Shown: positions 1-32,573 of the stretch, in pieces | How the letters are laid out: the number at the start of each line of letters is the position of its first letter | How positions within the stretch are numbered: the stretch's first letter is position 1 | Assembly (NCBI GenBank): GCA_007117675.1 | Contig: SKGB01000052.1 | Location: forward strand, 1 to 32,573 | Origin: Candidatus Nomurabacteria bacterium | GTDB taxonomy: Bacteria > Patescibacteriota > Minisyncoccia > Phycocordibacterales > CSBR16-119 | Direction of reading: 5' to 3' | Length of the DNA stretch: 32,573 nucleotides | Translations under genes and position numbers: made by a program | Notes under the pieces: generated by a model | Database searches by the model: none | What the model was told of the DNA's origin: nothing | What the model saw: only the letters and a program-made list of their open reading frames with translations

Positions 1-194
1 GAATCGTAATAGGTGGTCGACTTAATGGTGCAGAAATGGCTCGAACCGAAGAGGTGAAGCGTGGATCTATTCCACTTCAAACATTTCGAGCTGACATTGA
101 TTTTGCAAGAGAGCGAGCACGACTTCCGTACGGTACTCTTGGGATCAAGGTTTGGATTTATCGAGGAGAAGTTTTTGATAACGATTCAAAGTAA
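1..194 (+). CDS. rpsC: 30S ribosomal protein S3, C-terminal fragment (5' end lies outside the window)
   Basis: Frame 3 reads [63 protein letters not shown], then TAA at 192-194. This is an S3 C-terminal signature, and the position directly upstream of rplP fits. Confidence 0.85.
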
Positions 195-289
195 TTTGTT
201 TACACATCATAATTATTTAATTTAAAGCATTATATAGTTTTGTTACATAGATCAAAAATAATATGTACTAATTCTATTTATTTATACCT

Positions 290-730
290 ATGCTATTTCC
301 TAAAAAAACAAAATATCGAAAATGGCAGGTTGGACGAAAAACTCTTGAAAAAAGAATGCGTCCAGACTCTCGAGGAACAACCGTTGCGTTTGGTGAATTT
401 GGTTTACAAGCAACAAGTCCCTCACGAGTAACATCTGCTCAAATTGAATCTGCTCGAAAAGCTCTGGTTCGAGAACTTACAAAGGTTGGAAGATATTGGA
501 TTCGTATTTTTCCAGATAAGCCTATCACCGCAAAACCTGCAGAGGTTGGTATGGGTAAGGGTAAGGGGGATTTGAAATATTACTGTTTCGAAGTTCGCCC
601 TCGCCGAATCATATTTGAAGTTTCTGGTGTTGATGAAAAACGAATGCGAGAAGCACTTCGAAAGGCTGGCACAAAACTTCCATGTACTACAAAGGTCGTG
701 AGCAAAGAGCAGGTTGCTAAAGTTAATTAA
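290..730 (+). CDS. rplP: 50S ribosomal protein L16
   Basis: 146 aa. Starts [16 protein letters not shown] and contains GEFGLQA and [15 protein letters not shown], all typical of L16. Synteny S3-L16-L29. Confidence 0.95.
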
Positions 731-740
731 TTCGTATTGT

Positions 741-932
741 ATGGCTAAAAAAGATATCACAAAAATGAAAGATGTTGAACTGCTTGAGCTTTTACAAGAC
801 TCTCAAGAGGAGTTGCGAAAAGAACGATTTAATATAGCGGGAGCTGGCTCAAAAGATGCTAAAAAAATTAGCAATTTAAAGAAAACAATTGCTCGTGCAC
901 TTACAGAACGTAGAGTGCGAGATAGTAAATAA
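741..932 (+). CDS. rpmC: 50S ribosomal protein L29
   Basis: MAKKDITKMKDVELLELLQDSQEELRKERFN is an L29-like helical protein. I chose the ATG at 741 because the ORF-track start at 714 would overlap the rplP stop. Confidence 0.85.
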   Translation: MAKKDITKMKDVELLELLQDSQEELRKERFNIAGAGSKDAKKISNLKKTIARALTERRVRDSK

Positions 933-937
933 TTTAT

Positions 938-1204
938 ATGTCACAAGAAACTACACAAACAACTAAATACAAAAAAACCTTTCAAGGTGTTGTCGTGGGG
1001 GACGGGGCAGATAAAACTATTATTGTCTCTGTGCCTCGTTTTGTAAAACATCCAAAGTACAAAAAGTTTTACAAAATCAACAAAAAATATAAAGCTCACG
1101 ACGAACAAAATACATTTAAGATTGGGGATACTGTAAAAATCCAAGAATGTCGACCAATCTCAAAAGATAAATCATTTGTTGTTCTTTATCCAAATAATAA
1201 TTAA
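938..1204 (+). CDS. rpsQ: 30S ribosomal protein S17
   Basis: 88 aa with FQGVVVGDGADKTIIVSV..HPKYKKF..KYKAHDE..GDTVKIQECRPISK, the S17 pattern. Synteny fits. Confidence 0.93.
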   Translation: MSQETTQTTKYKKTFQGVVVGDGADKTIIVSVPRFVKHPKYKKFYKINKKYKAHDEQNTFKIGDTVKIQECRPISKDKSFVVLYPNNN

Positions 1205-1209
1205 GGCTT

Positions 1210-1581
1210 ATGATTCAAGATGGAACACGAGTAAAAATAACCGATAACGGTGGTGGTATTGACGGAAAAGTTTTCAAAGTTCTTGGTGGTTCAAAGCGAC
1301 GGTATGCTCAAATCGGAGATCTTGTTGTGATTTCTGTAAAAAAAGCACAACCTCGAAAAGCTATTAAGAAAAAAGATGTTCACACTGCTGTTGTGGTACG
1401 TCAAAGAAAACCTTTTCGAAGAAAAGACGGTTCATATATTTCATTTGATGATAATGCTGTTGTTATTATCGACAAGGTAAAGAAAGAACCAAAAGCTGGT
1501 CGAATTTTTGGACCTATTCCTCGAGAAATCGGTGATGCGGGATATCAAAAAATTATTTCATTAGCACCTGAGGTGTTGTAA
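1210..1581 (+). CDS. rplN: 50S ribosomal protein L14
   Basis: 123 aa. Starts MIQDGTRVKITDNGG and contains IGDLVVISVKKA, AVVVRQRKPFRRKDGSYISFDDNA and IFGPIPRE, typical of L14. Confidence 0.95.
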   Translation: MIQDGTRVKITDNGGGIDGKVFKVLGGSKRRYAQIGDLVVISVKKAQPRKAIKKKDVHTAVVVRQRKPFRRKDGSYISFDDNAVVIIDKVKKEPKAGRIFGPIPREIGDAGYQKIISLAPEVL

Positions 1582-1585
1582 TACT

Positions 1586-1891
1586 ATGCGATTAAAAGTA
1601 GGAGACAATGTAATAGTGGTTGCTGGAAAAGATAAAGGAAAGAAAGGGGTAATCACAAAAGTTATGCGAGAAGAAAATCGTGTTGTTGTTGAGGGTGTTA
1701 ATGTTATGAAAAAACATCGAAAAGCTCGACAGGAAGGTGCTGAAAACATCATTGAATTTAGTGCACCTGTTCATGCTTCAAATGTTATGTTTTTCGATGC
1801 CAAGGCAAAAAAACCAACACGAATTGGAGTTAAGAAGGTCGATGGTAAAAATGTCCGTATTACCAAGAAAAGCGAAACACAACTTAAATAA
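1586..1891 (+). CDS. rplX: 50S ribosomal protein L24
   Basis: 101 aa. MRLKVGDNVIVVAGKDKGKKGVI is the KOW motif. GAGGTG lies upstream inside the rplN 3' end. Synteny fits. Confidence 0.93.
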   Translation: MRLKVGDNVIVVAGKDKGKKGVITKVMREENRVVVEGVNVMKKHRKARQEGAENIIEFSAPVHASNVMFFDAKAKKPTRIGVKKVDGKNVRITKKSETQLK

Positions 1892-1918
1892 TACGTTTAG
1901 GTTGAGTTAATACATAAT

Positions 1919-2461
1919 ATGGAATCAGTAAAACAAAAAGATAAAAAAAGTTTTGATGCTTTAAAGGAAATCTACGGATACAAAAATAAAGCACAAGCAC
2001 CAGCACTTGAAAAAATTGTAATTTCAGTAGGTACTGGTAAAAAAGTTAAAGTAGATAAAAAGATTAATGAATTCATTGCGGATCGCCTTGCAAAAATAAC
2101 TGGACAAAAGCCATCTGTGCGACAAGCAAAAAAATCTAATGCTGGATTTAAATTACGAGAAGGTGAGCCAATTGGTCTTGCTGTAACTCTTCGTGGAAGT
2201 CGCATGTATAGTTTTTTGGATAAATTTATTCACATCGCCGTTCCTCGAACAAAAGACTTTCGAGGATTTAAACGTGAAGCTATTGATGCAATGGGCAATC
2301 TAACACTTGGTATTAAAGAACATACTATATTTCCAGAAACAGGAAATGAAGAACTCAAAGATGTATTTTCTTTTGCTATTACCTTTGTCACAACGGCAAA
2401 ATCGCGAGAAGAAGCAGAGCATTATTTTGATTTTATAGGACTGCCTTTCAAGAAAAAATAA
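1919..2461 (+). CDS. rplE: 50S ribosomal protein L5
   Basis: 180 aa with PALEKIVISVGTG, ITGQKP, AGFKLREGEPIGLAVTLRG, MYSFLDKF and PRTKDFRG, all L5 motifs. Confidence 0.95.
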   Translation: MESVKQKDKKSFDALKEIYGYKNKAQAPALEKIVISVGTGKKVKVDKKINEFIADRLAKITGQKPSVRQAKKSNAGFKLREGEPIGLAVTLRGSRMYSFLDKFIHIAVPRTKDFRGFKREAIDAMGNLTLGIKEHTIFPETGNEELKDVFSFAITFVTTAKSREEAEHYFDFIGLPFKKK

Positions 2462-2468
2462 AACATAA

Positions 2469-2516
2469 ACTCATATTACAAAAACCATCCGTTTGGATGG
2501 TTTTTGTAATATGAGT
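2469..2516 (+). terminator. Intrinsic terminator after rplE (perfect 22-bp stem, GTTT loop)
   Basis: ACTCATATTACAAAAACCATCC gttt GGATGGTTTTTGTAATATGAGT. The GC core CCATCC/GGATGG is flanked by an A-tract and a T-tract, so it could act in both directions. Confidence 0.8.
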
Positions 2517-2558
2517 ACGGCGAGTGTGGAAAACTAATATAATCTATCTTTTTTGCTT

Positions 2559-2564
2559 TATAAT
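2559..2564 (+). promoter_or_regulatory. -10 box TATAAT 6 nt upstream of the ATG at 2571 (candidate leaderless promoter)
   Basis: TATAAT at 2559-2564, then agatgt, then ATG. No SD-like purine run. Confidence 0.45.
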
Positions 2565-2570
2565 AGATGT

Positions 2571-3482
2571 ATGAATAAAAAATACACTATTCCTTTGATT
2601 ATGGGGGTAATCATATTTACTATATTTTTAATTATATTTAATTACAAAGACATCTCTCAAGACAAGCCAATTATTTCTTCGGATGGAACCGTCTCTGGCT
2701 TAGATTTGTCCCAAGCAACAAATAGTCAACTTGCCTTTGGTGGTGAGGCTGTTGATTTTCGTTTCCCGTATCATGGTGATTTTACTCAATACAGAGAAGT
2801 GTTCGGTCTCAGCGACACTTCTGCTTTTTTTGGTTTTGGTTTAGAGTCCTACACAAATGATTTACCCTCATCGTACAGTGCGGTTTCAGGTGCTGTTGAC
2901 GCCTTTGGATATCCAGTACGAAAAACATTTCTACACACTCAAGTAGAGCAAGAAAAACAAACACTCTCTGGTCAACAAAAAATTGCAAAACTTTTGAGCC
3001 CTCAAGCTGTACAGGCGTCTGTGGGAACTGTTATTCCTGGCACATCGTATATGCACGATGCTGATTTCCCTGGTTTGTATCACTGTAAAGAGTCTGAGGA
3101 AGATGAAAGTTACTTCTTGCTCTATTTTGAAGATGTTGCTTTATACGAGGCAGGGGAGGCTCCTCCTGTTGGTTTCGCAAGTCTTTCAAATGGAATTGAT
3201 AAAATACAAGCAACATGTGATGTCTTTGTTGAGTATGACCAAATGCTTAAAATAAATGACATGAACGTTCCGGTGAATCCTTCTATTGTATTTTATCGTT
3301 TTGAAAATCATCTTCCACCACAAGCTCTAGGTAATGCATCTTCTTTTTATTTAGATTTTGAAGATAACTTTAGTCACACCTTTTTACAGCAACATATAAC
3401 AAAAGGTATTCCTAATATACCGGGTATTTGGAATTTTGATGGGTACATTGATATTAACCACGCGATCCCTTGGAGCTTTTAA
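2571..3482 (+). CDS. Hypothetical protein with N-terminal membrane anchor
   Basis: Long ORF. MNKKYTIPLIMGVIIFTIFLIIFNY is a single N-terminal TM helix, and I recognise no family in the rest. The ORF-track start at 2553 is a TTG that overlaps the -10 box, so I prefer the ATG at 2571. The giant protease gene starts 23 nt downstream. Confidence 0.7.
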   Translation: MNKKYTIPLIMGVIIFTIFLIIFNYKDISQDKPIISSDGTVSGLDLSQATNSQLAFGGEAVDFRFPYHGDFTQYREVFGLSDTSAFFGFGLESYTNDLPSSYSAVSGAVDAFGYPVRKTFLHTQVEQEKQTLSGQQKIAKLLSPQAVQASVGTVIPGTSYMHDADFPGLYHCKESEEDESYFLLYFEDVALYEAGEAPPVGFASLSNGIDKIQATCDVFVEYDQMLKINDMNVPVNPSIVFYRFENHLPPQALGNASSFYLDFEDNFSHTFLQQHITKGIPNIPGIWNFDGYIDINHAIPWSF

Positions 3483-3505
3483 TTTAGATAATACTTATTG
3501 ATTAT

Positions 3506-6500
3506 ATGAAAAAAATTTACAAACAAATACATGATAAACAAAAAATAATCCTGTTTATTTTAATAGGAGTTATACTAGCTATTTTTTCTTTGCTGGTTTT
3601 TATTTCTCCAGCAGGTGCGCAACAGCGAGAATCTCGTAATATTGCTGGCTCATCTCAAAACACAAACTCTGTTATTGATCCTGATTTAGGTTATAATCCT
3701 GTCCAAGTACTTGTTAAACTTGCTCCAGAGCCCGCAATAAGAGCAAGGGAAAAAGAAACTGTTCGTTCTATTTCACGTACTGTTTTTAGGGATAGGTCTC
3801 TACAAAGACCTCAAGAGATTCGCAAGGTTTTTGATGCAAGAAATATTGAAAATCACGAAGTGTCTCGTTGGTTTACCTTTGATTTTAAAACAGCTGAAGA
3901 GGCAGAGCGTTTTATTGCTTCGTCTCGGTTGAATCCCTGGGTGCAATCTGTTGAGAGGGATGTGATTCAGAGTACTCAAATTGTACCTCAGGATGAATTT
4001 TTTCAAGAAGGATCTCCTGAATCTCTTTGGGGTCACGATTTGATTAACGTACAAGATCTTTGGAATGTCGTGGAAAATCCTGGTGAAGGCGTGATTGTTG
4101 CTGTCATTGATACCGGTGTTTCAAATGCGGGTGACCCCAACAATGAATGGACTCATCTCGATCTTTTGGGTTCTGAGTGGGTTGGCTCTGATGGTACAGT
4201 GCTCGGTTCTTCACCTTCTGCTATTGCTCCTGTTTGGGAAGATTATAATGGTCATGGTACTCATGTTGCAGGAACTATTGGTGCTAGAGCTAATGACTTT
4301 GGAATTCCTGGGATTGCTTTTGATTCAACCATAATGGCTTATAAGCTTTCAAATGGCGGAGGGTGGTTGAGCAGCACAAGTGCGGCGGGAATTATATATG
4401 CTGTTGATAATGGGGCCTCTATCATTAATGCCAGCTTTGGTGGAGTTAGGAATTCAATGACTGATGATGCTGTAAAATATGCCTTTGATAATGATGTTTT
4501 GTTTGTTGCAGCTGCTGGTAATGATTACGGTACTAATGTATGTAAAAAATCACCAGGTGGTTCAGAGTATGCTGTTGCGGTAAGTTCTGTTGATAAAAAT
4601 GCAAACATTTCTTCATTTTCAAATATTGGTACAGGGATTGATGTTGCTGCTCCTGGTGGTGGATTTACTGGGCCTGGGTCTCAACATAGAATATTGTCAA
4701 CAGCGACAAAGTCTCCGAATGGTATAGGGAGCCCTGTTGTGTCTTCACAAGGTGAACCATATACGGCAATAAATGGTACTTCTATGGCGACTCCTCATGT
4801 TGCCGCAGCAGCTGCAATCATCCGTCAACTTCGTCCTAATTGGAATGTTGAAGAGGTGTGGGCTGGTCTAAAGTTTATATCGCAGGAACCTGCTAGTTCC
4901 GTATATAATCAAGGTTTTGGTTATGGTCTTTTGGATATGTCAAAAATTCTTGATTTGCCGGAAACCATTCCTGTTGCTCAAATGTATGAACCGCAAAATT
5001 GTTATTCTCCTTCTGAGGCTGGGGTTGTAACAATTAAAGGTTCGGCTTATGTTTCAGGATCTTTTGTTCCTGATCAGATTAGAATTGAATTTGCTCAAGG
5101 TCACTCTGTATCAGATTCTGATTTCGAGTTACTTACCGTTGTTAATCAAGAGGTTACTGACGATGTGTTGTATGTATGGGATGCAACATCCTATCCACTT
5201 GGAAATTACACCCTTCGAGTTGTAACAGAGTTTGATGGTGTTACTGTGGAAGATAGAAATCAAATTTCTTTTATTCAGTATGATTATAAAACTGCATTAA
5301 GAATGTCTATTACTCGTATCTTGGGTTTTGACTCAATAATGCCAAGCTCTCCAGAGACATCACAAGGGTATGGTTTTGCACCCAAGTCATATTTCAATAG
5401 ATTTTTGCATGAATACAATGAAGAGACTGAAGAGTTTGTTCCTTTGGTTCAATACCCGACTGGTGAGTTTAACGGGGTGATTAATTACCCTAACCCGTCA
5501 CCGTCATTTACTTCAGACAATGTTTGGTATAAAGGCTTTGTACAATCTAATCTTGCCACTTATGAGCTTGAACCTATCCCTGTTTTGTCACCGGCTCAAT
5601 TTACACAAAGATCACTAGCTGGTTTTGATAATTCACGAACAGATGAAGTGTATTTAACATATCCTTTTCTAGAGATTGGTGAGCAAAAGAGTATTCATCC
5701 GCATGAAAAAGAAGTGTTGTGTCACCTTGGTTTTGCTGTAGAGGGTGCTTCTGAAATTTGTGAGCAGCATGTCCCTGTACCTGTTACTGATTTTGCGACT
5801 TTTAGTAATCAAAGTTCCTATTTGTGTCTTGTTCCGGGGTTAAATGATTTCTGGCTTGGGTTAAGACTCCTTACTAATTCGCAGGGAATAAATCCTGGCG
5901 CGGGTTCTCCTATTATAAAGAAAATTTTATTTGATAATACGGATACTGATATTGCAGGTGTTCAACTTGGTGCTATAAATTGCCCAGTCACCTTAACGAA
6001 CCCTTTTATTGGTGGTTTTATTTCTGATTTCTCAAGAAGAACAGTTTCTTTCTTCTTTAACGACAGCGTTGCCAGTTCTAAAGGGGCTCGATATGCAGTA
6101 ATGCACACAGATTCAAATTATTTACCAGAAACTTCGGAACGTAGAATAAGTCAGGATGGCCGTATTGTATTGTGGTTCTGTGAAAACCCTTACAATTACA
6201 TTTGTAATGGTAATTTTGAAAAAGGTATACCCTCACAGAATATTATAGATAGTGCATACTATCTAGGTAATCATTTATTACAAAGACTCACAGCAGATAA
6301 CTGGGCGTCTATGGGTACTGCTGATCTATATGTATCTGATATACCTGTTTCTGATTTTCCAGACTTGGGTATTCCATCAAGATGGTGGGGTCAGAATTTA
6401 CTGATAGAAGTGCCATTGGAAGTGGATCCTTATAACAGTCGTTTTGCTGGTTTTGCAAATACAACAAACATCTCTGCTGGTTCTGATCATAGAGAGGTGA

Positions 6501-9500
6501 TATTTACTCAACTTGGTCGTTCATTTGATATTGGTCAAGAATATCAAATTCGTTTTGATGTATGGTCATCGTCTGTTACCTCTAGTATTCCTGGTTATTC
6601 AGAATACACCTCTGACCCAAATATTGGTAAACATTTGTTATACATTGTTGGTAGTACTGATTCTTTCAATACATCTTCGCAAGTTTTGAATGAGGATGGT
6701 ACAGTAAACCTTTCTGTGTTTGATGAGGTTTTCTTCGAGTTAGATCTTGATGAGCAAGGTGCTTATGATGAATGGGTTACTGTAAGTACAAACTTCACTC
6801 CTCAAACTGAAAATATTTCCTATATCTATATTTTGTCTCATTCTGAAATTACAGATATGAGTGCGATGGTTGCGACCGGAAAAACAAAATATAGTCGTTA
6901 CACCAATCTTGACAACTTTATCGTTGAGCCACAACTCCCATATCGTGATTTACGAGTTGAGAAGGAAATGATTACGAGTAACCAGACAGTGATAGGGCAA
7001 GAAGTTTCTTTTGAAGTTGTTGTCACAAATGATAGTCAAGAGAGTATAGAAGAAGTAAAGGTTCAAGATTACTTACCGCAAGGTTTTGTATTGAGTAGCG
7101 CTGTTTCATCACAAGGCCAGGACTATACCTACAGCTCGCTTGAAAACATGATTTCATGGCAGGATATTACCTTGTCTGGAGGTGAATCCGTATCATTCAC
7201 TATCTCTGGTTCATTTACTGTATGTCAGGCGGAATTTAGAAATGTTGCAATTGCATATTCAAATCTGTATCTAGACGAAACACCAGAAAACAACTTTGTG
7301 GATGTGTATCGACAAGGTTTTCCTTTCAATGATGAAATTGACAACTACTCTGGTTTTGCTGGTGGAGAAATGGGTTGTGTTGGAGTTATTTCAGGGCGTG
7401 TCTTTGCTGACAACAATCAAAACCAAGTACAAGACTTAGGTGAAACAGGAATTGGTCAAATTGAAATTGGTTTGTACAAGCAAGAGCAAGATGGAACGCA
7501 TACCCTTGAACAAACTGTTTCTTCAAGTGTTCAAAATCTTGGGTTCTATAGTTTTAACCCTCAAAGTATGGGGACCTATGTGGTGAGTCTTATGACTCCA
7601 AATATGTTTAACATAACATTGCCTGATGATTCAGAGGTGTTCTTAAATGGGTCACTTGAAAACTATGTACTTAGTATGACAAACGGGGTTTCTTATACTG
7701 ATCGTAACTTTGGTATTATGCAAGGTCGTGTTGTTGAGGGGTTTGTGTATGAAGATAGTAATGTTAATGGTGTATATGATTTCGGAGAAGCTTTGTTGTC
7801 TGGTATTGATGTGGGGTTGTTCTGGGACGAGGGAGATGGATACTATACGTTTATAGATTCAGTTTTGACTGACAATGATGGTTTATATTCCTTCGTTCCC
7901 GATATTCAATATCTTGATGCAGATTTATTGCTTCGAGTTTATGTTCCTGGTGATACAAATATTCAAGCAATTACTCAACCTCTGTATTCAGCCCCTGTAG
8001 ACCATCCTAATCCAGTTTTTGTTGAAAATACATACAGTTTACCAGCAGGGCAACCTTCTGAATCACCTTATGCCTTTGGTGTTATCTATGAGGATATTAA
8101 TATTGTTGAAGAGGTTATGGTGAGGCCTGCAGGTACCGTCTACCAAGATGTTGATGTTAGTGGGTCATTTGATCCTTTTGTAGACGTTCGTCTTGGTGGG
8201 TATACAGTTAATTTATTTAAGAAACTATCTGATACAGAATATGAGTTAATCGCTCAACAAGAGAGTTTAGATAGTTCAGGTTTTTATAGTTTTGTTATTT
8301 CTTTATCTTATGGTGAATATTACTTAGTGATCGATGCACAGCATTTAGAAAATGCAGCAGTGTCTGTTCCTGATTCTCAAAACACAACCATAGAAAACTC
8401 ACCATATCACTATAGTTTTACAGTTGATGAGAATACCCCAAACGGACTTCTCTTGCCTGGAAATGACTTTGGCTTTATTTTTGACCAAACTGATGAGCCA
8501 ACTATGTTAATTCGTCCCAGCGGTGTTGTTTTCCAGGATGTTGACGCTGATGGTTTGTATGCTGTTTCTGATTTCCCACTGCCTGGTTATCGTGTTGATT
8601 TGTACAGACATTTAGATAGCGGTTCTTATGAGCTAATTGCCTCTGAGCAGTCAGGTGTTCAAGGAACTTATGCTTTTCAGATTATTGTCCCTTATGGTCA
8701 GTATTCTCTTGTTTTGCATCCTCAGCATATAGAAGATTCTGTTTTGTCTATACCTGAAGCTTCTCTTGATGTAATTGAAGGGTCTTCATATTACTACACT
8801 TTTATTGTTGATGGTAACCCACAAAACAGTAATACAAGTGATAACAACTTCGGATTTGTTCAAGAAGTCTGCTATCCTTTTGACTTAAATGGGGATGGAG
8901 TTGTGAATGCTGCAGATTTAGGGTCTTTTCTAGCTGCCTTGGGTACAACAGAATCTGAGTATGATTTTGATGGGAATGGTATTGTTGATCACCTTGATTT
9001 GATGATGATGGCATCCTATCTTGGGTGTTCTTCCGATATTGACGATGCTATATACAAGATAGGGGGTTTTGTTTTTGATGATTTGAATGAGAATGGACTA
9101 TTCGATGATTCTAACATTTTAACAGAAAGATATGCTGGTGTTATGGGTGTTCCGGTCTACTTGTATAAACAAAACCAAGATGGTTCGTATAATTTTGTTT
9201 CTCAAATGAATTCAAGTCCTGGTTTGGCACAGTCTTGGACTCAGGTGGTGGGCTCAAGTATTGTTTCTCACCCAGGTCTTACGGGTTCATACCTCTTCGA
9301 GGTTAATCAGCCGGGGAATTATGCTATCACGATTGATCCTGATTTTATTAATCAAGCAGGGTATTCTATTACACACCCTAATGCAAGTAGTCAAATTATT
9401 GGTGGTGCTCATAGGGTCCATTTTGTGACCTTAGAGCCAGCTCAGAGTGAGTTTGTTGTTTTCTTGGATAATAATTTTGGTCTTAATACTTGTGGGTGTT

Positions 9501-10063
9501 GGAATCATTTTGTGGGAAGCACTTGCTTGGTTGATTCTGATGATCTTCAGTACTTTAATAATGTTCTCTTTGGAAACGTGTGCGAGGAGGGGCAGTTTTG
9601 TCCAGGTGACTACACTCAAACTGGGCAGGTTGTAAATTCAGATTTACTATTCTTCCTCTCACATTATGGATGTTCAAAAGCAAATGCTAGTGCGTTCCCG
9701 AATTATTTTGAAGAAACTCAAGATATTTATTCTTATCTACCTCAAGGAGTTGATATGCTTAGCGATAATTTTTCATATAATAACGAAACAGGTTTTTATG
9801 AAAGAGTTGTCGTATTGGAAAATTCTAATAATGCTTCTGTTGGTGAGGTTCTTACATTTTTACCTAGTGGAGTTGTGCTTCATGGAATAAAGCCTGTTGG
9901 TCTAAGTTTACAGTTTGTAGATGTCCTTACTGACTCCCCTGATTACGCCTCAGCTCTGCCTGGTGTTTACAACCACGTTAATTCCAGAAACTTATTTGCG
10001 GTGCAGTTTTTACCTGCAAATGGTTCGGTGACATTGGTATTTCGTTTTACTGAGATTGAGTAA
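3506..10063 (+). CDS. Giant (2185 aa) membrane-anchored or secreted subtilisin-family (peptidase S8) multidomain surface protein
   Basis: An N-terminal hydrophobic anchor (ILFILIGVILAIFSLLVFISPAGA) is followed by a propeptide-like segment. S8 triad motifs are VIVAVIDTGV (Asp202), HGTHVAGTIGA (His250) and GTSMATPHVAAAAAII (Ser426). Downstream lie a DUF11-like segment (about 6949-7215), several Cna-B/SdrD-B-like modules (for example GRVFADNNQNQVQDLGETGIGQIEIGLY) and dockerin-like loops (DLNGDGVVNAADL and DFDGNGIVDHLDL). Confidence 0.9.
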   Translation: MKKIYKQIHDKQKIILFILIGVILAIFSLLVFISPAGAQQRESRNIAGSSQNTNSVIDPDLGYNPVQVLVKLAPEPAIRAREKETVRSISRTVFRDRSLQRPQEIRKVFDARNIENHEVSRWFTFDFKTAEEAERFIASSRLNPWVQSVERDVIQSTQIVPQDEFFQEGSPESLWGHDLINVQDLWNVVENPGEGVIVAVIDTGVSNAGDPNNEWTHLDLLGSEWVGSDGTVLGSSPSAIAPVWEDYNGHGTHVAGTIGARANDFGIPGIAFDSTIMAYKLSNGGGWLSSTSAAGIIYAVDNGASIINASFGGVRNSMTDDAVKYAFDNDVLFVAAAGNDYGTNVCKKSPGGSEYAVAVSSVDKNANISSFSNIGTGIDVAAPGGGFTGPGSQHRILSTATKSPNGIGSPVVSSQGEPYTAINGTSMATPHVAAAAAIIRQLRPNWNVEEVWAGLKFISQEPASSVYNQGFGYGLLDMSKILDLPETIPVAQMYEPQNCYSPSEAGVVTIKGSAYVSGSFVPDQIRIEFAQGHSVSDSDFELLTVVNQEVTDDVLYVWDATSYPLGNYTLRVVTEFDGVTVEDRNQISFIQYDYKTALRMSITRILGFDSIMPSSPETSQGYGFAPKSYFNRFLHEYNEETEEFVPLVQYPTGEFNGVINYPNPSPSFTSDNVWYKGFVQSNLATYELEPIPVLSPAQFTQRSLAGFDNSRTDEVYLTYPFLEIGEQKSIHPHEKEVLCHLGFAVEGASEICEQHVPVPVTDFATFSNQSSYLCLVPGLNDFWLGLRLLTNSQGINPGAGSPIIKKILFDNTDTDIAGVQLGAINCPVTLTNPFIGGFISDFSRRTVSFFFNDSVASSKGARYAVMHTDSNYLPETSERRISQDGRIVLWFCENPYNYICNGNFEKGIPSQNIIDSAYYLGNHLLQRLTADNWASMGTADLYVSDIPVSDFPDLGIPSRWWGQNLLIEVPLEVDPYNSRFAGFANTTNISAGSDHREVIFTQLGRSFDIGQEYQIRFDVWSSSVTSSIPGYSEYTSDPNIGKHLLYIVGSTDSFNTSSQVLNEDGTVNLSVFDEVFFELDLDEQGAYDEWVTVSTNFTPQTENISYIYILSHSEITDMSAMVATGKTKYSRYTNLDNFIVEPQLPYRDLRVEKEMITSNQTVIGQEVSFEVVVTNDSQESIEEVKVQDYLPQGFVLSSAVSSQGQDYTYSSLENMISWQDITLSGGESVSFTISGSFTVCQAEFRNVAIAYSNLYLDETPENNFVDVYRQGFPFNDEIDNYSGFAGGEMGCVGVISGRVFADNNQNQVQDLGETGIGQIEIGLYKQEQDGTHTLEQTVSSSVQNLGFYSFNPQSMGTYVVSLMTPNMFNITLPDDSEVFLNGSLENYVLSMTNGVSYTDRNFGIMQGRVVEGFVYEDSNVNGVYDFGEALLSGIDVGLFWDEGDGYYTFIDSVLTDNDGLYSFVPDIQYLDADLLLRVYVPGDTNIQAITQPLYSAPVDHPNPVFVENTYSLPAGQPSESPYAFGVIYEDINIVEEVMVRPAGTVYQDVDVSGSFDPFVDVRLGGYTVNLFKKLSDTEYELIAQQESLDSSGFYSFVISLSYGEYYLVIDAQHLENAAVSVPDSQNTTIENSPYHYSFTVDENTPNGLLLPGNDFGFIFDQTDEPTMLIRPSGVVFQDVDADGLYAVSDFPLPGYRVDLYRHLDSGSYELIASEQSGVQGTYAFQIIVPYGQYSLVLHPQHIEDSVLSIPEASLDVIEGSSYYYTFIVDGNPQNSNTSDNNFGFVQEVCYPFDLNGDGVVNAADLGSFLAALGTTESEYDFDGNGIVDHLDLMMMASYLGCSSDIDDAIYKIGGFVFDDLNENGLFDDSNILTERYAGVMGVPVYLYKQNQDGSYNFVSQMNSSPGLAQSWTQVVGSSIVSHPGLTGSYLFEVNQPGNYAITIDPDFINQAGYSITHPNASSQIIGGAHRVHFVTLEPAQSEFVVFLDNNFGLNTCGCWNHFVGSTCLVDSDDLQYFNNVLFGNVCEEGQFCPGDYTQTGQVVNSDLLFFLSHYGCSKANASAFPNYFEETQDIYSYLPQGVDMLSDNFSYNNETGFYERVVVLENSNNASVGEVLTFLPSGVVLHGIKPVGLSLQFVDVLTDSPDYASALPGVYNHVNSRNLFAVQFLPANGSVTLVFRFTEIE
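8117..8868 (+). repeat. Tandem in-frame duplication of a ~125-aa module inside the giant protease gene (8117-8503 and 8504-8868)
   Basis: The protein segments MVRPAGTVYQDVDVSGSFDPFVDVRLGGYTVNLFKKLSDTEYELIAQQ...NDFGFIF and MLIRPSGVVFQDVDADGLYAVSDFPLPGYRVDLYRHLDSGSYELIASEQ...NNFGFVQ align over their full length. They are diverged at the DNA level. Confidence 0.8.
8870..9028 (+). other. Dockerin-like double calcium-binding loop segment bracketed by two Cys residues (aa 1789-1841)
   Basis: CYPFDLNGDGVVNAADLGSFLAALGTTESEYDFDGNGIVDHLDLMMMASYLGC has two D-x-[ND]-G-[DN]-G-x-[VI]-[ND]-x-x-D-L repeats, as in type I dockerins. Confidence 0.6.
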
Positions 10064-10080
10064 AGTAAACACTTATCTCA

Positions 10081-10118
10081 AAAACAAAACCATGCAGACG
10101 CATGGTTTTGTTGATTTT
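10081..10118 (+). terminator. Intrinsic terminator after the giant protease gene
   Basis: AACAAAACCATGC agac GCATGGTTTTGTT followed by a T-rich tail. Confidence 0.8.
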
Positions 10119-10139
10119 ATTTCAGCTGTGTGGTATGTT
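10111..10139 (+). promoter_or_regulatory. Promoter for rplJ-rplL (TTGATT, 17-nt spacer containing TGn, TATGTT)
   Basis: TTGATT at 10111-10116. TGg plus TATGTT at 10131-10139. Confidence 0.55.
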
Positions 10140-10145
10140 TTTCAT

Positions 10146-10277
10146 GTAAGCCGTAGAGACAGTGGGCAGCCTTCAGGGGCGTCAGACCTACCGAATGGTC
10201 GACTCTTGTATCAAGGGAACTCTCAATACGAGGCTTATGTCGTTCGCGACCAGTTTTTAGTGTAATAAAAATAAAAA
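10146..10277 (+). ncRNA. Candidate L10(L12) autoregulatory leader upstream of rplJ
   Basis: A ~130-nt untranslated segment, clearly more GC-rich than the flanks. It has a long-range GGTCG (10197-10201) / CGACC (10246-10250) pairing followed by AGTTTTTAG. The position is the same as known rplJ leaders. Confidence 0.5.
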
Positions 10278-10769
10278 ATGGCTAAAACAAAAGAACAAAA
10301 ATCTGCACATCTTAATGAATTAATGGATGTTGCGAAAAAATATCAATCTGTTGTTTTCGTAAACTTTGATAAGTTTTTGGTAAAAGATGAGACAAATCTT
10401 AGATCAAGTCTTTCATCTAAAAATATACAATACAAGGTTGTGAAAAAAACTCTTTTGAAGAAAGCGTTTGTCGATTCTTCAATCGAAGGAAGTTTACCTG
10501 AGCTTGAGGGTATGATTGCTGTTGCATATGGTGATGACTTGATAGCGCCAGCTCGTGAAGTTTACGAATTTCAAAAAGAGCTAGGGGAAAACTTGCAGAT
10601 TGTGGGTGGTGTATTTGAAGGAAAATTTATGTCAAAAGACCAAATGATGTCTATTGCCACAATTCCTTCAACACCAGTATTGTACGCACAATTGCTTACT
10701 ATGTTTAATGCACCGATTCAAAGTTTTGTATCAGTGCTTCATCAGTATGCAGAAAAAAAACAAGCATAA
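10278..10769 (+). CDS. rplJ: 50S ribosomal protein L10
   Basis: 163 aa with an L10-like N-terminus (KEQKSAHLNELMDVAKKYQSVVFVNFDKFLVKDETNLRSSL). It is followed by rplL. Confidence 0.9.
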   Translation: MAKTKEQKSAHLNELMDVAKKYQSVVFVNFDKFLVKDETNLRSSLSSKNIQYKVVKKTLLKKAFVDSSIEGSLPELEGMIAVAYGDDLIAPAREVYEFQKELGENLQIVGGVFEGKFMSKDQMMSIATIPSTPVLYAQLLTMFNAPIQSFVSVLHQYAEKKQA

Positions 10770-10796
10770 ATTATTTAACTAATATTTAACATTATT

Positions 10797-11264
10797 ATGT
10801 CAGAAGAAGTAAAAAACACAGAAGCTGTAGAGGAGACACAAACTCCCGCTGCAGAAGAAGCAGTTGTTGAAACTGCTGGAGAAGAAGTAGAGGTTCCTGC
10901 AAAATTCAAGGCTATTGTTGACGCTATTGAATCAATGTCGGTTCTTGATCTTCATGAACTTGTAAAACTTCTTGAGAAGAAGTTTGGAGTATCAGCTGCT
11001 GCTGCAGCATTTGCAGGAGCAGGAGCAGGAGCAGGGGAAGCTGCTGAAGAAAAAGATGAGTTCGATGTTGAGCTTACATCATTTGGAGAAGCTAAAATCC
11101 CAGTAATGAAGGCTGTGAAAGAAGTACTAGGGCTTGGTTTGAAAGAAGCTAAAGAGCTTGTGGAAAGTGCGCCTGTTGTAATCAAGGAAGCAATGAAGAA
11201 GGAAGATGCTGAAGCACTTAAGACTTCTATTGAATCTGTTGGTGGTTCTGTAACTCTTAAATAA
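10797..11264 (+). CDS. rplL: 50S ribosomal protein L7/L12 with a ~33-aa acidic N-terminal extension
   Basis: The canonical core is [36 protein letters not shown], an Ala/Gly/Glu hinge, then the C-terminal domain [41 protein letters not shown]. There is no alternative ATG, GTG or TTG between 10797 and the core. Confidence 0.9.
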
Positions 11265-11281
11265 CCCACGAAAATAAAAAG

Positions 11282-11309
11282 AAAAAACCGCCGCAGGGGC
11301 GGTTTTTTC
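11282..11309 (+). terminator. Intrinsic terminator after rplL
   Basis: AAAAAACCGCC gcag GGGCGGTTTTTT. Confidence 0.85.
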
Positions 11310-11360
11310 TTGCGTCTTTTATGAATATATTGTCTTTTTAGTATCTGGCTAATATTGAAA

Positions 11361-11369
11361 TGGTATAAT
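11361..11369 (+). promoter_or_regulatory. Extended -10 promoter element TGGTATAAT
   Basis: Exact TGnTATAAT about 40 nt upstream of the ATG at 11409. The same 9-mer recurs at 17048 and 22698. Confidence 0.55.
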
Positions 11370-11408
11370 AGTGCGTGTTTAAAAATTTAGTAATGGAAGA
11401 TAATCCTT

Positions 11409-12044
11409 ATGACTATAGATATTCTCGGTAATTTATTTAGTAGTGATCCTCTTGTTAAAATTATGCGTTTATTTTTGATGAATCAAGATGAGTCTTTTTC
11501 TCTTGAGGATATTTCTGATAGGACATTGTCGAAAGATGAATCAGTGAGAAGAGAATTAGATATTCTTGATCAAATTGGTTTTACACAACAAAAAGAAGTT
11601 CAAAAAACAGTTTTTATAAAAGATAAAAAACAAAAAAAGAAAGTCCGTGTTTGGGAGCTTGATAAAAGTTTTCATTATCTGGAACCTTTATATAGTCTTC
11701 TTATTGAATACGATACCCTCAAGCAAAATGATGTTGTTACAAAATTTCGTCCTGCAGGAAAGATAAAACTTCTTGTTGTTGCTGGTGTTTTTATTAAAGA
11801 CATTGAAAGCAGGGCTGATCTATTGATTGTGGGGGATAATTTACATACCAAAAAGATAGAATCTGCTGTGAAATTTTTTGAGTCTCAGCTTGGAAAAGAA
11901 TTAGTATATGCTGTGTTTGATACAGAGGAGTTTTTGTATCGTCGAGACATGTATGACAAATTGTTGTGTGATATCTTTGATGGGAAACATCAGGTTTTAA
12001 TTTCATCTTCGGGATTATCCACAGACGCATTAAAAAATCGCTAA
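11409..12044 (+). CDS. Hypothetical protein, N-terminal winged-helix-like region and C-terminal region with an ADLLIVGD motif
   Basis: 211-aa ORF. The N-terminus (VKIMRLFLMNQDESFSLEDISDRTLSKDESVRRELDILDQIGF) resembles ArsR/wHTH regulators. RADLLIVGD resembles minimal nucleotidyltransferase-fold proteins. The family assignment is inference only. Confidence 0.6.
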   Translation: MTIDILGNLFSSDPLVKIMRLFLMNQDESFSLEDISDRTLSKDESVRRELDILDQIGFTQQKEVQKTVFIKDKKQKKKVRVWELDKSFHYLEPLYSLLIEYDTLKQNDVVTKFRPAGKIKLLVVAGVFIKDIESRADLLIVGDNLHTKKIESAVKFFESQLGKELVYAVFDTEEFLYRRDMYDKLLCDIFDGKHQVLISSSGLSTDALKNR

Positions 12045-12121
12045 CTTACACGGTATAATAATATATAAGTCAACGACGGTCGACTTACAAATATTTATTA
12101 GAGTTTAATTTAATTTTTTTT

Positions 12122-12808
12122 ATGCTTCAATCATGGCCAGACGTTTTTGTATCTGCGTCTCAAAGTCTTGTTCAAGGTTTCTTTGAATTTATTCCAAGTT
12201 TCCTTGGCGCACTTATTATATTCGCAATTGGATGGATGCTCGCTATTATGGTAGGGCGTGCAGTTGAGCACCTTCTTAATGTAGTAAAAATAGATAAGAT
12301 TTTTAAGGAGTTGGGTATGGAGCGACTGCTTGAAAAAATGGGATTCAAGCTTCGTGTGGGCCGCTTCGTTGGAGAGGTGGTTCGATGGTTTATTATCATT
12401 GCCTTCCTTATCCCTTCACTTGAGGTTATTGGGTTGTCAACTATTAACGATTTCCTAAGAAACGATGTTTTGGGGTACATTCCTCGAATCTTCGTTGCTA
12501 CTCTTGTTATTGTTATCGCTTCTTATGTTTCAGATGTTTTGCATAAGTTTATTGAAGGTTCGGCGAAAGCTTTGAACTCTCAAGCTTCTCGAATGTCTGC
12601 TTCTGTAGCGCGATGGGCAGTGTGGGTGTTTGCAATTATCATCGCTCTTTCAGAGCTTGGGATTGCTGCTCAGTTTATGAACGCTCTATTTATTGGAATT
12701 GTTGCAATGCTATCACTTGCAGGAGGTCTTGCCTTCGGTCTTGGTGGAAGAGACGCAGCTTCTCGAGCAATTGATAAGGTCTCAAAAGATTTTTCAAATA
12801 AAAACTAA
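12122..12808 (+). CDS. Conserved TM-helix-repeat membrane protein (small mechanosensitive-channel-like family)
   Basis: 228 aa with four or five hydrophobic helices built on a repeated pattern (IPSFLGALIIFAIGWMLA, RWFIIIAFLIPSL, IPRIFVATLVIVIASYV, RWAVWVFAIIIAL). C-terminus is GGLAFGLGGRD. Confidence 0.65.
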   Translation: MLQSWPDVFVSASQSLVQGFFEFIPSFLGALIIFAIGWMLAIMVGRAVEHLLNVVKIDKIFKELGMERLLEKMGFKLRVGRFVGEVVRWFIIIAFLIPSLEVIGLSTINDFLRNDVLGYIPRIFVATLVIVIASYVSDVLHKFIEGSAKALNSQASRMSASVARWAVWVFAIIIALSELGIAAQFMNALFIGIVAMLSLAGGLAFGLGGRDAASRAIDKVSKDFSNKN

Positions 12809-12818
12809 ATGTTCATAT

Positions 12819-12849
12819 AAAAACCCCCTTATTCGTAAGGGGGTTTTTA
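12819..12849 (+). terminator. Intrinsic terminator
   Basis: AAAACCCCCTTA ttcg TAAGGGGGTTTTT. Confidence 0.85.
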
Positions 12850-12919
12850 TATTACATGAGGGGAAAATCTCTTGTTTTAAAATGAAGTTTTTTCTTTGTG
12901 TTATTTGCATGAAAAAAAC

Positions 12920-12947
12920 TTGACTTTTATTTACGTCTGACTATACT
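12920..12947 (+). promoter_or_regulatory. rRNA operon promoter (TTGACT, 16-nt spacer, TATACT) with A-rich UP-like tract
   Basis: TTGACT at 12920-12925 and TATACT at 12942-12947, preceded by GAAAAAAAC. It is the only strong promoter between the upstream terminator and the 23S gene. Confidence 0.65.
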
Positions 12948-13060
12948 ATAAATCACGTGCAAATAGCACAAAATACATATCAAATGTGGAGGTAATATCT
13001 TAGAAAAAATTCTTAGATATCATCAAAATAGACGGTATATTTTGTTTCCTATTTATGCGA

Positions 13061-13093
13061 GTCATTTGACAACTAAATACATGTTGTAAAAAC
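13061..13093 (+). other. 5' half of the 23S precursor processing stem (pairs with 16611-16643)
   Basis: GTCATTTGACAACTAAATACATGTTGTAAAAAC is complementary to GTTTTTACAGCATGTATTAAGTTGTTAAATGAC over 33 nt, apart from a few mismatches or wobbles. The two halves bracket the whole 23S gene, like RNase III processing stems. Confidence 0.75.
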
Positions 13094-13229
13094 ATGAAGG
13101 GTCTTTAATGTTAAAGACTTGCACTATACCAGGTGCAAAACAGGTAACATTATTGATATTTTCAACAAAACAAGTAAGAGCAGTTTCTTGATAAAAAGAA
13201 ACGATCTCAAAAACTCATATTAAAAGTGG

Positions 13230-16586
<3,357 letters not shown>

Positions 16587-16610
16587 TCACAAATATGAAT
16601 TGTACTTGTA

Positions 16611-16643
16611 GTTTTTACAGCATGTATTAAGTTGTTAAATGAC
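16611..16643 (+). other. 3' half of the 23S precursor processing stem (pairs with 13061-13093)
   Basis: See the 5' half. It lies in the 23S-5S spacer. Confidence 0.75.
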
Positions 16644-16675
16644 TTTAATGCACATTTTTACATATCTTTGAATAT

Positions 16676-16786
16676 TCTAAGCTGGTGATTTGATGCTGGG
16701 GCCACACCTGTTCTCATTCCGAACACAGAAGTTAAGCCCAGTAATGCCGACGATACTATTGGGAAAATAGGTATTCGCCAGCTTAG
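16676..16786 (+). rRNA. rrf: 5S ribosomal RNA (ends approximate)
   Basis: Terminal helix CTAAGCTGGTG / CGCCAGCTTAG. Conserved core CCACACCTGTTCTCATTCCGAACACAGAAGTTAAGCCC. Confidence 0.92.
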
Positions 16787-16799
16787 AGTATTTAAAAAT

Positions 16800-16830
16800 A
16801 AAAAACACTTCACAAGAAGTGTTTTTTATT
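16800..16830 (+). terminator. Intrinsic terminator of the 23S-5S operon
   Basis: AAAAAACACTTC acaa GAAGTGTTTTTTATTTT. Confidence 0.85.
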
Positions 16831-16841
16831 TTACACTGTTA

Positions 16842-17004
16842 GCACATCCCATACTTGCTCGGGTTGAGGGTTTCCCTCAACAACAGCGGTCGCAACTATA
16901 ACGGTCCTAGGGATGTATGCAATCTGCGCGATAAGCGCCACATAAGTGAGCTGGTTCTTGTATTTCAAGAGCACGTCGGCCGTAACTAACGGTCCTAAGA
17001 TTGC
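16842..17004 (+). ncRNA. Candidate structured RNA: two tandem elements, each containing a 23S helix-69-like hairpin
   Basis: Element A (16844-16916) has closing stem ACATCCC/GGGATGT, hairpin GTTGAGGG ttt CCCTCAAC, and the H69-like hairpin GGTCGCAACTATAACGGTC (16888-16906). Element B (16919-17004) has closing stem GCAATCT/AGATTGC, hairpin GTTCTTG tattt CAAGAGC, and the H69-like hairpin GGCCGTAACTAACGGTC (16978-16994). The genuine H69 lies at 15237-15255. Function unknown. Confidence 0.5.
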
Positions 17005-17006
17005 GG

Positions 17007-17034
17007 CCCGCCACCTTGAGTGGCGGGTTTTTTG
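17007..17034 (+). terminator. Intrinsic terminator following the H69-like elements
   Basis: CCCGCCA ccttgag TGGCGGG followed by TTTTTT. Confidence 0.85.
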
Positions 17035-17047
17035 TTGGTAATTTAAG

Positions 17048-17056
17048 TGGTATAAT
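17048..17056 (+). promoter_or_regulatory. Extended -10 promoter TGGTATAAT 8 nt upstream of the ATG at 17065 (leaderless or near-leaderless)
   Basis: TGGTATAAT, then tatgtgca, then ATG. No SD. Confidence 0.55.
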
Positions 17057-17064
17057 TATGTGCA

Positions 17065-17838
17065 ATGACATGGTCAACAAAAAGAAAGTTTTTCTATATT
17101 GGAGGATTTATTATAATTCTTTTGTTTTTTCTTTTACTTATATTGCAACCACGAATTAACAAAGATTCAGACTGTTTTGATGGAATTCAAAATGGGTCTG
17201 AGACAGGTGTTGACTGTGGTGGGTCTTGTTTGAGATTTTGTGCAGACCAAGCCCTCGATTTGTCTACTCGGTGGTCTCGGGTGTTTCGTGTAATTCCAGG
17301 GCGTTACAATGTTGCTGCACTTGTAGAAAATCAAAATCAAGACGCTGCCATTGCTCGTATTTCCTATGAGTTTCGATTGTATGATGAAAATAATATTTTT
17401 ATTGCACGACGAAGCGGTGCAACATACATCCCTCCCAATGGTAGATTCTTAATCTTTGAGCCAGCCATTAGTACAGGTGATAGAATAGCGGTTCGATCTG
17501 ATTTTACTTTTACACAAAGACCTGATTGGTTGCAGGTTTTTGATACAATCCCAAATATCTCTGTCTCTGGGATAAGATCGCAGGATATTTTCTTGAAACC
17601 TCAAGTAACAGCGGTTGTGACAAATACTTCTACTACCGATTTATATGACATTGATGTTGCTGTTATTGTCTATGACGAGCAAGAAAATGTACTCACTACA
17701 AGTTTTACTTTTATTGAAGAGCTGTCTCGAGGTTTAGGGCATGATGTCTTTTTTACATGGCAAGAGCCGTTTTCAGAAGCACCTGCCAGAATAGAAGTGT
17801 TACCGTTTGTGAATGTTTATACAAGTAAAAGATTTTAA
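17065..17838 (+). CDS. Hypothetical membrane-anchored protein with Cys-rich motif
   Basis: 257 aa. An N-terminal TM helix (FFYIGGFIIILLFFLLLIL) is followed by CFDGIQNGSETGVDCGGSCLRFC. The rest has no family I recognise. The SEDS gene starts 5 nt after its stop. Confidence 0.7.
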   Translation: MTWSTKRKFFYIGGFIIILLFFLLLILQPRINKDSDCFDGIQNGSETGVDCGGSCLRFCADQALDLSTRWSRVFRVIPGRYNVAALVENQNQDAAIARISYEFRLYDENNIFIARRSGATYIPPNGRFLIFEPAISTGDRIAVRSDFTFTQRPDWLQVFDTIPNISVSGIRSQDIFLKPQVTAVVTNTSTTDLYDIDVAVIVYDEQENVLTTSFTFIEELSRGLGHDVFFTWQEPFSEAPARIEVLPFVNVYTSKRF

Positions 17839-17843
17839 TAGGT

Positions 17844-18965
17844 ATGTTTAGTTTGAAAAAACAAAACATAGACTGGCTTTTGGTTGCTTGCATTATTCCC
17901 ATTGTTGGTGCGGGTGTTTTAACTATGTCATCTTTTGTTGGGAATGATATTTATTTTATGCGACAGGTGATTTGGTTTTTGATATCATTTACTGTATTTC
18001 TAGGTCTTTCGTCGATTGATTTTCGTTTTTTGAAACAGAGTAATTTTTTGATTATTTTGTATGCGTGTTCTTTGGTTTTTCTTGGTTTAATTTTTGTTCT
18101 TGGTATAGACGCGAAAGGTGCAACCCGCTGGCTTTCTATTGGTTCTGTTTCGATTCAGGTTTCTGACTTTGTGAAGCTTATCCTTATTATTATTTTGGCT
18201 AAGTATTTTTCTCGACGTCATGTTGAGATTAAAAACATCAAACATCTTTTTATTTCTGGGATATATATGGCGCTACCGGTAGGTCTTGTTTTTCTACAAC
18301 CTGATTTTGGTACAGCGCTCATTTTGTTTTTTATTTGGTTTGTTATGACACTTGTGTCTGGAATATCTAAAAAACACCTTGCTATTGTTTTCGGCGTAGG
18401 TCTCGTATTAGTTACTGTGTTGTGGACATCTGTTTTGCAAGATTACCAGAAAAACAGAATAACAAGCTTTTTAAATCCTTTGTCTGATATTCAAGGAACA
18501 GGGTATAATGCCTATCAATCAACCATAGCTGTTGGTTCAGGTCAGATATTGGGAAAAGGTGTTGGGTATGGTACGCAGTCAAGGTTGAAATTTTTACCTG
18601 AATATCATACAGATTTTATATTTGCAGCCTTTGCTGAAGAATGGGGTTTTGTGGGGGTTATGATTTTGTTCATATTGTACTGTGTTATTATTTGGAGAAT
18701 TTTGCGCGCTGCTCGATATGGGGCAACTAACTTTGAAATGTTGTATGCTGTGGGGCTTGCTATGTTGTTTTCTGTGCATATTATAGTAAATATAGGTATG
18801 AACATTGGGTATTTACCCGTTACAGGACTGACACTTCCTTTTATGTCCTATGGTGGGTCACATATGCTCATGTCATTTATTGGTTTGGGTATTCTCATGG
18901 GTTTAAGAAGAAATGAAAGATCTATTCATCGTGATGATATGTCAAAAGAGTTTTTAGGTTTGTGA
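17844..18965 (+). CDS. SEDS-family peptidoglycan glycosyltransferase (FtsW/RodA/SpoVE)
   Basis: 373 aa and polytopic. Motifs GATRW, IQVSDFVKL, LQPDFGTAL, LGKGVGYGTQSRLKFLPEYHTDFIFAAFAEEWGFVG and GLTLPFMSYGGS are typical of SEDS proteins. Confidence 0.92.
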   Translation: MFSLKKQNIDWLLVACIIPIVGAGVLTMSSFVGNDIYFMRQVIWFLISFTVFLGLSSIDFRFLKQSNFLIILYACSLVFLGLIFVLGIDAKGATRWLSIGSVSIQVSDFVKLILIIILAKYFSRRHVEIKNIKHLFISGIYMALPVGLVFLQPDFGTALILFFIWFVMTLVSGISKKHLAIVFGVGLVLVTVLWTSVLQDYQKNRITSFLNPLSDIQGTGYNAYQSTIAVGSGQILGKGVGYGTQSRLKFLPEYHTDFIFAAFAEEWGFVGVMILFILYCVIIWRILRAARYGATNFEMLYAVGLAMLFSVHIIVNIGMNIGYLPVTGLTLPFMSYGGSHMLMSFIGLGILMGLRRNERSIHRDDMSKEFLGL

Positions 18966-18968
18966 GAT

Positions 18969-19805
18969 ATGGCAATAAAAATTGACGGAAGAAAAATTCA
19001 AAATGATATTAAAAAAAAGTTAATTCAAAAAATTGACGGTTTTTCTGTACGTCCCACGATTGCTATTATTTTTGTGGGGAGCGATAAGGGTTCGGAGCAA
19101 TATATTCGTATGAAAAAAAAGTTTGGAGAAATGATAGGTATTCGTGTTGATATTTTTCATTTTTTTGAATCAACAGATGAAAAAATTATCAAGGTGGTAG
19201 AAGGAGTTTCTCGTACTCATACTGGCGTAATGATTCAGCTTCCACTTCCAGACAATATTGACACAAAAAAAGTCTTACAAGCAATTCCTCAAGAAAAAGA
19301 TGTTGACGTGTTGCAAAAACCTAAACATGTATTTTCTGATACAGTGTTGTATTCACCTGTTGCCACTGCTTTTGAATATGTTTTGAAAGAAGTTGGTGTT
19401 GATTTGAATACCTGTAAAAAAAAAATAGCGCTGGTCGGTTTTGGAAAAACTGTGGGAGCTCCTATTTTTTATTTACTTCAAGATAAGGGTGTGAAGCCAA
19501 TCGTTATCCAAAAAGACACTTCTTTGAAAGATAGGTACAATATCCTTCGTTCATCTGACATTATAGTGTCGGGGGTTGGTACGCACGGTGTTGTAAACGA
19601 AGACATGATTTCAGATGGGTCTATTTGTATTGATGTTGGTTTTTCTCTAGATGAGAAAGGACAAACAGTTGGTGACTTTACTTTTGAGGCATATGAAAAA
19701 TCTTCATTTTTCAGTCCTGTTCCGGGAGGTGTTGGGCCTGTTGGTATAGTTGCATTATTCGAAAATCTTTGTAAACTTCATGAAATTTTCTCTGAGTCTA
19801 GATAG
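18969..19805 (+). CDS. folD: Bifunctional methylenetetrahydrofolate dehydrogenase/cyclohydrolase
   Basis: 278 aa with IDGRKI, PTIAIIFVGSDKGSEQYIRMKKK, VMIQLPLP, VGFGKTVGAPI and PVPGGVGPVGIVALFENL, the FolD motifs. Confidence 0.9.
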   Translation: MAIKIDGRKIQNDIKKKLIQKIDGFSVRPTIAIIFVGSDKGSEQYIRMKKKFGEMIGIRVDIFHFFESTDEKIIKVVEGVSRTHTGVMIQLPLPDNIDTKKVLQAIPQEKDVDVLQKPKHVFSDTVLYSPVATAFEYVLKEVGVDLNTCKKKIALVGFGKTVGAPIFYLLQDKGVKPIVIQKDTSLKDRYNILRSSDIIVSGVGTHGVVNEDMISDGSICIDVGFSLDEKGQTVGDFTFEAYEKSSFFSPVPGGVGPVGIVALFENLCKLHEIFSESR

Positions 19806-19830
19806 TGCGGTATACTTATAAATATATATA

Positions 19831-20349
19831 ATGAATATTGCTATTACTTCTTTTTTAAATAGTTTTGCGCATGTCTCTGTAGTAATAGATGTGTTAGTTA
19901 TTTTTAGTGCACGAATACTTCCTTGGTTGTTTCTCTTTTTTTTCTTTTTAGAGACACTTTTACTTCACACAAGAAATGTAAAACCTTTTTTGTATGCTTT
20001 TGTGGTATTTTTGCTTTCCATAAAAATAACAGCACTTATTAAATTTTTTGTTGCATTGCCTCGACCGTTTGAATTTCTTGAAATTATCAACCCTTTATTT
20101 ATCTATAAAGATCTTGGTTCTTTTCCTTCTGGGCATGCTCTAGTTTTTTTTGCTTTAGCTATGTATTCACGACATATTCATAGCAAATTCTCAACATGGT
20201 ACTTTTTGAGTGCTTTTCTGATCTCTCTTTCACGGGTGATTGCTGGTGTTCATTTTGCTTATGATATTATTTTTGGTGCTTTTTTGGGAATACTCCTTTC
20301 ATATACCATTGTTCATATTTTAAAGCACGGCACATTAGAAGATGTTTAG
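19831..20349 (+). CDS. PAP2-family phosphatase (undecaprenyl-diphosphatase-like)
   Basis: 172 aa, membrane protein. PAP2 motifs KxxxxxPRP (KFFVALPRP), PSGH (SFPSGHA) and SRxxxxxHxxxD (SRVIAGVHFAYD). Confidence 0.85.
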   Translation: MNIAITSFLNSFAHVSVVIDVLVIFSARILPWLFLFFFFLETLLLHTRNVKPFLYAFVVFLLSIKITALIKFFVALPRPFEFLEIINPLFIYKDLGSFPSGHALVFFALAMYSRHIHSKFSTWYFLSAFLISLSRVIAGVHFAYDIIFGAFLGILLSYTIVHILKHGTLEDV

Positions 20350-20390
20350 TCAAGTGGTGTCTCGTGCTAAAAACAGTACAATAAAGAGGT

Positions 20391-21755
20391 ATGATTAGAA
20401 CAAAATTAATAGCGATAGGGATTATTGGAATAGGTATTTTATTAGGTCTTTTTGTGTACAATAGTCAACCGGGACTTGGTTTTTCAGGGAATTTTGAAGA
20501 TGCTCAGTACCGTTTTCGGTTAGGGCTTGATTTGGCTGGCGGAACACAACTGGTGTATAGGGCTGATGTTTCTGAAATAGATCAGCGTGAAGTTTCTGGT
20601 GCAATGGAAACACTTAAGCGCGTGATTGAAAGAAGAATAAATCCACTTGGTCAACAAGAAACAAATGTTCAAATTCAAGAAGCTAGTCTGATTAATGAAG
20701 GAGAGCATAGAATTATTATAGAGATTCCTGGCGTCACCGATGTTGCGCAAGCAAAGCAGTTGATAGGAGAGACTCCTTTACTTGAATTTAAAATTGTTCG
20801 AGATGATATTGACTTTGAGTCTGTTGATTTTGAAACTGTTGCTGTAGATGATTTATACGAGTCAACTCCTCTTACGGGTCGTTTTCTTCGTGGAGCTCAA
20901 CTTCAGTTTAATCAGTCTCAAATGGCAGGCGGGTTTGGGCAAGGTCCTGCAGAAGCGGTTGTTGTTTTACAGTTTGATTCTGAAGGTTCTGATTTGTTCG
21001 CTGAAATTACTCGAAATAACATTGGAAAACAGGTTGCGATATTTCTTGACGGGATACCTATTTCTGTTCCGACAGTTCGTGAAGAAATAACAGGGGGTGA
21101 AGCTGTTATCTCTGGTAATTTTACACCTGAAAGCGCTCGAGACCTTGCTCAACAATTAAGTTTCGGTGCGTTACCTGTTCCTATTGAAGAAATATCAACA
21201 CAAACAATAGGTGCGTCACTTGGTGCACAGGCTATTGAATCTGGTGTGCGAGCTGGTTTGATAGGTCTTCTTATCTTAGCTTTATTCTTTATTGCTTGGT
21301 ACCGTTTACCAGGGCTTGTTGCTGTGGTTGCGCTTGGTTTTTACGGTCTTGTTATGTTTAGTTTGTTTAAGGTTATCCCTGTTACCTTGACCGCTGCGGG
21401 TATTGCAGGATTTATCATTTCTCTTGGTATTGCGGTTGATGCAAACGTGTTGATATTCGAACGTTTGAAAGAAGAAATGCGAAAAGGAAATACCTTAGAT
21501 TTTTCAGTACGAGAAGGATTTTCTCGAGCATGGCTTTCTATTCGTGACTCAAATCTCTCAAGTATTATTACCGCTGTTATTTTGTTTTGGTTCGGATCCT
21601 CACTTATCAAAGGTTTTGCGATAACCTTTGGGTTGGGTGTGTTTGTTTCCATGATCTCAGCAATTACTGTTACTCGAATTTTATTGCTGGCTATCGCTGG
21701 TACAAAAAATGGTCGCCTTATCAGAACTTTGTTTGCTAGTGGATTCACTAAATAA
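20391..21755 (+). CDS. secD: Protein translocase subunit SecD
   Basis: 454 aa with LGLDLAGGTQLVY, a periplasmic domain, and a C-terminal 6-TM region with AGIAGFIISLGIAVDANVLIFERLKEE. AAGAGG lies 3-8 nt upstream of the ATG, one of the few clear SD sites in the window. Confidence 0.93.
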   Translation: MIRTKLIAIGIIGIGILLGLFVYNSQPGLGFSGNFEDAQYRFRLGLDLAGGTQLVYRADVSEIDQREVSGAMETLKRVIERRINPLGQQETNVQIQEASLINEGEHRIIIEIPGVTDVAQAKQLIGETPLLEFKIVRDDIDFESVDFETVAVDDLYESTPLTGRFLRGAQLQFNQSQMAGGFGQGPAEAVVVLQFDSEGSDLFAEITRNNIGKQVAIFLDGIPISVPTVREEITGGEAVISGNFTPESARDLAQQLSFGALPVPIEEISTQTIGASLGAQAIESGVRAGLIGLLILALFFIAWYRLPGLVAVVALGFYGLVMFSLFKVIPVTLTAAGIAGFIISLGIAVDANVLIFERLKEEMRKGNTLDFSVREGFSRAWLSIRDSNLSSIITAVILFWFGSSLIKGFAITFGLGVFVSMISAITVTRILLLAIAGTKNGRLIRTLFASGFTK

Positions 21756-21760
21756 TTACT

Positions 21761-22678
21761 ATGTTTGTTATTACACATAAAAAAATATTCTTACTTATCT
21801 CTCTTGTTCTTTCAATCGCATCTCTACTTTTTGTTTTTCTAAGAGGTTTACCGATGGGGATTGATTTTGTGGGAGGTTCACTTACTGAAGTTACGTATCA
21901 AATCCCTGCTGATTCTGAAAATCTTGGATTTCGGTCTTTTGATATAGAAACCGCTTTGCAGGGTGTTGGTTTTACGAGTGTGCTTGTACAACCAACAGAA
22001 GAAACTGGATTTTTTATTCGAACATTAGCTTTGTCAGAATCTGAAAGAGTACTACTTCTTGAAACTCTAGAGACACTTGGTTCTTTTGAAGAAGATTCAT
22101 TTACTTCGATAGGCCCTTCACTTGGTCGTGAGTTGCAAAACAAAGCCTTGATTGCACTCATTGTGGTTGCTTTGGCTATCATTATGTTTATCGCCTATGT
22201 GTTTCGAAGTGTTTCAAAACCTGTGTCTTCTTGGAAATATGGTTTTGTTGCTGTTGTGACACTTCTTCACGATGTTATCCTAACCGCTGGAGCTTTTGGA
22301 CTCCTCAGTATGTTTATGGTTGATGTTGAGGTGAATGCCTTGTTTGTTGTTGCTCTTCTTACTGTACTGGGTCTTTCTGTAAATGACACGATTGTTGTAT
22401 TTGATAGAATCAGAGAAAATCTTAAAGAAAATAATGGCAAAAAACCTTTTAAAGAGGTTGTTGGAAAAAGTTTGTCTGAAACATATACTCGTTCAATCAA
22501 CACGTCACTATCTACACTCATTGTGTTAATTGTACTTGCGATTGTAGGTCCTGCTTCAACAAAGGTCTTTGCGCTTACGCTAGCTTTTGGTATGTTTTTT
22601 GGAACATATTCATCTATCTTTTTAGCAAGCCCGCTTCTTGTTTTGTTGTCAGAGAAGGCGGTGTCTCAAAAAGATTAG
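21761..22678 (+). CDS. secF: Protein translocase subunit SecF
   Basis: 305 aa with GIDFVGGS and LHDVILTAGAFGLL..LTVLGLSVNDTIVVFDRIRENL. It directly follows secD. Confidence 0.93.
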   Translation: MFVITHKKIFLLISLVLSIASLLFVFLRGLPMGIDFVGGSLTEVTYQIPADSENLGFRSFDIETALQGVGFTSVLVQPTEETGFFIRTLALSESERVLLLETLETLGSFEEDSFTSIGPSLGRELQNKALIALIVVALAIIMFIAYVFRSVSKPVSSWKYGFVAVVTLLHDVILTAGAFGLLSMFMVDVEVNALFVVALLTVLGLSVNDTIVVFDRIRENLKENNGKKPFKEVVGKSLSETYTRSINTSLSTLIVLIVLAIVGPASTKVFALTLAFGMFFGTYSSIFLASPLLVLLSEKAVSQKD

Positions 22679-22697
22679 TGTTTTTCTGGCTGATATT

Positions 22698-22706
22698 TGG
22701 TATAAT
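22698..22706 (+). promoter_or_regulatory. Extended -10 promoter TGGTATAAT upstream of lemA
   Basis: Exact TGGTATAAT 36 nt upstream of the ATG at 22743. Confidence 0.5.
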
Positions 22707-22742
22707 TTTATAAGGTTATTTATAAAGTATTTCTAAAAAATT

Positions 22743-23291
22743 ATGATTATATTAATTATTATCCTTGCAGTTGCTGTTTTATGGGCTATTGCAACATATA
22801 ACGGATTTATTCGATTGCGAACACATAAAGACGAAGCATGGGCTGATATTGATGTTCAGCTTAAGCGTCGATATGATCTTATCCCAAATCTAATAGAGGC
22901 GGTGAAGGGGTATGCTTCTCACGAGCAGGGTGTTTTTACTAAGGTAACAGAAGCTCGTTCTCAAGCGATGCAAGCAGGTACTGTTGCCGAGCACAACGAA
23001 GCTGACAACATGCTTTCAAACACTTTGAAATCTTTGTTTGCTGTTGCGGAAAATTATCCAGATTTGAAAGCAAATCAAAACTTTCTTGAATTACAGAGAG
23101 AGCTTTCAGATACAGAAAACAAAATTCAAGCAGCTCGACGATTTTATAATGGAAACGTGAAAGCTTTGAATATTAAGGTAGAAACATTCCCAAGTAATAT
23201 TATTGCAAAGATGGCTAAGTTTGAAAAAGCAGTGTTCTTTGAACTTCAGGAGGGAAGTGAAGAGCGAGAAAATGTAAAAGTAAGTTTTTAA
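22743..23291 (+). CDS. lemA: LemA family protein
   Basis: 182 aa. An N-terminal TM helix is followed by YNGFIRLR..EAWADIDVQLKRRYDLIPNLIE..YASHE..VTEAR..ENYPDLKANQNF..LQ..L..TENKI..AR..YN, matching the LemA family. Confidence 0.9.
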   Translation: MIILIIILAVAVLWAIATYNGFIRLRTHKDEAWADIDVQLKRRYDLIPNLIEAVKGYASHEQGVFTKVTEARSQAMQAGTVAEHNEADNMLSNTLKSLFAVAENYPDLKANQNFLELQRELSDTENKIQAARRFYNGNVKALNIKVETFPSNIIAKMAKFEKAVFFELQEGSEERENVKVSF

Positions 23292-23298
23292 TATTATG

Positions 23299-23336
23299 GA
23301 TATAAAAGACCTTATTCACATAAGGTCTTTTATATC
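23299..23336 (+). terminator. Intrinsic terminator after lemA
   Basis: GATATAAAAGACCTTA ttcaca TAAGGTCTTTTATATC, a 16-bp stem. Confidence 0.8.
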
Positions 23337-23389
23337 GTGATATTATTAATTCAATATTTATTAATTTATTTATTTATATCTTTTTATTC

Positions 23390-24397
23390 ATGAGTTCATA
23401 TACAAAAAAAATTCTAGGCCTTGGAGTGGCGTCTGTTGCTCTCTTGTCTTTGGTTAACACAGCTACAATTTTGCAAATTTTACCTTCTGATGCAATGAAT
23501 CAGTCTGCTCGAGCAATAAACTCTGTTAGAGGTGGTGTTGTGGGTAGTTCTGTAGATCGGACCAATTTGAGTCAATCAGCCTCTATGGCAGAACTTCAAA
23601 GTAGTTGTAATAATAGTCAAGGTGCGGAATCTGGTCGTTGGGCACAAATAGTAACTCCAGAAAATTACAATCAGTTTTCTGTAGGAGATACTATGAATAT
23701 TAGAATTGTTATATGTGATATTATTGGTGCTGATGCAGATCGTGAATACGGTTTATTTACTAGAAATATTGAGACTAATACTGTTTCTCATTTAGTACCT
23801 TACACAACAAACGCCAATACTCTTAGTCTTGGTTCCATATCCAATCAATATGCACCTTTAAAAATTTGGCAAATTCCCAATGTTGATGTAGGTGCTCCTG
23901 GATTTTATCAAATAGAATTTCATTTGCATGTAGATACTGTAGGGGATCCGTATAGTGCTTCATGGAATGGGGCTTCTGCTGTTTCTAATTATTCTGTTGG
24001 AGGGACTGTTGAGAGTATGTCAAATGGTGTGTGTAATATGGAAGTCTTGTATCCATTTACAGAAACTGTTTTGAGTGCTGGCGGTACAAGTAATGTGTTA
24101 ATTAAAGTTACTCATCCTAATATTTCTAATTGTGGCTGGGCTGTGCTTGAGGGTGAGGCGGGAAATATCACTTCAACAAATATCTCCGGATTCAACACTT
24201 CAATCTTGTCTGCTGTTAATGTTGGTACGTGGTTGTATGACATAATGAATGGTTTACCAACATACTGGCTTGCTCAAATAGAAATACCATTAGCAACACC
24301 TCCTGGTAACTATTCTTTGCTCTTGTCTGATAATAATCAAGCTGATTTTCCTGAAGGTGTTACTACTCAATTTGTCTTACCAATAACTGTGCAATAA
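23390..24397 (+). CDS. Hypothetical secreted or anchored protein
   Basis: 335 aa. Signal-like N-terminus KKILGLGVASVALLSLVNTATIL. No family recognised. It has its own TGaTATTAT element at 23338-23346 and its own terminator. Confidence 0.65.
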   Translation: MSSYTKKILGLGVASVALLSLVNTATILQILPSDAMNQSARAINSVRGGVVGSSVDRTNLSQSASMAELQSSCNNSQGAESGRWAQIVTPENYNQFSVGDTMNIRIVICDIIGADADREYGLFTRNIETNTVSHLVPYTTNANTLSLGSISNQYAPLKIWQIPNVDVGAPGFYQIEFHLHVDTVGDPYSASWNGASAVSNYSVGGTVESMSNGVCNMEVLYPFTETVLSAGGTSNVLIKVTHPNISNCGWAVLEGEAGNITSTNISGFNTSILSAVNVGTWLYDIMNGLPTYWLAQIEIPLATPPGNYSLLLSDNNQADFPEGVTTQFVLPITVQ

Positions 24398-24398
24398 T

Positions 24399-24430
24399 AA
24401 AAAACCTCTCATATGTATGAGAGGTTTTTG
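24399..24430 (+). terminator. Intrinsic terminator
   Basis: AAAAACCTCTCATA tg TATGAGAGGTTTTTG. Confidence 0.8.
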
Positions 24431-24445
24431 TTATGTTGTGAAGTC

Positions 24446-24474
24446 TTGCGGTAAGTCCTTTGTCTTTGTATACT
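24446..24474 (+). promoter_or_regulatory. Promoter TTGCGG, 17-nt spacer, TATACT, ending 6 nt before the ATG at 24481 (leaderless htpX)
   Basis: TTGCGG at 24446-24451 and TATACT at 24469-24474, then ttgtcc, then ATG. Confidence 0.5.
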
Positions 24475-24480
24475 TTGTCC

Positions 24481-25383
24481 ATGACTCTTTATCAACAACA
24501 ATCAAGTAATATTCGCAAAACATGGCTTTTGGTCACAGTGTTTTTAATCGCAACCATTGGGCTTGGTTGGTTTTTATCCTACTATTTTGGTGACCCAAGT
24601 ATTTTATATATTGCCATAGCTTTTGCTTTGGTTATGAATATGGTGTCGTATTGGTCTTCACATAAAATAGCCATTGCTGTGTCCGGTGCAAAAAAAGCAG
24701 ATGAAATTCAATATCGTGATATTCACACCATGCTTGAAAATCTTTGTATTTCACAAGGGATGCAAAAGCCCGAGCTTTACATCATACAAGACAGTGCACC
24801 AAATGCATTTGCGAGTGGTCGTAATGAAAAAAACGCTGTTGTTGCTGTGACTACAGGACTTCTGTCTGTTTTGGAGCCAAATGAAGTTGAAGGTGTTTTG
24901 GCTCATGAGCTAGCGCACATAAAAAACAAAGATATTTTGTTGGCATCTATGGTTGTTGTCTTGGTTGGGTTTATTGCTATTATCTCTGACATCCTGATTC
25001 GTTCAATGATATTTGGTCGCGGAGGAGGCGATAGAGACAACCGTCTTGGGATAATACTTGCCATAGTTGGTGTTGTTTTGGCTATTTTGTCTCCTATTAT
25101 CGCGAAACTTATTCAGCTCGCGATTTCTCGAAAACGTGAATATATGGCTGATGCAAGTGCTGCACTTATGACTCGGTATCCAGAAGGTCTTGCGAATGCT
25201 TTGCAGAAAATAGAAAACCATTATGTAACAGGAAAGTCTCCTTTGAAAAAAGGTACCAAAGCTATGGAACACATGTATATTGCCAATCCGTTTTTGGGTG
25301 GAAAAAAGAGCAGTCTGTGGAGTACACACCCTCCTACTGAAAAAAGAGTAAAGGCATTATTATCAGGACAAGTTGGTTTGTAA
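24481..25383 (+). CDS. htpX: M48-family zinc metalloprotease HtpX
   Basis: Two N-terminal TM helices, the zinc site VLAHELAHIKNKD, and the downstream REYMADASAA and HPPTEKRV motifs. The ORF-track start at 24460 is a TTG inside the promoter, so I prefer the ATG at 24481. Confidence 0.9.
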   Translation: MTLYQQQSSNIRKTWLLVTVFLIATIGLGWFLSYYFGDPSILYIAIAFALVMNMVSYWSSHKIAIAVSGAKKADEIQYRDIHTMLENLCISQGMQKPELYIIQDSAPNAFASGRNEKNAVVAVTTGLLSVLEPNEVEGVLAHELAHIKNKDILLASMVVVLVGFIAIISDILIRSMIFGRGGGDRDNRLGIILAIVGVVLAILSPIIAKLIQLAISRKREYMADASAALMTRYPEGLANALQKIENHYVTGKSPLKKGTKAMEHMYIANPFLGGKKSSLWSTHPPTEKRVKALLSGQVGL

Positions 25384-25388
25384 TACAT

Positions 25389-25643
25389 ATGGAGCAAAGA
25401 AAAAAACATTCGTACACCATACTTGCAATCGGTTGGTTTGGAACCATCCTTTTGATTCTCGCATATACTCTTAATTCTTTCGGACTCATTCCTTCGCAAG
25501 GGTTTTGGTACCCAGTGCTCAACCTTCTTGCTGCGGTTCTTTTAGGTGTTCGGGTGTATGCTGACAGAAACTACGCAAATACATTTTTGGAAATATTTTG
25601 GGGAGGTGTGGCTATCGTTTCTCTTGTTTCTCTTTTTTTGTGA
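25389..25643 (+). CDS. Small (84 aa) three-helix membrane protein, CBU_0592-like (tentative)
   Basis: The ORF starts 5 nt after the htpX stop. It has hydrophobic helices ILAIGWFGTILLILAYTL, VLNLLAAVLLGV and FWGGVAIVSLVSLFL. The family call is from memory only. Confidence 0.55.
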   Translation: MEQRKKHSYTILAIGWFGTILLILAYTLNSFGLIPSQGFWYPVLNLLAAVLLGVRVYADRNYANTFLEIFWGGVAIVSLVSLFL

Positions 25644-25649
25644 TATTAT
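25641..25649 (+). promoter_or_regulatory. Extended -10 element TGATATTAT 6 nt upstream of the ATG at 25656 (leaderless)
   Basis: The TGA stop of the upstream ORF supplies the TGn. TATTAT at 25644-25649, then tacaat, then ATG. Confidence 0.45.
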
Positions 25650-25655
25650 TACAAT

Positions 25656-26318
25656 ATGAAATATAAACTTTTTTTGAAATCATTAAGAGAGAGTTTTCTT
25701 GCTGACGTTGCGATTGTTTCTTTGGCGCTTCTGAGTATATTTTTTCTGGTCTATGAACTCACTGCGGACCTTACACTCGCTTCGGTTGAATTTATCCAAA
25801 GAGCTGATCTTATCATTGCATTTATTTTCTTGGTTGATTTTTTGATTGGTTGGCATGTGAGCGACAGTGGAAAAAAATTCTGGAGAAAGAACTGGTTTGA
25901 GCTTTTCGCTTCTATTCCATTAACTGGTGGAATATACCGATCTCTAAGAGCTTTGCGTGTCATTCGTCTCGCGCGTATTGTAAGGGCTGTTGCACGGGTT
26001 CGTCGTTTGGGTGAGGTTGCCGACTCTGTGACTCATGAAGGGTCTCGATATTTGTACATTATAACAACAGCCTTCGCTGTTATCTTTGCGGGTGCAGTGT
26101 CTTTCTTTCTTTTTGAATTCAATATCAATCCGGCCATAGAAACTTTTTTTGATGCAGTGTGGTGGGCTGTGGTAACAGCTACTACTGTGGGGTATGGTGA
26201 TTTGTATCCTGTCACTGTCGAAGGCCGAGTGGTGGGGATGATTCTCATGTTTTTTGGTATCGCGCTTGTGGGTACCACTGCCGGCCTTGCAGGAAATTAT
26301 TTTATAAAAAAGAAATAA
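25656..26318 (+). CDS. Minimal 6-TM voltage-gated-type potassium channel
   Basis: 220 aa. The S4-like arginine ladder is RSLRALRVIRLARIVRAVARVRRL and the selectivity filter is TTVGYGDLYP. There is no cytoplasmic regulatory domain. Confidence 0.88.
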   Translation: MKYKLFLKSLRESFLADVAIVSLALLSIFFLVYELTADLTLASVEFIQRADLIIAFIFLVDFLIGWHVSDSGKKFWRKNWFELFASIPLTGGIYRSLRALRVIRLARIVRAVARVRRLGEVADSVTHEGSRYLYIITTAFAVIFAGAVSFFLFEFNINPAIETFFDAVWWAVVTATTVGYGDLYPVTVEGRVVGMILMFFGIALVGTTAGLAGNYFIKKK

Positions 26319-26331
26319 TGTCTTTATAGTA

Positions 26332-27057
26332 ATGTCAGGTATTGAAATAATATTTTTTATTACGGTAGTTTTTATAGCTGCTGCATCACCTCAAATTATT
26401 GGATTTGGGGTTTCTACTATCAGTATGGTTGCCTTGAGTTTTTTGTTTCCTCTACCTGTTTTACTCCCTTTGGTTTCTCTTATTTCTGTGGTTTCAACAG
26501 GTGTGGTCTTTTTAAAGATACGAAACTTTTCTTTTTTGCGGAAAGTTTTATTTTTGTTGATTGGTTCTGCTGTCGGTGTGTTTATAGGGATGCTATTTTT
26601 AAATGTTGTATCAGAAAAAATACTAGAGTTATTTTTTGGTCTATTTCTTGTTACATATTCAATTTTTGGTTTATTTTTTTCAAATATTCGTTACAAGGTG
26701 TATAAACTAGTATCTGTAACAGTTGGTTTTATTGCTGGTTTTTTTGCTTCTTCATTCAACATTCAAGGTCCCTTTGTTGCCGCCTATATTTCTTCTGACT
26801 CGCATTTTTCAAAAAGTAGTATGAGAAATTCAATAGTCGCTTATATGTTTTTTACGGGGATATTTACCATACTTGGTCATGTATTTTTTGGAAGGGTGAC
26901 TGAGTTTGTTTTAACATATGCTTTTATCGCATTACCTTTTGTGTTACTTGGTTCATATTTTGGTTATAGAATATTCAAAATTATCTCACCTCACATTTTA
27001 AAAAAAATAATATATGTATTTATACTGTTTTCAGGAATAGTACTTTTGTTTTCTTGA
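26332..27057 (+). CDS. TauE/SafE-family anion exporter (sulfite-exporter-like) membrane protein
   Basis: 241 aa and about 7-8 TM helices, with the size and glycine-rich helix pattern typical of TauE/SafE. Assigned by resemblance only. Confidence 0.65.
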   Translation: MSGIEIIFFITVVFIAAASPQIIGFGVSTISMVALSFLFPLPVLLPLVSLISVVSTGVVFLKIRNFSFLRKVLFLLIGSAVGVFIGMLFLNVVSEKILELFFGLFLVTYSIFGLFFSNIRYKVYKLVSVTVGFIAGFFASSFNIQGPFVAAYISSDSHFSKSSMRNSIVAYMFFTGIFTILGHVFFGRVTEFVLTYAFIALPFVLLGSYFGYRIFKIISPHILKKIIYVFILFSGIVLLFS

Positions 27058-27095
27058 TTTTTATTTGCTATACTTACAACCCTTATTAGATATAC

Positions 27096-27734
27096 ATGAT
27101 ACACAACAACAATATGAATACATTTCTTTCAGGTTTAGATTGGAGGTTTGCTACAAAAAAGTTTGATTCAGAAAAAAAAGTTTCTGATGAGCACTTGGCA
27201 AAAATTTTACAAGCAATTCAACAAGTTCCAACATCATATGGACTTCAGACTTTTCATGTGGATGTTGTTTCAAATGATGACTTTCGTGCAAAGATGAAAG
27301 ATGTTTCGTATGGTCAATCTCAAGTAACAGAGGCTTCACATATACTCATTTTTTCTGCACGTAACGATGTTTCAGAACGTATTACTCACATGCTTGACGA
27401 GATGTCTGGTGGTGACACATCGGGGAGAGATTCTTTTGCTGAGTATGAACAAATGATGAGAGGGAGTATCGAAGGAAAAACCTCTGAGGATCTTATGAAT
27501 TGGGCTTCTCGACAAGCCTACTTGGCACTTGGTTTTGGTTTAGCTGCCTGCGCTGAACTTCGCATAGATTCGTGCCCTATGGAAGGGTTTGACAACAAAG
27601 CTGTGCACGAGCTTTTGGGTTCACCAGAAAACTCTTTTCCTTTCGCATACCTTTCAATTGGGTACAGGAAAGAAGGTCCTGCTCATCCAAAGTTTCGTTT
27701 TTCACAAGATGATTTGTTCACCTTTCGTGGGTAA
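27096..27734 (+). CDS. Nitroreductase-family NAD(P)H-dependent oxidoreductase
   Basis: 212 aa with RFATKKFD, PTSYGLQTFHV, SHILIFSA, YLALGFGLAACAELRIDSCPMEGFD and SIGYR. An alternative start is the ATG at 27114. TGcTATACT lies at 27067-27075. Confidence 0.85.
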   Translation: MIHNNNMNTFLSGLDWRFATKKFDSEKKVSDEHLAKILQAIQQVPTSYGLQTFHVDVVSNDDFRAKMKDVSYGQSQVTEASHILIFSARNDVSERITHMLDEMSGGDTSGRDSFAEYEQMMRGSIEGKTSEDLMNWASRQAYLALGFGLAACAELRIDSCPMEGFDNKAVHELLGSPENSFPFAYLSIGYRKEGPAHPKFRFSQDDLFTFRG

Positions 27735-27746
27735 AAATTACCACTT

Positions 27747-27780
27747 AAAACAAAACCCCTCTCCTGAGGGGTTTTGTTTT
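27747..27780. terminator. Bidirectional intrinsic terminator between the nitroreductase gene (+) and tRNA-Ser (-)
   Basis: AAAACCCCT ctcctg AGGGGTTTT flanked by A and T tracts. Confidence 0.8.
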
Positions 27781-27869
27781 GGCGGAGAGTGAGGGATTCG
27801 AACCCTCGATATGATTTCTCATATACTCGCGTTCCAGGCGAGCCCGTTCAACCACTCTGGCAACTCTCC
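27780..27869 (-). tRNA. tRNA-Ser (anticodon GGA), CCA encoded
   Basis: The reverse complement is GGAGAGTTGCCAGAGTGGTTGAACGGGCTCGCCTGGAACGCGAGTATATGAGAAATCATATCGAGGGTTCGAATCCCTCACTCTCCGCCA. It has a 7-bp acceptor stem, anticodon stem CTCGC/GCGAG with loop CTGGAAC, a long variable arm, and T arm GAGGG-TTCGAAT-CCCTC. Confidence 0.95.
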
Positions 27870-27920
27870 AATATTTTTTGTATACTTGTATTTGTTATAT
27901 AGACTATCACAAAATATACT

Positions 27921-28352
27921 ATGAAGAAAATGATCCAAGAATTTAAAAAGTTTGCAGTTCGGGGAAATGTTATAGATCTTGCGGTTGGTATCATAATCGG
28001 TGGTGCTTTTGGAAAAATCACAAGCTCACTTGTAAATGATGTCATTATGCCACCTATTGGTGTCCTTATAGGAGGTGTTGATTTTAGCGAGCTTTCAGTA
28101 ACTCTTAAGCCAGAATACATAAATGAGGTGGGGGATGTTATTTCCGCTGTCTCTCTTCGCTATGGCCTTTTCATTAACACCATTATCGATTTCGTCATCA
28201 TTGCCTTTGCAGTATTTATGATGGTGAGGGTTATCAATAGACTTCAAAAAGAAAAAGAAGAACCTAAAAAAGAGGAGAAACCAAAAGGACCTACAGAAAT
28301 TGAGTTACTTACAGAAATCCGAGATACTTTGAAAAAAAACAATAAGGCATAA
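27921..28352 (+). CDS. mscL: Large-conductance mechanosensitive channel
   Basis: 143 aa. [41 protein letters not shown] is the canonical MscL N-terminus and TM1. Confidence 0.93.
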
Positions 28353-28374
28353 AAGACGCGAAAGCGTCTTTTAT
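28349..28374 (+). terminator. Intrinsic terminator after mscL (GAAA tetraloop)
   Basis: ATAAAAGACGC gaaa GCGTCTTTTAT. Confidence 0.8.
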
Positions 28375-28382
28375 GCTATAAT
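28374..28382 (+). promoter_or_regulatory. Extended -10 promoter TGCTATAAT upstream of the SOD gene
   Basis: TGcTATAAT abuts the terminator, about 36 nt upstream of the ATG at 28419. Confidence 0.5.
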
Positions 28383-28418
28383 TCGCGTATATTTAATAAT
28401 TTAAACTACAAAAACACC

Positions 28419-29015
28419 ATGTTTGAACTACCAAATCTTCCTTATGAATACAACGCTCTTGAACCTTTTATCGACGCAAAGACCATGGAAATACATCACT
28501 CGAAGCATCATGCAGGATATACCAACAATTTAAACAAGACGCTTGAGGGTGTGGACACCAACAACGCTTCCATCGAAGAAATCTTGTCTGAGCTCGACAT
28601 GAACAATAAAGCGCTTCGAAACAACGCAGGCGGGTACTACAATCACAAACTATTTTGGGAAATTATGGGCCCTGATGCAGGTGGGCAACCAACGGGAGTC
28701 GTGTTAGAGAAAATAGAAGAAAGTTTTGGTTCATTTGAAAGTTTTAAAGAAGAATTTACAAAATCTGCAACCGGTCAGTTTGGTTCTGGCTGGGCTTGGC
28801 TTTGCAAAAAAGAAGATGGAGGTCTTTGCGTAGTCTCAACTCCCAATCAAGACAATCCGCTCATGCCAGGCATCGAAGGAGGAACACCTATTTTAGGTCT
28901 TGATATTTGGGAACATGCATACTATCTCAATTATCAAAACCGTCGACCAGACTATATCGAAGCATTTTTTAATATTATAAATTGGTCAAAGGTTGAAGAA
29001 CTGTACAACAACTAA
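28419..29015 (+). CDS. sodA: Superoxide dismutase, Fe/Mn family (Mn-type residues)
   Basis: 198 aa with [22 protein letters not shown] and [22 protein letters not shown] and TPNQDNPL resemble the MnSOD pattern rather than the FeSOD pattern. Confidence 0.9.
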
Positions 29016-29113
29016 TCGTACTTCTCTTAAGGTTTTGGTGAAAAAAGAAGAGGGGGGGGTATACAAAACAAAAAAACAGTAATTACTAAAAATAATTGAT
29101 AATTTCTAACGGG

Positions 29114-31096
29114 ATGAAAATTAAACCACGAACACAAAAAGATTTTGAATGGGTGAACTGGACACCTAAGAAAATAGAAGAACACGCAAACAAGTCGATA
29201 GAAAAATTACGAAAAGATATTGAAGATGTTATTGCAATTCCAAAAGAAAATAGAACATTTGAAAATACCATATATGCAATATCTCAAGCTGGTAAACTCA
29301 CGCACGACGACAATCCTGTGTTTTTTTTGGAGTATGTAAGTACCAAGGAAGACGTACGAAACATTGCCTGTTTATCTCGTCAGAAGGTTGGGAAAGAGTC
29401 TATTGAGGTTATGTATGACAAAAAAATTTATGATGCATGTATGGAGTATGACCCTCAGTCAGAAACCTTAAATGATGAAGAGATGCGTTTGTATAATGAC
29501 ATCAAGCGTGATTTTGACCGTGCTGGTTTTAATCTTCCTGAGAAAACCCGAAACACTTTAAAAAAAATAAAGCAAAATCTAAACAAGTGGACATCTGAAT
29601 TTTCTGCAAATATTAACAATCATTACGATTATATTCTATGTGCAAAAGATGAGCTCGACGGCTTACCCGAGACTTATATTTCAAATCTTGGAAAAGACAA
29701 AGAGTCAGGAAAATATATAATTACTCTTGCGTATCCTGAATATGTTCCTTTTATGGAATACGCAACTAATCGAAAAAAACGTAAAGAAATTTCTGATAAG
29801 GCTTCTCAAAAAGGTGGTAGAAAAAATATTACATTGCTTAAAAAGATATTACCTGCACGACATCAAATGGCAAATATTCTTGGGTATAAGAATTATGCAG
29901 AATATGCAGAAGAACTAATGATGGCAAAACATCCAACACATGTAAGAGATTTTCTGACAAGCACTATCAAGGATTTAAGTCCCTTGGTTAAGAAAGAGTT
30001 TCAAGAATTAAAAACTTTTGCTGAAAAAGATTTAAACCTTAAAGATTTTGCATATTACGATAGTTCTTTTGCGTATACCAAGCTTCAAGAAAAGACATTT
30101 GGTTTTGATGAAAGAGAGGTTAAGAAATATTTTGAAATAAATACAGTTCTCGAGGGAATGTGTGATCATTTTGGAGGAATGTTTGGTGTTTCTTTCAAGA
30201 AAAACACAAGTATAAAAACTTGGAACAAGGATGTTATTTTGTTTGATGTTGTAGAAAAGGGTAAGGTTATGAGTCATGTTGGGTTTGACCTCTATCCTCG
30301 AAAAGGGAAGTATTCTCATATGGCTTGCTGGTACCTTATGGGTGGTGAATCCATAGACTTTCGCTCACAAGAACACAAGGCTCCTGTTAGTTTTGTCGTA
30401 GGCAACTTTCCTAAAGGAACAAAGAAAAACCCGTCACTTATATCTGCTGATGAAATGCAAACACTCTTTCATGAGTTTGGACATGCGATGCATGGATGTT
30501 TGTCTCACACGCAATTTTTTGATCAATGTGGGTTAAATGTTGTGTGGGATTTCGTGGAGGTTCCTTCGCAGTTGTTCGAAAATTGGGCTCGAGACAAAAA
30601 GTTTTTGAAAAAGGTTTCAAGTCACTACCAGACCGGAGAGTCTATTGAAAATAAACTACTCGATAGTGTGGTTGAGTCTTTTAATTTTAGAAAAACGAGT
30701 ATGTATTACGGCACTTTTGTGGCGTCGTTGCTCGACTTGGAAATGCATACTACAAAATCTGAAATCGACCCGCTCATTTTGGTTCAGCAACAAGATAAAA
30801 AATATAATTTTATGGAACGTTCTCCAAAGTCTTTGTTTCCTGCGAATTGGGGGCATATGAACGGGTATGCTGCAAAATACTACAGCTATATGTGGTCACT
30901 AGTATTTTCTTATGACATCTTTTCACGTTTTCAAGAAGAGGGGGTGTACAACAAAAAGCTTGGAAAAGAACTTCGTGCAAAGATTCTCGCTCCAGGAGGT
31001 ACAAAAGATGCTTTTGATCTTATGCAAGATTTTCTTGGGCGCGAACCAAACAACCAAGCTTTCCTTCAAGAACTCGGTGTTACAAAAAAAGTTTGA
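29114..31096 (+). CDS. M3-family zinc oligopeptidase (thimet/oligopeptidase A-like)
   Basis: About 660 aa. The zinc site is LFHEFGHAMHG with a downstream E in VEVPSQLFENW. The ORF-track start at 29096 is a TTG, so I prefer the ATG at 29114. Confidence 0.88.
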   Translation: MKIKPRTQKDFEWVNWTPKKIEEHANKSIEKLRKDIEDVIAIPKENRTFENTIYAISQAGKLTHDDNPVFFLEYVSTKEDVRNIACLSRQKVGKESIEVMYDKKIYDACMEYDPQSETLNDEEMRLYNDIKRDFDRAGFNLPEKTRNTLKKIKQNLNKWTSEFSANINNHYDYILCAKDELDGLPETYISNLGKDKESGKYIITLAYPEYVPFMEYATNRKKRKEISDKASQKGGRKNITLLKKILPARHQMANILGYKNYAEYAEELMMAKHPTHVRDFLTSTIKDLSPLVKKEFQELKTFAEKDLNLKDFAYYDSSFAYTKLQEKTFGFDEREVKKYFEINTVLEGMCDHFGGMFGVSFKKNTSIKTWNKDVILFDVVEKGKVMSHVGFDLYPRKGKYSHMACWYLMGGESIDFRSQEHKAPVSFVVGNFPKGTKKNPSLISADEMQTLFHEFGHAMHGCLSHTQFFDQCGLNVVWDFVEVPSQLFENWARDKKFLKKVSSHYQTGESIENKLLDSVVESFNFRKTSMYYGTFVASLLDLEMHTTKSEIDPLILVQQQDKKYNFMERSPKSLFPANWGHMNGYAAKYYSYMWSLVFSYDIFSRFQEEGVYNKKLGKELRAKILAPGGTKDAFDLMQDFLGREPNNQAFLQELGVTKKV

Positions 31097-31102
31097 TAGA
31101 AT
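31094..31102 (+). promoter_or_regulatory. Extended -10 element TGATAGAAT 6 nt upstream of the ATG at 31109 (leaderless)
   Basis: The TGA stop of the M3 peptidase supplies the TGn. TAGAAT at 31097-31102, then ataggt, then ATG. Confidence 0.4.
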
Positions 31103-31108
31103 ATAGGT

Positions 31109-31897
31109 ATGTCAATTTCACAAGAATTATTTAAAACAACTCCTGATGATGTCAAAGAAAAAGCAGTCGCGAAACTTATCGACCATTCTTTTCCTTCTAT
31201 TGATTTTTATCTCATGGTTTTACTCTCGGTTGCCATGGCAAGTTTTGGGTTAATTATAAACTCAACCGCTGTGATTATCGGTTCGATGCTTATCGCGCCC
31301 GTACTTCATCCGATACTTTCATTCGCTATGGGGTTTGTGGTGTTTAATGATTCTTTAACATACAAATCACTTGGAACTTTATTCAAATCAGTTCTTCTTT
31401 CTCTTGCAACAGCTTTTGTGGTTGGCGCCTTGTTTGCAACAAGGGCGGGTGTACAAGATACGTTTGAAATCATGTCACGGGTTACCATAGAGGCATCGCA
31501 TGTGTTTGTTGCTGTAATTGCCGGGTTTGCATCCGCCTTTGCTTTGGTAAAATCAAAACTCACAGAAACAATACCTGGGATTGCTATATCTGTTTCCTTG
31601 GTTCCGCCACTTGCTGTTGCGGGTATTGGGCTTTCTGTCTTTGATATGGCTATTTTCCGAGGAGCACTTTCTTTGTTTATTATTAATGTGATGGGTGTCA
31701 TTGTTGCGAGTTCTTTGGTTTTTTCTCTTATGAATTTTTATTCTGTTCGTCAAGGTGCTGCGAAGGCTTTGATAACCGAAGAGCAAGAAGCTGCTGTTCG
31801 TAAGAGGGCAATGGAACAAGCGAAAGAAAAAGAAAAAACAGAAATTGATGTTACGGCAGTCGTGGAAAAAAAAGACAAAGAAAAAGATGAAAAATAA
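31109..31897 (+). CDS. DUF389-like (TIGR00341-type) hydrophobic membrane protein with charged C-terminal tail
   Basis: 262 aa and multiple TM helices. Motifs such as IGSMLIAPVLHPI and PGIAISVSLVPPLAVAGIGL resemble DUF389. The tail is Lys/Glu-rich. Confidence 0.65.
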   Translation: MSISQELFKTTPDDVKEKAVAKLIDHSFPSIDFYLMVLLSVAMASFGLIINSTAVIIGSMLIAPVLHPILSFAMGFVVFNDSLTYKSLGTLFKSVLLSLATAFVVGALFATRAGVQDTFEIMSRVTIEASHVFVAVIAGFASAFALVKSKLTETIPGIAISVSLVPPLAVAGIGLSVFDMAIFRGALSLFIINVMGVIVASSLVFSLMNFYSVRQGAAKALITEEQEAAVRKRAMEQAKEKEKTEIDVTAVVEKKDKEKDEK

Positions 31898-31929
31898 AAA
31901 AGACCGGTCAGTGTTGACCGGCCTTTTTA
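31896..31929. terminator. Bidirectional intrinsic terminator between convergent genes
   Basis: AAAAAAGA-CCGGTCA gtgt TGACCGG-CCTTTTT. Confidence 0.8.
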
Positions 31930-31949
31930 CCAAAAGATAAAGAAATAAC

Positions 31950-32099
31950 TCAATTTTCGTTATAGTCTTCTGGTAAAATGCCCCGTTTTTTCATGTTTTG
32001 AATTCTCTCAGACATGCGTTTCCAAGCATCTTCATGAGCTTGTCTCATTGAATCTGTTGAGACAATTCCAGTGGGGTTGGGTGGGGTTGTTTGAAACAT
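31950..32099 (-). CDS. Small hypothetical protein (49 aa if started at the Met at 32099; the ORF extends to 32165)
   Basis: Minus-strand ORF ending at the bidirectional terminator. The ATG at 32165 abuts the -10 box of a near-consensus promoter, so the internal Met (MFQTTPPNPTGIV...) is more plausible. No family recognised. Confidence 0.35.
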   Translation of the reverse strand: MFQTTPPNPTGIVSTDSMRQAHEDAWKRMSERIQNMKKRGILPEDYNEN

Positions 32100-32165
32100 G
32101 TAATAAACTGTTGGTTTGTGTAAAAAAGAACATTTTGAGTGTGAAAAAATATCACACAAGAACAT

Positions 32166-32193
32166 ATAATACCTGTATTCATAATAATGTCAA
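32166..32193 (-). promoter_or_regulatory. Minus-strand promoter TTGACA, 16-nt spacer, TATTAT
   Basis: The reverse complement reads CCTTGACATTATTATGAATACAGGTATTATATG. The -35 is at 32188-32193 and the -10 at 32166-32171. Confidence 0.55.
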
Positions 32194-32216
32194 GGTATTT
32201 GTGTTTGTATTTACGG

Positions 32217-32222
32217 TATAAT
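32217..32222 (+). promoter_or_regulatory. -10 box TATAAT 7 nt upstream of the ATG at 32230 (leaderless helicase gene)
   Basis: ACGGTATAAT, then attttgt, then ATG. It is divergent from the minus-strand promoter. Confidence 0.45.
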
Positions 32223-32229
32223 ATTTTGT

Positions 32230-32573
32230 ATGGAAAAGAGCTTTCAAGAACGATACAACATGCTAAATGCAGAGCAAAAAAAGGCTGTAGACACTATCGA
32301 CGGCCCTGTCATGATTGTCGCTGGTCCGGGTACTGGAAAGACTCAGATTCTAACTCTGCGTATTGCAAATATCCTTGATAAGACAGATACTGGCCCAGAA
32401 AATATTCTTGCCCTTACCTTCACTGAGTCTGGTGTAAATGCTATAAGAAAGCGTCTTGCTTCTATGATAGGGTCACTTGCATATCGGGTGAACATTTACA
32501 CCTTTCATTCCTTTGCAAACGACGTAATTCAAAACAATCCAGAAGACTTTCCTTCGATTATCGGCGCACGACC
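32230..32573 (+). CDS. UvrD/PcrA/Rep-family (SF1) DNA helicase, N-terminal fragment (continues beyond the window)
   Basis: My own translation reads MEKSFQERYNMLNAEQKKAVDTIDGPVMIVAGPGTGKTQILTLRIANIL...ENILALTFTESGVNAIRKRL...IYTFHSFAN. It has helicase motifs Q, I (Walker A), Ia and II-proximal. It is absent from the ORF track because it is open-ended. Confidence 0.88.
   Translation, partial: MEKSFQERYNMLNAEQKKAVDTIDGPVMIVAGPGTGKTQILTLRIANILDKTDTGPENILALTFTESGVNAIRKRLASMIGSLAYRVNIYTFHSFANDVIQNNPEDFPSIIGAR

Follow-up and report, generated by a model that had tools for sequence, protein, structure and literature searches.

rRNA-mimicking leaders, among them the L10 leader (RF00557), the L20 leader and the 23S-methyl RNA (RF01065), are short structured RNAs that copy a piece of rRNA and thereby take up a factor whose normal binding site is on the ribosome. 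Imitation of another molecule, or the soaking up of a partner, is also the means by which 6S RNA, a mimic of the open promoter, and the 3'ETS-leuZ sponge act, the latter being cut from the trailer of a stable-RNA operon. Helix 69 (H69) of 23S rRNA is the central bridge joining the ribosomal subunits (bridge B2a), and it is contacted by tRNAs, release and recycling factors, modification enzymes and several antibiotics. Here we describe a cassette carrying two additional copies of H69 that, like 3'ETS-leuZ, lies at the tail of a stable-RNA operon; as with the leaders, a short structured RNA has copied a piece of rRNA, and an action by imitation or partner soaking is what we propose for it. It is a genuine structured RNA cassette, conserved and hitherto undescribed, that derives from 23S H69; we suggest a function for it below. 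Throughout, "the window" refers to the whole stretch of DNA analysed, 32,573 nucleotides in length.

Anatomy of the cassette and its 23S parent

The window has a G+C content of about 37% and derives from a low-G+C member of the Candidate Phyla Radiation (CPR); the closest named relatives of its proteins belong to Candidatus Paceibacterota and Nomurabacteria. In its left part, ribosomal protein genes are followed by a gene for a 2185-aa surface protease, the genes for L10 and L7/L12, two small genes and the 23S rRNA gene, which contains a group I intron of about 360 nt, without an ORF, near E. coli position 2593. No 16S gene lies within the window, and a domain inspection of the ORFs of the ~32-kb window revealed no endonuclease or recombinase gene. 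On the 3' side of the cassette, the order is a 257-aa membrane protein, RodA, FolD, PAP2 and SecDF. The features referred to below are as follows.

13240-16576, plus strand: 23S (LSU) rRNA gene, by LSU rRNA match
15237-15255, plus strand: genuine 23S helix 69, GGCCGTAACTATAACGGTC, E. coli 1906-1924, within the LSU match; source of the copied sequence
16681-16783, plus strand: 5S rRNA gene
16796-16827, plus strand: terminator 1, 3' of 5S, with an A run, a 7-bp hairpin (ACACTTC/GAAGTGT) and a T run; read by eye, absent from the scan list
16809-16837, plus strand: promoter-like site from the promoter scan, TTCACA (16809-16814), 17 nt, TACACT, then 6 nt to the first base of module A
16844-16916, plus strand: module A, a three-way junction in the minimum-free-energy fold
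16844-16850 / 16910-16916, plus strand: module A, P1
16857-16859 / 16885-16887, plus strand: module A, P2a
16863-16870 / 16874-16881, plus strand: module A, P2b
16888-16906, plus strand: copy A, GGTCGCAACTATAACGGTC
16888-16892 / 16902-16906, plus strand: module A, P3, the H69-like hairpin, with loop 16893-16901
16907-16909, plus strand: module A, CUA linker, 3 nt between hairpin and closing stem
16919-17004, plus strand: module B, from fold, alignment, pair counts and core consensus fold
16919-16925 / 16998-17004, plus strand: module B, P1
16926-16929 / 16935-16938, plus strand: module B, small hairpin
16939-16977, plus strand: module B, lineage-specific insertion, including the hairpin 16954-16960 / 16966-16972
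16978-16994, plus strand: copy B, GGCCGTAACTAACGGTC
16978-16983 / 16989-16994, plus strand: module B, H69-like hairpin with a loop 2 nt shorter
16981-17002, plus strand: module B, near-constant stretch CGTAACTAACGGTnCTAAGATT, with one variable position across four lineages
16995-16997, plus strand: module B, CUA linker
17005-17035, plus strand: terminator 2, a 10-bp G+C-rich hairpin (17005-17029) and a T run, from the terminator scan
17051-17067, plus strand: promoter of the downstream 257-aa gene, TATAAT 8 nt 5' of the ATG
27780-27869: tRNA-Ser, the sole tRNA found by ARAGORN in the window

The presence of three H69 copies, as claimed in a preliminary description of this DNA, was borne out, with TAACGGTCCTA occurring exactly three times in the window. 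In local alignments, copy A is identical to 23S 15236-15261 at 23 of 26 positions and has 16 contiguous bases in common with the gene, whereas copy B aligns with 23S 15234-15266 over 33 columns with one 2-nt gap and two mismatches. By our own arithmetic, about 1e-5 chance matches to a 16-mer are expected in a 32.6-kb window, and chance is excluded as the source of the 16-mer common to 23S and copy A. The 33-column alignment indicates that the 3' strand of the B closing stem, AGATTGC, itself descends from 23S AGGTAGC. The 2-nt deletion in the B loop falls at 1916-1918, and the substitutions in B flank 1931. A covariance model of module A also found the B copies (E 1e-7 to 5e-5) and the genuine 23S region at 15199-15265 (E 3e-6, 27 bits), which comprises the short H68 tip, a linker, H69 and CUAAGGUAGC; both matches agree with A and B being paralogues from that 23S segment. 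These comparisons suggest that a 23S segment of about 65 nt was captured, was given a new closing stem and now exists as the tandem paralogues A and B.

Both copies had been placed in an architecture of a hairpin and a 7-bp closing stem, and these elements of A and B do appear in the minimum-free-energy folds, the energies of which gave z-scores against shuffled sequences of -3.2 for A, -4.1 for B and -4.4 for A, B and the terminator together. The hairpin GTTCTTG/CAAGAGC, proposed as the shared upstream hairpin of B, did not hold in that role, as it lies within a 39-nt insertion present in the window and L019 forms only. A short 4-bp hairpin is instead found no more than 2 bases from the B closing stem in all four lineages that carry the cassette (see below), in a register that differs between long and short forms of B, such that the two are not column-homologous.

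Several features point to the plus strand. G-U pairs account for 14 of the 111 cells of module A and would be C-A mismatches on the other strand, and the terminator scan placed the T run of terminator 2 on the plus strand only. An arrangement of TTCACA, 17 nt, TA(C/T/G)A(C/A)T, 6 nt and a purine is kept in the window, L001, L019, L017 and L024, with weak -10 boxes (TACACT, TAGACT). Its TTCACA falls in the loop and 3' arm of terminator 1, which is identical or nearly so in all cassette loci and different in loci without the cassette, where the 5S terminators lack TTCACA. With this geometry, transcription would be expected to begin at the first base of module A, and a separate plus-strand RNA of about 190 nt is suggested. 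A terminator and a conserved structure are present, and the conserved promoter-like geometry makes the locus a candidate for an independent small-RNA gene. The simplest reading would be a separate small RNA of about 190 nt in the window and about 130 nt in L017 and L024, and transcription may also come by read-through from the rRNA promoter. The elements had been described as parked between two terminators; terminators 1 and 2 are indeed there, but the conserved promoter-like site makes the locus look more like a transcription unit of its own.

The downstream gene appears to be served separately. In all orthologues, with or without the cassette, GGTATAAT or GGTATACT lies 6-9 nt 5' of its ATG, and a TATAAT so close to the ATG indicates that the gene is leaderless and that the cassette is not its leader. 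A riboswitch or leader acting on this gene was therefore rejected, the box lying 3' of terminator 2 and being kept in loci without the cassette.

The cassette could alternatively be a 3' trailer of the rRNA operon, reached by read-through of a weak terminator 1 and acting in cis while 23S and 5S are processed or the 50S subunit is assembled, for example by standing in temporarily for H69. Such a trailer would suit the short A/T-rich hairpin of terminator 1 and the position of the cassette, which is always directly 3' of 5S, and tandem terminators 3' of 5S are ordinary in rRNA operons, as in T1-T2 of E. coli rrnB. However, the three loci that lack the cassette (L018, L026 and L028) imply that it is dispensable for rRNA maturation, and a start distinct from that of the operon is suggested by the conserved -35/-10 geometry, which is aimed at the first base of A. 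We regard a trailer role as rather unlikely.

No known RNA family was recognized, as the preliminary description had anticipated. In a search of the cassette region against Rfam 15, nothing scored above a gathering threshold, the best match being sraL, on the opposite strand, with 24.6 bits where 39 are required, and the others terminator look-alikes; the orthologous loci gave nothing at E<=1e-3, and no description of an H69-mimic RNA was found in the literature. A tRNA or tRNA-like element was rejected, as the Rfam tRNA model had no match in 16780-17060 at E<=10, ARAGORN found none there, and the linker before the closing stem is 3 nt. Guide RNAs of mobile elements (IS110 bridge RNA, TnpB/IscB omega RNA) were likewise rejected on the neighbours of the cassette, namely 5S, the 257-aa membrane protein, RodA, FolD, PAP2 and SecDF. 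An integron attC site was discarded because its core motifs do not fit, and an H/ACA or C/D guide RNA on the minus strand was discarded because no boxes are present and complementarity is continuous instead of bipartite. Finally, a 10-codon ORF from 16913 across the A-B junction (MYAICAISAT) was dismissed, since the orthologues differ in length and their changes are mostly non-synonymous.

Distribution and conservation among relatives

Relatives were gathered from public assemblies through homologues of the downstream 257-aa protein. A search of related genomes 3' of rrf, as proposed beforehand, found the cassette in four lineages' worth of loci with its stems kept: the window together with the near-identical strains L001-L004, in which there are few substitutions, and the three diverged lineages L019/L020, L017 and L024, in which the cassette is directly 3' of 5S. 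L018, L026 and L028 have the same synteny, with 5S followed by one terminator and the gene, and no cassette. Five further sets were uninformative: L005/L006, L027, L029 and L117 (reached via P0002, P0009, P0011 and P0017) lack an rRNA operon upstream of the gene, and for L025 (P0007) the contig stops inside terminator 2. When GTDB representative genomes were scanned for pairs of TAACGGTCCTA cores spaced 62-92 nt apart, 10 loci came up, none of them a homologue; rejected hits comprised scaffold-join duplications in 23S (L008, L014), unrelated tandem repeats (L010, L012, L013) and a masked stretch (L007). Among JGI metagenome contigs, the B-core pattern matched only three genuine 23S genes with an H69 loop 2 nt shorter. 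As sampled, the cassette is restricted to a small clade of Paceibacteria.

Sequence constraint is concentrated in the H69-derived parts. The A loop, AACTATAA, is invariant across the four lineages, and in the B core 23 of the 24 bases of a stretch of about 24 nt (CGTAACTAACGGTnCTAAGATT) are constant, while the spacer from terminator 2 to the gene is unalignable (33-45% identity). The surrounding stems change with pairing retained. In module A, the accessory hairpin GTTGAGGG/CCCTCAAC becomes GCTGGGAA/TTCCCAGC in L017, and the closing stem ACATCCC/GGGATGT becomes ACATTCT/AGAATGT in L024. The B closing stem, GCAATCT/AGATTGC, becomes GTAATCT/AGATTAC in L017, a single compensatory pair in P1 of B. 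Terminator 2 is present in all four lineages, and changes in its stem also keep pairing (CCCGCCAC/GTGGCGGG versus CCTGCCAC/GTGGCAGG).

Pairs of module A were counted in an alignment fitted with the covariance model, comprising five sequences from four independent lineages, three of the sequences being close. Here 94.6% of cells were paired, 6 pairs were changed on both sides (matched by 4 of 500 shuffles), and 9 cells were changed on both sides (matched by none of 500). The covariation score was 0.339 compared to 0.230 for shuffles, none of 500 reaching the former, and slid controls scored 0.08-0.18. RNAalifold recovered the same 23 module A pairs from an unfitted MAFFT alignment. In both L017 and L024, one pair of the H69-like stem of A is broken (A-C, A-G) and the stem is weak. 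For module B alone, covariation was not significant with five sequences (106 of 500 shuffles reached it): P3 has three one-sided changes, all wobble-compatible, and no broken cells, and two end pairs of the closing stem are broken, each in a single lineage. Covariation beyond that of the shuffles was seen in A and not in B taken alone, and with only four independent lineages and three of five sequences close, these statistics are thin. Judged by the comparison as a whole, the fold of the modules is kept by selection.

The earlier view that the copies are not plain pseudogene scraps is upheld by the compensatory changes in the closing stem and accessory hairpin of A and by the one pair in the closing stem of B. 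Where a 23S rRNA pseudogene would undergo neutral decay with unconstrained flanks, here covariation is seen in the flanking stems, and loop and core are constant or almost so, across lineages with saturated synonymous sites. Neutral debris would consist of 23S fragments left by recombination or intron mobility, similar to their parent through youth or gene conversion; it would agree with a 23S derivation over 33 columns in B and 26 in A and with a genuine H69 only 1.6 kb upstream. The cassette is, however, older than the split of lineages whose synonymous sites are saturated, compensatory changes occur in stems not derived from 23S, and the adjoining spacer has diverged beyond alignment. Moreover, the 2-nt loop deletion and G-to-A change of B (AAGAT) are kept in all lineages, which indicates that the copies have not been overwritten by gene conversion. 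Debris is thus a highly improbable explanation.

The history of the cassette differs from that of its hosts. RodA is 67-80% identical among cassette lineages, except for L019 versus L024 (93.6%), and 67-70% between the window and the other lineages, where identity at four-fold codon sites is 35-44% and hence saturated. By RodA, L019 and L024 are sisters (93.6%), with the window as outgroup (67%). The cassette instead places L019 with the window, module A being 98.6% identical over aligned columns and both having the long B, whereas L024 has a diverged A (73% to L019) and a short B, like L017. This discordance with host genes indicates that alleles have been exchanged horizontally. Segment by segment, identity between the window and L019 is 61% in the 23S-5S spacer, 95% both in A and in the part spanning terminator 1 and the promoter, 89% in B and 80% in terminator 2; past terminator 2 it drops to 45%, compared to 74% there between L019 and L024. 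These values point to replacement of a piece of about 250 bp between distant lineages and, together with the pattern of presence and absence, to an accessory, exchangeable module.

Antisense helix 69 in viral contigs and the homing-site reading

The H69 16-mer AACTATAACGGTCCTA occurs in 75 IMG/VR contigs from uncultivated viruses, and 72 of the 75 matches lack a 23S continuation downstream by one simple test. This strong enrichment outside rRNA was not anticipated. A shuffled H69 16-mer was found in no viral contig and nowhere outside 23S, a 16-mer of the sarcin-ricin loop in 12 viral contigs (8 outside 23S, 6 of them distinct) and a 16-mer of the I-CreI site in 8 (5 outside 23S, 4 distinct). 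The viral H69 matches represent about 20-25 sequence families; the type found in L048, L065 and L094, which probably represents a reduced LSU-like RNA on a tRNA-rich contig, is to be discounted from the non-rRNA count. In most families, the motif lies 15-36 nt past the stop codon of a gene on the opposite strand and is then followed by an intrinsic terminator on that strand. With the motif 3' of opposite-strand genes, phage mRNAs would carry H69 antisense. Genes beside the motif include nrdA, one for a protein resembling, by eye, a capsid protein, and others; by inspection, no integrase is among the neighbours, and a phage attP site was rejected.

In 34 of the viral contigs, a hairpin 15-45 nt away has the loop GTAGCGAA, equivalent to 23S 1930-1937 in permuted order, which is constant while the stems vary. 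In one family, 23S-like sequence runs for 31 contiguous bases and includes G1930A, a change that module B also has, and the family of L033 and L071 continues with GGGTTGT where module A continues with GGGATGT. The A model scored the viral loci weakly, at about 20 bits, and patterns specific to A and to B had no match in the viral contigs. No Rfam family covers the viral H69 sites, BLAST searches of cultured phage genomes returned only contaminating 23S genes, and no description of a viral antisense-H69 motif was found in the literature. Phage contigs carrying the module can be queried with TAGGACCGTTATAGTT. In the window itself, the antisense target TTATAGTT gave nothing beyond chance. The viral modules and the cassette are different elements, yet both show use of H69 sequence outside ribosomes, in phage and in host.

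These counts bear on a DNA-level alternative, in which the cassette is a decoy, relic or recombination hot spot of a homing endonuclease directed at H69 DNA, with cleavage and repair leading to exchange. Insertions in CPR rRNA that encode LAGLIDADG enzymes cluster at 23S positions 1917 and 1931 (PMC11270868), which would fit the deletion in B at 1916-1918 and its substitutions around 1931; the discordant phylogeny of cassette alleles and the group I intron at about 2593 of the window's 23S gene fit as well. Against it, compensatory changes and G-U pairs are found in stems outside any endonuclease site and argue for selection on an RNA fold, the 32 kb contain no endonuclease or recombinase gene, and the 16-mers of the sarcin-ricin loop and I-CreI site are not enriched in viral contigs as that of H69 is. 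An intact LAGLIDADG site of I-CeuI type was rejected, since A diverges after CCTA (keeping just 17 of 26 bases of the I-CeuI site by our own count), B has a 2-bp deletion inside the site, and no endonuclease domain was found in the ORFs of the window. The homing-site reading offered in the preliminary description therefore fits poorly with RNA-type covariation and G-U pairs and with a neighbourhood that has no endonuclease gene. We consider a DNA-level element unlikely, although a link to homing endonucleases might contribute to exchange of the cassette.

Proposed function and comparison with known systems

The best explanation at hand, which we put forward tentatively, is that the cassette encodes an H69-mimic (decoy) small RNA. 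Anatomy, conservation, covariation and the patchy distribution with exchange are shown above; transcription, the plus strand as the functional one and action as a decoy are what we infer. The region 16809-17035 would be a self-contained plus-strand small-RNA gene with a sigma-70-type promoter overlapping the 5S terminator, and its transcript would run from about 16844 to terminator 2, for a length of about 190 nt. Modules A and B would each represent a captured 23S piece that begins at the tip of H68, includes H69 and reaches about position 1934, with the closing stem and accessory hairpin serving as a scaffold that displays the H69-like hairpin and the following CUA(AG). The small RNA would then compete with ribosomal H69 for a ligand that reads the H69 loop and its 3' flank. 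It is the combination of a varying scaffold with a fixed H69 loop and 3' flank that suggests a display device and hence a mimic or decoy of H69. As the constant stretch of B extends well past the hairpin and the H69-like stem of A is weak in two lineages while its loop is fixed, base pairing or a sequence-reading factor is favoured over mimicry of shape.

Candidates for this ligand can be ranked with some caution. A complementary nucleic acid, such as the phage antisense-H69 RNAs, is placed narrowly first; such a class of candidates does exist, given that the H69 16-mer is found in 75 viral contigs and its shuffled version in none, mostly as antisense in 3' UTRs. An H69-binding protein or enzyme (RluD, RlmH, RRF or a factor of HflX type) is also conceivable, a ligand of some other kind is doubtful, and the 30S decoding site, as in bridge B2a, is improbable. 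Several observations weigh against parts of the decoy reading. The broken A stem in L017 and L024 argues against a faithful structural mimic, and a sequence embedded in a hairpin would be a poor sponge unless binding starts loop to loop. The phage-ligand version is weakened by the lack of any link from the viral contigs to Paceibacteria hosts, and the protein-decoy version by the poor activity of RluD on isolated H69 fragments.

A quite unlikely but specific form of the decoy is that the cassette represents the host side of an RNA-RNA conflict over H69, its two sense loops acting as a kissing sponge that protects ribosomes. On the phage side, 3'-end hairpins of well-expressed genes would present a perfect antisense of the H69 loop and 3' strand, often with a second loop antisense to 23S 1930-1937, and these RNAs would dock on H69 or trap it, whether in free 50S subunits or in nascent 23S rRNA. 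A sponge with a role in defence would have a patchy distribution and be exchanged horizontally, as defence genes are.

The modules might instead be a platform or titrator for an H69-specific protein (RluD, RlmH, RRF or an HflX-type factor), with no nucleic acid as partner. Invariant uridines are found in A at the equivalents of 1915 and 1917 and in B at those of 1911 and 1915, and RluD is among the few rRNA-modification enzymes retained across CPR (PMC12641178). On the other hand, the cassette has no linked gene of this kind, two lineages have a degraded H69-like stem in A but an unchanged loop sequence, and the constant stretch of B runs past the hairpin into CUAAGAUU, beyond what a hairpin-binding protein needs. 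A protein platform is accordingly not a likely account, if one that merits some weight.

If the H69-mimic reading is true, the cassette would provide the first known case of a free-standing small RNA that imitates a functional helix of the large subunit, and it would offer a handle on the tuning or protection of ribosomes in CPR, bacteria with pared-down ribosome biogenesis. The dozens of phage contigs with the exact antisense 16-mer past stop codons suggest that H69 is a target or tool in phage-host interactions. Even with a modest function, the cassette would constitute a new RNA family whose boundaries are clear and whose fold can be tested, and for which nature supplies variants in presence and absence.

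Compared to genuine H68-H69, with which A has 16 contiguous bases and B 33 aligned columns in common, the closing stems are new, B is without 2 loop bases, and the flanks are not rRNA; in the ribosome, 23S 1928-1934 pairs elsewhere and not in a closing stem of the cassette type. Unlike a homing site of I-CeuI type, neither copy keeps the full site. The viral antisense modules resemble the cassette in having the same 16-mer outside rRNA genes, in hairpins beside a terminator, but their expressed strand is the complement of H69, 15-36 nt past a stop codon and often accompanied by the GTAGCGAA loop. To 6S RNA and 3'ETS-leuZ the cassette has no similarity in sequence or structure, and the object mimicked here would be an intersubunit-bridge helix. 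The rRNA-mimicking leaders sit in the 5' leader of the gene they regulate, whereas the cassette is bracketed by terminators, has a promoter-like site of its own and precedes a leaderless gene with its own promoter. It also differs from them in the piece of rRNA that it copies, which is H69, a helix that no ribosomal protein is known to us to bind, and in having no match in Rfam.

H69 sequence in viral contigs

Exact matches to the 23S rRNA helix 69 (H69) 16-mer AACTATAACGGTCCTA were collected from the IMG/VR viral contigs, where 75 contigs (loci L030-L104) contained it and none contained a shuffled 16-mer. These copies lie mostly in antisense orientation, 15-36 nt past a stop codon and ahead of a terminator. 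In addition, GTAGCGAA, corresponding to 23S positions 1930-1937, is borne by a hairpin loop close to the 16-mer in 34 contigs, with the order of the two elements permuted. No matching Rfam family and no description in the literature were found for these viral sites. Examples are as follows, with further ones in L055 and L036:

L034 1314-1329, minus strand, H69 16-mer
L046 7370-7385, H69 16-mer
L039 3806-3821, H69 16-mer

Short H69 loops and I-CeuI-type sites

The sequence GGCCGTAACTAACGGTCC was read in three metagenome 23S genes that are otherwise normal (L021 155-174, L022 945-964 and L023 837-856), one of which, L023, is CPR-like. The apparent H69 loop in these genes is 2 nt shorter, by a deletion identical to that of module B (16919-17004 of the window), which contains an H69-like hairpin; the short loop represents either a real variant or a sequencing error.

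A perfect 25-nt I-CeuI-type site, AACTATAACGGTCCTAAGGTAGCGA, is present in viral contig sequence (L030 and L035; approximately 10128-10152 in L030), and no 23S sequence flanks it on either side. Outside any rRNA gene, two I-CeuI-site-like stretches also surround a masked run of N in a contig of an Anaerolineales genome (L007 5990-6110, minus strand). They adjoin what, judged by eye, resembles the start of a tRNA gene.

rRNA operon and protein genes

The 23S gene of the window carries an ORF-less group I intron, which scores 37 bits against Rfam Intron_gpI, below the gathering score of 50. The 23S-5S spacer of the window is just 104 nt long; relatives that lack the cassette with the H69-like modules carry a 330-400-nt insert in theirs. 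This insert contains conserved blocks and covarying hairpins (e.g., gcgccaggtttcttacctggag, gcgctctgattcgtcagagag and gcgtcaactttcgggttgaag) and matched no Rfam family at E<=1e-3.

Window 15920-16282, intron, about 360 nt long, close to the I-CreI-type site (E. coli position ~2593)
L018 ~180-545, spacer insert
L026 ~180-590, spacer insert
L028 ~160-575, spacer insert

Within 1919-10063 of the window, ribosomal protein genes run L16, S17, L14, L24 and L5. Where S14, S8 and L6 usually follow, there are instead genes for a 309-aa protein without an assigned family and for another of 2185 aa. By eye, the 2185-aa sequence resembles a subtilase-type surface protease. Its gene is followed by L10, L7/L12 and then a 23S-5S operon without a 16S gene. 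Ahead of the 257-aa membrane-protein gene, at window 17051-17067, and ahead of all its orthologues, GGTATAAT or GGTATACT lies 6-9 nt 5' of the ATG, and the mRNA is predicted to be consistently leaderless across the window and orthologous loci.

A structured RNA in viral contigs

A contig classed as viral that carries many tRNA genes encodes, at L048 10950-11400, a structured RNA that is about 450 nt long and rich in GNRA-type hairpins; it also occurs in L065 and L094. This RNA, which opens with AACTATAACGGTCCTAAGGTAGTCC followed by CACGAACGGC, looks like a strongly reduced domain IV of the large-subunit rRNA. It had no match in Rfam.
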